A DNA stretch of 64,000 nucleotides from assembly GCA_041495285.1 (NCBI GenBank), contig JBGQCJ010000005.1, forward strand, positions 15,374 to 79,373, given 5' to 3'. Below, one piece after another: positions 1 to 64,000 of the stretch; positions within the stretch are counted from its first letter, which is position 1, and each line of letters begins with the position of its first letter. The notes under the pieces are model-generated. The model worked only from the letters and a program-made list of their open reading frames with translations, was not told the DNA's origin and searched no databases. Origin of the DNA: Verrucomicrobiia bacterium (GTDB lineage Bacteria; Verrucomicrobiota; Verrucomicrobiia; Palsa-1439). Both the position numbers and the translations under genes were made by a program.

Positions 1-12
1 GGCGACGATCCG

Positions 13-1890
13 ATGAACACGGCCGCGCGGCAGATGGGCGCGTTCTGGCAACTTCAGCAAGTCGTCAACGACATGGCCGGACCACGACGCTACCGGAATC
101 AGCTTACGCCCGACGAAGGTCGGCTTCTCGGCCAATACAGTGCCGGCTACCAGAGCGCCGCGCAGCCATACGCCGAGATTCAGAAAACGCCTTCGCATCC
201 GGACAGACTGAAGTGGTATCAGATGCACACTCTTTACGAGAACGACCCTGAGTTTCTTGATGGACTGCTTCAACGATTCTGTTCAGCACAGTTTCGCACT
301 CAGTACTACCAAACGACCGGCAAGCAGCCGCCGCAAGCCGACGTGCAAACAGGTCCGCCGCCGGCCTATCTGCGCGAGATGCCGTCGGTTGAACGCGTGA
401 TGAGCGAGATTCAGGGCAGCGATCCGGCGGACACGGCCGTCAAGCAGATCGGCGCGTTCATGCAAATCATCAAACTCATGCCGATGGTTCGGGACGTAAC
501 CGGTCGCCTGACGCCCGCCGAAAAGAAACTCATTGCCGACTACAAGGCGGCTTATGCGCGTATCTGGGAATCTCGACCGGAATTGAAATCCAAATCCTCC
601 GTCGCCCCAACCGACCTCGGACTGGTTTGGAGTCCGCTGCGAGGTTACGACGTGGACAAACAATTTCGTGAAGAGTTGTTGCAGCGATTGTTTTCACCGG
701 CGTTGCGCGACCAATACGCCAAGGCCATGGCCGAAGAGGAGGCGCAAAAGCGGGCCAAGGACGCAGCGCGCGAGAAAGCTTGGAAGGAGCAAGACGCCAA
801 GAGAGAGGCGGCGTTGAAGGAACTCATCGAGCAAACACGTCCTCCCGAATGGAAACGACGGTTGGCTCGGTGCATTGCCTCCGGGAGGAGCGAAAGCGAG
901 TGTTTTGCGGAGGAATTAGGAAAAGGAGTCGGCGAGATACTTCCCATTGCCAAGAATAAGCCGAAGCCTGCCGGCCTTTCGATGAGCGGCGTGTACGCTG
1001 CTGAGAGCGGTTGCAGTGTGACGTTCGGACCGGGCGGCGCGTGGGTCGCGTGCAAAGCAGTGTCGGCGCAAGCCAATTACCGGATCGAGCGAGAGGGGAA
1101 TCAAGTTCACATCCGGCTGGTTCAACCATCAGCCGCGGATATGTTGGGATTCGGGTCTGAAGTCTTGGAAAAACTTATGCCCAAGACCGGCAATGCGAAT
1201 CCCAATGAGTGGCAAGGTCAACAAATCGTCTTCACCGTGCGCTCCGACGGGAAGTTGGCCGGTCCCGGCACGATCCAAGTGACGGGGTCGGTACCCGTGG
1301 GGACCCGGCAGGGAACGAGAACGATCACCGAAACCCAAGGTGGTTTCACAACGACGCGAACCGAGCCGACCACGGAAACAATTTATGAGGCGAGAACCGA
1401 GAGTTGCCAACTCGGAGTTCTGACCGCCACCGATAAGATGCCGTTGATCGGACCATCCATGAGCACAATCATGGCCACTGTTCTTGAGTTGGTGTCTGGC
1501 AACACCGACCCGGGCGCTGCCGTGAAAGTGCCGGCCCCGGGGTTGCGCATGAACGGTCAGTACGTAGGCGAGGCCGGCTTTGACATCGAGTTCCATGCCG
1601 ACTCCGCTGTGGTCGAATGCCGCGATGCCCTTGTCGCCCGCGAGTACAGCGTGGCGATCAAGGGCGATCAGATTCTGGTGACCATCCGGCACGAGCCAAA
1701 TCCCGTCGTCCTCGAACTCAAACCCGATGGCACTTTGGCCGGTTCGGGAACGATTCCGGTAAATGGGCGCGTATTCGTCGGGTCGAAGGAAAGAGTCGAG
1801 AATGCGCTGGTGATTCGCGACCCCGTTTTCCAACCCGTCACAGACACCTGCGCCTGCGGCGCCCTTAAACCCGCACAGCCAGCACCTTGA
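13..1890 (+). CDS. Large hypothetical protein with internal repeats. The reading frame is open to the window edge, so it may be 5'-partial.
   Basis: 625-aa ORF. N-terminal region has two similar segments (QMGAFWQLQQ... / KQIGAFMQIIK...), then a K/E/A-rich coiled-coil-like stretch. The beta-rich C-terminus repeats LAGPGTIQVTGSVPVG / LAGSGTIPVNGRVFVG. First gene of a tight co-directional cluster. Confidence 0.55.
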   Translation: MNTAARQMGAFWQLQQVVNDMAGPRRYRNQLTPDEGRLLGQYSAGYQSAAQPYAEIQKTPSHPDRLKWYQMHTLYENDPEFLDGLLQRFCSAQFRTQYYQTTGKQPPQADVQTGPPPAYLREMPSVERVMSEIQGSDPADTAVKQIGAFMQIIKLMPMVRDVTGRLTPAEKKLIADYKAAYARIWESRPELKSKSSVAPTDLGLVWSPLRGYDVDKQFREELLQRLFSPALRDQYAKAMAEEEAQKRAKDAAREKAWKEQDAKREAALKELIEQTRPPEWKRRLARCIASGRSESECFAEELGKGVGEILPIAKNKPKPAGLSMSGVYAAESGCSVTFGPGGAWVACKAVSAQANYRIEREGNQVHIRLVQPSAADMLGFGSEVLEKLMPKTGNANPNEWQGQQIVFTVRSDGKLAGPGTIQVTGSVPVGTRQGTRTITETQGGFTTTRTEPTTETIYEARTESCQLGVLTATDKMPLIGPSMSTIMATVLELVSGNTDPGAAVKVPAPGLRMNGQYVGEAGFDIEFHADSAVVECRDALVAREYSVAIKGDQILVTIRHEPNPVVLELKPDGTLAGSGTIPVNGRVFVGSKERVENALVIRDPVFQPVTDTCACGALKPAQPAP

Positions 1891-1902
1891 AGGGAAATCG
1901 AA

Positions 1903-2259
1903 ATGAAAACATTACAGATCCTTGTCTGCTCTGTCGTTGGTTTGACGCTGCTCGGCCTGACCGGCTGCGGCAAACAGCATGAGTCCGGGGCTGATCCCAA
2001 GCCGACCGTATCCGCGGCGGAGGGCAAATCGGGCATCGTCGGGGTTTACGCCGATGTGAAAAATCCTGAGCAAACCTTGCGATTGTTATCGGATGGAACG
2101 TGGATCATGGCCGGCATCGACACCGGTGGGAAGTACTCCATCGAGGGGAATACCATTGTGCTTTTATCGTCGGACATGTCCATGCAGGGAGAGATTAAGG
2201 GCGACACCATCGTCATCACCGATACAGACAAGACGGTCATCACCTACAAGAAGAAGTGA
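1903..2259 (+). CDS. Small lipoprotein
   Basis: MKTLQILVCSVVGLTLLGLTGCGKQ is a signal peptide with a lipobox Cys. It lies 13 nt after the upstream gene, and its stop overlaps the next ORF. Confidence 0.6.
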   Translation: MKTLQILVCSVVGLTLLGLTGCGKQHESGADPKPTVSAAEGKSGIVGVYADVKNPEQTLRLLSDGTWIMAGIDTGGKYSIEGNTIVLLSSDMSMQGEIKGDTIVITDTDKTVITYKKK

Positions 2260-2327
2260 ACTCAGAATCTGACAACGTCACTGCCCCAACCGGCCCGCGC
2301 GCTAACGCCCGCAAAAGGAGAAAGAGT

Positions 2328-4205
2328 ATGAGAACAACTGTATGGTCAATCGTAGGATGTGCCGCTTTGTGTGCGGCGTTGAACTGCAATGCGGAAGTGA
2401 AGGTCGAGGAGCAGGAGGTCGGGCCGGTGGGACAACCGCAGGACGTGAAATACGTCGTGAATCCGCACGGCGGGCACTTGGCGACAGTGGCTCACAAGGG
2501 CAGCCGGGTTGCCGTGATTTACGACGGCGTCGCGGGTCCGAAGTTCGATGAGATTGTCGCGCCGATTGTCAGCTATATCGATCCGCGTCCGTATCAGAAT
2601 GTAGACATCAACCTGATTCCTCGGAACCTCCCGGTGACGTTTAGCCGGGACGGCAAACGGTTCGCGTATGTCGCCCGCCAAGGTCAAGAATGGGTGGTGA
2701 TGGCGGACGCCAAGGAGATGTTGCGCATTCCAGCGGCAACGGGCCAAGACATTCGCCTCGAGTTCTCCGGCGACGACGGCAAGCATCTGTTCTTTGCCAA
2801 GTCCGGCTTCGCTGGCTACGAGCTGTGGGTGGACGGTCAGAAGATGCCCGGCTATTACGGCTCCGGCGGAGGAGGCACGGAGGGGACCATCGATCCCTTG
2901 ATCACTCGCGATGGGGCGCATTTCGCCTATGTTGCCTCCATGGGTACGCACCCGGGGGACAAGCGCACCGTGATCGTGGACGGCAAGGATGCCGGCTACC
3001 TCGGCGATAATCTGGCGTATACAGCCGATGGCACACACCTCTTTGCGATCGTTCGCCAGGGCGCGGTCGTGTGGTTGGCGGTGGACGGAAAGCCGAAGAT
3101 CAAGACGGACGGCATCACCCAAATCATCATGGCGCCGTCGGGCAATGGATTTGCGGCGGTGTTGCAGCGTCTTCAGCCGCCCGGCCAGTTTCTCATCGTC
3201 AATGGCAAGAAGGTCGAAGGCAGCGACTGCCAAAGCATCGACAAGGTAGTCATCAGTCCCGATGGCAAGCATTTTGCCACGGTTTGCACTGCATCGCCGC
3301 AAATCAAATTCGTGTTGGCCGACGGCAAGAAGGGACAGGAATACTTCTCCATCGATTCGTACTTGGAGTCGCTCTCAACCGGGCTGCAGTTCTCGGCTGA
3401 CTCGTCCAAGGTGGGCTATGTCGCCAACTCCAACGGCAAGAAGTTCATCGTGATCAACGACGACGAGTCGGATGCCTTCGAGAACGTCGCCGGCTTCATG
3501 TTCAGTCCCGACGGCAAGCACGTGGTGATGTCGGGAATGCAGAACACTCGCAGTCCGCAATCTCCCGGCGGCGTCACCCAAAGCTGGCCGGTTTTCATTG
3601 ACGGCAAGGCCGAACGGCTCTGGCGCGGGGGAAACCTCGATACTTTCACGTTCAGCCCCGATATGACGCGCCACGCGTACTTCGCCGGTGCGTCCACTTG
3701 GATGGGTAACGGCACCGGCCCGGTATTCCTCGACGGCAAAGAAACGGGGATTGACGGCAACTTCACCTTCAGCCCCGACTCCAAGCATATCGTCATCGCC
3801 GGCTACCGGGCCGCCGAAAACAAGCGAGGGCTGTTCCTGGACGGGAAACAAGTTTACTCGAACGAACGTAATGTTAACTACCGGGCGTTCACACCGGACG
3901 GGCAACATCTGTTCTGGATGGCGTTGGAGGAGGCGAAAAGCAAGGAACCCGGCGCGTTCGAGAGTGTGACCTACCTCGACGGTAAGCCTGTCGCGCGCTG
4001 CGACAGGATAGATTCTGGGGCAGTTGTGCAGATTTACAGCGCGAGTAGTAGCAGCGCGTTCATGAAAACGCCACCCGCGTGGAACGTAGGATCCGACGGC
4101 GTACTCACCATGCTCGCCCCGGTGGGCGATGTGATCAAACGCTACCGCGTCACGCCGTCGTCCGACACCAGCATCACGACTATGCTCGCCGGCACAGCGA
4201 AGTAA
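2328..4205 (+). CDS. Secreted PD40/WD40-like beta-propeller repeat protein
   Basis: Start at ATG 2328, preceded by an AAAAGGAG SD. N-terminal signal peptide. At least 8 repeats of FSPDGKH / FSRDGKRFAYVA type (TolB-like PD40 repeat consensus). Confidence 0.7.
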   Translation: MRTTVWSIVGCAALCAALNCNAEVKVEEQEVGPVGQPQDVKYVVNPHGGHLATVAHKGSRVAVIYDGVAGPKFDEIVAPIVSYIDPRPYQNVDINLIPRNLPVTFSRDGKRFAYVARQGQEWVVMADAKEMLRIPAATGQDIRLEFSGDDGKHLFFAKSGFAGYELWVDGQKMPGYYGSGGGGTEGTIDPLITRDGAHFAYVASMGTHPGDKRTVIVDGKDAGYLGDNLAYTADGTHLFAIVRQGAVVWLAVDGKPKIKTDGITQIIMAPSGNGFAAVLQRLQPPGQFLIVNGKKVEGSDCQSIDKVVISPDGKHFATVCTASPQIKFVLADGKKGQEYFSIDSYLESLSTGLQFSADSSKVGYVANSNGKKFIVINDDESDAFENVAGFMFSPDGKHVVMSGMQNTRSPQSPGGVTQSWPVFIDGKAERLWRGGNLDTFTFSPDMTRHAYFAGASTWMGNGTGPVFLDGKETGIDGNFTFSPDSKHIVIAGYRAAENKRGLFLDGKQVYSNERNVNYRAFTPDGQHLFWMALEEAKSKEPGAFESVTYLDGKPVARCDRIDSGAVVQIYSASSSSAFMKTPPAWNVGSDGVLTMLAPVGDVIKRYRVTPSSDTSITTMLAGTAK

Positions 4206-4223
4206 AAGCAAAGGAGAACACCT

Positions 4224-5321
4224 ATGAAAGCCACTCTGATATTTCTGTTTGCAGCAGTCGGTTTGCTGGCCGCGCACGATGCGTCCGCTGCCGGTGATTT
4301 GACCTGGCAGGAGTTGGCGCGCCGTCCCGAACTGTGGCCGGCACAAGTCACCGTGAAGGTGGCGATGAAATTCCAAGGCGGGGCAACCGTGCAACCCGGT
4401 CAGAAGGCGAATGTCGTCGAAGTCAAAGCCAACGAGATTGATTTGGTCACGACCGACGGGAAAGTGAACTTCGCCGCCGACCCTGACGAGACTGACGTGC
4501 TGGCCTTGGCTGGCGAAGCATACGCAAAACTCACCCCGAAACAGCGCGAATTGACCTACGCTTCGATCGTTCAACAAAAGGACCTGTGGCCTTACCGGGT
4601 CACCATCACCCGGAGTTTCAGTTTAGCTCCCGGGAAAGACGTGCCGGTTGGCGATCAGGTATTGGTGAAAGACATCCAGCCCGGCAAGGTGGATGTCGTG
4701 TCGGAAAAGCTTAACGCTCGCTTCGCAGTCGCGATGCCGGCCACCGACCTGATGGCGCAAGCCCGGCGGTTTGTTGAAGATGCCCAAGCTGGGCCGCGGC
4801 TACTGGCCATGCAAAAACTGGCCGAGGAGAAAGTGGCCGCAGAGCAAAAAGCTTTGGGAGACAAAATCAAAGCGGGGGGCCGCGTCGTGGCGGAGTTGGA
4901 GGGCAAACTTATCAATTCGCAGACCGGCCAACCCGAACCGCTCGACACCAAGTCCCTGCCCCGGTACCTCGTGTTCTTACGGGGCCAGAGCTCGTGCCCG
5001 ATCACGCGACGATTCGCCCCGACATTTATCAAGTACTGCGCGGAGATGAAGCCGAAGCACCCCGAGTTCGAGGTGATCTACCTGACGATCGAAGATATGC
5101 CCGAGACGGAGAAGTTTGCGAAGGAACTGGGCTTTAGCTGGCGGACTGTGACTTACGAAAACACCACCATGCCCAGCGTCAACCCCTCCATTGATGGGCG
5201 CATCCCGCAGCTCATCGTCATGGATCGCAACGGACGGATCCTGGCCAATGGCGTGCAGAACGACGCACCGACCGCTCTCAAACAGCTCGATGTGCTGCTG
5301 AAACAACCGGCCATGCCGTAG
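4224..5321 (+). CDS. Secreted protein with C-terminal thioredoxin-like (redoxin-like) domain
   Basis: Signal peptide MKATLIFLFAAVGLLAAHDASA; AAAGGAG SD. C-terminal ~130 aa resemble a Trx/redoxin fold around LVFLRGQSSCPITRRFAPTF (SxxC/SCP in place of CxxC). Confidence 0.5.
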   Translation: MKATLIFLFAAVGLLAAHDASAAGDLTWQELARRPELWPAQVTVKVAMKFQGGATVQPGQKANVVEVKANEIDLVTTDGKVNFAADPDETDVLALAGEAYAKLTPKQRELTYASIVQQKDLWPYRVTITRSFSLAPGKDVPVGDQVLVKDIQPGKVDVVSEKLNARFAVAMPATDLMAQARRFVEDAQAGPRLLAMQKLAEEKVAAEQKALGDKIKAGGRVVAELEGKLINSQTGQPEPLDTKSLPRYLVFLRGQSSCPITRRFAPTFIKYCAEMKPKHPEFEVIYLTIEDMPETEKFAKELGFSWRTVTYENTTMPSVNPSIDGRIPQLIVMDRNGRILANGVQNDAPTALKQLDVLLKQPAMP

Positions 5322-5334
5322 AAGGAGAAACCGT

Positions 5335-7251
5335 ATGAGTACCGTCAATACGCTGTTGGTGGGGGTCGCCGTGCTGGTCGCTGCGGCGAATTGCCAGGCC
5401 GAAATCAAAATCGAGGAGAAGATTGTCGGCCCCGCTTTTACACCGGGCGTGGTGTACACACTCAGTCCGAGAGGCATGCACGTCGCAACCGTGCACGGGC
5501 GCGATGGGAAAACCCTCGTCACCGTGGATGGCGCGGAAGGCCCGTTGATGGACAGCATCTTCCCCGGCGCGGCTTTCGGCATCGTGACGAAGATTTCCGA
5601 AGACGGTTACTACACGCGCACGGAACAGAAGTGGACTGGGCCGGTCGCGTTCAGTCCGAACGGCGAGCGCCACGCCTATGCCGGACAGATGGGCAAGGAT
5701 GTGGTCGTCATCCTCGACGGCAAGGAGGTCTTTCGCGGGATGAACGCCGTGGAGAGCCTGCACTTCTCGCCGGACAGCAAGCATCTGTTTTTCCTCAATC
5801 GGACGACGGATTCCACCCAGTCCTACCGGCTGATGATGGATGGCCAGCCGGTGACGCCGGCGTTTGAACCGGCGACGTTGCCGGTGTTCAGCGCGGACGG
5901 TTCCCGGTGGGCGTTGTCCGCCGGCAAGCCGAAGATGTGGACGGTGAAACAGCTTGTAGTGGATGGGAAGGATCCCGGCTACGTCGGCGAACAACCGCAG
6001 TTCACGCGGGACGGAAAGCACGTGGTCTGTATTGCCGGCCAGATGCCCAAGTTCACGTTGTTGGTGGACGGCAAGGAAATGGTCAGCGGTCAAGGCATTG
6101 ACAAGTTCGTCATCAGTCCCACCGGCGACATCGGTGCGATTGTGATCCCCGGCAGTGATGGGCGCAGGAAGTTGTTTCTCAACGGCAAGCCGGCAGTGGA
6201 TGATGCCGGTGATGTGGTGTTCAGCCCCGACGGCAAACGCATGGCGGTGCTCGGCGGGCTGAACCAGAAGGCGTGGGTCATTCTCGATGGACAGAAACAC
6301 AAGGAGTATTGGCCCATCCAGAATGTCGCGTTCACGCCCGACTCGTCGAAGTGCATCTATGTCGCCGGCATTGGCGAGAAGAGTTACGTGGTCGTCAACG
6401 GCAAGGAAAACGACGAAGGCAACGTCCTGCTGCATTACCGGCCGATCTACTCCGCGACCGGCAACAGCATCATCTACGAGTCGGGTTTTATGATGAAGCG
6501 ACTCAGCGTCTACTACAACGACCACATCGAGCCGCAAAGCCTGGCGAACTTCAACCTCACGCTCAGCCCGGACGGAGAGCATTACAAGTATTACCGTTCG
6601 GACCCGGACAATCTCGTTCGATTGATCGAGGACGGCGCAACGAACGCGCCATCGTCCATGCAGATGGGCGGCGCGATTCTCTACAGCCCGGACTCGAAAC
6701 ATTTCGTCGCACCTCTGTTCCAGTCCTTTTGGTGCGACGGGCAAAAGATTGTCATTTTCACCACGCCCATCGGTTTCATGCCCGACAGTCAGCATCTGAT
6801 TCTGAAAGGCCGGGATTCCACTCCCGACGGCGTGATGCTCAACACTTACTACGTCAACGGTGATCTCGTCGCAAAATTCTCCGCGCGCGGCTCGACATGG
6901 GCCGGCTACGGCATTCCGAAAGCGTGGGAACAGCAACCCGATGGAACGATCGTCTTCGTCGGCCCGACCACCGGCGTACAGTATGGTCTCGGCCCGATCA
7001 AACGCATCACCGTCACGCCCGACCCCACTCGCAACTACGTCGCGTGGCTCGCCGACCTCAAAACCGGCGAAGCCAAAGCTGCCGCCGACGCGGAAACCGC
7101 CAAGAAGAAAGCCACCGAAGATGCTGCAGCCGCCGTCGCCGCCAAACAGAAGGCCCGGCAAGATGCGCTCAACGCACAAAAGCTGAAAGGCTTGAACGCT
7201 CAACGCGCCAAGAAGGGGCTACCGCCTCTTACGGAATTGCCGGACAAATGA
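5335..7251 (+). CDS. Secreted PD40/WD40-like beta-propeller repeat protein, paralogue of 2328-4205, with a Lys/Ala-rich C-terminal tail
   Basis: GAAGGAG SD. Signal peptide plus AEIKIEEK motif parallel to AEVKVEEQ in the paralogue. Repeats FSPNGERHAYAG, FSPDSKHLFFL, FSPDGKRMAVLG, YSPDSKHFVA. Low-complexity K/A tail. Confidence 0.7.
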   Translation: MSTVNTLLVGVAVLVAAANCQAEIKIEEKIVGPAFTPGVVYTLSPRGMHVATVHGRDGKTLVTVDGAEGPLMDSIFPGAAFGIVTKISEDGYYTRTEQKWTGPVAFSPNGERHAYAGQMGKDVVVILDGKEVFRGMNAVESLHFSPDSKHLFFLNRTTDSTQSYRLMMDGQPVTPAFEPATLPVFSADGSRWALSAGKPKMWTVKQLVVDGKDPGYVGEQPQFTRDGKHVVCIAGQMPKFTLLVDGKEMVSGQGIDKFVISPTGDIGAIVIPGSDGRRKLFLNGKPAVDDAGDVVFSPDGKRMAVLGGLNQKAWVILDGQKHKEYWPIQNVAFTPDSSKCIYVAGIGEKSYVVVNGKENDEGNVLLHYRPIYSATGNSIIYESGFMMKRLSVYYNDHIEPQSLANFNLTLSPDGEHYKYYRSDPDNLVRLIEDGATNAPSSMQMGGAILYSPDSKHFVAPLFQSFWCDGQKIVIFTTPIGFMPDSQHLILKGRDSTPDGVMLNTYYVNGDLVAKFSARGSTWAGYGIPKAWEQQPDGTIVFVGPTTGVQYGLGPIKRITVTPDPTRNYVAWLADLKTGEAKAAADAETAKKKATEDAAAAVAAKQKARQDALNAQKLKGLNAQRAKKGLPPLTELPDK

Positions 7252-7283
7252 AATGGAACAGTAAACCCTAAAAGGAGATCATC

Positions 7284-7670
7284 ATGAAAGCGTCACAAAT
7301 CGTTGCCTGCACTATCGGATTGATGGTGCTTGGACTGGCCGCCTGTGGTGGCAGCAAGCAAGAACAGGCTCAGCACAAGATGGTCAGTGCGACAGACGAA
7401 ATGGCCAATGTCTTGGCGAGCATCAAGAGCAACGCGGACCTGGCCGGCGCCAAACCCCGGCTGCAGAAGGCCGTTGCCAAGATGAACGAAGCGATGCAGG
7501 AAGCGATGGCGATGTCCGACCAGCAAAAGGCACCGGACGCCAAGATCGAAGCCGCGATCAACAGGGCCGATCAGCGCGTCCAACAGGAAATCGCGCGTCT
7601 GGAAAGTGCCGGCATCGCCATCGGCCCGCTGTTCAGCTCGATCGGCGCGCCTGTGGGCATGTTCCGATAA
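7284..7670 (+). CDS. Small lipoprotein
   Basis: MKASQIVACTIGLMVLGLAACGG lipobox; AAAAGGAG SD. Last gene of the cluster. Confidence 0.55.
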   Translation: MKASQIVACTIGLMVLGLAACGGSKQEQAQHKMVSATDEMANVLASIKSNADLAGAKPRLQKAVAKMNEAMQEAMAMSDQQKAPDAKIEAAINRADQRVQQEIARLESAGIAIGPLFSSIGAPVGMFR

Positions 7671-7878
7671 CCGGCAGCATCAGCGGATTGTAGGGCAGGC
7701 ACGCCCCACGGGCTGCCCGCCACACGATCTGCCAACGACTTCTGTTCGGCGCCGGTCTCCTGACCGCGCCGCTCCGCGTGACCGCAAGGTCTCCTCGTCC
7801 GGTATGAAGCGGGAAACCTTCGGTCGAATCCCGTGCGGGGTCGAGAGACCCTCGCACAACTGCGGGAGTTGAGCGCGG

Positions 7879-8163
7879 TCAGACGGCTTCGCCGAAGTTG
7901 ATCGTGTTGCCATCCAAATCCGCAATCATGAACTCTTTCATGCCGTATTCCTCCATCCGCAACGGATGAAGGATTTCAACTCCCTTCTGCTGATAATCCG
8001 CATACAACGACTCGACCCCGGTAAGCTTCACATAGCACCCATGCTTGCCCGGCGCGCCGCCGAGACGTTGCGTCTGTAAACTAATCTCGACGGCATCCCG
8101 TCTCATGATGGCAAAGCAAATCGGCTCTGCGAGATGTTTGCCGCACTTAATGGTTGATTCCAT
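7879..8163 (-). CDS. VOC (glyoxalase / bleomycin-resistance) family protein, short and possibly N-terminally truncated
   Basis: 94 aa. The C-terminal half matches the VOC beta-alpha-beta-beta-beta module (...GCYVKLTGVESLYADYQQKGVEIL...EYGMKEFMIADLDGNTINFGE). An in-frame stop lies immediately upstream of the start. Confidence 0.45.
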   Translation of the reverse strand: MESTIKCGKHLAEPICFAIMRRDAVEISLQTQRLGGAPGKHGCYVKLTGVESLYADYQQKGVEILHPLRMEEYGMKEFMIADLDGNTINFGEAV

Positions 8164-8317
8164 ATCCCTCCCAGTTTCGCCAGCGTTGCGGCAAGTCTAG
8201 GGCGGAGTGAATCGCCCGTCAACTCGTCCGAGATGGAACTCTATATGGTCTTCAGCACCGCACGAAGAATTTTACACTCTTAACCGCGGTCAGGATCGAA
8301 TATAAAGTCCGTCGCGG

Positions 8318-8878
8318 ATGCCCACAAAAGTAAAGAAGGAACGCGATTATCGTCCGCACGCTGAAGTACTGTTCAGCGCGCGAATGCTCATTAAAATGGG
8401 TGAGGTGCACCGTGAGAATTGTAGTCATCTGTGGCTGGCGTCGTTGGTCCTAACAGCATTCGCTTTCGAAGGTTATCTTAATTATCTCGGTAGAAGACTG
8501 TTCAGAACGTGGGAGGATTTTGAACGCAAATTGAATTGGGATATGAAGGCTTCTCTAATTGCTGACCGAATCGACCTCACGCTGGACAGAGGTAAGCCAC
8601 CGCTCCAAACCATTTGTGAGTTATTCCACTTTCGGAACAATGTCGCACATCTGAAACCTCCGCTGAAGCCCCTCGTGGAAGAATACGAAACTGATAACCT
8701 TGATCTCTCGACTTTTTACAGACCGATCGAATCCAAAGTCGAAAAATTCTGCACGGAAGCAAATGCAAAGCTCTGCATTGAGGATGTCCAAAAAATGATG
8801 TCGATTTTTTATGAGCATGCCAAAATTGGCGGAGAGCCAACTATTCTAGGTAGTCAATCTGGCACCGCGAGCGGATAG
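8318..8878 (+). CDS. Hypothetical protein with a HEPN-like Rx4H motif, in a low-GC islet
   Basis: 186-aa ORF, visibly lower GC than its flanks. Motif FRNNVAH (R-x4-H), as in HEPN/HepT/Abi-type RNase domains. No other recognisable domain. Confidence 0.4.
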   Translation: MPTKVKKERDYRPHAEVLFSARMLIKMGEVHRENCSHLWLASLVLTAFAFEGYLNYLGRRLFRTWEDFERKLNWDMKASLIADRIDLTLDRGKPPLQTICELFHFRNNVAHLKPPLKPLVEEYETDNLDLSTFYRPIESKVEKFCTEANAKLCIEDVQKMMSIFYEHAKIGGEPTILGSQSGTASG

Positions 8879-9067
8879 CCCAAACCTCCTCGACAAATTC
8901 ACGATGACAGACAAGTGGAACCGGCAACATGGCCGGTAAGACTATGCTGCGTTGCACGCGGTGGTTAAACCTTCGGTTCTCATTCCCGACTCTCAAACTT
9001 GCCGGCACGTTCTCAGGAGGATGGTCGTCGTGTGAATCAGGATGACGATCCTGCGGCGTTGGCCCGG

Positions 9068-9283
9068 TCACTTCTTCGGTTCGCTGGGCGTGGCGCCGGG
9101 AGGAATCCACTTGATCGCCACGGTGCGTTCTTTCTCGGATTCAACGACGGGAGCGGCCGGCTTTTCGAGTTTGGGAACTTTCGCGTCGGCACCGCACTTG
9201 GGACATTGCACGATCATGCCGGCACCCGCTTCGTCAATGACCATGTGATGCTCGCACTTCGGGCAGCTAAAACGAATATCCAT
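9068..9283 (-). CDS. Small zinc-ribbon protein
   Basis: 71 aa with CPKC...(x17)...CPKC, then a Pro/Lys-rich tail. Confidence 0.5.
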   Translation of the reverse strand: MDIRFSCPKCEHHMVIDEAGAGMIVQCPKCGADAKVPKLEKPAAPVVESEKERTVAIKWIPPGATPSEPKK

Positions 9284-9364
9284 AATGCGTGCTTCTCCTG
9301 ACGACGAGCTGTGATTGAATGTTACGCCCGCGCCGGTATCGGCGGCAAGAAATTTCTCAGCGGG

Positions 9365-9766
9365 CTATTTGAGAACGTGCGTGGCGTCGATGCTACAGGT
9401 GGTGTTGGTGAAGTCGGTGCCCGCGTAGAGCAGCAGGATGTCGTCGTAATCTTTGGTTGCCGATGCGGGGCATTCGAACGCGCCCCGGTGGTTCACGTAA
9501 CCGGCATTCAGCAGCGTGTCGCGAATGGCGACGCCGTCGTTCTTGATGGAACTCAGCGTGGTGTTGCTATCCATCTCATAACGTTGGACCGCCTGATAAA
9601 CGAGGCGTTGATTGGCGATGCACTTCTGTGCGATGGAGGTTTTTCTGGCTTTCGCGAAGGACGGGAGGGCGAGGACGGCCAGCAGGGCGATGACGGCCAC
9701 GACAATCATGATCTCCACGAGCGTGAAGCCGCGCCGGCCGTCATCGGGCTTAAGAATGAAGTTCAT
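9365..9766 (-). CDS. Prepilin-type N-terminal cleavage/methylation domain protein (type II secretion / type IV pilin-like)
   Basis: MNFILKPDDGRRGFTLVEIMIVVAVIALLAVLALP is the classical G-F-T-L-V-E prepilin motif plus a hydrophobic helix. The ORF track begins at TTG 9775; ATG 9766 is the more likely start. Confidence 0.7.
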   Translation of the reverse strand: MNFILKPDDGRRGFTLVEIMIVVAVIALLAVLALPSFAKARKTSIAQKCIANQRLVYQAVQRYEMDSNTTLSSIKNDGVAIRDTLLNAGYVNHRGAFECPASATKDYDDILLLYAGTDFTNTTCSIDATHVLK

Positions 9767-9967
9767 GCTCTCCAACTCTTACCAGCCAATAAGCACCGCT
9801 CGTGCCGTGACGTTTGAGTCGAACCTTGAATGACAACTCTTTGCCGAGAGGCGAGTTGCGACCTGCCACGTTTCAGCTCAGGAAGCGCGCAAAATCGAAA
9901 TTGACTTGACCGGGGCGAGCGAAGATGATGTTTTGAACGTTACCCAGCGGAGGACGCGGATTTAACC

Positions 9968-10474
9968 ATGGCCAAATTGCACATCCTGTCGGGCGTTCTG
10001 GAAGGCAAATCGTTCGAACTCATCGAGGAACGCATCACGATCGGACGGGCGTTGGACAACATGATCCGCCTCGAAGACGGCACGATCTCGCACCATCACG
10101 CGATGCTCTTGCTGGAGGGCCACGACTACAAGCTGCGCGACCTCAATTCCACCAACGGCACGCGCGTCAACGGCCTGCGCGTCGTGGAAACCAAAATCAG
10201 CAACGGCGACCAGATCCGGCTCGGTTCGGTGGAGATGCGGTTTGACCAGGATGTGAGGAAAGCCAGCCAGCCGTTGCCGCCGACGCACACGGGCATCCAT
10301 CTAGAGCAACTCGGTCGCGGCAGCGCGCCGCCGCCCACCTTCGGCTCGGCCTCGCCGTTCAGCAAAAAGGCGGGCGGACAGATCGGCGGACTGCAATGGG
10401 GCGTGATTGGCTTGGGATTAGTTGCCGCCGCGACACTCGGCTGGTTCGTTTACAAATACTTCATAGGCCATTAG
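9968..10474 (+). CDS. FHA domain protein with C-terminal transmembrane helix
   Basis: [25 protein letters not shown]...[14 protein letters not shown] is an FHA signature. C-terminal [19 protein letters not shown] is a TM segment. Confidence 0.7.
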
Positions 10475-11460
10475 GCCGCCGCCAGCCAGCCGGCTGCGTC
10501 TTTTGCCCAGTACGTCAGGATGATATCGGCACCGGCGCGCTTGAAGCCGGTCAGAATCTCCAGCACCACCTGCCGCTCATCAAGCCAGCCGTTTTGCGCG
10601 GCGGCCTTGATCATCGCGTATTCGCCGCTGACGTTGTACACGGCAACCGGATAATGAAACTTGTCCTTCACGCGCCAGATCAAGTCCTGATAGCCGAGAG
10701 CCGGCTTCACCATCACGATGTCCGCGCCTTCCTTGATGTCGAGCGCCACTTCGCGCAATGCTTCGTCGCCGTTGGCGTAATCCATTTGATACGTCTTCCG
10801 GTCGCCAAACCGCGGCGGTGACTCGGCGGCTTCCCGGAACGGACCGTAAAACGCCGACGCAAACTTCGCCGCGTAACTCATAATCGGTGTGTCAGCAAAC
10901 CAGGTCTCATCCAACGTCGCGCGGATGGCGGCCACCCGGCCATCCATCATGTCGCTCGGCGCAACGATGTCCGCACCGGCCTCGGCGTGGGCCAACGCCG
11001 CTTTCGAGAGCAAGCCGAGCGTGGCGTCGTTGTCGATCCGGTACTCGCGTCCCGTTTTGCGCACGATGCCGCAATGACCGTGGCTCATGTATTCGCACAG
11101 GCACACGTCGGTGATGACGACCAATTCCGGCAACGCTTTCTTCAGCGCGCGCACCGCTTTCGGCACGATACCGTTCGCCGCGTACGCGCCGGACGCCTTT
11201 TCGTCCTTCTTGTCCGGTATCCCGAACAGAATCACCGCCGGTACGCCGAGTTTCATGAGCGTACCGGCTTCCTTCACGGCTTCATCCACGGAAAGCTGGA
11301 ACTGGCCCGGCATCGAACCGATGGGGCGACGTACGCGCGTGCCTTCGCGCACGAACAGCGGCATGACGAGTTGCCGGACGGACAACTCCGTTTCGCGCAC
11401 GAGCGCACGCAAGGCCGGGTTCTGCCGCAGACGACGGGAGCGATAAATGGGGAAACGCAT
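10471..11460 (-). CDS. hemB: Porphobilinogen synthase (delta-aminolevulinic acid dehydratase)
   Basis: 329 aa. Conserved over full length ([32 protein letters not shown]..., active-site region ...[15 protein letters not shown]...). Confidence 0.9.
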
Positions 11461-11464
11461 CGGT

Positions 11465-12157
11465 TCAGCTTGGGAAACCGTGTTCGGCCTCGCGGATCAG
11501 CGCGATGACTTCTTTGGGTTGCTGCGCGGCGGCGAGTTTCGCGCGGAAATCAATATTCTTCACCAGCCGCGCCAGCCGCGCCAACAATTGCAAATGCTCG
11601 CGCACGTTGGGCGCGCACAGCAGGAAGAAATGATGAACAGGCTTGCCGTCGAGCGCACCGAAGTCCACACCTGCGCGGTGCCGGCCGTAGGCGAGCACGG
11701 GATGATCCACGAGGCCGACCAGCGCGTTGCGCGCGTGCGGAATGGCCACGCCTTCGTCCACGCAGGTCGAGCAGAGGTCTTCGCGGACCTTGAGCGCGCG
11801 GAACAATGTTTCGGCGCGTTCTGCTTCTTCAGGAGCGATGACTAAGTGAACCAGCTCGCGCAGCACGTCGTCGCGCGCCGCGGCCCGCAGATTCAACTGG
11901 ATGCGGCTGGGACTCATCACGCCGGCAATGGTCAGCGGTTGCGGCAGGCCGGTGGCCTCGGTGGGAAGCTGCTGCTCCGTCACGGGGCCGGCGTTGCGCC
12001 CCACCATCCACGCGTCAATGGTGGCCCGGTCAAACCGCCAATGCCGCCCGGCCTTCAGCGCGGGGATTTCGCCTTTCTGGGCGAGGCGACTGACGGTCTT
12101 TTCGTTGAGCCGAATGTACTCGGCCACTTCTTTCAAAGTCATGAGTTCAGGTTTCAT
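11465..12157 (-). CDS. Fusion of an HTH (excisionase/MerR-like) DNA-binding domain to a PTS EIIA type-2 (PtsN-like) domain
   Basis: N-terminus [37 protein letters not shown] is an HTH_17-like domain. C-terminal ~150 aa are IIA(Ntr/Fru)-like (...GVAIPHAR...[10 protein letters not shown]...). Lies 4 nt upstream of hemB. Confidence 0.65.
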
Positions 12158-12338
12158 GGGAATGTTGATTTCGCGGAAGGATACTAAGTCGAATTATCTG
12201 GTTGCGCAAGAAACGAAACGGCGGCGGGAGCCGCGGGACGCGAGCTTACCGGCGGGAATTATGTTGTTGAAATTGCCACGTAAATCAGTAAGAGGTTGCA
12301 GACCTTTGGGAGAGCGTTGCGAGAGGAAGATTGTCTGA

Positions 12339-13907
12339 ATGACATTCTGGAGAAGACTACTGCTTTTGTTCGTGTTGGGCGGCTGCGTGCACGCGATGGT
12401 CGCGCGCGCGGAAGACCCCACCCGGCCCACGTTCCGGACGTTGGGAGGCGCGCTGATCGGGGCAAGTCTGCACAATTACTTCGTCGAATCCGAAATGCGG
12501 TTGCCGCTGCTGCACATCGAGCCGGTCTCGGTGTATTACCGGTATCGGGAGACGACACCGTTTTTGGATCTGAATGGCAGCGGTCCGCAGGCCGAGCTGT
12601 TGTATACCCGGTACGAACTGCAGGTGGATTTCAAACTGAACGACTGGTTCCGCCTGATCGGAGTCGGGGGTTATCACTCCACGTACTCGACTGATCGCAC
12701 CGGCAAGCTCAGCGCCTTCGTTCTCGGCGGCGGGATTGGTTCGCCGTTCCGCTCGAACGGCGAACGCGTGGCCTGGCACTTTGTGGGAGGCGGCTACCTC
12801 GACCGCAACAATTTCAACCAGGATTGGTGGAGCGACGGTTCATTCAGTTGGCGGGTGATTGACTTCGCTCAAGACCAGTACTTGGGCTCTGACTACCGGG
12901 CTTCGATCATTTTCGTGGCCGACGTCGAGTCGGCCAATAATGCCGATCGGTTTCAGGCGCTCTACAAAATTGGCCCGGAGGTTCAGCTTCACACGGCGTT
13001 TGGCAATCGCGCAAACCTGCAGCTCCGCTGGTATCACAACGATCATAATCCATCCCTTGGATTAAACGACAACGGATTCCTTTTCGGCCTGGAAGTCATG
13101 TCGTCCATGGATAGCAACCTCGTGTTTCATGCGCGCGATGACCGCCTCGCCGGTTGGCTGCCGCTCATCTGGGGCGGGTACGACGTGGGCGCGTCCGGTT
13201 CGCGCCGCGTTTCGCGATTCGAAATGAATGTCGAACTCGTGGATTTTCACGTTGCCGAACATCCCTTTACCGGCTTCATCTGGTACGAATCGCGTCAGGA
13301 GCATCGCATCGGCGACTTCGACAACATCGCCTACTCCGTCAGCCTCGGACTGCAAACACCGGTCGGCTTGGAATCGCCCTTGTCGCACGGTGATCCGCTT
13401 GTGTTCGGCGCGGACTTCGTCCACCGCAGCGATCACTCGCTCAATCCCGGCGCGTCGCGGACGGCGGTTATCGGCACGCCCACGGTGATCGGTGACACAA
13501 CCCAGAATCTCATCGACCACGGCAGCCTGAATATGTTGCCGCGCCTCCGACTGCAAACGTTGGGCTGGGACTTGCCTTACCGCGACCCGACGATGTACGA
13601 GCGACGGACGGATTGGTTGAATTTCGTTGACTGGCGCGTGACCGCCGGTCTGACGGTGAGATCGTCTCGTCATCGTGGCGATTTCTCTGGTCAACTCGGC
13701 GCGAATTGGGACATCGCCACCGTGCAGGGTTACGTAGTGTACCTGCGCGCCCTCGGCTCGGTCGGCAATGAGACGCCTGACTGGCAGGGAGAAGCGGGTG
13801 TGCGCCGTCCCGCCGGCAAGGTATTCGCGCGCTACGAGAGCTACCACATGAAAGCGACTCTCGCGCAGGGCGACGCCTTCATCGTCGGCGTCGGTGTCTA
13901 TCTGTAG
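12339..13907 (+). CDS. Putative outer-membrane beta-barrel protein (hypothetical)
   Basis: Signal peptide MTFWRRLLLLFVLGGCVHAMVARA. Aromatic/Gly-rich alternating pattern throughout. No recognised catalytic motif. Confidence 0.45.
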   Translation: MTFWRRLLLLFVLGGCVHAMVARAEDPTRPTFRTLGGALIGASLHNYFVESEMRLPLLHIEPVSVYYRYRETTPFLDLNGSGPQAELLYTRYELQVDFKLNDWFRLIGVGGYHSTYSTDRTGKLSAFVLGGGIGSPFRSNGERVAWHFVGGGYLDRNNFNQDWWSDGSFSWRVIDFAQDQYLGSDYRASIIFVADVESANNADRFQALYKIGPEVQLHTAFGNRANLQLRWYHNDHNPSLGLNDNGFLFGLEVMSSMDSNLVFHARDDRLAGWLPLIWGGYDVGASGSRRVSRFEMNVELVDFHVAEHPFTGFIWYESRQEHRIGDFDNIAYSVSLGLQTPVGLESPLSHGDPLVFGADFVHRSDHSLNPGASRTAVIGTPTVIGDTTQNLIDHGSLNMLPRLRLQTLGWDLPYRDPTMYERRTDWLNFVDWRVTAGLTVRSSRHRGDFSGQLGANWDIATVQGYVVYLRALGSVGNETPDWQGEAGVRRPAGKVFARYESYHMKATLAQGDAFIVGVGVYL

Positions 13908-13913
13908 CGCCGG

Positions 13914-14555
13914 TCAGAATCTTCGTTCGTAACTGCGGATGACGCCGATGACTTTGCCCACAATTCGCGTGTCGTCCGCGACCGGGATTGGTTGGTAGCG
14001 TGGATTGGCCGGTTGCAGCCAGAGTTTCCCGTGGCGTCGCGCCAATTTTTTCACCGTCGCCTCGCCGTCCACCAGCGCGACGACAATCTCACCGGCTTGC
14101 GCGCCTTCCTGCGTGCGGACGACGACGAGGTCGTCTTCACAGATACCGGCTTCCACCATCGAATCGCCATGCACTTTCAGCGCGAACACCTTTTCGCCGC
14201 CGAACTCCTGCGATAAATCGAGCGCGCCTTCCACGTTTTCCTCGGCGAGCAACGGACCGCCCGCCGGCACGCGGCCGAGAATGGGCAACGCGCGCAGCCA
14301 TGGTTGCGGAAACAACCCGCGCGACTTGCCGCGCATCGTGCGCACGTACCCTTTGTTCTCCAGCGCGCGCACGTGATCGCGCACCGTGCCGGTGGAGCGA
14401 AACCCGAAGGCGCGCCCGATCTCGCGAATGGTGGGCGGATGACCCTTGCCGCGAATGTGGTCGAGTATGAACTTCAGCAGCTTCTGCTGCTGCGCGGTCA
14501 GAGGTTCTTTCACGCCAAACCCGATACCACACGTTTGTATGGTTGGGCGATGCAA
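13914..14555 (-). CDS. lexA: LexA SOS repressor (S24 peptidase)
   Basis: N-terminal wHTH (LTAQQQKLLKFILDHIRGKGHPPTIREIGRAFGFRSTGTVRDHVRALENKGYV), Ala-Gly cleavage region, Ser/Lys dyad region (HGDSM...KKLAR). Start ambiguous: TTG 14555 or GTG about 14513. Lies 15 nt downstream of a response-regulator gene. Confidence 0.85.
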   Translation of the reverse strand: MHRPTIQTCGIGFGVKEPLTAQQQKLLKFILDHIRGKGHPPTIREIGRAFGFRSTGTVRDHVRALENKGYVRTMRGKSRGLFPQPWLRALPILGRVPAGGPLLAEENVEGALDLSQEFGGEKVFALKVHGDSMVEAGICEDDLVVVRTQEGAQAGEIVVALVDGEATVKKLARRHGKLWLQPANPRYQPIPVADDTRIVGKVIGVIRSYERRF

Positions 14556-14570
14556 AAACTGGCGGCGGGA

Positions 14571-14924
14571 TCAGGCGGCGGCGGAGGCGTGGATCGCCTC
14601 CTGCAATTCCGTCACGCCGAACGGTTTCTCAACGAAGCCGCACGCGCCGGCCTCGCGGGCCTCACCCGCAGTGACACGGCCGGCCGTGACGATGAGAACC
14701 TTCGCGCCCGGATCGCGCTTCGCCAACAGCGACGTGCACGTCAGCCCGTCCATGCGCGGCATCCGCACGTCCATCAGGACGAGTTCCGGCCGCACGAGCT
14801 CGTATTTTTCGAGCGCGTCCTCGCCATCCGCCGCGAGGCCGACGACCTCGTGGCCGAGGTATTCCATCACCATGCGCAACGCGCAGCGAACCGATTCAGT
14901 GTCCTCAGCAATCAATATTTTCAT
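14571..14924 (-). CDS. Stand-alone response-regulator receiver domain (CheY-like)
   Basis: 117 aa. MKILIAEDTESVR...LVLMDVRMPRMDG...VTAGEAREAGACGFVEKP has the Asp-pocket residues. Confidence 0.8.
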   Translation of the reverse strand: MKILIAEDTESVRCALRMVMEYLGHEVVGLAADGEDALEKYELVRPELVLMDVRMPRMDGLTCTSLLAKRDPGAKVLIVTAGRVTAGEAREAGACGFVEKPFGVTELQEAIHASAAA

Positions 14925-15053
14925 GGCCTACAGGTTAGTTTAGCAGTGCCCGTGCCACAGAAATCTCCGCATATCCTCACGAAAACGGATGAATCACCAT
15001 GAGAATCGTCAGATCAATAGTGTCCGACCTCCTTTTCTTGCCGGTGAAGAAAC

Positions 15054-15129
15054 TGGCGGCCCCAACGGGATTCGAACCCGTGTACCCAGATTGAGAATCT
15101 GATGTCCTAGGCCTCTAGACGATGGGGCC
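15054..15129 (-). tRNA. tRNA-Glu(CTC): tRNA-Glu, anticodon CUC, CCA encoded
   Basis: Reverse complement folds as GGCCCCA|TC|GTC TAGAGGCCTAG GAC|A|TCAGA TTCTCAA TCTGG|GTACA|CGGGT TCGAATC CCCGT|TGGGGCC|G|CCA. The D-arm is identical in style to E. coli tRNA-Glu; T-loop is TTCGAAT; 7-bp acceptor stem. Confidence 0.85.
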
Positions 15130-15177
15130 GCTCAACGTCGCGATGCGACACAGAGAATACGGAAGGCGTGCCGAAAA

Positions 15178-16515
15178 TCAAGCGCTTTGCAGCAGCCGTG
15201 ACAGCAATTTGTCGTGGATGCCGTCGAACTTGCCGTTGGAGAAAACCGCGACCACGTCATGCTCTTTCAATCGAGGCAACAGATCAGTCAGGATTTGCTC
15301 GGAGTTGGCCGAGTACTCGGCAAACTTGCCGCGTTGTTGCAGTGTGGCCACGATTTGCTCGGGTTTCAAACGCTCGTTCTCCGCCAGTTCGTTCAAGCGA
15401 TCCACACGCGCGATGAACACGCCGTCGGCCAACCCCAGCGACTCCGCCAGCTCGCTCTGAAAAACGTTGCGCCGCGTCGTGTTGCTGCGCGGCTCGAACA
15501 ACGCCCAGAGCCGGCGCTGCGGATATTTTTCCCGAATGGCGCGGATCGTTTCGGCAATCGCCGTCGGATGATGCGCGAAATCATCGAGCACGGTGACACC
15601 GTGCGCTTCACCGCGCACTTCCATGCGGCGTTTCACGCCGGTGAAGGTCGTAAACCCGCGTTGAATCTGTTCGCGCGAAAGCCCGAGTTCGCTTGCGCAA
15701 ACAACAACGGCGGCTGCATTCCGCGCGTTGTGTTCTCCCGGCAACGGGACCACAAAGCCGTCGGAGCACGATTTGACGAAGAACTGGACGCGGCACGGCG
15801 CGTCGGCGACCACCTCCCGCACATGGGCATCTTCGCAGTTGGCGATGAGCAACCCGCGACGGGGAATGATGGCGACGAGTTGCCGGAAGGCGCGCTTGAC
15901 GGCGGCGAGATCGGGGAAAATATCGGCGTGGTCGAATTCAATATTGTTGATGATGACCGTGTCCGGCAGGTAATGCACAAACTTGCTGCGCTTGTCGAAG
16001 AACGCCGTGTCGTACTCGTCGCCTTCAACGACAAAGTATTTCCCCTGGCCCACGCGAGCACCGCCGGCAAAGTTGTTGGGCATGCCGCCGATGAGAAACC
16101 CCGGCGACAACCCCGCCTCTTCGAGCACCCACGCGAGCAGTGAGGTCGTGGTCGTCTTACCGTGCGTGCCGGCGACGACGACGGAGTGCTTGCCACGAAT
16201 AAAAAATTCGCGCACCAAGTCCGGCAGCGAACAAAAATTCCAGCGCTCATCGAGCAGTCGCTCGATTTCCGGGTTGCCGCGTTTCATGGCGTTGCCGACG
16301 ACCACGAGTTCCGGTTGGTGGTCGAGATTGGACGCGCGGTAGCCGGACAGGACACGAATGCCACGCGCTTCGAGGAACGTGGACATCGGCGGATAGATGT
16401 TTTCGTCGCTGCCGGTAACGGTGTAGTCGAGGTCCCGGCACATCGCCGCGACCGAAGCCATGGCGGTGCCGCACACGCCCACAAAGTGGATCGAGTTGAC
16501 CTCCTTACGCAACAT
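15178..16515 (-). CDS. mpl: UDP-N-acetylmuramate:L-alanyl-gamma-D-glutamyl-meso-diaminopimelate ligase (murein peptide ligase)
   Basis: 445 aa, collinear with E. coli Mpl: IHFVGVCGTAMASVA, YPPMSTFLE, AGTHGKTTTTSLLAWVLE, FFDKRSKFVHY, IEFDHADIF. Shorter than MurC. Confidence 0.85.
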   Translation of the reverse strand: MLRKEVNSIHFVGVCGTAMASVAAMCRDLDYTVTGSDENIYPPMSTFLEARGIRVLSGYRASNLDHQPELVVVGNAMKRGNPEIERLLDERWNFCSLPDLVREFFIRGKHSVVVAGTHGKTTTTSLLAWVLEEAGLSPGFLIGGMPNNFAGGARVGQGKYFVVEGDEYDTAFFDKRSKFVHYLPDTVIINNIEFDHADIFPDLAAVKRAFRQLVAIIPRRGLLIANCEDAHVREVVADAPCRVQFFVKSCSDGFVVPLPGEHNARNAAAVVVCASELGLSREQIQRGFTTFTGVKRRMEVRGEAHGVTVLDDFAHHPTAIAETIRAIREKYPQRRLWALFEPRSNTTRRNVFQSELAESLGLADGVFIARVDRLNELAENERLKPEQIVATLQQRGKFAEYSANSEQILTDLLPRLKEHDVVAVFSNGKFDGIHDKLLSRLLQSA

Positions 16516-16548
16516 CCTTTAGGGTTCCCCGCAAGTCTTCTAACACGA

Positions 16549-17427
16549 ATGCGCCAGAGAATCAACGTTTCTGATTTCGATCTCGCCGGAACGCTGGAAT
16601 GCGGCCAGGCGTTTCGTTGGCGGCGCGACGCCGACGGTTGGTTTACCGGCGTCGTCGGCAAGGAGGTCTGGCGACTGCAGCAAGCCGACACCGAACTTGA
16701 ATGGAGTTGTAGCCACGAGCCTGCTCGCGGCGTCATACCGTCGTCAGGAGAACCGCGAGCAGGCTCGCGGCTACAACATTACCTCGCCCTCGACGTTCCG
16801 CTCCGAGAAGTCGTCGCCACGTTCCCGGACGACGAGCCGTTGCACGCAGCGGTGCGAAAACATTGGGGCTTGCGCGTGCTCCGGCAAGAGCCATGGGAGA
16901 CGCTCGCCTCGTTCATCGCCAGTTCGACCAAACAGATCGTCCAAATCCGGCAGATCGTCGCCGCGCTCGCCGACCGGTTCGGCGAAAACAACGCGTTTCC
17001 AACGGTTGATGTGATTGCGCGCGCCACGCACCGGCAACTCCTCGACTGTAAGCTGGGATTTCGCGCGAAGTACCTGCTGGCGGCCGCGCAGATGATTGAC
17101 CGGGGTGAAGTTTGGTTAGACAAGTTACCGGCGATGGAGTACGAGCGCGCGCTCGAAGAACTGATGAAGCTGCCGGGCGTCGGTGAAAAAATCGCCGCGT
17201 GCACGTTGTTGTTTTCCTGCGGCCACGACGAGGCGTTTCCGATTGACGTGTGGGTCGAGCGGTCGCTGCGCCGGCTTTACTTCATCGGCCAGAAGGTCAC
17301 GAGGAAGAAACTCCGGGACTTCACGCACTCGCACTTCGGTCCGTACGCCGGTTGGGCGCAGCAGTATTTATTTTTCAGCGAGCGCGCGCGCGGCCGCCAG
17401 CCGTTGTTGGATGTTGGTGCGCAGTGA
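16549..17427 (+). CDS. 8-oxoguanine DNA glycosylase (OGG1-type N-domain plus HhH-GPD)
   Basis: Start ATG 16549, divergent from mpl. DFDLAGTLECGQAFRW is the Ogg N-terminal signature. LMKLPGVGEKIAACTLLFSCGHDEAFPIDVWVER is the HhH-GPD motif with catalytic Lys/Asp region. Confidence 0.75.
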   Translation: MRQRINVSDFDLAGTLECGQAFRWRRDADGWFTGVVGKEVWRLQQADTELEWSCSHEPARGVIPSSGEPRAGSRLQHYLALDVPLREVVATFPDDEPLHAAVRKHWGLRVLRQEPWETLASFIASSTKQIVQIRQIVAALADRFGENNAFPTVDVIARATHRQLLDCKLGFRAKYLLAAAQMIDRGEVWLDKLPAMEYERALEELMKLPGVGEKIAACTLLFSCGHDEAFPIDVWVERSLRRLYFIGQKVTRKKLRDFTHSHFGPYAGWAQQYLFFSERARGRQPLLDVGAQ

Positions 17428-18477
17428 GGATTGCCGGTCGGTCGTGGCGGCCAGCGCTTCTTCGAAGGCGCCGACTGCGTCCTTCGGTTTGCCCAGCTTG
17501 AGCAACACGCTGCCGAGCGTGTCGAGGTAGTACGCACGGTGTGACGGTCGCAACTCCGCAGCCTTCCGGCTGAGAAGTGCCGCTTTGTCGAGGTTCTCGC
17601 CGAGTTCCAAGTAAACGCAGGCGAGGTTGTTGAGCGCATCGGCGTTTTGCGGGTCGGTCGCGACCGCGCGGGCAAACGCGTTCACCGCTTCCGGCAAGCG
17701 GCGTTGCTTGAGCAGCACGTTGCCGAGGTTCATGTGAAAGTAGGAATTGTCCGGGCGCAGCGCGACTGCTGCCCGGAAATGCGCCTCGGCGTCCGCCCAG
17801 TGATCCGCTCGCTCCCAGTACACGCCCAAATCGTTGTGTTCGTCGGCGGACAGTTTCCAGTGGACGCGCTCCACCGGACAAATCAACAACGTCCAGCGCT
17901 CGGCGCGGTCCCAGAATCGCTGAAATTGCTCCTGCCCGATCGTGAGCAGCGGGCGCGTGTCGGAATGAACGGTGACTGTCTGGTGAAAATCATCCACGTC
18001 GAGCACGAGGAAGTAATGGTATTGCGCGCCGAGTTTGCCGAGCACGAGGAGCGGGATGCCGGCGGCAAGTTTCTGGCGCAAATCCGCCGGTGAGCCGCGA
18101 TACGGACGGACCCAAAGGTTGAACCGGTGAGCGTAGTCGGCAAGTTCGGTGGTCAGCGTGCCGCGAATCTCCGGCAGGTAAATGGCGCCGGCGATGTCGT
18201 CCTGCGAACCGTTGTGGCCGTAGAAATTCGCCAACATCGCCAGCGCCGCCGGGCCGCAGTAGTTGGGCTTCTGCGCGATGAAGGGAACGGAGAGCGTGGA
18301 GCGTTCCGCCTTCGCCGAGGCTTCGGCGGACAAGGGAGCGTGAAGCGTGGAGCGTGGAGCGGCGCACCCCGCAAGCAGGAGCAACACCGCTACGCTTGTC
18401 ACCCTGAGCAAAGCGAACGGTCTTGCCGCAAGCCAGCCAGATTCTTCGCTTCGCTCAGAATGACAGACTGACGGCAT
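17368..18477 (-). CDS. Lipoprotein with papain-like C39-type peptidase domain and C-terminal TPR repeats
   Basis: Peptidase_C39-like block VPFIAQKPNYCGPAALAMLANFYG...YHYFLVLD. At least 3 TPR units (AEAHFRAAVALRPDNSYFHMNLGNVLLK...). Signal/lipobox LRVTSVAVLLLLAGC. Start is either ATG 18477 (overlapping ATGA with the upstream stop) or an internal TTG near 18420. Confidence 0.6.
   Translation of the reverse strand: MPSVCHSERSEESGWLAARPFALLRVTSVAVLLLLAGCAAPRSTLHAPLSAEASAKAERSTLSVPFIAQKPNYCGPAALAMLANFYGHNGSQDDIAGAIYLPEIRGTLTTELADYAHRFNLWVRPYRGSPADLRQKLAAGIPLLVLGKLGAQYHYFLVLDVDDFHQTVTVHSDTRPLLTIGQEQFQRFWDRAERWTLLICPVERVHWKLSADEHNDLGVYWERADHWADAEAHFRAAVALRPDNSYFHMNLGNVLLKQRRLPEAVNAFARAVATDPQNADALNNLACVYLELGENLDKAALLSRKAAELRPSHRAYYLDTLGSVLLKLGKPKDAVGAFEEALAATTDRQSSLRTNIQQRLAAARALAEK
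18404..18458. promoter_or_regulatory. Long imperfect inverted repeat (14-bp arms, 27-nt spacer) at the 5' end of the C39-TPR lipoprotein gene
   Basis: CTGAGCAAAGCGAA ...27 nt... TTCGCTTCGCTCAG. It lies between the DUF721 stop (18477) and the lipobox-encoding segment. Could be an mRNA hairpin or just coding sequence. Confidence 0.25.
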
Positions 18478-18728
18478 CAGCCGATGCGGAAGACGATGTC
18501 GCGAACCGTTTTTTGACCGACGGTGGCGCGGACTTTTTGGAGGAGAAGTGCCTTGTGGTAGCGCGAAAGTTCCTGCAGCCAGACCGGATGATCCACGGCA
18601 ACGACGAGCAGACCATTGCGCAGGCTGACCGGCTGCGCATGGCGCGCGATGTCGGCCCCCACGATCTGCGGCCAGAAGTAGAAGACTTGCGATTGCTGCA
18701 GGCGTTGTTCGAGGCCCAGCCTCTTCAT
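18477..18728 (-). CDS. DUF721-family small protein
   Basis: MKRLGLEQRLQQSQVFYFWPQIVGADIARHAQPVSLRNGLLVVAVDHPVWLQELS...VRDIVFRIG matches the DUF721 consensus (W.eivG...L.v.v.ss.W.qEL...i.fr.g). The true start may lie a few codons upstream. Confidence 0.55.
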   Translation of the reverse strand: MKRLGLEQRLQQSQVFYFWPQIVGADIARHAQPVSLRNGLLVVAVDHPVWLQELSRYHKALLLQKVRATVGQKTVRDIVFRIG

Positions 18729-18835
18729 GACGCCGGGAATGAGTTTGTTGAGTGAGGCGGTGGTCTGTGCCCCACTTGGTTCGGCGGTTATGCCGGGCCT
18801 CCATTCGCGCAGGACTCGGGCTCGCAACGCGGGCG

Positions 18836-19114
18836 TCACTGGGATTGTTGCTGAGATTGTTCGGCGGGGGCAGATTGGTTTTGATCGCCATCGTTTCCGA
18901 TGGCCTCGACTGGGCAACCTTCCATCGCCTCTTTGCAGAGCGCCTCCTCGTCCGGCGAGGTCGGTTGCTTGTACACATAGCTGTAGCCACCATCTTCGTT
19001 GCGGGTAAAATTGTCGGGCGCAGTTTCGCGGCACAAATCGCAGTCAATGCACTGGTCATCGACGTAGAACTTGCCGGGCACGTTGTCCGGATATTTGTTG
19101 GTGAATACAGCCAT
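18836..19114 (-). CDS. Ferredoxin (single 4Fe-4S type)
   Basis: MAVFTNKYPDNVPGKFYVDDQCIDCDLCRETAP...EGCPVEAI has the CxxCxxC...CP motif. Acidic C-terminal tail. Start taken as ATG 19114; the ORF track gives GTG 19123. Confidence 0.7.
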   Translation of the reverse strand: MAVFTNKYPDNVPGKFYVDDQCIDCDLCRETAPDNFTRNEDGGYSYVYKQPTSPDEEALCKEAMEGCPVEAIGNDGDQNQSAPAEQSQQQSQ

Positions 19115-19194
19115 CCCCCACACTCCATCAGCAGCGTCAGTATAACCACCCGGAATATCGCCGCAACTGAATTCTCACCGGGCCCTGGAGAATC

Positions 19195-20337
19195 TCACGC
19201 CTGATACCGCAGAAGCGCGCCCATCCGGCCCGCATCCCGCAACGACGTGCGGCCGCGCACGTGTTCGATTTGGCAGTTCTTGAGCAACGCCACCTCGATG
19301 GCTTCATCCACGATGTCGGGGCACGGCTCCATCGGCTTGCGGCATTGCGGGCAATCCTGCTCCACCAAACTGCTGAGGTGGCACGCGTAGCAGACGTAGC
19401 CGGGCATCTCGAAACCGTCTTCCACCAACAGCGTTTGCGCCTCGCCGCGGGCCAGCGCGTTCAACGTGGCGCTGACGCCGCTGACCGCCAAGTTGCCGGC
19501 TTCGGCCTTCTGCACCAATTCATTCGTCAGTCGTTGCTCGTGCTCCCACTCGACGCGCTCTTCAATTTCCACCGCGCAACTCAACACTTCCGGCACGGTG
19601 ATCTTGCCGGGCTCGGCGAAGAAATCCCCCACCCAGCGCTGACGCAGGTACGGATGGAGATGATGTTTGAATTCCCGCAACAGGTCGCGATGACCGCCGA
19701 GAATCAGCCAGTCGAACTTGTCCCGCTTGAACAATTCAAATGCAGCGTCGGCGAGGTGCTGCAGATGATGATGCACGGCCCGGTCGTGCCGTCGTTCGAT
19801 GCCGCGTTCTTCGCGGCCGCCGAAACCGGCTTCGCGTACGCGGCGCGGCACCTGATCGATCACCTCCGGACGTTCGATGATTTCGCCCATGTACACTTCG
19901 AAGATTTGCCCGCGTTCCCGGTCCACGATGACGGTGCCGTAGCGGTGGTACTCGGCCAGAATCGCCGCCAGCGGCCGGATGTACGCGTCATGGTCGGCAA
20001 TCAGAATGTTGCGCACCATGCGCGGCAGCCGGTAGGCCTGCCAAAACTCCCGGCCCGTGCACGAGAACAGCGCCACGCCTCGCGCCCGACCGGAAACGAT
20101 CTCTCGCATCACGTACTCCTCGATGTGCTCGAAGTCGCCGCGCAACGATTCGCGTTGGTCATGGCTGCCGGTCTTGCCGGCCAGTTCCTGGTGCGCGGAT
20201 TGCAACAGGTCTTTCACGCGAATCTTCAACATCTGCGGCGGCATCTTCGCGCGGTCCAGGTTCAGGTAGCAGCTCGTGATGAGGAAGTCGCCGTTGCGAA
20301 ACTCCAAGAGACAGTCAATCTGTGTGCGGGTGATCAT
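19195..20337 (-). CDS. eRF1/Pelota-like (bacterial aeRF1-family) protein with C-terminal zinc ribbon
   Basis: 380 aa, three-domain layout. C-terminus CYACH...CPQCRKPMEPCP is a zinc ribbon. No GGQ motif. The family assignment is pattern-based inference. Confidence 0.35.
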   Translation of the reverse strand: MITRTQIDCLLEFRNGDFLITSCYLNLDRAKMPPQMLKIRVKDLLQSAHQELAGKTGSHDQRESLRGDFEHIEEYVMREIVSGRARGVALFSCTGREFWQAYRLPRMVRNILIADHDAYIRPLAAILAEYHRYGTVIVDRERGQIFEVYMGEIIERPEVIDQVPRRVREAGFGGREERGIERRHDRAVHHHLQHLADAAFELFKRDKFDWLILGGHRDLLREFKHHLHPYLRQRWVGDFFAEPGKITVPEVLSCAVEIEERVEWEHEQRLTNELVQKAEAGNLAVSGVSATLNALARGEAQTLLVEDGFEMPGYVCYACHLSSLVEQDCPQCRKPMEPCPDIVDEAIEVALLKNCQIEHVRGRTSLRDAGRMGALLRYQA

Positions 20338-20585
20338 GGGAGAAACCTCCGGGAGAATAGTGTTTCGGGACGTGCCGGCTGCGCGCTCGGTTGGTTCTGC
20401 GTCTAGCGGCCGTTTTCATCATGGAAGAACGCGCTTGCGAAGCCTTGCTAAACTATGCCAAAAAGCTTCGGAAATTCCAAATTCTTTTTTACCGGAGCAG
20501 GTGCTTCCGTCCGGCGATTCGTTGAACACATCCGGCGGATTGCGTGTCGCAATCATTGGTAGCGAGTATGTTGAAAGGACAATGA

Positions 20586-22103
20586 GTGATGAATGCGAAG
20601 AAACTGCAGGCCATCGGCATCGTGCTAGGCGTGGCGTTGTTTGTGGCGACAGGATTGCTCATTCTGACCGGGACCGACCGCCCCCCGCCCGCGTCTGCGC
20701 CTTCACTCAGATCGGTTTCGACCGCCAGCACCGCCTCGTTGCGTCAGTTGAGCGACACGTTCGCCGAGGTGGCCGAGCACATCAAGCCCTGCGTCGTCAG
20801 CGTGCACTCCGAGAAAGTGACGAAGTTTCGGCAACCCGATTGGTCGTCCCCGTTCGGTGACGATTCTCCGTTCCGCTGGTTTTTTCAGGACCCGCGCAAC
20901 CCGCGCTCGCCGCAACCGCGCGAACGCCAGTTTCGCCAGCAGGGACTCGGCTCCGGCATCGTGATCGACAGAGACGGAGATATTTTGACCAACTATCACG
21001 TCGTGAAGGACGTGGACGAAATCAGCGTCACGCTGGCCGATAAACGCACCTTCAAAGCGGAAATCGTCGGCACCGATCCGAAGACCGATTTGGCGGTCAT
21101 TAAAATCAAAGACAAGGTGGCGCGTGACTTGCCGGCGGCTGAACTCGGCGATTCGGATTCGTTGCGCGTGGGCGATTGGGTGCTCGCCGTGGGTGCGCCG
21201 TTCGGCTACGAGCAGACGGTCACCGCCGGCATCGTCAGCGCCAAAGGCCGCACCAACGTCCTTGAGCCGGAGATGTACCAGGATTTCATCCAGACCGACG
21301 CCGCCATCAATCCCGGCAACTCCGGCGGCCCGCTCGTTGATTTGCACGGCAAGGTCATCGGCATCAATACCGCCATCGCCACCAGCGTTGGGCAGTACGC
21401 CGGCGTCGGGTTCGCCATTCCGATCAACATGGTGCGCGACATCATGCCGACACTCATCAAAGGTGGCAAAATCAGCCGCGGCATGTTGGGCGTGATCATC
21501 CAAGATATTGATGACGATCTCGCCAAACAGTTCAACCTGCCCAACTCGCAGGGCGTCCTCGTCGCGCAGGTCAACAAGGATTCCGCCGCTGAGAAAGCCG
21601 GCATCAAGGTCGGCGACGTGATTCTACGCTACAACGGCAAGAAGGCCGAGGGCGTCCGGCAACTGCGTAACATGGTGGCCGCCACCGCGCCCGGCGCGAA
21701 AGTGGAAATCGTCCTCCTGCGCAACGGCAAGGAGCGCACGGTCACAGCGCAAATCGGCGAATTGGCAACGGAGAAGGGCGAGGCCGGCACGGGCGAGGAA
21801 GGCGGAGAAAATGAGACGACGTCCGACTTCGGTTTGACCGTCGCGCCGCTCACGCCGGACAGCGCCAAGCAATACGGTTACGAAAAAGAGGAAGGCGTCC
21901 TCGTCACGGCGGTGGAGCAAGGCAGCCCGGCCGCCGACGCGGGTTTGCAGGTCGGCGATCTCATCACCGAAGTCGCCCGCCAGAAGGTTGCCGGCGTGGA
22001 TGAATACCGGGACGCACTCGCCAAAGCGAAGGGCAAAGATTCCGTGCTCATGCTCATCAAACACGAGGGCACCAGCCGCTTCGTCATCGTGAAACTCAAG
22101 TGA
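20586..22103 (+). CDS. HtrA/DegP-family periplasmic serine protease with two PDZ domains
   Basis: Signal anchor. Catalytic triad motifs GSGIVIDRDGDILTNYHVV, ...D..., GNSGGPLVDLHGKVIGINTAI. Two PDZ domains (GVLVAQV..., GVLVTAVEQGSPAADAGL). Confidence 0.9.
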   Translation: MMNAKKLQAIGIVLGVALFVATGLLILTGTDRPPPASAPSLRSVSTASTASLRQLSDTFAEVAEHIKPCVVSVHSEKVTKFRQPDWSSPFGDDSPFRWFFQDPRNPRSPQPRERQFRQQGLGSGIVIDRDGDILTNYHVVKDVDEISVTLADKRTFKAEIVGTDPKTDLAVIKIKDKVARDLPAAELGDSDSLRVGDWVLAVGAPFGYEQTVTAGIVSAKGRTNVLEPEMYQDFIQTDAAINPGNSGGPLVDLHGKVIGINTAIATSVGQYAGVGFAIPINMVRDIMPTLIKGGKISRGMLGVIIQDIDDDLAKQFNLPNSQGVLVAQVNKDSAAEKAGIKVGDVILRYNGKKAEGVRQLRNMVAATAPGAKVEIVLLRNGKERTVTAQIGELATEKGEAGTGEEGGENETTSDFGLTVAPLTPDSAKQYGYEKEEGVLVTAVEQGSPAADAGLQVGDLITEVARQKVAGVDEYRDALAKAKGKDSVLMLIKHEGTSRFVIVKLK

Positions 22104-22110
22104 ATGTTGT

Positions 22111-22132
22111 AGCGGCGGTCTATGACCGCCGT
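22111..22132 (+). terminator. Hairpin immediately after htrA stop (putative terminator)
   Basis: GCGGCGGTC-TAT-GACCGCCG is a 9-bp GC-rich stem starting 8 nt after the TGA. The following tract is A-rich rather than U-rich on this strand. Confidence 0.4.
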
Positions 22133-22148
22133 ATCAACGCAAATCCCA

Positions 22149-22169
22149 CTCGGCGCTCATAGAGCGCCG
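22149..22169 (-). terminator. Hairpin after waaA stop on the minus strand (putative terminator)
   Basis: On the minus strand: GCGGCGCTC-TAT-GAGCGCCG followed by AGTGGGATTT. Together with the 22111-22132 hairpin it forms a convergent terminator pair. Confidence 0.4.
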
Positions 22170-22175
22170 CTACAG

Positions 22176-23486
22176 TCATTTCAACTCCCGCGCAATCCGT
22201 TCCACGCTGCGCTCGGTGGCGCCGACGTTCCTCTCGATGACCCGGCGGGCCGCCGCGGCAATTTTCTCGCGGCGACCGGCGTCTTGCAGCAATTCCTGCA
22301 ACGCGCGGCGCAGTTCTTCGGCGTCCTGCACTTGCACGCAGGCGCCTTCCGCTACAAACTGTGCGGCGATCGCCTTGAAGTTCTGCATCTGCGGGCCGAA
22401 CACGACCGGATGACCGCTCACCGCGGCCTCGACGATGTTCTGTCCGCCCTGACCGACGAGGCTTTTGCCGACGAAGATCACGGTGGCGATCTTGTAGAGC
22501 CACTTGAGTTCGCCGGTCGTGTTGACCAGCAGACAATCGTACGGCCGGGCGGTGGAGAGAAGCTGCGAGTTGATGTCCGAGCGCAACACGAACTTGATCT
22601 GCTTGCGCTTGGCCAGCTCGACCACTTCGCGCGTGCGCTCGACGTGCCGGGGCGCAATTACGAGGAAGAGATGGGGAAACTTCCGGCGCAGTTCCTTGAA
22701 GATGTCGAACAGGATTTCCTCCTCGCCGGGATGGGTGCTGCCCGCCAACAAAATTGGTTGAGAAGGCGACACGCTGATCTGCTTGAGCAATTGCACCGGG
22801 TCAACCTTCTGCACGTCGGCATGCGGTAGCGACGCGTCGTACTTCATGTTGCCGGTCACCAGCACGCGCTCGGGCACGGCGCCCAACGCGACGAAATGTT
22901 CCGCGTCCTCCGGACTCTGCGCGCACACCAGCGCCAGTTGCCCGAACGCCCTCCGAAACAACCATCGCAGTCGGCGATACCATTTCGCTGACCGGGGCGA
23001 CATCCGGCCGTTCACCAGAAAGATCGGCACACCGCGCCGCGCACCGGCCCAGATGTGATTCGGCCAGAGTTCAGACTCCATCAATACGATGAAGTCCGGT
23101 TGCATCAAGTGATACGCCCGCCGCACGCACCACGGAAAATCCTGCGGGAAATACAGCAGATCCACATCCTGCGGCAACCGCTCGTAGGCCAGCGCGTAGC
23201 CGGTTGACGTCGTCGTCGTGAGAATGATCCGCAGCTTCGGGAACCGGTGCTGCAACGCGCTGATGAACGCCAACGCCACATTCACCTCGCCGACGCTCAC
23301 GGCCTGAATCCAACAACGTTGCTCAGTCTTCTCCGCGAGACTGGCGCGCGACTCAGCGGCGTAGAATCCAAATCGCTGGAGAAAGTTTTCCCGGTACTTC
23401 CCGCGCCGCCACATCTTGTAGAGGAACACCGGGATCAACAACACGAAGCCCAGCGAATAGACAATCGTGTACAAGAGCCGAATCAC
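22176..23486 (-). CDS. waaA: 3-deoxy-D-manno-octulosonic acid (Kdo) transferase
   Basis: N-terminal TM helix LLYTIVYSLGFVLLIPVFL. CWIQAVSVGEVNVALAFISAL and ESELWPN match KdtA/WaaA. Start approximate (GTG about 23486). The first ~80 aa of the 514-aa track ORF look non-coding. Confidence 0.8.
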   Translation of the reverse strand: MIRLLYTIVYSLGFVLLIPVFLYKMWRRGKYRENFLQRFGFYAAESRASLAEKTEQRCWIQAVSVGEVNVALAFISALQHRFPKLRIILTTTTSTGYALAYERLPQDVDLLYFPQDFPWCVRRAYHLMQPDFIVLMESELWPNHIWAGARRGVPIFLVNGRMSPRSAKWYRRLRWLFRRAFGQLALVCAQSPEDAEHFVALGAVPERVLVTGNMKYDASLPHADVQKVDPVQLLKQISVSPSQPILLAGSTHPGEEEILFDIFKELRRKFPHLFLVIAPRHVERTREVVELAKRKQIKFVLRSDINSQLLSTARPYDCLLVNTTGELKWLYKIATVIFVGKSLVGQGGQNIVEAAVSGHPVVFGPQMQNFKAIAAQFVAEGACVQVQDAEELRRALQELLQDAGRREKIAAAARRVIERNVGATERSVERIARELK

Positions 23487-23532
23487 GCCGCGACAATAGC
23501 GAAATCGTTTACCCGATGCGAAGCGTTTTTCA

Positions 23533-26500
23533 GTGCCAGTATCGCGTCTTACTGGCACACGACTTGCGCCTTCAAGCTCCCAAATGAACGATGAGCCGTC
23601 CTCCAACGAAGTTTGCCCTTCCAGCACTCGCTCCCGGACGCACACCCGCGCGTTTCGGGACCTGTTGGTTCTCCTGTTTGTCGCGGGAGTTGCACTCATT
23701 CTGACACTGAAGTTCAACATTGCCGAAGTGTTGCACGGTTGGACGCGTCAGCATGAGAACAACTTCCTGCAACCGGACGAAGTGATTGTCGTGCTCGCCA
23801 TCACCGCGTTCGCGTTCGCCATCTTCGCGTTGCGCCGGTGGAGAGAATTGAGGGTCGAGATGACCGAGCGCACCCACGCGGAAACAGCGTTGAAACGGCA
23901 GGAGCGCTATTCCCAGTCGTTGATCGAGAACACCTCCGACATCGTCTCCGTCATTAATGCCGAAGGCATCATCCGCTACGAAAACCCATCCATCGAGCGC
24001 ACGCTCGGATACAAACCCGATGAGTTGATTGGGAAGAACGCCTTTGATTTCGTCCACCCGGACGATGTCGCTGGCTTAAAGGCGCTCTTCGTCGCGGGCT
24101 TGAAGACGCCGGGACAAATCAGCACGGGACAATACCGGTTCCTGCACAAAGACGGTTCGTGGCGTGCTCTCGATGGCGTGGGGACGAACCTTCTTGATGT
24201 CGAAGGCGTCAACGGCGTGCTCATCACGTCCCGTGAAGTCACAGAACGCCGATTGATGGAGCAAATTTTGCGCGACAGCGAGCAGCGGCTCAAAGAAGCG
24301 CAGGCCGCAGCCAAAGTCGGCGATTGGGAATTCGACTTCGCGACCCAGCGCATAACGTGGTCAGACCAAATTTACGTGCTGTTCGAGCGCAACCCGGAGC
24401 TCGGTCCGCCAACCTATGAGGAACTCCTCGGCCATTTTCTCCCTGCGGATTCAGTGCGACTCCAGAAGCTCGTGCAGCACGCTATCCAAACAGGACATGA
24501 ATTCGAGACGGATCTGCGTCTGAAACTGCCAAGCGGCAAGGAACGCTACATGTTAAGCGTCGGTATCCCGGTCAAGGACAGCGACGGCAAGGTCACGAAG
24601 CTCCGCGGCATCGGCCAGGACATCACCGAACGCAAGCGGACCGAGACCGCGCTCGCCGAAAGCGAACGCAAATACCGGGTCTTGGTCGAGCAATCCGCCG
24701 ATGCGATCATCGCTTGCGACGACCACTGGAACATTCGCTTCGCCAATTCGGCAGCCTGCGACATGACCGGCTACGCGCCGGAAGAGTTCCAACAACTCAG
24801 CGTCCTGGACACGTATGCCCCGGAAGATCGCGTTGACGCAATCCGCCGCTGGCAGGCATTACACGTCGGCCAGACCGTGCGCTTCGAGCGCAACGTCCGC
24901 CAAAAAACCGGCTCCCACTTTCCCGCCGAAGTCATCCTCCGCCGGGTTGAGGAAGGCCGGTTTCAGGGAATCATCCGCGACATTACCGAACGCAAGCGGG
25001 CCGAGGAGAGCCTCCGATTACAGAGCACGGCCCTGGAAGCTGCCGCCAACGGTATTGTCATCACCGACCGCAACGGCACCATTCTCTGGGTTAATGCCGC
25101 ATTCACCACGCTTTCCGGCTACGCCGCCGAAGAGGTAATCGGCCAAAACCCGCGCATTCTGAAGTCCGGCCAGCACGACGCCGCGTTCTACCGCAAGATG
25201 CACGACACGATTCAGTCCGGCCAAGTCTGGCACGGCGAGATCGTCAACCGGCGCAAAGACGGCAGCCTTTACACCGAAGAAATGACCATCACGCCGGTTC
25301 GCGATGACAAAGGCGAAATCTCGCGCTTCGTCGCCATCAAGCAAGACGTCACAGAGCGCAAACACGCCGAGCAATCGCTGCGCGAACTCCAGCGCCAACA
25401 ACGCGCCCTCCTCGACAACATTCCGGACATCGTCTGTGTGAAGGACAAAGAAAGTCGTTATGTCGCAGTCAATGAGGCCCTAAGCAAAGCTTATGGACAC
25501 AAGCCGGAGGAGATCGTCGGCAAAAGCGATTTCGATATGGTGCCGCGTGAACTGGCCGAGCGGTACCGCGCTGACGACAAGCGCGTCATGGAATCACGCC
25601 AGCGCGAGCGTATCGAAGAACCATTCGAGGACGCGGCCGGCAGCCGCACGTGGATCGATACGATCAAAAGCCCGATCATCAACGATCGCGGCGAGGTCAT
25701 AGGCACCGCCGGCATCGCCCGCGACTTCACCGCGCGCAAGAATATGGAGGAAGCCCTGCGCGCCAGTGAAGAGCGATACCGCAGTTTGTTCGAAACGATG
25801 CGGGAAGGACTCGCCCTCTGCGAGATCATTTGTGACGACGCGGGCAAACCGTGCGATTTCCGGTATCTGGAGGTCAACGCCGCGTTTGAGGAGATCATTG
25901 GCATCAGGCGAAACGAGGCGATCAACAAGACGGCGCGCGAACTCTTCCCGCAGATTGAAGGCTACTGGATCGACATCTACGGCAAAGTAGCCCTCACCGG
26001 CGCACCCGCGCACTTCGAGAATTACCTGCAGGCCCTGAACAAACATTTCGCAGTAGCTGCGTTCAGCCCGAGGCCCGGGCAATTTGCCGCCATCTTCGTC
26101 GACATCACCGAGCGCAAACGCACGGACGAAACGCTGCGAGAAACCAATCGCCGGCTCGAAAACGCCCTCGCCGAGTTGAAGGCGGCCGAGCAACAAGTCA
26201 TCCAACAAGAACGTCTCCGCGCGCTCGGCACGATGGCCAGCGGCGTCGCCCACGACTTCAACAACGCTTTGGCCGCCATTCTCGGCTTCACCGAACTGTT
26301 GCTCCATAAGCCCGAAGTCCTCGACAACAAAGAGAAGGCGCGCCGCTACATCGAAATGATGAACGTCGCCGCGCAAGATGCCGGCAAGGTCGTGGATCGT
26401 CTCCGCGAATTCTACCGCCACCGTGACGAAGCCGAGGTCTTTGCGTCCGTGGACATTAACCGGCTTGTCAACGAAGCCGCTGCGCTCACACAGCCGAAGT

Positions 26501-27321
26501 GGAAGCCCGAAGCCGAAATCAAAGGCATCTCGATCAATGTCCGCACCGAGTTGCAGGGCGTTCCTCCAGTCGCCGGCAACGCCCAAGAGTTGCGCGAAGT
26601 GCTCACGAATCTCATTTTCAATGCCGTGGACGCCATGCCGCGCGGTGGCACGATCACCATTCGCACCCGGCGCGACGACGGCCACATCGTGCTGGAAATT
26701 GCCGACACCGGTACCGGCATGACCGAGGAAGTCCGCCGCCGCTGCCTCGAACCATTCTTCACCACCAAAGGCGAGCGCGGCACCGGCCTCGGCCTGTCCA
26801 TGGTCTACGGCATCCTGCAACGCCACGAGGGCACAATCGACATCCAAACCGAACTCGGCAAGGGCACGACGTTCATCATTCGCCTGCCGCATCACGAACC
26901 CAAGCCGCAAGCACAACAGCCCGACTGCAAGACGCAACCCGGTAATCCGGCGCTCTCGCTTCACGTTCTCATCGTGGACGACGAAGCCGTCGTGCGCAAG
27001 ATTGTTGGCGAATATCTCAAGATCGACGGTCATACCGTGGAAGCTGCCAACAGCGGTCGTGATGGACTGGAAAAATTCCGCCATGGCCAGTTCGATCTCG
27101 TTTTGGTGGATCGCGCCATGCCGGACATGAACGGCGATCAAGTGGCGGCCGCCATCAAGTCCGCCAACCCCACCGTCCCGGTCGTCATGCTCACCGGCTT
27201 CGGCACGATGATGGACGCCGCCGCCGAGAAGCCTGCCGGCGTCGATCTCATCGTGGGTAAACCCGTGACGATTGCCGGCCTGCGCACCGCCTTGTCCAAG
27301 GTCGTCGCTTCGGCAAACTGA
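23533..27321 (+). CDS. Multi-PAS hybrid sensor histidine kinase with C-terminal receiver domain
   Basis: N-terminal TM helices. At least 6 PAS/PAC-like segments, each followed by (D/N)ITERK. HisKA H-box LGTMASGVAHDFNNAL. HATPase_c N/G boxes (NLIFNAVDA, DTGTGM, GTGLGLS). Receiver VLIVDDEAVVRKI...LVLVDRAMPDMNG. True start may be MNDEPSS (about 23584). Confidence 0.85.
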   Translation: MPVSRLTGTRLAPSSSQMNDEPSSNEVCPSSTRSRTHTRAFRDLLVLLFVAGVALILTLKFNIAEVLHGWTRQHENNFLQPDEVIVVLAITAFAFAIFALRRWRELRVEMTERTHAETALKRQERYSQSLIENTSDIVSVINAEGIIRYENPSIERTLGYKPDELIGKNAFDFVHPDDVAGLKALFVAGLKTPGQISTGQYRFLHKDGSWRALDGVGTNLLDVEGVNGVLITSREVTERRLMEQILRDSEQRLKEAQAAAKVGDWEFDFATQRITWSDQIYVLFERNPELGPPTYEELLGHFLPADSVRLQKLVQHAIQTGHEFETDLRLKLPSGKERYMLSVGIPVKDSDGKVTKLRGIGQDITERKRTETALAESERKYRVLVEQSADAIIACDDHWNIRFANSAACDMTGYAPEEFQQLSVLDTYAPEDRVDAIRRWQALHVGQTVRFERNVRQKTGSHFPAEVILRRVEEGRFQGIIRDITERKRAEESLRLQSTALEAAANGIVITDRNGTILWVNAAFTTLSGYAAEEVIGQNPRILKSGQHDAAFYRKMHDTIQSGQVWHGEIVNRRKDGSLYTEEMTITPVRDDKGEISRFVAIKQDVTERKHAEQSLRELQRQQRALLDNIPDIVCVKDKESRYVAVNEALSKAYGHKPEEIVGKSDFDMVPRELAERYRADDKRVMESRQRERIEEPFEDAAGSRTWIDTIKSPIINDRGEVIGTAGIARDFTARKNMEEALRASEERYRSLFETMREGLALCEIICDDAGKPCDFRYLEVNAAFEEIIGIRRNEAINKTARELFPQIEGYWIDIYGKVALTGAPAHFENYLQALNKHFAVAAFSPRPGQFAAIFVDITERKRTDETLRETNRRLENALAELKAAEQQVIQQERLRALGTMASGVAHDFNNALAAILGFTELLLHKPEVLDNKEKARRYIEMMNVAAQDAGKVVDRLREFYRHRDEAEVFASVDINRLVNEAAALTQPKWKPEAEIKGISINVRTELQGVPPVAGNAQELREVLTNLIFNAVDAMPRGGTITIRTRRDDGHIVLEIADTGTGMTEEVRRRCLEPFFTTKGERGTGLGLSMVYGILQRHEGTIDIQTELGKGTTFIIRLPHHEPKPQAQQPDCKTQPGNPALSLHVLIVDDEAVVRKIVGEYLKIDGHTVEAANSGRDGLEKFRHGQFDLVLVDRAMPDMNGDQVAAAIKSANPTVPVVMLTGFGTMMDAAAEKPAGVDLIVGKPVTIAGLRTALSKVVASAN

Positions 27322-27374
27322 CCGGGTCGTTCGCGCCGCAAGACTCTTGATTTGGAGCCGGGCGGTGGCTTACC

Positions 27375-28901
27375 ATGACCGGGCCCATGAGAGCATCCCG
27401 TCTCCTCTTAATCGTAAGCGCTGTCCTCACGTTCGCACTCCCAGAAACACGGGCCGACTCCGGCATCGATCTCGCCCAAGTGCCGAAGTGGACGCAAGCG
27501 GACTTGGATTTCTTCCTGCACGGCTCGATGGGCACCGAGGTCGTACCCGAGCGCGTGCTGTGGGCGTTCATGGCGACGTACCCCGATCTGTTTCCGAAGA
27601 AGGATCTATCCAACTTCGGACTGCTCCCCGACGCAGCGACGGGATTGCCGGTCGGCGTCAGCCGCCGGGAAGTGCCGCACTTGGGTCGCATGCGTTCGAT
27701 CGGCATCAACTGCGCGTCCTGCCACATCGGTGAAATCAATCTGGGCGCCGGCACGAAGCCCGTGCGGGTTCTTGGCATGACCGCTCATTTTGATCCGGAG
27801 GCGTTCTTCGGAGCGGTCATCGTGGCGACGTTCCGCACGTCCGACCCGGCGAACATGAAACGCTACTTGGAGAAGTATCTCACAAAGGAATTGGACGGCC
27901 GGGACGAAGAGATCGCCGCAGCAATCGCGGCTGATCCGCTTGGCTCAAAGGACATCGCGCCGGGAGTACTCCATGAGATTTCGCCGGCAGATGTGGATGG
28001 CACGGCGGACATCGCATCGGTTGTTCGTTCGCAATTGAAGCTGTTCCACAACATGCGCGCCGCGTTGCACGTTCCCGATCAACCGCCGCCGGCATCGCCG
28101 CCGAACGGCCCGGGCCGCAACGATCCGTGGCGCATCCTTTCATATTCGTTGCTCGGCATCCAGACCAAGCCCGCCCAGATCAAGTTTGGCATCGTCTGGA
28201 ACGAAGACCAGCGAACGTGGGTTCATGTTGACGGCAACACGCGTTCGCCCATCATCCGCAACCTTGCCGCCTCACTCGGACTCGGCGCTCCGTTGATCGG
28301 CCATACCGGCGTCCTGGATTTCGCGGCCCTCGAACGTCATACCGCGCTCTCGGAAGTAATCCTTCCGCCGCGCTATCCATTGTCGATTGACCGCAAGAGC
28401 GCCGAGCGTGGCGCGAAGACTTACCGGGCAAACTGCGCCTCATGCCACGATGGTCCGGCAAGCGACAAGCGACTTCACGCCGTCACCGAAATCAAGACCG
28501 ACCCGAATCGCGCCGAGATTTTTGCCCCGGACATCGCGGAAGGATTCAACAAGTTCTTCGCCGAACTCCAAATCCCCGGTTACCATTCGCCTGAAAAACC
28601 AATTCGGAGCACGCAAAAGTATTGGGCGCCGAGTCTTGCCGGTGTTTGGGCGCGCTCGCCCTACCTGCACAACGGCACTGTCCGCACGATGACCGAACTA
28701 CTCACGCCGCCGGACGCCCGCGCCAAAAGTTTCCACCGCGGCTCGCACGTTTACGATCCGGCACAGATGGGCTACACCGACGAAGGCACCTACGTTCTCG
28801 ACACCACGATTCCGGGAAGTTCCAACTCCGGCCACACCTACGGCACCACTCTCTCTGACGCCGAGAAACGCGAACTGATCGAATACCTCAAGACACTCTA
28901 G
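27375..28901 (+). CDS. Secreted di-haem c-type cytochrome, cytochrome-c-peroxidase-like oxidoreductase
   Basis: Signal peptide. Two CxxCH haem-binding motifs, both as CASCH (INCASCHIGE, ANCASCHDGP). The CASCH form is typical of the di-haem CCP/MauG superfamily. The 508-aa length fits DUF1111-type di-haem oxidoreductases. Confidence 0.6.
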   Translation: MTGPMRASRLLLIVSAVLTFALPETRADSGIDLAQVPKWTQADLDFFLHGSMGTEVVPERVLWAFMATYPDLFPKKDLSNFGLLPDAATGLPVGVSRREVPHLGRMRSIGINCASCHIGEINLGAGTKPVRVLGMTAHFDPEAFFGAVIVATFRTSDPANMKRYLEKYLTKELDGRDEEIAAAIAADPLGSKDIAPGVLHEISPADVDGTADIASVVRSQLKLFHNMRAALHVPDQPPPASPPNGPGRNDPWRILSYSLLGIQTKPAQIKFGIVWNEDQRTWVHVDGNTRSPIIRNLAASLGLGAPLIGHTGVLDFAALERHTALSEVILPPRYPLSIDRKSAERGAKTYRANCASCHDGPASDKRLHAVTEIKTDPNRAEIFAPDIAEGFNKFFAELQIPGYHSPEKPIRSTQKYWAPSLAGVWARSPYLHNGTVRTMTELLTPPDARAKSFHRGSHVYDPAQMGYTDEGTYVLDTTIPGSSNSGHTYGTTLSDAEKRELIEYLKTL

Positions 28902-29055
28902 GCTCGGTAAGCTTTCGTCACAGCCATTTGTAGCAATAGCATCGTGATCAAACCAGAAAGCTTGATTAGACTCCTTGGCACCGGCTTCGACTGGCTCATA
29001 CCGCGCAGTGTAGGCAGCGCAAGATTCCTCGACAAGCTCGGAATGATAAACCAGC

Positions 29056-30636
29056 CTACGCGTAGTAGTGGTAGTTGACGTCGGGGAAGATGTTGTCGCG
29101 CCACTCGATGGAGGAAAGCCACGGTTCGTCAATGTGACCGGACTTGATCTGTTCGTAGAGACGCGCGAAACGCAGGATGTGGTCTTTGGTGCGTTTGACG
29201 GCGTACGGCACCATCGTGCCGGTCTTCATGATGAACGCCCAGTCGCTGGATTGCGCGAGAAGGAGCTCGCGAGCGGCCTGTTTGAGACCGCGCTGGACGA
29301 GGTGGTCGCCGTGCTTGTAGTTGCGTGCGAGTTCGGTCATCCGGTCGGCAGCCACGTGCAAATGCTGATAAATCCACGCGTTCGAGCCTTCGAGCCAGAC
29401 TTCCCAATAACCTTTGTTGCCCCAGCTTGAGGCACTTGGCTGGGTAATCTGCTGCGTCGGGAACATCCGCAGATACTCGGTCGGCGTCGTCAGCTTGAAG
29501 ACGTTCTGGTCGAAGCAAACTTTGCGCATGAAGTAGTTGAGGAACTCCGGCCCCTCGAACCACCAGTGGCCGTACAACTCGGCGTCGTAGGGTGAGATGA
29601 TGAGCGGTTCGCGTTTCATGACGCCGTGGAGATGCTCGACCTGCTTCTCGCGGTTGAACATGAAGTTGCCGGCGTGGCTCGCCGTCTTCTCCACAGCGGC
29701 ATGTCGGTTGTACGGCTCTTTGTGTGGCGTGCGACCGGTGATCTTGTGGTATTTGATGCCGGTAAAACAACGAATGCCGTCGGGATGGATGTACGGTTTG
29801 ATGTAGTCGTATTCGAGGTCGAAGCCAACGTCCCGGTAAAAGTCGCGGTACTCGAAGTCGCCGGGATAACCTTCCTCGGAACTCCAAACCTGCTTCGAGG
29901 AATCCATGTCGCGGCTGAATGCGGCGACGCCCGCTTGAGTGAACACCGGCGCGAACACGCCGTACCGGGGGCGCGGGTGACCGAAGAGAATCCCGTGCGT
30001 GTCCATGATGAACCACCGGATCTCGGCTTCCTGCAAAAAGTTCTCGACACCCGGTACGTACGCACATTCCGGCAGCCAAATGCCACGCGGGTCGCAGCCG
30101 AAACATTGCCGGTAATGATCGCGGGCGATCATGATTTGCGCACGGATGGATTCGGGATGCTCGGCCATCAACGGCAGAAAACCGTGCGTCGCGCCGCAGG
30201 TGATGATTTCGAGCTTGCCCATTTCCTGGAATTTGCGGAACGCGCCGACGAGGTTGCGACCGTAACTGTCGCAGAACGTAGCGCGGGCTTCTTGGAACCG
30301 GTGGTGATAGAACCACGCGAGTTCGTGGTAGGCGTGATCCCACTTCGTCCGGTCAATTTCCTTCTCGGTCAACTCGATCAGGGCCGAAATGTGTTTGACG
30401 TAGCGTTCTTGCAGCAGCGGGTCGAGGAGCATTGAGCAGAGCGGCGGCGTGAGCGACATCGTGAGACGGAAATCCACGTTGTCGCGGACGAGACCTTCCA
30501 TCACCTTGATGAGCGGGATGTAGGTCTCGGTGATTGCCTCGTAGAACCAGTCTTCCTCGAGGAAATCCTCGTACTCCGGATGACGCACGAACGGCAGGTG
30601 CGCGTGCAAAATGAGCGCTACGTAACCTTGCGGCAC
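29056..30636 (-). CDS. Glycoside hydrolase family 57 alpha-glucan branching-enzyme-like protein
   Basis: N-terminus YVALILHAHLPFVRHPEYEDF with GH57 catalytic-region conservation (…WLPECAY…, …DGIRCFTGIKYHKITG…). Confidence 0.8.
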   Translation of the reverse strand: MPQGYVALILHAHLPFVRHPEYEDFLEEDWFYEAITETYIPLIKVMEGLVRDNVDFRLTMSLTPPLCSMLLDPLLQERYVKHISALIELTEKEIDRTKWDHAYHELAWFYHHRFQEARATFCDSYGRNLVGAFRKFQEMGKLEIITCGATHGFLPLMAEHPESIRAQIMIARDHYRQCFGCDPRGIWLPECAYVPGVENFLQEAEIRWFIMDTHGILFGHPRPRYGVFAPVFTQAGVAAFSRDMDSSKQVWSSEEGYPGDFEYRDFYRDVGFDLEYDYIKPYIHPDGIRCFTGIKYHKITGRTPHKEPYNRHAAVEKTASHAGNFMFNREKQVEHLHGVMKREPLIISPYDAELYGHWWFEGPEFLNYFMRKVCFDQNVFKLTTPTEYLRMFPTQQITQPSASSWGNKGYWEVWLEGSNAWIYQHLHVAADRMTELARNYKHGDHLVQRGLKQAARELLLAQSSDWAFIMKTGTMVPYAVKRTKDHILRFARLYEQIKSGHIDEPWLSSIEWRDNIFPDVNYHYYA

Positions 30637-30672
30637 GAATTTTCTCCTTGAAGCTTGTGTCGGTGCAGCAGC

Positions 30673-32055
30673 CTACGCCGCTGCCGGTGACTTGAGGTGC
30701 GCAGGTTGTTTGACCTTGCCCACGTCACCTTTCGTCTTGGTCTTGCGTTCGAACGCCAGTTCCACGGCCCGCTTGTCATCCTTCGCGGCCGACACGGCCA
30801 CGACCGGCAATTTGTACTGACCGTCCGGGAACGTGTGATGAAACGAGAATGTCCCGTCGCTGCGCAGTTTAATCGGCTTGCCGTCAACGGTGACCTGCGC
30901 ATTCGGCTCGGTCGCACCGTAGATGATGAGTTCAGCGTTGACGGCGAACCAGAAACCTTTCGGCGGTTGCGCCTGCCAGCTCGCGCCGGCCGGACTGAAC
31001 GCGCTGAACATGCCGGAGCTGAGTTCTTCCTGTAGCCGGCGGCGCAGCCATTCGCTGATTTCGAAAGAGCCCATCTGGATGCGACGGAAAATGTCGCCGC
31101 CCAAGAGGCGCTCCAATTCTCCGGCCTGTTCCGCCGACCAAGGGCCGAGATCCAACCCGACTTTGAACGGAAACTTGAACCCGGCCAGTTGCAGACGGTG
31201 CAACGCGTCGGCCAGCGCCTCGCCATCTTTCATGTGACCCCGAATGATATTCAGGAGTTCGCGGAACGAAAAATCGATCGGGATCGTGACGAAGCGTGCG
31301 GTCGTGTCCGTCGAAACGGTGTCGGCCGGCGTGATCGCTTCGCGGGAATGACTAATGACATGGAATTTTCCGTCGTGACGCCAGAAGCCGAGTTGCGCGC
31401 TGTAAGTGGTCGCCGCCTTGTTGACCGGGATGTACCAGTTGCGCGAGTCGTGCCCGAGTGTGAATTCCTGAATCGGTTTTGCGTGACTCTTCTCGAACAC
31501 GCGCAAGAGCAGGCGTCCATCGGATGATTGGCCGCGGTAATCGGCCATCTGTTGCCCACTCAAATCCCAGTAGGCATACAGCCAATGTGGATCGCGCGCC
31601 GTGAGGAACAGCCGGCCGGTGCCGTACGCTTCCGGCAATTCACCGAGATGCTCCTCGCGGAAAATCTGTGTCGGCGGAGGCGGCACGGGGGTGACGTCGA
31701 ATTTGTGTGCGGAAAGTTCTTCGGATGGGACGTTCGCCTGTTCGTCGGCCGGCGCCGAGGTTGCGACGGCGCGAGAGGCCCGCGACGGTACCGGTTTGAC
31801 GGGCGCGGTGATGGGCGAGTCTTGGTGGGTGCGTTTGCGGATGGCGCGGCGTTTGACAGCGGCGGCCACTCGTTGGGCAACAGCGGCAACGCCCATGGGT
31901 TGTTTCGGCATGGAGCCGGTGGTCTTCTGTTGCGCCAGATGAATCCGGTCGGCCAACTCCTCTTTCTTGAGGGTGGATACGCCCCGCAAGCCGAGGCGTT
32001 GGGCAATTCTTAACAGGTCTGCCTTGGTTTTCGACAATAGGTCTGTCTTACTCAT
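30673..32055 (-). CDS. DUF4912-family protein with N-terminal Rho_N-like domain
   Basis: N-terminus LLSKTKADLLRIAQRLGLRGVSTLKKEELADRI resembles the Rho termination-factor N-terminal fold. The rest is the conserved partner of GH57 enzymes (DUF4912-like). Confidence 0.55.
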   Translation of the reverse strand: MSKTDLLSKTKADLLRIAQRLGLRGVSTLKKEELADRIHLAQQKTTGSMPKQPMGVAAVAQRVAAAVKRRAIRKRTHQDSPITAPVKPVPSRASRAVATSAPADEQANVPSEELSAHKFDVTPVPPPPTQIFREEHLGELPEAYGTGRLFLTARDPHWLYAYWDLSGQQMADYRGQSSDGRLLLRVFEKSHAKPIQEFTLGHDSRNWYIPVNKAATTYSAQLGFWRHDGKFHVISHSREAITPADTVSTDTTARFVTIPIDFSFRELLNIIRGHMKDGEALADALHRLQLAGFKFPFKVGLDLGPWSAEQAGELERLLGGDIFRRIQMGSFEISEWLRRRLQEELSSGMFSAFSPAGASWQAQPPKGFWFAVNAELIIYGATEPNAQVTVDGKPIKLRSDGTFSFHHTFPDGQYKLPVVAVSAAKDDKRAVELAFERKTKTKGDVGKVKQPAHLKSPAAA

Positions 32056-32204
32056 GACGGTACTTCCTCCTGACTCCCTCGCAATGCGCGGGGCACGTCT
32101 TCTCCAAGTGGGAGTAGCTTAGAACAAAGGCGGACTGAATGTAAACCGTTTATTTGCGGAGCGCGGTCCGCCTACGGCTAACTGTCTGCACGGCAGGTTG
32201 TTTA

Positions 32205-32714
32205 CTAGTAGTAGTACCGGCGCGGAGGAGGCGGATACAGGCTTGGGGTGTTGATCATAAAATCAATCACCTTCTCGCTGACGCCCGAATCCTTCAGGTC
32301 AATGATCTCCGCCGTAGTGAGACGGTAGACGACCCGGGAGTTGCGGATTTGGCTGATGATGACTTCGTCGCTCACGCCCGCTTTGGCCAGCGCCTTGATG
32401 TCGGCCAGTCCGAGCGGCTGGCCCTGTTCGACGCGTTGCAGCGTGGCCGGACTTTGTTCTTGGAGTGACTCGCGCTGGGCTTGGTCAATTGAGCGGCCAA
32501 TAATTCCGCCGGTGAGCGCGCCGAGCGCGCCGCCGATGGCTGCGCCTGCACCGGCATTGCCGGTGGCGCTACCGATGATCGCCCCCGTACCGGCGCCCAA
32601 GATCCCGCCTCCCAGCGCGCCGGATGCGGTGCGGTCGGTCCTGCCTTCCGGAGTTTGGCAGCCAGTGACCAACAGGGCTGCAGTGAGCAATCCTAAAGTA
32701 ATCTGCCTTTTCAT
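32205..32714 (-). CDS. Lipoprotein with glycine-zipper domain and tandem C-terminal repeats
   Basis: Lipobox LLVTGC. GALGGGILGAGTGAIIGSATGNAGAGAAIGGALGALTGGIIG glycine zipper. Two repeats (LADIKALAKAGVSDEVIISQI / TAEIIDLKDSGVSEKVIDFMI). Confidence 0.5.
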   Translation of the reverse strand: MKRQITLGLLTAALLVTGCQTPEGRTDRTASGALGGGILGAGTGAIIGSATGNAGAGAAIGGALGALTGGIIGRSIDQAQRESLQEQSPATLQRVEQGQPLGLADIKALAKAGVSDEVIISQIRNSRVVYRLTTAEIIDLKDSGVSEKVIDFMINTPSLYPPPPRRYYY

Positions 32715-32810
32715 GTAAGTTCTCCCTTTTTCAACCTATGCGGCCATCGTCTGAGACGAAACATAGACCATCCCTATTCAGCCGGCAAGATTGGTCCATC
32801 AAACCGAATG

Positions 32811-34043
32811 TTAGAACGTGTAGGTGAGGTTCGCGGTGATGCGATTCGCGTCGTAGCTGCTGGAGGGGAGGTTTGAGGTGCGGCTTTGGTGAAGATACTG
32901 GATGACGCCACTGAGATGTCTTGTGAAAGTGCGCTGCAAACTGAAACCAAAACCAAGAAGATCGGCGGTTTCCGCGGGCGTCCCCGACAACGACTGCAGA
33001 TGTGTCCATTGGATCGACGGTGACAGGGTCAGACGAGCGTTAAGCCGGTGTGAGATTGTGTAAGCGACGCCCGTTACCTCGGTGATGTTGGCATTTTGAA
33101 GTGCTGCCGTGATGCCGGGGCTGCGGAAAACTGAGATGGTGTGGCTGGTGTTAGGCCGGAGACCCTGGGCGTAGGTAACCGCCATCGTTGAGCTAATCCC
33201 GTCGATGTTCTGCGCAGTATTCGTCCCGACCGCGTCGATCGTGGAATGTGCATACCCCACGCTGATTGAGCCAAACAGGTTTGGCGTAATCTGGCCCGCG
33301 ACACCAATCGAGGAACTGTACCCCGATGAACTCGCTTTGGCTGGGTCTGACGGATAATACAACCCATAGGTGTTGGCGAGGAAGACTGAGAAACCCTCGC
33401 GCAAGTAAAAGGACGGCGTGATGGAAAATGAATACGTCGTCTGCTCCAAGAAAGGGTCATCGGGATATATCTGATCCCCGCGACTCGCCCCTAGGGCTAG
33501 GCCAGTCTGACCGAACCGGCGTGAGACGTTCAAGCTGGCGGTATTATTGTACTGGGGAACCTTCGTTCTATTCACGGCAAAAGAACTTTCCAGCGGGTCG
33601 TTTGTGAAACTGAAGCTGTCATTTAAGTCGACATCCCACCCGATGACATAGAAGGGGAGATCCAATGAAGCTGCTATCGGTGCGCCGAATGTGTCGCCCT
33701 TGTTGCCGGTGAGCGATTTTTCGTAACTGACGGCGAGCGACAGCGTGAACCGTTGACCTCCCGAGAATAGAACCGGCATGTCCGCACCGCCGGAGATCGT
33801 GGGACCGAGGGTTAATGAAATGTCCGACTTCGGATTGTTTTGGCTCGCGTTGACGTTGTCGGTGTATTCAACACCCGCCTGAAAACCCAAGTTCATGCGA
33901 AACGGTCCCCACCGGACCGTCTGAGCTTGGCTGGCCGAACCCACCCCGAGTCCAAGAACCAAGAGAAGCCATTGCCTGCAGTGCCTATGCGGTACGAATC
34001 GCCGTTTCATCCCAATTCTCGAGCGCGCTTGAGAAAACCTCAC
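32811..34043 (-). CDS. Putative outer-membrane beta-barrel protein
   Basis: Signal peptide. Alternating hydrophobic pattern. C-terminal ...ANLTYTF with terminal Phe, typical of OMP beta-barrels. Confidence 0.5.
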   Translation of the reverse strand: MRFSQARSRIGMKRRFVPHRHCRQWLLLVLGLGVGSASQAQTVRWGPFRMNLGFQAGVEYTDNVNASQNNPKSDISLTLGPTISGGADMPVLFSGGQRFTLSLAVSYEKSLTGNKGDTFGAPIAASLDLPFYVIGWDVDLNDSFSFTNDPLESSFAVNRTKVPQYNNTASLNVSRRFGQTGLALGASRGDQIYPDDPFLEQTTYSFSITPSFYLREGFSVFLANTYGLYYPSDPAKASSSGYSSSIGVAGQITPNLFGSISVGYAHSTIDAVGTNTAQNIDGISSTMAVTYAQGLRPNTSHTISVFRSPGITAALQNANITEVTGVAYTISHRLNARLTLSPSIQWTHLQSLSGTPAETADLLGFGFSLQRTFTRHLSGVIQYLHQSRTSNLPSSSYDANRITANLTYTF

Positions 34044-34156
34044 ATACCCTTTCGCTACCCTCTCGGCGAGAATAGACTGCAGCCCATGTTAAATGTCTTT
34101 GCGCTGGCTGTAAATTAAAAAAGATGGCCAATTCACACGAGAAAAGCGGTTGAACT

Positions 34157-35173
34157 TCACTTCGCGGTACGCCGGGGAGGCACGGGAAGCGGCACCTCTT
34201 CCCGCGTCCACCGATGGATCAACTCACGGTAGTGAACGTTCAACGAGGCACCCAGCCCGATCATGCACAAGATCGCCAAGCTGAAGAAGATGTATCCCGA
34301 ATAGTCGTGATAGATCCGCATGGCCAAATCCTGGCCAAATCCCTGTGCCACGAACGCGATCGTGGTGATTCTGGCGAGATTGCCCAGCACCGCCAGCGGA
34401 ATACTGGAGAAAAACAACAGCCACTTCTTCCATGTCTTATCCATCGTCACAAACCCGTACAACGACGTCAGCGCCATCAGCGCCACCATGGACCGAATCC
34501 CGCTGCACGGGTCCTCAACCCCCAGCGGCTGGAACCGCCCGAGCCGGGAGATGATGCTCGTACCATTCTGATAAACGTCCATCCCAAACAAATTCAGGAA
34601 GCCGGTGGAGAGCGTCGTCGCAAACATCCGCAACGGAAACGCCAATCGTTCGTCGAGGAAGTTGACCGGGATCATGAACAGCAGAAATGCGCACGGAAAC
34701 CAGAGCGCCCGCGCCCAACGCCATCCCGCGAGGTAAAGAACCAACCCGAAAACCAACACGACCAGCGAGCCGGCCAAGAGACGCGGGTTGGCCGCCTTCG
34801 CGCCGACCCAGTAGATCAGCACTGCCAGCACGACCGTCCCCAACCCCACCCACGATGTCCGCATCGGCACCGAGCGCAATTTCTTCTTCCAAATCCAAAT
34901 CCCCAATCCAAGCGACACTAGCGGTGCGAACGGCCCGTGCGCGTAATCCTCCCCGGTAAACCAGTATCCCGCCAGCCAGCCGAAAACCGAAACCGGCACG
35001 GCTCGCTGTTCACACGTCTTGCTGACGAAATACGCGTAGAAAACTAGTAAGAAACCGATACCGGCCAAGATCAGGCGCTTGTTCGTCTCGGGATCGTTGG
35101 ACAGATGCAGCCCCGAAAGCCGGGAGAAGGCCGACGGCGGGCCGGAAGCCTGTGGTGAATCGCTGCCCCTCAT
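34157..35173 (-). CDS. Exosortase (EpsH/XrtA family)
   Basis: Eight-TM architecture. Conserved exosortase active-site motifs DPCSGIRS (Cys) and ...LGNLARIT... (Arg). Start ATG 35173 (MRGSDSPQ...). Confidence 0.75.
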   Translation of the reverse strand: MRGSDSPQASGPPSAFSRLSGLHLSNDPETNKRLILAGIGFLLVFYAYFVSKTCEQRAVPVSVFGWLAGYWFTGEDYAHGPFAPLVSLGLGIWIWKKKLRSVPMRTSWVGLGTVVLAVLIYWVGAKAANPRLLAGSLVVLVFGLVLYLAGWRWARALWFPCAFLLFMIPVNFLDERLAFPLRMFATTLSTGFLNLFGMDVYQNGTSIISRLGRFQPLGVEDPCSGIRSMVALMALTSLYGFVTMDKTWKKWLLFFSSIPLAVLGNLARITTIAFVAQGFGQDLAMRIYHDYSGYIFFSLAILCMIGLGASLNVHYRELIHRWTREEVPLPVPPRRTAK

Positions 35174-35241
35174 CAACTGCACCCGCTTATCATTGGCCAC
35201 AACAAGCCAAAAGTCAAACCTGCCGGTACGACGCCGGCCCC

Positions 35242-37017
35242 CTACCGGTGGCGCGTGCTGATGAGCACCTGGATTCCCCGCACCGTCAACCACCCATCCT
35301 TGACTTTCAGTGGCAGATTGGCCGGTGGATCGTAGAAAAACATCCCCATCCAGAACCGGTCATGGGCGCTCATCATTTCCGCCGGATTGTGCTCCAGTAT
35401 GGCTTGCGTCAGATAGATTCCCGCGATGGGATGCACGTTATCGTTGATGGCGAAGAAATCCTTCTCGCCCGGGTGCCCCTCGGCATCAAACGGCAACCAG
35501 ATCGCCGTCCGATCCGCATACCATGCCACCGCCCACGGAGCATCGCTCATGAGCGCCTCGTCTTCTCGAAACGTGCCGGCGACGTGCTCGACGATGGTCG
35601 CCGGATCCGGCCCGAAATACACAACGCCCGGTGGTAAAATTGTGAAGATGAACGGCACCGCGTTCAGCGCCACAAACAGCCCCACCATTCCCGTCCGCAA
35701 GAGTCGCGTCCGAAACTGTAACCGCTCGAACAGCACATAGAAAAACGCCGCCGCATAGATAATCACCAGCGGCATGAACACATTCAGGAAATTCCGCTGG
35801 AGCAGACCGGCCACCGCCAGCCAGACCATGCTGATCAACATGCTCCAAAACACCAGCCGCCGCAGCCGAAACACTTCCACGCGCCGGAACCGATGCAGCA
35901 AGGCCGCCAGAAAAAATGCGATGAGATAATTTGAACCAACCTCCTTCAGCACATTCTCGTACAATTCCCGCCCGTTCAGCAACGCCTTGCGTATCACCGG
36001 CCAGACCTTGAACCGTGGCAAATCCACCTCAAACGCGCGCTGCAACTGTCCCGGCTTGATCTCCGTCGCGGTGCCCTTCCCGACACCCTCCAGCACCTCG
36101 AACGGCGCGAGTCCGAACGGGGTTTGCGCCACCCCCACATTGCGCACCACCCACGGCGTCAGCACCAACAGAAACACACCGAGGCACAAACCCACCTTCA
36201 TGTGCCATTGTTTGGGAAACGACACCGCAATGTACACCAACAACGGCACCAGCACCGACGCGAACGCGTATTGCGTCAGCGTCCCCAGTCCCACCGCCAA
36301 CGCGCTGGCCGCCAGCGCACCGTTCACCCACCACGCCGACCGGCCCGCCTCCTGCCATTTCTCCGCCTTCAACACTCCGTGGGCCGCCGTCAAAAACAAC
36401 ACGCTCAACAATCCCATCGGCAGTCCGGACATCCCCATATCCAGCAGCGAATCGCAGAACAAATACAGAAATGCGCTCAACACCGCCACGCGGTGATCAA
36501 ACATCTCCCGCGCCAGCATGTACATCAACACCATCCCGACCAGATAAAACAGCCACGACACGACCATCAACAACCGATCCGCCCGGACCGTTTGCATTCC
36601 GACCTTCATCTGAAAATCCGGTTGCACGACGCGAAACACGGTGGAAAGAAGCAACGGATAAAACGGCGGCGTCCACAACTCCGGCTGCGTCCCCAGCTTC
36701 GCGTCCAGCAGCGGCTTGCCGATCGAGTTCAGATAACCCAGCGCCATGGGGCGGATGTCTTCCGTCACGTAGCCCCGGCCGCGCCAGAGATTGCGGCCGA
36801 GTTGTCCCATATCCATCGCTTCAGGATCCCGCAAACCAACAAACTGCGTGCCGGTGTACAGCAGGATGATCATCAGCACCAGCAGGCAAAACAACCCCAG
36901 CCGAAACCATTGCACGCCGAGGCCCACATCCAACTTGAAAATCCAATCCTGGATGCGCTCAAACAGTGGTTGTTGCGGAGTTGGTTGTTCGGTTTTCTTG
37001 CCGAGGATCAAGGGCAT
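35242..37017 (-). CDS. Polytopic membrane protein, GT-C (ArnT/PMT-like) glycosyltransferase-like
   Basis: 591 aa, about 13 predicted TM helices and a C-terminal soluble domain. N-terminal loop ...GQLGRNLWRGRGYVTEDIRP... resembles the GT-C first periplasmic loop. Weak assignment. Confidence 0.35.
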   Translation of the reverse strand: MPLILGKKTEQPTPQQPLFERIQDWIFKLDVGLGVQWFRLGLFCLLVLMIILLYTGTQFVGLRDPEAMDMGQLGRNLWRGRGYVTEDIRPMALGYLNSIGKPLLDAKLGTQPELWTPPFYPLLLSTVFRVVQPDFQMKVGMQTVRADRLLMVVSWLFYLVGMVLMYMLAREMFDHRVAVLSAFLYLFCDSLLDMGMSGLPMGLLSVLFLTAAHGVLKAEKWQEAGRSAWWVNGALAASALAVGLGTLTQYAFASVLVPLLVYIAVSFPKQWHMKVGLCLGVFLLVLTPWVVRNVGVAQTPFGLAPFEVLEGVGKGTATEIKPGQLQRAFEVDLPRFKVWPVIRKALLNGRELYENVLKEVGSNYLIAFFLAALLHRFRRVEVFRLRRLVFWSMLISMVWLAVAGLLQRNFLNVFMPLVIIYAAAFFYVLFERLQFRTRLLRTGMVGLFVALNAVPFIFTILPPGVVYFGPDPATIVEHVAGTFREDEALMSDAPWAVAWYADRTAIWLPFDAEGHPGEKDFFAINDNVHPIAGIYLTQAILEHNPAEMMSAHDRFWMGMFFYDPPANLPLKVKDGWLTVRGIQVLISTRHR

Positions 37018-37107
37018 GGCGACAAACGTGAGCTTATCCTACGCCAGCAGGCCGTTCAAGGACATTGCTCCCGCCAGAGTTTGAGACGAGCAACCGGGCT
37101 GCAGCGT

Positions 37108-38526
37108 TCAGGATTTTCGCCGCGAATACGCGTGCGTCGAAGTGCCGTAGAAAACTTCCGCGCACTCCATCAACGTCTCCGAAAGTGTCGGATGTGGATG
37201 AACCGACTCGGCCAAGTCTCTTGCCGTCGCGCCCATCTCCACCGCCAACACGCCTTCGCCAATGAGTTCGCTGGCCCCGTGGCCAACAATTCCCACGCCG
37301 AGCACGCGTTCCGTCTCCGGTTCGATGATCAATTTGGTAAGCCCGTCGGTCCGGTCGAAACTCAGCGCCCTACCGGACGCCGTCCACGGAAACTTCGCGA
37401 CCTGCACTTCAATTCCTTTCGCGCGCGCCTCCGCTTCCGTCAGACCACACCACGCCACTTCGGGATCGGTAAACACGACCGCCGGTATGATCGGCGCATC
37501 GGCACCGTCCGCCTCGCCGACAATCGCATCCACGGCAATCCTCGCTTCCCGGGACGCTTTGTGCGCGAGCAACACACCACCGGCCACGTCGCCAATCGCG
37601 TAGATGGCCGGGTCAGCGGTCTGCTGATTCGCGTTCACGTCAATGAAACCCTTATCGTCGCGCTCGACCTTCGTGTTCTCCAAACCCAAATCACCGCAGT
37701 TCGGCGCGCGGCCAACCGACACGAGCACCCGGTCGTACAATTCTTCTTTCTGTTGTCCATCTATTTCGAACACGACCTTGATCTGCTTACCGACTGTCGC
37801 CATTTTCAAGACCTTCACACCCAACCGCACTTCACGGAACGCCTTCTCCGCGTATCGCATCACCGGGCGTACCAAGTCCGGATCCGCGCCGGTCAGAATC
37901 GAATTCAACGCCTCAACGACCACCACCTTGCTACCGAGCGCCGCGTACACCGTTCCCAATTCCATACCGATGTAACCGCCGCCAACCACCAGCAAGTTCT
38001 CCGGTATCTCTTCAACCTCCAGCGCCTCGCGCGAAGTCATCACGCGCGGATTACCGAGGTCGAACGCCTTCGGCATCGCCGACTTCGAACCGACCGCGAT
38101 AATCACCTGATCGTACGTGACGAACTTCTGTCCTCCGCTCGTCTCGACGCGCAACGTCTTCGAATCCTCGAAGTACCCGCGCCCGTGCATCACCTCGACG
38201 CCACGCTTCTGCGCCAAGCCGGTAATCCCGCCGCCAAGCTTGTCGAGAATTGAATTCTTCCACACCCGGAGTTTATCGAGATCAACCTTCGGCGGCTGAA
38301 AGCTGATACCCCGACGCTCCGATTCTTTCGCTTCCGCGATCAACTTTGCCGCGTGCAGCAGCGCCTTCGACGGGATGCAACCGCGATTCAAGCACACGCC
38401 GCCCAAGCGCTCATCGCGTTCGACGAGGATGACTTTCTTGCCCCGGTCGGCAGCATAAAACGCGGCAGCGTAACCGCCGGGCCCCGCGCCGAGCACCACA
38501 ATGTCTGTCTTGATCGCGTCCATCAA
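37108..38526 (-). CDS. lpdA: Dihydrolipoyl dehydrogenase (E3)
   Basis: IVVLGAGPGGYAAAFYAADRGKKVILVER...GGVCLNRGCIPSKALL has the FAD GxGxxG and redox-active CxxxxC. Full-length conservation. Confidence 0.9.
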   Translation of the reverse strand: MMDAIKTDIVVLGAGPGGYAAAFYAADRGKKVILVERDERLGGVCLNRGCIPSKALLHAAKLIAEAKESERRGISFQPPKVDLDKLRVWKNSILDKLGGGITGLAQKRGVEVMHGRGYFEDSKTLRVETSGGQKFVTYDQVIIAVGSKSAMPKAFDLGNPRVMTSREALEVEEIPENLLVVGGGYIGMELGTVYAALGSKVVVVEALNSILTGADPDLVRPVMRYAEKAFREVRLGVKVLKMATVGKQIKVVFEIDGQQKEELYDRVLVSVGRAPNCGDLGLENTKVERDDKGFIDVNANQQTADPAIYAIGDVAGGVLLAHKASREARIAVDAIVGEADGADAPIIPAVVFTDPEVAWCGLTEAEARAKGIEVQVAKFPWTASGRALSFDRTDGLTKLIIEPETERVLGVGIVGHGASELIGEGVLAVEMGATARDLAESVHPHPTLSETLMECAEVFYGTSTHAYSRRKS

Positions 38527-39776
38527 ATCCTTACGTTCTTCTCGTCAAACTGCTGAAAAGCCTGCACGAGATCGACCATGAACCGCGCCGCATTCGCGCC
38601 ATCGGCCACGCGATGGTCGTACGACAACCCGAGCGGCAACATCAGCCGCGATTCCACATTGCCATCAATCACCACCGGCTTCAACGCGCCCCGTCCCATC
38701 CCGAGAATCGCCACTTCCGGTTTGTTCACAATCGGTGTGAACGCTCCGCTGCCGATGCCGCCCTGATTCGAAATCGTGAACGTGCCGCCTTTCATCTGCT
38801 CGCCGGTGACTTTGCGCTCGCGCGTCTTTGTCGCCAACGCATCCAGTTCCTTCGCCAGATCGAGCATGCTCTTCTTGTCTACATCGCGAATGACCGGCAC
38901 GATCAACCCGTGCTCGGTGTCCACCGCGATACCGATGTGATAGTACTCCTTGAAGATGACCTCCTCGGCGACCTCGTCGAGGCTCGTGTTGAAAATCGGA
39001 TGCTTCTGCAACGTGGCGACCACCGCCTTCAACGCCAAGCCGGTCAGAGTCAACCGCGCGCCCTTCGCCTCGTACGCCTTCGCGTACTTCTTCCGCAACG
39101 CATCGAGCCCGGTAATGTCCGCTTCGTCAAACTGCGTGACGCGCGGCACCGCCGTCCACGATTCGCCCATCCGCCGCGCAATCGTCTTGCGCAATGACGA
39201 CATCGGCTTCTTCGTAATCGGTCCCCACTGCGAGAAATCAATCTGCTCCGCAACGTGCTTCGCGGGCATCGCACCTTCGGGCCGGTGCTCGAACGCGAGA
39301 CGTTGCAGGTTCTCCACGTACGCGCGCAGATCGCCCAGCGTGATTCGTCCGCCCGGATCGCTCCCGCGAATCTTCGTCAGATCAATACCGAGTTGATTCG
39401 CCATTTTACGAACCGACGGAGGTGCCGGCGGCGGAAAGCCAGGAATTACCGGCGCCGCAATGGCCGCGACGGGTGTCGTTGTAGCAACGGCTGTCTCAGC
39501 CGCAGAGGCACGCGGCGCTACCGGTGTAGTGGCCGCCGTCCCGGCGGCTTCCGCCACCGAAACAATGACTTGGCCTGCGGAAATTTTATCGCCCACTTTC
39601 ACACGAACGTCCGTCACCGTGCCGGCAGCGGTGGACGGAATGGTGCCGACCGCCTTCTCCGTCTCCAACTCAAGAATCGGCTGATCCTTTTGAATCTGAT
39701 CGCCCTTCTTGACGAGAATGTTGACGACCGTCCCGGAGTCAGCGCCTTCGCCCAGACTCGGTAGCCTAATGTCCAT
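38523..39776 (-). CDS. aceF: Dihydrolipoamide acetyltransferase (E2) of the pyruvate dehydrogenase complex
   Basis: Lipoyl domain (ILELETEKAVGTIPSTAAGTVTDVRVKVGD), E3-binding domain, catalytic domain (LSYDHRVADGANAARF). Stop overlaps lpdA start (ATGA). Confidence 0.85.
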   Translation of the reverse strand: MDIRLPSLGEGADSGTVVNILVKKGDQIQKDQPILELETEKAVGTIPSTAAGTVTDVRVKVGDKISAGQVIVSVAEAAGTAATTPVAPRASAAETAVATTTPVAAIAAPVIPGFPPPAPPSVRKMANQLGIDLTKIRGSDPGGRITLGDLRAYVENLQRLAFEHRPEGAMPAKHVAEQIDFSQWGPITKKPMSSLRKTIARRMGESWTAVPRVTQFDEADITGLDALRKKYAKAYEAKGARLTLTGLALKAVVATLQKHPIFNTSLDEVAEEVIFKEYYHIGIAVDTEHGLIVPVIRDVDKKSMLDLAKELDALATKTRERKVTGEQMKGGTFTISNQGGIGSGAFTPIVNKPEVAILGMGRGALKPVVIDGNVESRLMLPLGLSYDHRVADGANAARFMVDLVQAFQQFDEKNVRI

Positions 39777-39986
39777 GTGCGTTGCCTTTCATGATGCCTG
39801 AAACCCGCAACGTTTTATCGTTCTCAAAGCAATAACACAAGCATCCAGAAATGCAAAACGGCGGAGGCGAGCTGGAGCAGTTAGCCCTCAGCGATTAGCT
39901 TTCGGCTTGTTCGGCAATACTGAAATCGGCATAATACGGTGCTGAACATCAGTTTCATGCCTTTTGCGTTTTGAGGCGCGAACATA

Positions 39987-40508
39987 GTGCGCTGGAAGCC
40001 AATAGCGTTGGTGGTTCTTCTTACCGCGGTTGTTGTCGCAACGGCCATCAAGAATTTTCTGAATCAACTTGGCGATAAGGGGCCGGTGTCTACACCTTGC
40101 ACGTCTTCAGCAGAATCGAAAAGGTGGAGAACATACGTTTGTCTAGCTAAGTTTGAGCCGGGAGTGTTCAACTACCGCACTCATGAGATTGTCATACGGG
40201 AAGCGTGGGTAGAGCGGACTAGCAAAGAATTGTACTTTCTCGTTTGGTTTCCATACCGCAAAAACATAGGCGGTTATCAGCTTTGTTTCACACTCAGAAG
40301 CGGAAATGAGGTTTTCACGTCATCTTCTTTTGAACCACCGTTCTTCGTGATAGGGAAGAGAGGGAATGGCTTTGCAACTGTCAACCTAGATGAACTGTTC
40401 TATGACACTTTAGATGAGTTGCCTCCTACAGTTCGCGTCAGTCTGTTAAGCGACTGGAAAGAAGAACGGTTGACCAACATTGTGGTAAGAATCGACAAGA
40501 CCCATTGA
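39987..40508 (+). CDS. Hypothetical membrane-anchored protein, low-GC, opposite strand inside the PDH operon
   Basis: 173-aa ORF with N-terminal hydrophobic helix (IALVVLLTAVVVATAI). GC about 45% versus about 62% in the flanks. No recognisable domain. Confidence 0.45.
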   Translation: MRWKPIALVVLLTAVVVATAIKNFLNQLGDKGPVSTPCTSSAESKRWRTYVCLAKFEPGVFNYRTHEIVIREAWVERTSKELYFLVWFPYRKNIGGYQLCFTLRSGNEVFTSSSFEPPFFVIGKRGNGFATVNLDELFYDTLDELPPTVRVSLLSDWKEERLTNIVVRIDKTH

Positions 40509-40546
40509 TCCATTCCGGCGAATGAAACGCGAGACTAACTTCAAAA

Positions 40547-43258
40547 TCAGACGCAGAACGGGTAGGCTTTTTCGGGATCGACGTTGAGGTCGCGGATGGC
40601 GCGGGCAACGGTGTCGCGGGGGATCTCGCCTTTGCGGGCGAGTTCGTAGAGGATGGCGATGGTGACACATTCGGCGTCCACCTCAAAAAAGCGGCGGAGG
40701 TTTTCGCGCGTGTCGCTGCGACCAAAGCCGTCGGTGCCAAGCGTGGCCAAGTGGCCCGGTACCCACGGCGAGATTTGGTCCGGCACGAGTTTCATGTAAT
40801 CGGACACGGCAACGAACACACCTTTCTCTCCTTCGAGCACCTGCTCCAGATACGCTTTGCGCGGCGGCTCGGTCGGGTGCAGCATGTTCCAGCGGCTGAC
40901 GCGTTGAAGGTCGGTCTTGAGCAGCTTGTAGCTCGTGGCGCTCCAGACGTCGGCGGATACGTCGTAGCGTTCAGCAAGAATCTCCTGCGCGCGTAACGCT
41001 TCGCGGATGATCGGGCCGCTGCCGAGAATCTGCGCCTTGTGCTTCTTGTTCTCCTCGCCCTTTCGGAATTTGTAGAGCCCCTTGAGAATTCCTTCCTCGA
41101 CGCCTGCCGGCATCGGCGGCATGGCGTAGTTCTCGTTGTGCAACGTGAGGTAATAGAAAATGTCTTCGCCTTCCTGATACATCCGGCGCATGCCGTCCTG
41201 AATGATCACGGCAATCTCGTACGAGAATGCCGGGTCGTAGGTCACCAGCGTCGGAATCGTGGACGCGAGCAAATGGCTGTGACCGTCCTGATGTTGTAGG
41301 CCCTCGCCGTTCAACGTGGTGCGTCCGGCAGTCGCGCCAAGCAGGAAACCTTTGGCGCGGATGTCGCCGGCCAGCCACATCAAGTCGCCGATGCGTTGGA
41401 AGCCGAACATCGAATAATAAATGTAGAACGGCACCATGTACGTCCCGTGACTCGCGTACGCGGTAGCGGCGGCGATCCACGACGACATCGAGCCGGCTTC
41501 GGTGATGCCTTCCTCCAGAATCTGCCCGTCCTTCGTCTCATGATAATAAAGCAGCGATGCGCGATCCACCGGCTCGTAGAGCTGGCCTTTGAACGAGTAA
41601 ATGCCGAACTCGCGGAACAGCGCGTCCATGCCGAACGTCCGCGCTTCGTCCGGGATGATCGGCACCACCTTGCGACCGAATTCCTTGTTGCGCAGCAAGC
41701 TGGTCAGGACGCGCACGAAACCCATCGTCGTGGACATTTCGAGCGTGGCGGAACCCTTCAGCACATCAGCGAACGAATCCAGCGTCGGCACCTTCAACCG
41801 TTCGGCTTTGACCTGCCGATTCGGCAGAAATCCACCCAACTTCTGCCGGCGTTCGAGCAGGTATTGAATCTCCGGGCTGTTCGACGGCGGCCGGTAAAAT
41901 GGCGCCTCGGCGATCACTTCGTCACTGATCGGAATGTCGAACCGCTCACGAAACTCGCGCAGTTCTTTTTCGTTCAGCTTCTTTTGTTGGTGGGAGATGT
42001 TTCGACCTTCGCCGCCTTCACCCAAACCGTAACCTTTGACGGTTTTCGCCAAGATGACCGACGGCCCGCCCTTGTGTTCGACGGCGGCCTTGTACGCCGC
42101 GTAAACCTTCTGCGGATCGTGACCGCCGCGGACGAGCTTTTGGATTTGCTCGTCGCTGAGATGATTGACCAACGGCAGCAGCTCCGGGTACTTGCCGAAG
42201 AAATGTTTGCGCGTGTAGCTACCCGGCTCGACGGAATACTTCTGGTAATCGCCGTCCACCGCTTCTTCCATGCGCTTGAGCAAAAGCCCGGTATGGTCGG
42301 TGGCCAGAAGCGGATCCCAATTTGAACCCCAGATGACTTTGATGACATTCCAACCAGCACCGCGAAACGCCGCTTCGAGTTCTTGGATGATCTTGCCGTT
42401 GCCGCGTACCGGGCCGTCGAGCCGCTGCAGGTTGCAGTTCACGATCCACGTGAGATTGTCCAAACCTTCCCTCGATGCCAAGGTCAACGCGCCGAGCGAC
42501 TCCGGCTCGTCAATCTCGCCGTCGCCGACGAAACACCACACGCGCGGTTCTTCGCCTTGAACGAAACCGCGCGCCTTCAAGTACCGGTTAAACCGCGCTT
42601 GATAGATCGACATGATCGGGCCGAGACCCATCGAGACGGTCGGGAACTGCCAGAAATCCGGCATCAAATAGGGATGCGGATACGACGAAAGTCCGCCGCC
42701 CTCGGCCAGCTCCTGCCGGAAGTGCTGCAAGTGATGTTCTGCGAGCCGGCCTTCGAGAAACGCGCGGGCGTAGTTGCCGGGCGAGGCGTGCCCCTGAAAA
42801 TAAACCAAGTCGGCGGGATGACCGTCTTCGCCGCCGCGGAAGAAATGATTGAATCCCACTTCGTACAGCGTGGCCGCCGACGCGTACGTCGAAATGTGCC
42901 CGCCGATGCCACTGTGAATCCGGTTGGCGTTGACGACCATCGCCATCGCGTTCCAGCGGATGTAACTCTTGATGCGCCGCTCCACGTCGCGGTCGCCGGG
43001 ATACTTCGGTTCTCTGTCCGGCGGGATCGTGTTCACGTACGGTGTGCTGACCGTGTACGGAATCGGGATGCCGGTCTCGCGCAGCCGATCCATCAATTCA
43101 TCCAACAACAAGCCGGCGCGCTCCGAGCCGGTGTTCTTCAACACACTTTCGAGAATGTACTCCACCGACTCGAGCCACCGATTCGTCTCGCTGTTGTTCG
43201 ACTCGTGCTGTGGGGGTGACAATTCTTCCATGGTTTTTGGTTTGGACTTCACTCTCAC
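40547..43258 (-). CDS. aceE: Pyruvate dehydrogenase E1 component (homodimeric AceE type)
   Basis: About 890 aa, collinear with AceE (ThDP-binding region ...GDGEIDEPESLGAL..., C-terminal transketolase-like region). Start is GTG 43258 or ATG 43231. Confidence 0.9.
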   Translation of the reverse strand: MRVKSKPKTMEELSPPQHESNNSETNRWLESVEYILESVLKNTGSERAGLLLDELMDRLRETGIPIPYTVSTPYVNTIPPDREPKYPGDRDVERRIKSYIRWNAMAMVVNANRIHSGIGGHISTYASAATLYEVGFNHFFRGGEDGHPADLVYFQGHASPGNYARAFLEGRLAEHHLQHFRQELAEGGGLSSYPHPYLMPDFWQFPTVSMGLGPIMSIYQARFNRYLKARGFVQGEEPRVWCFVGDGEIDEPESLGALTLASREGLDNLTWIVNCNLQRLDGPVRGNGKIIQELEAAFRGAGWNVIKVIWGSNWDPLLATDHTGLLLKRMEEAVDGDYQKYSVEPGSYTRKHFFGKYPELLPLVNHLSDEQIQKLVRGGHDPQKVYAAYKAAVEHKGGPSVILAKTVKGYGLGEGGEGRNISHQQKKLNEKELREFRERFDIPISDEVIAEAPFYRPPSNSPEIQYLLERRQKLGGFLPNRQVKAERLKVPTLDSFADVLKGSATLEMSTTMGFVRVLTSLLRNKEFGRKVVPIIPDEARTFGMDALFREFGIYSFKGQLYEPVDRASLLYYHETKDGQILEEGITEAGSMSSWIAAATAYASHGTYMVPFYIYYSMFGFQRIGDLMWLAGDIRAKGFLLGATAGRTTLNGEGLQHQDGHSHLLASTIPTLVTYDPAFSYEIAVIIQDGMRRMYQEGEDIFYYLTLHNENYAMPPMPAGVEEGILKGLYKFRKGEENKKHKAQILGSGPIIREALRAQEILAERYDVSADVWSATSYKLLKTDLQRVSRWNMLHPTEPPRKAYLEQVLEGEKGVFVAVSDYMKLVPDQISPWVPGHLATLGTDGFGRSDTRENLRRFFEVDAECVTIAILYELARKGEIPRDTVARAIRDLNVDPEKAYPFCV

Positions 43259-43298
43259 GCTCGCTTATTGAATACAGGATAATCGATTTCGGCGCAAA

Positions 43299-44018
43299 AT
43301 GAAATACATAGACCTAACCCTTCCGACGCCGCAAGCCAATCTCGCGGCTGACGAGGCGCTGCTCGACTTCTGCGAGGAAGGCCACCCGGACGAAATCCTG
43401 CGCTTCTGGGAATCTCCCCAGCGTTTCGCCGTGCTCGGTTACTCGAACAAGACGCAGTCGGAAGTCAACGCTTCTGCCTGCCGGACCGACGGCCTGCCGG
43501 TGCTCCGTCGCTGCACCGGCGGCGGTGCCGTCGTCCAAGGCCCCGGTTGCCTCAACTTCTCTCTGATTCTCCGAATCCCCGACTCCGGTCCGCTCGCGAA
43601 GATTACCGAGACCAACGCCTTTATCATGACGCGGCACCAGCAAGCCCTTGAACCGGTCTTCGGCTCGCAAATCGACATTCAAGGCTCAAGCGACCTCGCC
43701 ATCGGCACCATGAAATTCTCCGGCAACGCCCAACGTCGCAAACGCCGGTACCTTCTGTTTCACGGCACCTTCCTGCTCGACTTCGATATTCCGGTGCTTG
43801 AGCGACTGCTGCCACTGCCTTCGCGTCAGCCAGCGTACCGGCAGAACCGCGCCCATTCGGATTTTCTCGTAAACATCAACGCCGCGCGGTCGTTGGTGAA
43901 GGAAACCCTTACATCGCTTTGGGGCGCGACGGAAACGCTGAACGACGTTCCGCTGGAGCGGATTGAAGCGCTGGCAACCGACCGGTACTCGTCCGACGAG
44001 TGGAACTTCCGGTGTTGA
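43299..44018 (+). CDS. Lipoate-protein ligase / octanoyltransferase family protein (BPL/LPL catalytic domain)
   Basis: ...EILRFWESPQRFAVLGYSNK...PVLRRCTGGGAVVQGPGCLNFSLIL...KFSGNAQRRKRRYLLFHGTFLLDFD is a BPL_LplA_LipB domain. Sits beside the PDH operon. Confidence 0.7.
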   Translation: MKYIDLTLPTPQANLAADEALLDFCEEGHPDEILRFWESPQRFAVLGYSNKTQSEVNASACRTDGLPVLRRCTGGGAVVQGPGCLNFSLILRIPDSGPLAKITETNAFIMTRHQQALEPVFGSQIDIQGSSDLAIGTMKFSGNAQRRKRRYLLFHGTFLLDFDIPVLERLLPLPSRQPAYRQNRAHSDFLVNINAARSLVKETLTSLWGATETLNDVPLERIEALATDRYSSDEWNFRC

Positions 44019-44096
44019 GTTCGCTTTGCCTTGACCATTCCGTCAGCCGCGCTACAATCTGCCTGTCCAACCACGCGAGGGAAAGGAGCAGTGATT

Positions 44097-44942
44097 ATGA
44101 AACGCCTGACCGCCCTTCTTGTTGTCTTGCTGAGTTTGTTCGGACTTGCCGCCGACCTGATTACCGAGACCGTTACCATCAAAGGATCGAACACGTTCGG
44201 CGAGGAGCTTGCGCCCAATCTCATCGCCGCATACCGCAAACTGCATTCTGAGATTTTGGTCGATCTGGAATCCAAAGGCACCGCCACCGGCTTCGCAGCC
44301 CTGCTGGACGGCAACTGCGAAATCGCCGCCGCCTCGCGCCCGATCAACGAGGATGAACTGCGCCTCGCCCACTCGCGCGGCATCACACTGGATGATTACG
44401 TCATCGGCTACTACGGCGTGGCGGTCATCGTCAACGAAACGAACACCGTGCGCGCGTTGACCGACACGCAAGTGCGCGACATTTTCACCGGCACCATCCG
44501 CAACTGGAAGGCGCTGGGCGGCCCCGATGCGCCCATCCATCTCTACATCCGCGATGCCGTGTCCGGCACGCACCTCGGGTTTCAGGAATTGGCGATGTCG
44601 AGCCGGCCGTACGCCACCGACGCGAAACCATTGAAGAGCTACGCCGAAATCGCTGATGCGGTCGGCCCCGACCCGCTTGGCGTCGGCTATGTCGGCATCA
44701 ACCTGACCTCGCGCGCCAAGGTGCTGGCGGTCAGCATCAACCGCATCCTGCCCACCGCCGTGTCCGTCAACGACAGCTCGTATCTCTACGCGCGACAACT
44801 GCGGCTGTATGTCAACCACGACAAGGTGTCGCCCGCCGCCCGGGAGTTCATCCGCTTTGTTCAATCGAGCAACGGACAACGTCTGCTTGATCAGATTGGG
44901 TTCGTCCGCCGCACGGAAACTCGCGTCTGGCCGCCGCAGTGA
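44097..44942 (+). CDS. Periplasmic phosphate-binding-protein-like (PstS/PBP-like_2) solute-binding protein
   Basis: AAGGAG SD then ATG 44097. Signal peptide. ...IKGSNTFGEELAP...CEIAAASRP... and ...YIRDAVSGTHLGFQE... match the PBP_like_2 fold. No adjacent ABC permease genes. Confidence 0.55.
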   Translation: MKRLTALLVVLLSLFGLAADLITETVTIKGSNTFGEELAPNLIAAYRKLHSEILVDLESKGTATGFAALLDGNCEIAAASRPINEDELRLAHSRGITLDDYVIGYYGVAVIVNETNTVRALTDTQVRDIFTGTIRNWKALGGPDAPIHLYIRDAVSGTHLGFQELAMSSRPYATDAKPLKSYAEIADAVGPDPLGVGYVGINLTSRAKVLAVSINRILPTAVSVNDSSYLYARQLRLYVNHDKVSPAAREFIRFVQSSNGQRLLDQIGFVRRTETRVWPPQ

Positions 44943-44967
44943 TCACCATCGCGCGCCGGTCGCCTGT

Positions 44968-46428
44968 CTATTCGTTGTGCGGGATCTTGACGGTGCTGGC
45001 GCCGATGAACTCGCGGATGACAGCGTCGCCGGGAATGATGTCGTAGGTCTTGGTCTGCTCGCGCGTGAGGCCCTCCACTGATTCCAGCAGATTCTTCACG
45101 CGTTCGTACCGGATGCGCGCATCGAGAAAACCCCGGTACTGCTCGAAGTCCTCGGGACGCGGCAAGTAACCGCCCTCGCCGATGAAGAACGGCTTGAGCG
45201 CCGCCAAATCAAACGGCAGTCCGCCGTTGACCACGTGATCGGCAATGCCCATCAGCGGGATGATGCTGAACAGCTCACCGGCGCGGACGTAGTGCCAGTG
45301 CAGGATCGTCGAGAGCGGACTGTGATTGCGATGCTGCACGTCGCGCAACATCCGGCGGATCAACCGCACGTCGGTAAACTTCGTCAGCCGGTTCGATTTG
45401 CCGTCGCCCTCGTAAAGCACGTTCATCGTTTCGATGTACACGCGGAATTGCGTGGACTGGTCAATGCCCTCGGTGATCGGCGGATATAGCCCGTGCAGGC
45501 AATCGAGCAGAAGAATCTCGTCCTTCGCGAGCTTGACCGGCTTCGAGGAGATGCGGCGGCCTTCCTTGAAACTGTAGACCGGCTTCTCAATCGTCTTGCC
45601 GTCGAGCAACTCTTTCAGATGTTGATTCAACAACTGGATGTCCAACGCCTCCGGTGTCTCGAAATTCCGGTCGTTGATCCAGTCGGTGGGATGTTCGATC
45701 AACGCCCAGAAATAGTCGTCCAGATTCAGCATCAAAAACTTCAGGCCATGTTTCTGCAACCGCTCTGTCAGCTTCACCGTCGTCGTCGTCTTGCCGGACG
45801 AACTTGGCCCGCTCACCCACATCATGCGAATGTTGTCGCCCGCGTTCAGCCGCGCCATGACCTTCTTGGCCGCCTCGTCCAACGACGCTTCGTACACCGC
45901 CAGCGATTCGTCCACCAGCGGCTTGAGTTTCCCGCGGCGCACGATCTCATTCAGCCCGGCCACTGTGTCGCAACCGCGCTGGCGATTCCACTCCAGTGTC
46001 TTCTCCATGCGCTTCTTCGGAAAACCGTTGCCGACAAACTGTGCGTCGTTGATCGCGCCCTCGCGCAACCAGTGCCGGCCCCAGCGGTAGCATTCGTACG
46101 CGTCGGCGGTGTTCTGGAAACCGTAGCTCCGCAGCGCGTGCAGCACTTCAACCTGAATGTCTTCAATGGTCGGCGGAAAATTCGCAATCAGATGATGCTG
46201 ATCAGAGTTCAGGCAAAGCACGACCGTGTCCGCGAGAAACCCGGCCACCGCCTCGTCCGAGCCGTGCGCCTCGAAAATCTTTTCGTTGATGCCCGGCAGA
46301 AAATCCTGCTGGAATCCGCCGATGGATTGAGCCGCGTGCAGGATGGCCTCGCGGATGCGGCCTTCATCGAACGTGACGAGCGCCCGGTTGCGCTTCTGCA
46401 CTTTGACGATCTGATTTTGAATGGCCAT
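44968..46428 (-). CDS. ATP-cone domain fused to a uridine-kinase/phosphoribulokinase-family P-loop kinase
   Basis: N-terminus IVKVQKRNRALVTFDEGRIREAILHA is ATP-cone-like. Walker A VSGPSSSGKTTTTVKL and LNLDDYF are Udk/PRK-like. Start taken as ATG 46428. Confidence 0.6.
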   Translation of the reverse strand: MAIQNQIVKVQKRNRALVTFDEGRIREAILHAAQSIGGFQQDFLPGINEKIFEAHGSDEAVAGFLADTVVLCLNSDQHHLIANFPPTIEDIQVEVLHALRSYGFQNTADAYECYRWGRHWLREGAINDAQFVGNGFPKKRMEKTLEWNRQRGCDTVAGLNEIVRRGKLKPLVDESLAVYEASLDEAAKKVMARLNAGDNIRMMWVSGPSSSGKTTTTVKLTERLQKHGLKFLMLNLDDYFWALIEHPTDWINDRNFETPEALDIQLLNQHLKELLDGKTIEKPVYSFKEGRRISSKPVKLAKDEILLLDCLHGLYPPITEGIDQSTQFRVYIETMNVLYEGDGKSNRLTKFTDVRLIRRMLRDVQHRNHSPLSTILHWHYVRAGELFSIIPLMGIADHVVNGGLPFDLAALKPFFIGEGGYLPRPEDFEQYRGFLDARIRYERVKNLLESVEGLTREQTKTYDIIPGDAVIREFIGASTVKIPHNE

Positions 46429-46541
46429 CGGTTTAACCCGTGCGGTGCGCTGACTATAACACAGCCGCCCCGCCGCCGACAATATCCTTGACGCATACCA
46501 GCGAGTTTGTTACCGACGGCCCCAACACAAGGAGGCCCGGC

Positions 46542-47189
46542 ATGGAGAAACTTCGTCCCTGCATCGCGGAAGCCATCGGCACGTTTTCGCTCATCTTCGT
46601 CGGCATCGGCGCCATCAAAGCGGCCGGTAACGATCTTCTCGCCGTCGCCCTCGCCCACGGGCTGACCATTGCCGTCTTCGTGTCGGCGACCGGCCACATC
46701 TCCGGCGGGCATCTCAATCCGGCCGTCACCTTCGGCGCGCTCGTCGGCGGCAAGATCAGCCTCAACGACGCCGTGCTCTATTGGATTTCACAACTCGTCG
46801 GCGCGACGCTCGCCGCCTTCGTCTGCCTCGGCCTGTTCACCCGCAGCGTCATCATCGACGGCACCCCGCAACTCGCCGGCGGCACGAACGCGTTCCAAGG
46901 CATCGTCATCGAAGCCATCGTCACCTTCTTCCTCGTGTTCGTTGTGTACGGCACCGCGATTGACCAACGCGGCCCAAAAATCGGCGGACTCGCCATCGGC
47001 CTGACCATCACCATCGGCATCTTGTTTGCCGGACCGCTGACCGGCGGCGCGATCAATCCGGCCCGCGTCTTCGGCCCCGCGCTGGCCGTCAGCTTCTGGA
47101 CCTATCATTACGTCTATTGGCTCGGCCCCATGATCGGCGGCGCGCTGGCCGGCTTGGTTTACAAGAACTGCTTCCTAAGCAAAAGTTGA
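46542..47189 (+). CDS. aqpZ: Aquaporin (MIP family, AqpZ-like)
   Basis: AAGGAGG SD. Two NPA boxes (SGGHLNPAVTFG; [11 protein letters not shown]). Six TM helices. Confidence 0.85.
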   Translation: MEKLRPCIAEAIGTFSLIFVGIGAIKAAGNDLLAVALAHGLTIAVFVSATGHISGGHLNPAVTFGALVGGKISLNDAVLYWISQLVGATLAAFVCLGLFTRSVIIDGTPQLAGGTNAFQGIVIEAIVTFFLVFVVYGTAIDQRGPKIGGLAIGLTITIGILFAGPLTGGAINPARVFGPALAVSFWTYHYVYWLGPMIGGALAGLVYKNCFLSKS

Positions 47190-47213
47190 TTCGTGGTGCC
47201 ACCGAGGTCGCGG

Positions 47214-48506
47214 CTATCTGGTGATGGTAGGGGCGGAGGCGACTGCTTGACTGTAACTGGGCGGCCTAAGCTGCGCTTGAGGAACCGGTGGCTGACTCAC
47301 GGTGAGTCGTGTCGTGTCGCCGGCCCAGCGTTGCAGACACGGCTGCAGAGCCGAGCGGCGTCGGCGTAGGTCTTTGATCATAGCGGCTTGGACGAACTCC
47401 TCCAAATCTGGTGGAGCGTTGGGACAGCGTTCCCGCAAAGGCGGTGGGGTTTCTTCCCGGTGTACCCTGGCCCACGCGTCCTCAGTCTCGGCGGGGAACG
47501 GTAATTGTCCGGTCAACAATTCGTACACCGTCATGCCCAAACTGTAAAAGTCCGCTTCCGGGCTGCCGCGTGAGCCGGCAAATCGCTCCGGCGCGGCATA
47601 GCCGGGCGTCATGCCGGTTTCGATGGCGGCCGCGTCCACCAACGACCCGGCAATGCCGAAATCCACCAGTTTGATCAGGCCGTCCGTGCTGATCATGATG
47701 TTGCTGGGTTTGATATCACAGTGGACCACCGATCGCGCGTGCGCCGCCTGCAGCCCACGCACGACCGCGAGCGTCACGCTGCGTACGTCCGTCGCCTTGA
47801 GCGGACCGCGCTGGATCATCCCTTCCTGTCCATTGCCGCCACGGACGTATTCGAGCACGAGAAACGCGGTGCCGTACAGTTCGATGAGATCACAGAGGTT
47901 GACGATGTTCTCGTGGTGCAACTGCCGCAGCAAGTACGCCTCCTGCCGGTAGCGTTCGAGAAAACGCGGCTGTTGAACGAGCGGGTGCGGGAGCATCTTC
48001 AACGCGAATTCCTCCGGGCCGCGCACGGCACGGAACACCCAGCCCATGTTGCCAGCGCCGAGTTGCTCGACGACTTCATACGAGCCGATGCGCCGCGCCA
48101 GCACGTCGGCACCCGACCAGCTCAGCCGATGCGCCACGAGCCGGGTCAAAATGATTTTCAGGTTGGGCAACTGCCGACAGAGTTCGTCGAAATCATCGGC
48201 GGCCAGACGGGACAGCGTGCAATCGGTGATGGCCGCCACATCGGCGTTGCGCGGTTCGCGGTTCAGCAGCGCCATTTCGCCAACGACGTGGCCCACGCCG
48301 AAGCGGGCGAGCGGCTGACCGGCCCGGCGCACTTCGACTTCGCCCTGACGGACGAGGTACAGACAATCGCCCGGCCCGCCTTCGCGAATGAACACCTCGC
48401 CCGCAGAGAAACGTTGATCCACGAGGCGGGTTCGCAGGAGGGCGGCCTCCTTTTCGGCGAGCTTCGCCCAAAGATCGAAGGCCGGAGCTGACGGAGTCGC
48501 CACCAT
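47214..48506 (-). CDS. Ser/Thr protein kinase with N-terminal cyclic-nucleotide-binding domain
   Basis: cNMP-binding region (FSAGEVFIREGGPGDCLYLVRQGEV...GEMALL). Hanks kinase motifs (GAGNMGWVFRA, ALK, HCDIKPSNIM, DFGIA, APE). Confidence 0.8.
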   Translation of the reverse strand: MVATPSAPAFDLWAKLAEKEAALLRTRLVDQRFSAGEVFIREGGPGDCLYLVRQGEVEVRRAGQPLARFGVGHVVGEMALLNREPRNADVAAITDCTLSRLAADDFDELCRQLPNLKIILTRLVAHRLSWSGADVLARRIGSYEVVEQLGAGNMGWVFRAVRGPEEFALKMLPHPLVQQPRFLERYRQEAYLLRQLHHENIVNLCDLIELYGTAFLVLEYVRGGNGQEGMIQRGPLKATDVRSVTLAVVRGLQAAHARSVVHCDIKPSNIMISTDGLIKLVDFGIAGSLVDAAAIETGMTPGYAAPERFAGSRGSPEADFYSLGMTVYELLTGQLPFPAETEDAWARVHREETPPPLRERCPNAPPDLEEFVQAAMIKDLRRRRSALQPCLQRWAGDTTRLTVSQPPVPQAQLRPPSYSQAVASAPTITR

Positions 48507-48669
48507 GTACCTGATTATCGGCGTCCCGCGCGATGCAATCAACACAACAATCAAATGGGAAAACTGCCGCTTGCTTCACAGAATCGTTTTGGCTAGCATG
48601 ACCGGAGCGTGAGGCAACACGAGGCGTGGCCCGCTGGCGGCGGCGCCAGTCGGAGAAACGGAGAAGAAT

Positions 48670-49044
48670 ATGCCCTACTTGGTCCATAAAGATCGCGACG
48701 GTTCGGTCATTCAATTCTGGAATCTTCACGAAGGACCGACGACCGTTGGCCGCGGGAACGAGGCGAACGCCAAAGTCGAAGACAACCTCTTGTCGAAAAC
48801 ACATTTCCGCATCACCCATGAATCCACCGGCTTCACCCTCAAGGATTTGGGGTCAAAGAATGGCACGCTCGTCAACGGTCAGGGCGTGACGGAACAACTC
48901 CTGAAGTCCAACGACAAAATCCGGGCGGGCGACTCCACGTTCTTCTTTGTGGAAGGACTCACCACCATGGCCGGCAAGATTGACCAAGACATCGACGAGT
49001 TGGGTGGACACGCACCCGGCTCGACGCCTTCACCCAAAAAGTAG
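48670..49044 (+). CDS. FHA domain protein
   Basis: [28 protein letters not shown]...[15 protein letters not shown] is an FHA signature. Divergent from the kinase gene. Confidence 0.7.
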
Positions 49045-49081
49045 CCGCCGCCGGTCCAACTATTCGTGTAGTACCCGCCGC

Positions 49082-49237
49082 CCGCTGACCGGCGGCGCGA
49101 TCAACCCGGCCCGTGTGTTCGGCCCCGCGCTCGCCGTCAGCTTTTGGAACGCCCACTACGTTTACTGGCTCGGCCCGCTGATCGGCGGCGCGCTGGCCGG
49201 CTTGGTTTACAAGAACTGCTTCCTAAGCAAGAGTTGA
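49082..49237 (+). pseudogene. Orphan 3' fragment of an aquaporin gene (last ~51 codons plus stop)
   Basis: 156 bp about 90% identical to aqpZ 47034-47189. Encodes ...[50 protein letters not shown]. No upstream aquaporin body. Confidence 0.6.
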
Positions 49238-49825
49238 AGGCGGGAAACTGGCAACGTTGTTGGGAGAGGGAGCGCAGACGGTGGTGAGCTTGTCCGCCAG
49301 GACGGGCAAGCCGTGCGTCGGCGGGGCAAGGCCGTCTTTTAGAAGCGCATTGATTGTCCCGATTAGATCCGCGCCCTTGACAGGCTTCGTGACGAGCCCT
49401 TGCACGCCCTCGCGGAAACTGACCGGCAAACTATCGATGTCCACGTCAATAACGGCAATGACCTTGATTTGCGGATTGAGTCTGCGTGCGTACTTCAGGG
49501 TCTCCGCTCCGTTCAACCGCGGCATACTGTAATCCAGCAGCACTACCTGGAGATCGCCTTGGTAGTAACGCATGATGTCCAGCCCTTTCGCCCCGCTGGT
49601 GGAAGTCAACACGTCAAACCCAGTCCCGACCAGAAGTTCGCGGACAGTCTCCAGATACTCCCTGTCATCATCAATGACCAACACAGTCGGCGTTGATCTC
49701 TGGACCGGCAGATCTTTTTTCTGTGCCTTGACCCGGGAGGCTTCAGTCAAGAAAGAGCCGAAGAACCCCTTCAACAGTGTGAAAGCTGCAAGTCCACCCA
49801 TCTTAATCACGCCCTTCTCCCTCAT
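49223..49825 (-). CDS. Response-regulator receiver domain protein
   Basis: [27 protein letters not shown]...[13 protein letters not shown]...IKVIAVI... is a REC domain. Start uncertain (M1 or M9). 3' end overlaps the aquaporin fragment. Confidence 0.6.
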
Positions 49826-49930
49826 GATTCTGTCCCATACACACCGCGAGAAAACGTCGAGCCCGCAACCAACCTTCTCCGAGACTGGCAGTTAAATACC
49901 ATGTTAGCGAACGGACATGCAAGCCTTATT

Positions 49931-50155
49931 TTATATGGCGTTCGAGGCCTCTATCTGTGGTGGGCTGAAAACCACAGGGCACGTGGTGCGTTTCAATGGG
50001 GGATTCGGGACGGGCAACGTGATGTGGTCGCCCTCGGCGTACACCTGTACCCGCGTACCCTCATCGATTTCGAACTCCTTACGCAACCAGCGCGGGATCA
50101 CCACCTGACCCTTCACTGTAAAGTAGATCGTGTCTGTTCTGGTAGTTGGCTTCAT
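49931..50155 (-). CDS. AbrB/MazE/SpoVT-family (swapped-hairpin) small DNA-binding protein
   Basis: 74 aa. TIYFTVKGQVVIPRWLRKEFEIDEGTRVQVYAEGDHITL matches the SpoVT-AbrB fold. Local GC is lower. No cognate toxin gene adjacent. Confidence 0.5.
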   Translation of the reverse strand: MKPTTRTDTIYFTVKGQVVIPRWLRKEFEIDEGTRVQVYAEGDHITLPVPNPPLKRTTCPVVFSPPQIEASNAI

Positions 50156-50319
50156 ATAGAAACATCCTACATGCTTCCACAAAGTTAGGTAACATCTAAT
50201 CCAGTAGGAAGTTTTTCCATGTGATGCACTCTGGCCAACCATTACGACGGCGATGCGCCTGCCGGCATGCCTTCGTCGTCCGCTACGGTTGCCGCAAACA
50301 CAACATCGCGGCCTCTCAT

Positions 50320-52992
50320 CTAACTCGGCTTCGGCTTTTGCCCGAACAGATACATCTGCGGCGGCTCTTGAATTTCTGACTTCTGACTCCTGTCTCCTGA
50401 CTTCTGCTTCCGCTCCGCCAGCTTCGGCTGCCCTTCGGCAGACAGTTCGGCTTCTTCGAGGTTGGCGAGGACTTCCTTCGCGCGGGTGATGACTTCTTTC
50501 GGCAAGCCGGCAAGACGGGCGACCTGGATGCCGTAGCTCTTGTCGGTGCCGCCGGGGAGAATCTTGTGGAGGAAAATCACTTGATCGTGCCATTCGCGGA
50601 CGGCGACGTTGTAGTTCTTCACGCGCGGCAACGTCGCGGCAAGTTCGGTCAACTCGTGATAGTGCGTCGCGAACAGCGTTTTCGCGCCGACTGCGTTGTG
50701 GAGGTGTTCGGCCACCGCCCACGCGATGCTCAAGCCGTCGAACGTGCTCGTGCCGCGTCCAATCTCATCGAGTACAACCAGACTCTTCGGCGTCGCGTTG
50801 TTCAAGATGTTCGCCGTCTCGTTCATCTCGACCATGAACGTGCTTTGCCCGCGCGCCAAATCGTCGTTCGCGCCGACGCGCGTGAAGATGCGATCCACCA
50901 AACCGACAGTCGCGCTCTTTGCCGGGATGAACGAGCCGACCTGCGCCATCAACACCAGCAACGCAACTTGCCGGATATACGTGCTCTTGCCCGCCATGTT
51001 CGGGCCGGTAATGATGAGAATCTGTTGCTCCGTGTTATCGAGCAGCGTGTCGTTGGGCACGAACCGCTCCTCGATGAGGGTTTGTTCCAATACCGGATGC
51101 CGTCCGTCCGTAATCTCGATTCGATCGGCATCGTTCACAGCCGGTCGGCAATAATTCTGGTGCCGCGCCAGCTCTGCGAATCCCGCCAGCACATCGAGCG
51201 CGGCAATCGCGGACGCTGATTGCTGGACAGCAACGGACTCATCCAGCACCGCATCGCGCACTTGCTGGAAGATTTCGTACTCCAGCGCCGCCGCGCGTTC
51301 CTCGGCCCCGAGAATCCTGCCCTCCATCTCCTTCAACTCGGGCGTGTAAAAACGTTCGCCACCGGCAATGGTCTGCTTGCGGATGTAGTCGCTCGGCACT
51401 TTGTCGAGATTGGCCTTCGTCACTTCGATGTAATAGCCGAATACGGAATTGAACCGTACCTTGAGTGACGCAATGCCGGTCCGCTCGATCTCACGTTGCT
51501 GGAGCGCAGCAATCCATTCCTTGCCTTCGCGCGAGCCGCCCCGGAGTTCGTCGAGTTCCGCGCTGTAGCCGGCCTTGATGATTCCGCCTTCTTTCAACGC
51601 CAGCGGCGGCGCATCTTCAATGGCGCGCGCAACGAGATCGACGACGTCCGGAAGCTCGGTGATTTGCGAGACGAGAATTTGTAGGAGCGGCCTGCCGGCC
51701 GCGACCGGGTTGGCGACCGGTGGTTCGGAGGATCGCGGCCGGGAGGCCGCTCCTACGACGGCACCAAGTGCCTTCTTCAACTTCGGCAATGCCGCTAGAG
51801 ATTCCTTGAGCGCGACGAGATCACGAGCGTTACCGGAGCCGACGCTTAACCGGCCAAGCGTGCGTTCCATGTCGCGCACGTCGCGCAACCGTTCGCGAAA
51901 CTCGGCCAGCACGTGTGGCGCTTCACAAAACGACGCTATTACGCCTTGACGCTCCACGATCTTCTCCACGTCCTTCAACGGATGCGTCAGCCATTCGCGG
52001 AGCAACCGCGCGCCCATCGGTGTGAGCGTGCGATCCATGCAACCAATGAGTGTGTGTTTCCGGTCGGTGCGCGGTGATTCGAGCAATTCGAGATTTCGCT
52101 GCGTCACGGCGTCGAGCACCATGAAGTCAGCGATGCTGTACACTTGCAGCCCGTGGATGTGCGCGGTGTTGCGCCGGAGCGATTGTGTGAGGTAGTGCAA
52201 CGCGGCACCCGCCGCGCCGATGCCAACGGTCAGATTGGCGGCACCGAAGCCGTCGAGCGATTGCGTCTTGAAGTGGTCCCGCAGCGTGAAGAACGCCGTC
52301 TCGCGCTCGAACGTCCAACCGTCGTGCGGCGTCGCACTGATGCCGAGGGCTTTCGCTTCGTCGAACCATTCCGCCGGTACGATGATCTCTGCCGGTCGGA
52401 CGCGCGCCAATTCGTTTTGGAGTTGTTCGGCGGTCACCAACTCCGTGACCTTAAAGTCGCCGGTCGTGAGATCAACCAGCGCGAGGCCGAAGCGAGCCGA
52501 TTCGGGACGAGGTGTAGTAGCGCCTGTCTCAGGCGCTGAGGACATTGATTTGCCGCTGGGGACAGCGGCTACTACACCGGCAACCGGACAAATCGCCGCG
52601 AGGAAGTTGTTGCGTTCGGCGTGGAGGATATGCGCGTCGAAGTGCGTGCCGGGGCTGAGGATTTGCGTGACGTCGCGGTTGACGAGCTTGCCGGGTTTGG
52701 CTTCCTCGAGCTGATCGCACACGGCAACTTTGCGGCCGGCGCGAAGGATTTTGCCGATGTAGGTCTCGGCGGCGTGGTGCGGGATGCCGCACATCGGGAC
52801 GCCGTTGCGGTGTGTGAGCGCGAGATTGAGTAGTTGCGAGCCGGTCTTGGCGTCGTCGAAGAACATTTCGTAGAAATCGCCGAGCCGAAAGAGGAGCAGC
52901 GCGTCCGGTGGGATTTCGTGTTTGATGCGCCGGTACTGCTGCATCATTGGAGACAGTCCGCTGGCCGGCTTCTGGGTTTTGTCACTCGCCAT
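50320..52992 (-). CDS. mutS: DNA mismatch repair protein MutS
   Basis: 890 aa. N-terminal mismatch-binding MMQQY..IK...LLFRLGDFYEMF. Walker A ITGPNMAGKSTYIRQ. Walker B/ABC region. Confidence 0.9.
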   Translation of the reverse strand: MASDKTQKPASGLSPMMQQYRRIKHEIPPDALLLFRLGDFYEMFFDDAKTGSQLLNLALTHRNGVPMCGIPHHAAETYIGKILRAGRKVAVCDQLEEAKPGKLVNRDVTQILSPGTHFDAHILHAERNNFLAAICPVAGVVAAVPSGKSMSSAPETGATTPRPESARFGLALVDLTTGDFKVTELVTAEQLQNELARVRPAEIIVPAEWFDEAKALGISATPHDGWTFERETAFFTLRDHFKTQSLDGFGAANLTVGIGAAGAALHYLTQSLRRNTAHIHGLQVYSIADFMVLDAVTQRNLELLESPRTDRKHTLIGCMDRTLTPMGARLLREWLTHPLKDVEKIVERQGVIASFCEAPHVLAEFRERLRDVRDMERTLGRLSVGSGNARDLVALKESLAALPKLKKALGAVVGAASRPRSSEPPVANPVAAGRPLLQILVSQITELPDVVDLVARAIEDAPPLALKEGGIIKAGYSAELDELRGGSREGKEWIAALQQREIERTGIASLKVRFNSVFGYYIEVTKANLDKVPSDYIRKQTIAGGERFYTPELKEMEGRILGAEERAAALEYEIFQQVRDAVLDESVAVQQSASAIAALDVLAGFAELARHQNYCRPAVNDADRIEITDGRHPVLEQTLIEERFVPNDTLLDNTEQQILIITGPNMAGKSTYIRQVALLVLMAQVGSFIPAKSATVGLVDRIFTRVGANDDLARGQSTFMVEMNETANILNNATPKSLVVLDEIGRGTSTFDGLSIAWAVAEHLHNAVGAKTLFATHYHELTELAATLPRVKNYNVAVREWHDQVIFLHKILPGGTDKSYGIQVARLAGLPKEVITRAKEVLANLEEAELSAEGQPKLAERKQKSGDRSQKSEIQEPPQMYLFGQKPKPS

Positions 52993-53287
52993 GACGCGGG
53001 CATTATAGCGGCGAGTCCGGCGTGGTCACGCCCGAAAACACGTTGGCCGAGTTTCCGCACGTTGGGAAACTCGGCCCCGCGTTTGCAGCTTCGATCGCTC
53101 TGTTGGCGGTCGTCGATCGTTCAACAACTGCGTCCCAGCGCGATCTTTGATTTTTCCGTACGTGAGCCGCAGAGCGTTCCGCAGCTTCGTCACGGCGGGG
53201 TCGCCTCCTTGCACGCTTGCGCGTTCATCGAGCATCCCCCAGCCCGATGCCGGACTGTTGAGCTTGGGTCGTGCCAGCGCAAAAACC

Positions 53288-53308
53288 GTGGAGCGTGGAG
53301 CGTGGAGC
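53288..53308. repeat. (GTGGAGC)x3 heptamer tandem repeat in the mutS-proximal intergenic region
   Basis: GTGGAGCGTGGAGCGTGGAGC. A near-identical GTGAAGCGTGGAGCGTGGAGC occurs at 18340-18360, inside coding sequence. Confidence 0.6.
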
Positions 53309-53376
53309 GGAGAACGAACCGACAAAGACGGCCAGTCCGAGCGCCCAAATTGGTCCGACACGACACAAAAATGGCC

Positions 53377-53775
53377 TCAGCGTGCGAAAAGCTCTTTGAG
53401 CGCGGTGCGAAGTTGTTCCATCTCGAAGGGTTTTTCGAGCAGCGTGTTGCCGGTGCGATAAATGAAGTCGGCCAGCCCGGCGCGGCGGCCGGGATTGCCG
53501 GTGATGAAGATGAATTTCTCGGCCAGATAGGGATATTGCCGGATGACCTCGTTATAGAGCGACTCGCCGTCCACGCGGGGCATCATCAGGTCGCAGATCA
53601 CCGCCTCGTAATCCGCGCCGCGCAACATATCCATGGCTTCCATCCCGTTGGCGGCGATGTCCGCGATGCAATTTTCGTAGGTGAGCACTTCGGAAAGCAA
53701 TTCGGCAAGCTGGTAGTCGTCCTCGACCACCAACACGCGATGGACGTACTCGACGGGACGCTTGGACTCGGTCAC
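53377..53775 (-). CDS. Stand-alone response-regulator receiver domain (CheY-like)
   Basis: VLVVEDDYQLAELLSEVL...AVICDLMMPRVDG...FIFITG... ; GTG start. Confidence 0.75.
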   Translation of the reverse strand: MTESKRPVEYVHRVLVVEDDYQLAELLSEVLTYENCIADIAANGMEAMDMLRGADYEAVICDLMMPRVDGESLYNEVIRQYPYLAEKFIFITGNPGRRAGLADFIYRTGNTLLEKPFEMEQLRTALKELFAR

Positions 53776-53796
53776 TTGAAGTTCCTCACCGAAAAC

Positions 53797-53840
53797 TGGA
53801 GCCGGCGATCAGACTTGAACTGATAACCTGCTGATTACAA
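53797..53840 (-). other. tRNA 3'-half-like sequence (T-arm, acceptor 3' strand, CCA), candidate att/direct-repeat remnant at the element boundary
   Basis: Minus strand reads ATCAG-TTCAAGT-CTGAT-CGCCGGC-T-CCA: a perfect 5-bp T-stem, T-loop of TTCRANT type, 7-nt acceptor strand, discriminator, CCA. No matching 5' acceptor, D-arm or anticodon arm upstream. Confidence 0.35.
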
Positions 53841-53950
53841 ATTGCACTAGGTGTGTTTCAGCCCGTGTCAGCTTGCGCTGCATTGTGCACGCCATCATGC
53901 TCCACTGCAAGGGCTTTTCTGTTTCATGCTCGCTGGTGAAACACCGCGAA

Positions 53951-55213
53951 TCATCCCGTCACCGGAAGCGCCGTGTGACTAGCCTTCGCGTCTACTTCGA
54001 CCGCCTTCCCGGTCACTGTCAGCCGAATTCGCCGGGCCTGCGCCAACAGATGGTCGGGACGCACGTCACCGTAGGTGTGCGCGATCAGGGCGGGGCCGGA
54101 CTTATCACCAAGCAGCGCCGCAATCTCGCTGTCTGTCAGCCCGGATTCTCGCGCTTGCGTGACGTAGAAACTTCGCAACCCGTGCGGGGTGACGTGCCCG
54201 ATCTTCAATTTCCGGCAAGCCGCCGTCAGCCGATGCCGGACGGCAGCCGCATCGCGGGGTTTGCTGGGGTCAAAGGGTGACGCGAACAGCAACGGGCTTG
54301 TTGCCCGTTCCTGCATAGCGCTCAGCAAGGCTTCCAGTTCAGGCGTGATTGCCACCCACGGCGTCACGCCCTTCTTCTCGCGTATCACATTCACAAGTCC
54401 TTCGGCCAGATTCACCATGCCCCACCGCAGCGGCAGCGCCTCGCCAATCCGCAAGCCGCTGTAGGCGAGAAATGCCACAAGGTCAGCAATCGCAATTTCG
54501 TTACGCCGGCGCAGCCAGCCGATGATTGCCTGCAAGCCTTCGGGTGTCGGCGCAACTTCCCGGCAGTGCCGCACGTCGGCGGCGCTAGTGTACGTGGTGC
54601 GGTCGCGCATCGGATTGGATTTCAACAGGTCGCGCCGGACGGCAAAGCGCAACACGTTGCCGAAGACGCCAAGCTCTAGGTCAACCGCGCGGTCGCCGCC
54701 CGTCGTGCGTTTGGTCCTTTCGTGCCCGCGCAGCTTATAGGTGACAACGTAACCGCCGCTCTTGCGCCAGGCGTGGTAACGGTCGCAATCGGCGTTCGTC
54801 ACCGACGCGGCAGGGTGCTCGCCGAAGTAGGCCAGCAATGGGCGCAGATGCCGCCGCTCGTTGTAGATCGTGCGGGGCAATTTCCGCCCCTTCGTCTTGC
54901 GTGGGTAGCCTGCCGTTTCGTATTCCGTTGCCAGTTCGCGCACCGTCACGCGCCCGCGCTGCAAGACAACGCCTTCGGGTTCAATCCCGTTTCGTATCAG
55001 CCAATGGTCACGCTTCCACTTCCGCAACCATTTGCGGGCGTCACTAGCATTGTCGGTTTCAGTGCTCTTCCAAGTCAACTTGCGATTGTCGCGCACGCGG
55101 GCGTAAATCTTCTTCCCTTCATAACGGAAGTGCTTCCCGCTTTCGTCCACGCCCTCGCGGACTTGCCGCGCCAAGCACGGGCCAATTATCTCGAAGCGTG
55201 TTTTGCTGGTCAT
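53951..55213 (-). CDS. Tyrosine-type site-specific integrase
   Basis: C-terminal catalytic domain with R...HGLRSFYVTQ...(H-x-x-R)...Y (LIAHTYG) tetrad. N-terminal SAM-like/arm-binding region. Confidence 0.85.
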   Translation of the reverse strand: MTSKTRFEIIGPCLARQVREGVDESGKHFRYEGKKIYARVRDNRKLTWKSTETDNASDARKWLRKWKRDHWLIRNGIEPEGVVLQRGRVTVRELATEYETAGYPRKTKGRKLPRTIYNERRHLRPLLAYFGEHPAASVTNADCDRYHAWRKSGGYVVTYKLRGHERTKRTTGGDRAVDLELGVFGNVLRFAVRRDLLKSNPMRDRTTYTSAADVRHCREVAPTPEGLQAIIGWLRRRNEIAIADLVAFLAYSGLRIGEALPLRWGMVNLAEGLVNVIREKKGVTPWVAITPELEALLSAMQERATSPLLFASPFDPSKPRDAAAVRHRLTAACRKLKIGHVTPHGLRSFYVTQARESGLTDSEIAALLGDKSGPALIAHTYGDVRPDHLLAQARRIRLTVTGKAVEVDAKASHTALPVTG

Positions 55214-55374
55214 GGCAGTTTCTCCAAGTAACGGGCGATCAGTTGGTCAATCACCCAACTTCTTTGCCGGTCCTTCTTGTCGCAGTACGTCTCCATCTTC
55301 GCTGCTGATTCGGGCGACACCGTTATGGACCATTTCACAGTTACGCCTTTGGGACTATTTGTTGGTCTGACCAT
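55210..55374 (-). CDS. Possible small ribbon-helix-helix (CopG-like) protein, stop overlapping the integrase start
   Basis: 54-aa ORF ...VKWSITVSPESAAKMETYCDKKDRQRSWVIDQLIARYLEKLP* has a beta-strand then two helices, typical of RHH. ATGA overlap with int. Its 5' end overlaps the recombinase 3' end by about 20 nt. Confidence 0.3.
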   Translation of the reverse strand: MVRPTNSPKGVTVKWSITVSPESAAKMETYCDKKDRQRSWVIDQLIARYLEKLP

Positions 55375-56095
55375 TGCGTATCTCCTTCTTGGTTGTGGCG
55401 CTCAAGGGATTTGTCCGCGCCAGGATTCTTAGAACTTGGATCGGTGTCCATTCAGTATGCCCGCGCTTCGTTGTCGCGCCGATCTTTTGCAGCTTGGCTG
55501 CGATCTTACGCAACGAAAAGCCGCGCTGACGCTGCTTACGGACAATGCCAATTACGCGTTGCTCGGTGTCGTTAGGCACCAGTTTTCCATCCACCGCCAC
55601 AAATCCAAACGGCACATCACCGCCGAGCTTCTCGCTGCGCTGCCGCTTGTATTGCATCGCACGCAGTGTTTTCTCGCTGATTTCCTTTCGGTAAACTTCA
55701 GCGAGGAGTGCCTTCAGCGTCAAATCCATCGTGCCGCTCACGGTCTTGTTTTCAACGAAGCCTTTATCCAGCGTGAAGAGCCGCGCCTTCGCCGGGCCGC
55801 AGACATCCTCCAAAAAAATCAGGGTATCCTTCTGCGAGCGGGACAATCGCGACAAGTCCGCAACAACGACGATGTTTGCCGCCTTCGCTTTCACCATCGC
55901 AACGAGCGCAGCAAATCCAGGCCGCTTGCTGGCGGGTTTTCCGCCACTGACGCCTTCGTCGCGCAACACCGCAATCAGTTCCCAGCTTTGCCGCGCGGCC
56001 TCGGCACAAATCAGCGCTTCTTGCCGTTGCAAGCTCTCGCCGTCTTTGACCTGCTCCTCTGTGCTTACGCGAATGTAACCGACTGACTTTATCAT
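55355..56095 (-). CDS. Serine recombinase (resolvase/invertase family) with C-terminal HTH
   Basis: SVGYIRVSTEEQ...GESLQRQ has the catalytic Ser motif. About 246 aa with C-terminal DNA-binding region. Confidence 0.85.
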   Translation of the reverse strand: MIKSVGYIRVSTEEQVKDGESLQRQEALICAEAARQSWELIAVLRDEGVSGGKPASKRPGFAALVAMVKAKAANIVVVADLSRLSRSQKDTLIFLEDVCGPAKARLFTLDKGFVENKTVSGTMDLTLKALLAEVYRKEISEKTLRAMQYKRQRSEKLGGDVPFGFVAVDGKLVPNDTEQRVIGIVRKQRQRGFSLRKIAAKLQKIGATTKRGHTEWTPIQVLRILARTNPLSATTKKEIRNGQTNK

Positions 56096-56199
56096 CTTGA
56101 CCCCTAATGAGGGGTTTTATACTACTAATCCTACCAAATGGCAAGCGGATGCTGTTACAGATGGTGCCAAGTGTTACGGATCTCACCGCAAATTCCACG

Positions 56200-56523
56200 T
56201 CAGTGGGCGCTTCCGCCGCAGGTCGGCAAGGCTTGGGATTCATCGGTTACTCCTCCTTCTCCGTTTCGATGACCGCACATCGCCGGTGTCTCAGTGGCCG
56301 GTGCAGTGGGCTCAGTCAAATCGCACTCGCAGTTTGCTTCGGTGTGCCGTTCGAGGAATCGCAGCCAATCGGATTCCTTTACGCGGACAATGCCGCCGAC
56401 CCGCACAACGCGCAAACCGCGCTCCTTTCGCCAACGATAAACAGTAGCGCGACTTGCCTTGCCAACCTCGCGGATCTCATCCAATGTGTAGAGTCTTTCA
56501 ATTGGTTCCGGGTTTGTGGTCAT
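56200..56523 (-). CDS. AlpA/excisionase-like HTH DNA-binding protein
   Basis: LYTLDEIREVGKASRATVYRWRKERGLRVVRVGGIVRVKESDWLRFLE is an HTH_17/Xis-like domain. The C-terminal 40 aa of the ORF are low-complexity and may not be translated. Confidence 0.55.
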   Translation of the reverse strand: MTTNPEPIERLYTLDEIREVGKASRATVYRWRKERGLRVVRVGGIVRVKESDWLRFLERHTEANCECDLTEPTAPATETPAMCGHRNGEGGVTDESQALPTCGGSAH

Positions 56524-56670
56524 TGTTGTCCTCGCATTGGCGCCTTCGATCGCATTTTTTACCGCTCAGTATCGTTGCCACCAGTAAAGACGACTGAAAC
56601 AGCTTTGTTGCCGGGGGGTCACCCTTTGCCAGCGGGTAGTGCCGTGCAGGATTTGAAGCGGGTGCGGTGG

Positions 56671-57505
56671 TCATGGCTTCGTCGAGCCGGCCAGCAGTTT
56701 CACCAGCCGGGTGCGTTCCTTCGTCTCCAATTGCCTTACCCGGGCCAACGCCTCCAAGTCCATGCGTTGCTCGACCTCGCTTCGGATCCGATGCCGCAAC
56801 ACGTCCACCGGGAGCGCGTCCAGTTCCACGCAGCGGTCGCCATGCTCGGCGATAAAAGCGGCGCGGCGCGTATCGGTGCGTTTGGTCGGGTCGGGCGGCA
56901 AGTGGTAGCGCTCGATGTCCTCGGCGGTCAGGGCGCACTTGACAATTTCTGGACAAAGCCTCGAAAAACGCCAGCCGCTCGCGCAGACTGCGCACCATGT
57001 CCTCGCCGCTGGGGTCGAAGTCGCCGAAGTAGAGCACGCTCGCATTGTCGCCACCGCCATAGCGATCAGCGGCATTGTGGATACTCGCCCAACCATCGTA
57101 ACCACGGCCCACGTTGAGCGTGACGCCATACGATTCGAGCACGTCCTCGAAAATGCCGGACAGTGCGTCCTTCTCGAGCCAGACCTCGACGTAACCCGGC
57201 TGGCTTGCCCACACGTCGCGACGGTATGCCTGACGCGCGGTTTCGCTGAAGTCAGCTAGGTCAGCCCACATGCTGACGGTTCGGGGTCGGCGCAACCGGT
57301 CTTCGATCCAAGCCCACGGGATCGTTCCGTCCTGGCGGGCGCGCACGAGCACATTACTGACTGCCTGATATTGGCTCCGGTTGTTTTCTATGACTTGTCT
57401 GGAAACGAGTTGGTAGTACACCTGCCGCACCGTCATCGGATGGTGTTCAGACAAAACCTCGACGGCGACTTCCAGCAACTGCTGCGTTTTCGCATGCCTA
57501 CCCAT
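56671..57505 (-). pseudogene. Topo VI-A/Spo11-like 'mini-A' protein (winged-helix with YY, toprim with DxD), interrupted by a frameshift
   Basis: AAGGAG SD then ATG 57505. MTVRQVYYQLV (R-x-V-Y-Y, as in the Spo11/TopVIA catalytic Tyr region), YVEVWLEKDALSGIF (toprim E), LYFGDFDPSGEDM (toprim DxDPxG). The frame breaks near a T5 run at about 56960-56975. A second frame continues ...PEIVKCALTAEDIERYHL...LAGSTKP to stop 56671. Confidence 0.5.
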
Positions 57506-57897
57506 CAGACCGCAGTCTCCTTGCCGGCAAGCCGTAGGACATACGCGCAAGAGTCACGGCCCTTGTCGTTGCCGCTCTGTTCACTAGTGCTCGATCTCAC
57601 ACCCGGTAAAGACGACAGCGGCCCATATTTGCACCGAGATCGTGAAAGATTTCTTTGGTGGCCCGACATCTTCCGGCTGCTGTCCGCGATGCTGTTCAAC
57701 GAATCGGGCGTCATGGTGAAATCGGAGGCAGTTGCTGCGCATGCGGGGTGCCGTCACTGTGTCCTACTTAACCGCATCCTCTGGCGAGAAGCTGGCCGAC
57801 GGTAAGCAAAAGGCCGTGGCGAGCTACCCATCGAGTTCACGGCCGCAGGACTTATCAAATCAAGTCGTGTTTCTGTCGATCCTTGGCCATCCACGCC

Positions 57898-58509
57898 TCA
57901 GTTCAGTTGATTCGGCCACTCGGGACAGAAGAAAGGCGTCAGAAACCTTGCTTTGTCAAACGGAACCCGAAACGGCAAGTTCGCCCCAGCGAATGGGACG
58001 TTGAACACTCGTCGTTCGGACTGCATGGTTTCAACCCAAAACTGTCCGTCCTCTATGTGCATGATACAGACGCACTCGCTGAGGAACTCCTGACAAAAGC
58101 GTTCCGGTGAGGCGAACTTCGTCTCGACTTCGAGCAAATCGGGAGCACCATCAGCCCTTAAGAGTCCTTCCACTTTTTTCAGCCCTCCCGCCTCCTGTAG
58201 ATCCCACAGCCTCTCCAAGAGCTCGTCACTTGCGGCAAAAAAACTTGTCGCGTCGGGAACCAGATGAGCGATCGTGTCGGGCTGACAGAACCGCAAGAAC
58301 TCCACGGCTCTCCGTCTTCTTGGTTCTTCATGGTTGTAGACGGCGGATACGATCCAGATTTGACCACGGTGTGGGGCTGTCCGTGCGGTCTTTCTGTATG
58401 GTCTTGGCGCGAGATTTTGCAGCACCAGCCGAAACTCCTCGGCTAATCGCATGTGAACTGTTCCGAGCTTGATCACTTTATCACTGTTATGGCGTGTGCT
58501 TCTTAACAT
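57898..58509 (-). CDS. Hypothetical protein (element cargo)
   Basis: 203-aa ORF with slightly lower GC. No recognisable motif; the start could be at internal Met-20. Confidence 0.4.
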   Translation of the reverse strand: MLRSTRHNSDKVIKLGTVHMRLAEEFRLVLQNLAPRPYRKTARTAPHRGQIWIVSAVYNHEEPRRRRAVEFLRFCQPDTIAHLVPDATSFFAASDELLERLWDLQEAGGLKKVEGLLRADGAPDLLEVETKFASPERFCQEFLSECVCIMHIEDGQFWVETMQSERRVFNVPFAGANLPFRVPFDKARFLTPFFCPEWPNQLN

Positions 58510-58530
58510 TGGTTACTCTCCTATATGGAT

Positions 58531-59472
58531 CTAGTTGTTCTTTCTAATGGACTCCACTCCCTGCTTCTCATCGAGTAGGTGACGGCTGATGAAGTCAACG
58601 AGGCTGTTGAGCGTCCTCCGAACCTTCTTGGACAGTGGCGCGCCCTTGGCGACGAGATCGGCAATGCGCTTGACGGTGGTCTCGATCATGTTCACCTCTG
58701 TCTCCAGCGTAGACAACGGCGTGGCGTCCCGTACATCCGCCTCCGTGGGCGTAGCCGCGCTCAACTCGCGGCGCTCGCACTCGCCCGCCTTGCGATGCAG
58801 CTCCACCAGAGGACGCAGTGCCTCCGCCCACCCGTGTAGCAACACGGTGTCCTTGCAGCCCTCAAGGTCCCAGTAGGTCGGGAGTTTGTCAGTGAACCGC
58901 CGGATGACTACCGCCCCTGAGACCTTGTCCACGCCTCCGTCGATGTCTTCGACCTTCAGGCGGGTCGGCGTCCCGTAATCCTTGAGTTCCCAGTTGTAGA
59001 TCACCTTGCCCCGCTTGATGGACCGGCGCAACGCAGCGCGCGTCAACTTGTGCTTCTCCGCCTCGTTGAGCCAACGATCTTGCTCCTCGGGCTCAAGGTG
59101 CGCGACCTCGCGGTGATGCTCCCACGACAGTTTGTCGCGCCGGCGCGACGGATCCACGCTCCCCGCTACCCAGTTTAAGTCGCGCAAAGTGGCCTGCCGA
59201 TATTCCATCGCCGCTGGAAGTTTTGAGTACTCCTCGCCCCATTCATGCTCGCCGTACCGTAACCAATCGCCGATCCACCACCTCAACGCGCCGCCGGCAC
59301 GGCAGAGCTTCGCACCAATGTCCTGCCACTCCTTTTCGGTGATCTTTCTGGTGACGAGCAACGAGGTCTTGGTGAACTCGATCCCAGGCAGGATCAAACC
59401 ACTCTCGAGTTTCATCGGCTCATTCCCGCAGTTTACCGCGGTGGTTTCCGCATTCTGTAACTTGTTCTTCAT
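58531..59472 (-). CDS. Hypothetical protein with W-W-I-G-D-W-L / L-S-W-E-H-H motif (DUF3102-like, phage/plasmid-associated)
   Basis: 313 aa. ALRWWIGDWLRYGEHEWGEEY ... LSWEHHREVAHL resembles DUF3102-type proteins; this is recalled pattern only. Confidence 0.4.
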   Translation of the reverse strand: MKNKLQNAETTAVNCGNEPMKLESGLILPGIEFTKTSLLVTRKITEKEWQDIGAKLCRAGGALRWWIGDWLRYGEHEWGEEYSKLPAAMEYRQATLRDLNWVAGSVDPSRRRDKLSWEHHREVAHLEPEEQDRWLNEAEKHKLTRAALRRSIKRGKVIYNWELKDYGTPTRLKVEDIDGGVDKVSGAVVIRRFTDKLPTYWDLEGCKDTVLLHGWAEALRPLVELHRKAGECERRELSAATPTEADVRDATPLSTLETEVNMIETTVKRIADLVAKGAPLSKKVRRTLNSLVDFISRHLLDEKQGVESIRKNN

Positions 59473-59906
59473 ATTCGTTCCTCCTTTTCACCCTGTAAAG
59501 ACGCCGCGCGGGGGGTCTGTTGCAGAGGGGTGCGGCGGTTTTCTTTGATAGCCCGATCCCGTGCGGCTCCCGTTTCGCCTCGGTCGGAGACACCTCGTCG
59601 CTCTTGACCTGCTCGAACAGCTCCGGCTTCTCCGCCGCCCACCCCGCCAGGAACTTGGCCTGGCCACTATCCTTCTTGCTGATGTCGAGTTTGTCGAGCG
59701 TGGGCGGCGCGTCTGGTTGGGGTTCCTTCCGGGAACTCCGAGTGCCTCCGCCCTTGCGTCCCCGCGCTCCAGCTTGCTTCGGCTTCTTCCTCAGGAACTC
59801 GCCTATGACCCGCACGCCTCGATCTCGATGGCGTGGGCCTACCTTGGACTTCTTAGCCGCCTTACTGCCGAGGACATCGGGATGATTTGACAAAAGCATC
59901 GGTAAA

Positions 59907-61172
59907 TTGATAGCTCTCGACCTGCTGGAAACAGCGGGCATGGCACGGAAGCGATCCAAACTGACGATGAGCAGGACGCAACTGACTGAAGTGCGGCAAC
60001 GGCTGCGTCAGGCGGAGCAACAAGAGCGTGAGGCGCGTAAGCGGGGTGAAACGAGTGTGGCGAACGTCGCATGGGAACATGTGCAACGTCTGAAGGCTGT
60101 GCTAATGGCCACGAGCGGTAAACACACTTTGGACGAGATCGCCTTAGAGTGTGGGTGTGCGCGCTCGACGGCGCACATCTGGCTGGAAAAGTTCACTCGC
60201 GTAGGGCTGCCCGCCCTTTTGCTCAGCAGCGCGACGGGCAGACCGAGCCGCATCGCCGATCCGACCGTGCAGGCGGAACTGCGGGCGGGCTTGCGGGAAG
60301 GCGAGTTGTACACGGCCGACGAAGTGGTAGCGTGGTTGCGCTTGACTTACGGCATCGAGTGCCCGGCTCAATCTTTGTACTACTGGATGAGAAAACTCGA
60401 CCCAGCGAGTCTGCCGGTTGACCAGACCATACTCGGTGACGCGATAGAGGTCATGGCTCCGTGGCTCGACCAGTGTGTGGATGCGGTCATCTCAGACTTT
60501 CCCGCCGGGTTGACGAACGCCCCGCACGACAAGTCGCCGCCCCTCGAGCGCCTCTGGCCGCTGCTTCACCGGCTCAGTCGGGGCGTCGTCATTACGACTG
60601 CGAGCCAACCGTTCGCCTCGCTGTGTGTCGCCAGCAATCTGAAGAATTTCAGGCATGACTGGGTAATGCGGAAGAACCGCGGGTCGAACTTCGCCTGCAC
60701 GGTGCGCCAGCCGATGCGGGACCATGAGCATGTCTTGGTTTTCTGCGCCAAAACCAATTGGACATTTAACCCGCAACGCGAGCAACGCCGAGGCAGTGGC
60801 ATGCACATGGCGGGACGAATGACGACCTGGATGTCGCGGAGCACCAACTACCGAGAGAGCGGCGACGAGTTCAAGCCTCGCACCGGCATCGTCACCGAAG
60901 ATCGCGTGCCTTCATCCGTGCAGGACATCCAGGTCGAGACCGGTCTTCACCCCCAGCAGAAGAGTTTGAATTTTTTTCGCTATTTGGTGCGGACGTACAG
61001 TAATCCGGGAGACATTATTCTCGACCCATACTGCGGTTCAGCTACGACCTGCCGCGCCGCGCAACTTGAAGGCCGACACTTCGTAGGAATAGAGATTGAC
61101 CCCGAGCGTTTCCGTGTTGCCCAGAAACGTGTGGCTGAACCATTCCTGCCTGACTATTCCGGACGCAGATAA
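59907..61172 (+). CDS. DNA methyltransferase (N6-adenine / N4-cytosine, PF01555-like, permuted beta-class) with N-terminal HTH
   Basis: C-terminal motif I IILDPYCGSATTCRAAQLEGRHFVGIEID. Upstream candidate motif IV region DAVISDFPAG (degenerate DPPY). N-terminal ALECGCARSTAHIWLEKF is HTH-like. No adjacent restriction endonuclease gene. Confidence 0.65.
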   Translation: MIALDLLETAGMARKRSKLTMSRTQLTEVRQRLRQAEQQEREARKRGETSVANVAWEHVQRLKAVLMATSGKHTLDEIALECGCARSTAHIWLEKFTRVGLPALLLSSATGRPSRIADPTVQAELRAGLREGELYTADEVVAWLRLTYGIECPAQSLYYWMRKLDPASLPVDQTILGDAIEVMAPWLDQCVDAVISDFPAGLTNAPHDKSPPLERLWPLLHRLSRGVVITTASQPFASLCVASNLKNFRHDWVMRKNRGSNFACTVRQPMRDHEHVLVFCAKTNWTFNPQREQRRGSGMHMAGRMTTWMSRSTNYRESGDEFKPRTGIVTEDRVPSSVQDIQVETGLHPQQKSLNFFRYLVRTYSNPGDIILDPYCGSATTCRAAQLEGRHFVGIEIDPERFRVAQKRVAEPFLPDYSGRR

Positions 61173-61536
61173 TCGGTCGCGAGGCGCTCTCAGGCCGGGC
61201 TCGACTGTCTCAAAAAAAGCTGCGGTGCCAAGCGAAACCCAACTGTTGACGCGCCGCGGGTGTCCACGGCGGTATTCAGTGGGTCACGCGTCGTGGCGGT
61301 CTCCCGTTGCCGTCGCCGCTCGCCCCTCAGCCTGCCAGCGCGCAGTCGTGCTCTTTTCGGGCAGCCACTCCGAAACAAAACGCAGCAGCCAAGCCTTGAC
61401 CTCTGCCTTGTGCGTAGTCAGGTCGGCGCGTTCCTCGTCAGATACTAGCGCCGGCCAGACGCAGAGCTTGTCCCGATCACGGTCGTACCAGACCGACACG
61501 CCGCGCTCGCGGAGCTTGCCGATCAGAAAGCCAGCG

Positions 61537-63384
61537 TCAAATTTCGAGGGTTTCAGCATAGGCTTTTGCGGTTGGTTGCGGGGTTTGCGGGCTTTCATCC
61601 AAGGATTTGGCAAAAGTCCCTATGTAATCTTCTTGTGAGGATTTTCCTGAAATCGTTGCGGCAAACCCCGCAAACCCCGCAGTAGATCCGCTGCGGATGC
61701 GAAAGTTAGCAATACCGTTCCGATTCTTCTCTCGTGTTGCGTCAAAGAGGCTTTCTATATGAAGCCAGAGCGATGTTAGTCGTTTGCCCAATCGTTTCGA
61801 CGACCAGAGCCGCTTGCCATGATTTCCCTTGGCATCATCTCCGAAGTCGGCGTCGTATTTGGCAAACTTGTCCAACAGTTCCGCCGCCGTCCCGGCAAAG
61901 CCGTCAGGCTCGTTCGTCATCATGTCCAGTAAAGCCTTGCCGACGGGGTCGTTTTCCAAACAGAACCGGGACTTGTCAGCTTCGGCGGCTGACATGGCGG
62001 CGATAGCTTCGACTTCGGCGTTCATTGCCCTGCCAAGTTTGATCGCCAGCGTGCCGAAGTCCGGATGCCGCAAGTTGAGTCCCTTCGGCGTGGGCAGTTC
62101 ATCCGCCAGTGCCGCCGACAACGTCCGGGCAACCCACGATAGCCCGGCGGAGCGAGCCGCCGAAATTTCGGCGAGCAGCGCAGCATCATCTGTTTCGCCC
62201 ATTCGTCTATTCATGCGAACAAGTAAGAGCCTGTCCGCTGTTGCAGAGTCAGAGGCGAACAAGGGGTTAGCCGTGGTGACGGCAAGCCATGCCTTCGGCA
62301 GTAACTTGGTTTGTTGATCGTTGGTGTAGAGCTGCCGCTCTTGTTTCCCGCCGCCCGTTGCCGCCGCAGACAACGCTGACGGCAACCATTTAATCCAATT
62401 ATCTACGTTGTCGGGGATCACCAAGCCGCCGCCATTGATCGCGACCCAAAAGTCGTGTTGGCTCTTGTCCGTTTTGTCCAGTTCGGCCGGTTCGCTGGGC
62501 AGTCCAAACAGTCGGGCAATGCCGATGGCTGTCTTGGTCTTACCGCTGCGTATTTCGCCCGAAAAAATGATCGGCGGTTTACAGTTCGGATTTGTCGGCA
62601 AGCTCGTTACCCATAGCTTCAACAGCAACTTCCCGTGCGGATCGGCATAAGCGGCGTCCCGAAATAACCGGCAGGACTCAAACGGATCTTGCGGCTCGGT
62701 CAATTCCCATGTTGGCAATGTCATGCCTACTGGGAACAAAACACCGTCAGTCCCGTTGTCCACCGCCTCGACGTTGGACGCCGTGATCTTCGCACTCTGC
62801 CCGTCACCGTTGGATAGGTAAATCGCCTTGTCTCGGCTCGCCCAATAGGTTTCTGGGATGATGCCCGTGCCGTGCAACGCCGCAACCTCGACAGCGGCGG
62901 CAATGTACTGGAAAACCGGGTTGCCCATGTTGATCGCCGTAAGTTGAGCAACGTCGGATAGAAACTCGTCTGATTGGACTCGCAGCAACCGCTTGGTTTG
63001 ACTGTCGAAAAACATGGCGGTTGCAAAGTCCCGGTGTTGGGAATGAAAGTAGAACAGCCCCCGCTGGTTCAGAAATTCGACGGCAACATTTGCAACGGCT
63101 TCGTGCTTTTCCGTTGCTGGCAGGCGGGTTGACAGAATGCCGACAATCGCCGCCCGTAGCTCCTCGACGTTGGTAGTCGCCCCGGTGTTGATAGTCAGTC
63201 GAGCTTCACGCTTGCGGCTGTGTGCGTCAGGTTCAAAGTGTTTGCGAAACTCTCGCCAGCGCTTACCGCTGCAACCATCATGGTGACATTTGAAGCCAAG
63301 TCTGCCATCTGCGTTTTCAAAAACTGCAACCTCACCATGAACTCCATGCTCCGGGTTAAACGGGCACGATGCTAATTCGTACAC
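61537..63384 (-). CDS. Phage/plasmid P4-type primase-helicase (zinc-binding N-domain plus SF3-like P-loop)
   Basis: CPFNPEHGVHGEVAVFENADGRLGFKCHHDGC is a zinc-binding motif. Walker A-like FSGEIRSGKTKTAIGIA. Overall about 615 aa. GTG start; upstream frame open without ATG. Confidence 0.7.
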   Translation of the reverse strand: MYELASCPFNPEHGVHGEVAVFENADGRLGFKCHHDGCSGKRWREFRKHFEPDAHSRKREARLTINTGATTNVEELRAAIVGILSTRLPATEKHEAVANVAVEFLNQRGLFYFHSQHRDFATAMFFDSQTKRLLRVQSDEFLSDVAQLTAINMGNPVFQYIAAAVEVAALHGTGIIPETYWASRDKAIYLSNGDGQSAKITASNVEAVDNGTDGVLFPVGMTLPTWELTEPQDPFESCRLFRDAAYADPHGKLLLKLWVTSLPTNPNCKPPIIFSGEIRSGKTKTAIGIARLFGLPSEPAELDKTDKSQHDFWVAINGGGLVIPDNVDNWIKWLPSALSAAATGGGKQERQLYTNDQQTKLLPKAWLAVTTANPLFASDSATADRLLLVRMNRRMGETDDAALLAEISAARSAGLSWVARTLSAALADELPTPKGLNLRHPDFGTLAIKLGRAMNAEVEAIAAMSAAEADKSRFCLENDPVGKALLDMMTNEPDGFAGTAAELLDKFAKYDADFGDDAKGNHGKRLWSSKRLGKRLTSLWLHIESLFDATREKNRNGIANFRIRSGSTAGFAGFAATISGKSSQEDYIGTFAKSLDESPQTPQPTAKAYAETLEI

Positions 63385-63467
63385 GGTCCCGCCGCCCTTA
63401 ACCTTTGTGTTTTTGATCTCGATGTTGTGCCGCCTAAAAAATCCAGAAAGGTCAAAGTTTTCACTGA

Positions 63468-64000
63468 CGGGCCGAATCTATCTGCATTTTTGGCCCTAGC
63501 ACAATTAGCCCGCCGGCGATGGGCTTGTGCTGGGAACACGGCGTCGCCGTCAATTTCCTCTCTGAGAACGGTTACTTCCAAGCGCGCGTGACGGGCGTCG
63601 CCGATACCAGCGTGACATTGCGCCGCACCCAATTCCGCGCCGCTGATGATCCCGTGAAATCCGCCGCCATTGCCCGTCAGATCGTCGCGGGCAAAATCCA
63701 GAACGCGCGCAACAGTCTTTTGCGCGCGGGGCGCGAGACCGGGAACGCCGACGAACAAGCCAGGGTCGCCGCCGCTACCGACGCGCTCGCCCGCAGTCTG
63801 CGCGAGTTGGAGACGATCCGCGACCTCGAAGCTGTGCGCGGCAGCGAAGGCATAGCGGCGCAGATTTACTTTGCCGTGTTCACATTGTTGCTCAAGCAAC
63901 AGCGCGACGAATTTGTGTTTACCACGCGCACCCGTCGTCCGCCGCGCGACCGGATCAATTGCCTGCTCTCCTTTCTCTACGCCTTGGTGCGGCATGATTG
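63468..64000 (+). CDS. cas1: CRISPR-associated Cas1 integrase, 5'-truncated and running off the window
   Basis: Collinear with type I-C Cas1 from about residue 60: ESICIFGPSTISPPAMGLCWEHGVAVNFLSENGYFQARVTG...VTLRRTQF...AVRGSEGIAAQIYFAVFTLLLKQ...FTTRTRRPPRDRINCLLSFLYALV. An in-frame stop at 63465-63467 sits immediately upstream. None of the three upstream frames encodes the N-terminal domain. Confidence 0.85.

Follow-up and report, generated by a model that had tools for sequence, protein, structure and literature searches.

Three kinds of described system come closest to the locus considered here. The first is type I-C Cas1, represented in NCBIfam by the family TIGR03640 (Cas1c) and structurally by the Cas4-Cas1-Cas2 complexes of B. 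halodurans (8D3L, 8D3M, 8D3P, and 8D3Q). The second comprises orphan arrays and degraded CRISPR loci, such as CRISPR2 of E. faecalis and the I-F arrays of E. coli and Salmonella that are found without cas genes and are discussed in PMC3630108. Genomic islands inserted at tRNA genes, with P4-type tyrosine integrases and primase-helicase genes, form the third. The window, that is, the whole 64-kb stretch of verrucomicrobial DNA that was analysed, ends within a type I-C-like cas1 gene which lies directly against the remnant of an integrative island (Table 1).

Table 1: Features of the window that bear on the cas1 remnant and on its neighbourhood (window coordinates).
Feature	Position	Strand	Remarks
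mutS (chromosomal backbone)	50320..52992	-	NF003810, E 0
Response-regulator gene, chromosomal, flanking the tRNA site	53377..53775	-	PF00072 in L001
46-nt copy of the 3′ part of tRNA-Thr(TGT), anticodon loop to CCA	53797..53842	-	att scar, no 5′ half
Integrative genomic island remnant, ~9.6 kb	53843..63465		Left end, att fragment; right end, junction
Tyrosine integrase adjoining the att fragment	53951..55213	-	PF00589, E 1.5e-13; phrog_1 integrase, E 9.5e-38
Serine recombinase (resolvase/invertase-type)	55355..56095	-	PF00239, E 7e-29
Excisionase-like HTH_17 protein (Xis)	56200..56523	-	PF12728, E 3.2e-07; phrog_66
Frameshift-broken phrog_6247 island gene ("DNA topoisomerase" annotation)	56498..57550	-	C-terminal part in ORF 56671-57129
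DNA methyltransferase with N-terminal HTH	59907..61172	+	PF01555, E 3.9e-21; HTH_29/23
5′-truncated primase-helicase-like replication gene of the island	61537..63465	-	~275 N-terminal codons gone
In-frame TGA closing the cas1 frame upstream	63465..63467	+
Junction, bases assignable to neither truncated gene	63466..63473		8 bases
cas1 remnant (type I-C-like)	63474..64000	+	Codons ~60-234 of a gene of ~361 codons

The truncation of cas1 at its 5′ end is genuine and unusual; among 80 related loci from species-representative genomes, the Cas1 N-terminus is complete in 79. As the initial annotation had described, the frame is preceded directly by an in-frame TGA. It is open from 63468, reads RAESICIFGPSTISPPAMGLCW... 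(in its longer form RAESICIFGPSTISPPAMGLCWEHG...) up to the end of the window, and offers its earliest in-frame ATG at 63519. The gene runs past the edge of the window and reaches a normal C-terminus at window-equivalent ~64382 on the source contig (L001/P0001). Residues 3-177 of the fragment match positions 40-214 of the 340 positions of TIGR03640 (E 7.8e-57), and positions 35-201 of the 283 positions of Pfam PF01867 (Cas_Cas1) are covered with an E-value of 1.4e-50 and a score of 172.5 bits (cut-off 22.3). The score for TIGR00287 is 126.4 (cut-off 71.7). TIGR03640 is the top-scoring Cas1 subfamily; with only part of the protein to match, its 193 bits stay under the 385 required of full-length members. 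The profile alignments proposed earlier as a check on the truncation point therefore confirm it.

In full-length Cas1 relatives (68-81% identical), 58-59 residues precede the motif ESIC(V/I)FG, and these are missing from the window's gene. A start of homology at about position 60, as first claimed, is right for this clade. The fragment is 81% identical to residues 60-234 of the Cas1 of locus L010, the closest complete relative. When the alignment is carried through the nearest relative, the first homologous residue corresponds to E42 of the I-C Cas1 of B. halodurans (8D3L), while 8D3L residue 35 aligns to residue 53 of that relative. A complete N-terminal beta-strand domain with its start codon is accordingly not present in the window's cas1. 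The missing N-terminus was searched by tblastn with the N-termini of seven relatives in all frames of the 64 kb, and no trace of it was found, so that the domain is not encoded in a shifted frame upstream either. The conserved motifs of the C-terminal catalytic domain are kept. The RGSEG motif lies inside the window and GFLHADRPNRPSLALDLMEEF in the continuation (P0001); both occupy invariant or near-invariant columns among the relatives, and both are presumed to be catalytic. The gene is a Cas1c-like pseudogene.

The absence of interference genes noted at the outset was borne out by tblastn over the 64 kb with all Cas proteins of L010 (Cas3, Cas4, Cas7, a Cas8-like protein, and a putative Cas5), in which the sole match was to Cas1 residues 60-234. 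Interference genes and cas4 are thus missing from the 64-kb window, which contains no complete type I-C(-like) system, and no copies of the CRISPR repeat were found in it. The nearest relatives of the window's cas1 sit in complete operons. That of L010 (2851-11213) consists of a putative cas5 (272 aa), a gene for a 764-aa protein, cas7, cas3, cas4, cas1, and cas2; the 764-aa protein is unannotated and is presumed to be the large subunit, and cas3 encodes HD plus helicase. The position of cas3 between cas7 and cas4 is a noncanonical order for type I-C, despite a Cas1 that scores best as Cas1c.

The sequence beyond the window was reached via P0001, a 287-aa protein called from the ATG at 63519, which led to a 77-kb contig (JGI 3300053058); the Logan assembly of run SRR29604912 served as a second source. 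On the source contig the remainder of cas1 is followed by a cas2 of 96 aa (PF09827), a leader of ~185 nt, and at least 22 identical 37-nt repeats (GTCGCCGCGCTCGCAAGGGCGCGGCGCGGATTGAAAC, ending in ATTGAAAC) separated by spacers of 33-35 nt. The cas1 remnant therefore has an adjacent, intact cas2 and CRISPR array, which answers the earlier suggestion to look downstream for both. The array region (L001 12484-12904) corresponds to window-equivalent ~66000-66422, and the source contig ends inside it. The last partial spacer of the JGI contig starts with the same 11 nt as spacer 17 (AGGGGTCTTGC), and a duplicated spacer may have broken the assembly at this point.

The region immediately upstream of cas1 had been described as about 80 bp of low-GC, noncoding-looking DNA preceding a primase gene on the other strand. 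The first part of this description stands, since the GC content of 63385-63467 is indeed lower (0.46); the second does not, as the segment is the in-frame continuation of the minus-strand replication gene and hence a coding remnant. The neighbouring gene is likewise where it was placed, and what was missed is that it has itself lost its 5′ end. Its 615-aa minus-strand ORF, named a primase in the initial annotation, matched no Pfam or NCBIfam profile. Its nearest homologues measure 946-963 aa, and its residue 1 corresponds to residues 294-300 of P0122 (949 aa, 64% identical) and P0125 (963 aa). The frame remains open upstream of the nominal GTG at 63384, up to 63477, and its translation there, SENFDLSGFFRRHNIEIKNTKVKGGGTVYELASCPF, aligns with the homologues; by tblastn, homology to P0124 residues 278-298 extends to 63465. 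The retained C-terminal module carries a zinc finger and a P-loop. At the position of the missing N-terminal part, other members of the family have Toprim, zf-CHC2, Prim-Pol, or VirE_N primase domains, and tblastn of the 64-kb window with the N-terminal 270 residues of the homologues found no match.

Two genes, both truncated at their 5′ ends, therefore meet head to head and point away from each other. Replication-gene homology stops at 63465 and Cas1 homology begins at 63474. Since the neighbouring 80 bp belongs to the replication gene, the truncation is two-sided, with no more than 8 bases in between. No promoter-like or terminator consensus was found at the junction, and no repeat longer than 8 nt is present where the two genes join. 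The junction is the product of one illegitimate-recombination event.

An assembly chimera, in which two unrelated contigs were falsely joined at 63466-63473, was raised as a possibility in the initial annotation and deserves attention because the data are metagenomic. It is very improbable. The 77-kb JGI contig and the independently built Logan contig of SRR29604912 show the identical junction, with 1 mismatch in 11,089 nt, although these two assemblies may share a sample. Moreover, the bases common to the two sides or unassigned between them number at most 8, far under any assembler k-mer, so that no repeat able to cause a false join exists. The sole difference between the window and the JGI contig is an A/C at 60446, inside the methyltransferase gene.

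The mobile element and mutS that had been noted upstream of cas1 proved to be an island remnant inserted beside the chromosomal backbone. The element is a tRNA-Thr island that has kept its left junction and lost its right part. At its left end, the att segment, an exact 46-nt copy, lies 108 nt from the integrase gene, so that an integrase stands directly beside a copy of a tRNA 3′ end. ARAGORN called no tRNA at 53797-53842, and the only tRNA of the window is a tRNA-Glu at 15054. When compared base by base, identity to tRNA-Thr starts in the anticodon loop and ends at CCA. Of the 22 metagenome contigs that contain a 41-mer of the segment, 18 have it as the exact 3′ part of a complete tRNA-Thr(TGT), and the other 4 carry a fragment as the window does. 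Integrases 47-61% identical to that of the window adjoin the same tRNA fragment in four loci (L097, L092, L107, and L113). In two related islands (L097/L099 and L103/L092), with integrases 59-61% identical, the fragment lies beside the integrase gene and an intact tRNA stands at the far end. As these islands end at an intact tRNA and that of the window ends inside a gene at 63465, the latter lacks its far end. Neither a second copy of the att core nor an intact tRNA marking the other end of the island was found in the 64-kb window. The att core had no match in IMG/VR, and an Rfam scan of 52-64 kb gave no relevant RNA family.

In relatives whose MutS is 73-79% identical, exactly this place holds mutS, the syntenic response-regulator gene, and an intact tRNA-Thr; a conserved nnr-like gene (YjeF_N plus Carb_kinase) and a gene for a protein of 333 aa come next, and cas genes are absent. 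Relative to this conserved backbone, the DNA that carries the CRISPR locus is therefore an insertion. The tRNA-Thr(TGT) gene beside mutS and the response-regulator gene serves as a hot spot of integration, with a core of ~45 nt flanking different islands in several metagenome contigs.

Within the island, decay has also proceeded independently of the junction event, as a second gene is frameshifted: phrog_6247 profile positions 24-200 are found in one frame and positions 204-288 in the other. Several ORFs without assigned function sit between this gene and the methyltransferase. In the methyltransferase ORF (59907-61172), the N-terminus is an IS630-like HTH, and the N6_N4_Mtase profile is represented by its C-terminal two thirds only. 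The island remnant is probably unable to excise as a unit or to replicate.

The scar is likely to have arisen by a single illegitimate-recombination event, most probably a deletion, in acquired DNA at the tRNA-Thr(TGT) hot spot beside mutS. An integrative island carrying a tyrosine integrase, a serine recombinase, Xis, a methylase, and a primase-helicase-like gene would have entered the tRNA-Thr gene, and beyond it, on the same side, would have stood a CRISPR-Cas locus resembling type I-C. A deletion with endpoints at about codon 275 of the replication gene and about codon 59 of cas1 would then have removed the N-terminal domain of the replication gene together with the distal part of the island, any DNA that separated the island from the CRISPR-Cas locus, all interference genes with cas4, and the 5′ end of cas1. 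It would have spared cas1 from codon 60 onward, the whole of cas2, the leader, and the CRISPR array. We infer a deletion in preference to other rearrangements because divergent genes truncated at one point have the geometry of a simple deletion. Among illegitimate events, simple deletions are the most frequent. Since the rest of cas1, cas2, and all repeats are undamaged, the one seen here probably took place recently.

A deletion has a consequence for the tRNA. If an intact tRNA-Thr(TGT) had stood between the island and cas1, a probably essential tRNA would have been lost with it. The deletion model therefore needs the CRISPR locus to have lain between the island and the tRNA, as tandem acquired DNA, or a second copy of the tRNA to exist. 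A tRNA located beyond the array, as expected for tandem acquired DNA, fits the absence of cas genes at the site in relatives.

The loss of the tRNA would be avoided by an inversion or another two-break rearrangement, in which the cas operon originally faced the opposite way and the breakpoints fell in the replication gene and in cas1, so that the 3′ part of cas1, cas2, and the array came to lie beside the island. The interference genes, the 5′ end of cas1, the tRNA-Thr that relatives keep at the site, and the 5′ part of the replication gene would in that case be preserved at another place in the genome; interference might still function, and adaptation alone would be lost. Such an event agrees equally well with the head-to-head arrangement at the junction. 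As the contig ends in the array, the side on which an intact tRNA-Thr and nnr are expected lies out of view, and from the sequence at hand a deletion and an inversion look alike. Illegitimate inversions are, however, rarer than deletions in general. In addition, a search with the N-terminal 271 residues of P0122, together with two contig look-ups, gave no fragment from the source samples, the two best JGI/Logan candidates being from other samples; this is a weak negative, because the search (P0122 residues 1-271) also missed P0122 itself and its close relatives P0123-P0125. An inversion is considered unlikely.

An empty site or the ancestral arrangement was looked for among related loci. A strain-specific 30-mer had no match in metagenome_contigs. 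Loci collected on the basis of Cas1 share no synteny with the window, those collected on the basis of the tRNA recovered the backbone synteny with no cas genes, and the searches found no close relative with an intact island-CRISPR arrangement. Among the Cas1-based loci, several other damaged cas1 genes were observed. In L083 (8640-8860), an internal deletion fuses a cas4 fragment to cas1 at "HLES" (~residue 56), and in L003 (1480-1700) another joins a cas5 fragment to cas1 at ~residue 42; both loci are verrucomicrobial and have toxin-antitoxin genes just upstream of the fusion. The cas1 genes of L004 (1321-2226) and L005 (386-1394) carry a frameshift or an internal deletion close to the 5′ end, and a gene of the 23S_rRNA_IVP family lies between cas4 or cas5 and cas1. 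A recurrent truncation at the same codon was considered and rejected: P0076/L004 and P0031/L005 are frameshifted genes whose N-termini are present, and L003 and L083 represent different internal deletions (cas5-cas1 and cas4-cas1).

The fact that the mobile element directly adjoins cas1, and that cas1 is also broken near the same region in L083 and L003, could suggest a targeted insertion, in which cas1 is the specific integration site of the island and its disruption an anti-CRISPR strategy, or in which cas1-cas2 and the array are a mini-module carried as cargo of the island. Such an origin is hardly credible. The integrase has its site in the tRNA-Thr gene, at a distance of 9.6 kb; the border with cas1 falls within a truncated gene of the island, hence this is not the end of the element; the Cas1 N-terminus is absent from the other side of the island; and in the other broken loci the fusion partner is a cas4 or cas5 fragment, not the island of the window. 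The alternatives offered in the initial annotation, a broken adaptation module and a solo or mini cas1-cas2 locus, can be separated on similar grounds. The former holds, with cas1 deprived of its start and N-terminal part and with the interference genes absent from the window. The latter is not supported, as the gene has no start, no N-terminal domain, and no promoter-like site, and its nearest relatives sit in complete operons.

Within the preferred deletion, a cause may be speculated upon. A spacer of the array may have matched the newly integrated island, and the cell may have survived degradation by Cas3 only by losing, in one deletion, the half of the island with the protospacer, the interference genes, and the 5′ end of cas1. 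This autoimmunity scar would be a subhypothesis of the deletion and not an exclusive alternative to it. In its favour, one deletion takes part of the island together with the interference genes. When a type I system targets the chromosome, selection is reported to favour both the loss of cas genes and island-remodelling deletions (PMC3630108), and self-targeting spacers are reported to be strongly associated with prophages (PMC7708048). Conversely, the latter study also describes genetic deterioration of CRISPR-Cas as rare in genomes with self-targeting spacers. The 21 visible spacers were compared with the window and its island, with related elements, and with 120 replication-protein homologues; there was no match in DNA, and none beyond shuffled controls in peptides. 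For spacers 1 and 2, IMG/VR likewise contains no exact match. The putative target would itself be in the deleted DNA. Autoimmunity is thus a rather improbable cause. A weaker companion idea is that cas1 codons 42-60 form a recurrent breakpoint in the verrucomicrobial clade (the window, L083, and L003); the clustering is not counted as evidence, because it is expected from ascertainment with a query that starts at codon 60. The two ideas together carry only a small likelihood.

The N-terminal domain of Cas1 forms the Cas1 dimer and contacts Cas2, as is known from Cas1-Cas2 structures. Given a cas1 without its native start, without an upstream promoter-like site, and without its first N-terminal strands, spacer acquisition should be abolished. 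Since Cas5, Cas7, Cas8, and Cas3 are gone from the locus, the array would stand as an orphan, unless it is used in trans by a system encoded elsewhere in the genome. The large array is therefore to be treated as orphan, and the genome is not to be counted as having a working I-C system. With regard to annotation, the public 287-aa "Cas1" and the 615-aa (or 492-aa) "hypothetical protein" are fragments of genes. The locus also provides a natural and cleanly resolved case of CRISPR-Cas loss beside an integrated element, with the breakpoint placed within 8 bases and the tRNA-Thr hot spot documented in relatives. It is an ordinary broken CRISPR locus of a kind already known, not a new kind of system, and it opens no new question.

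When compared with the described systems, the window's cas1 resembles type I-C Cas1 in several respects. Its best-scoring subfamily is Cas1c, its 81%-identical relative aligns to 8D3L over residues 35-341, it keeps the conserved RG-EG and FLH...LDLMEE motifs, and downstream of it lie cas2 and an array of 37-nt repeats ending in ATTGAAAC. It differs from the solved proteins in having no equivalent of residues 1-41 (59 residues in the clade) and in finding its first start codon at the equivalent of about residue 57; the operon of L010 departs further from type I-C by the place of cas3 between cas7 and cas4. A casposon or a stand-alone Cas1 was rejected, as cas2 and the array follow directly, the top profile is Cas1c, and no long inverted repeats bracket the region. 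Like the orphan arrays and degraded loci of E. faecalis, E. coli, and Salmonella, the locus shows an intact-looking array that outlives its interference genes, with a mobile element beside the scar. Unlike them, it retains cas2 and most of cas1, its breakpoint can be placed within 8 bases, and among the 21 visible spacers no cas-targeting or island-targeting one was found. The element, in turn, shares with tRNA islands the integrase beside a tRNA 3′ copy, the Xis, methylase, and replication proteins, and an att core that related islands use in other metagenomes, whereas it lacks the intact tRNA junction at the far end and the N-terminal domain of its replication gene and has one frameshifted gene. 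A Cas1c-like pseudogene, a degraded type I-C-like locus with an orphan array, and the remnant of a tRNA island are all well-known kinds.
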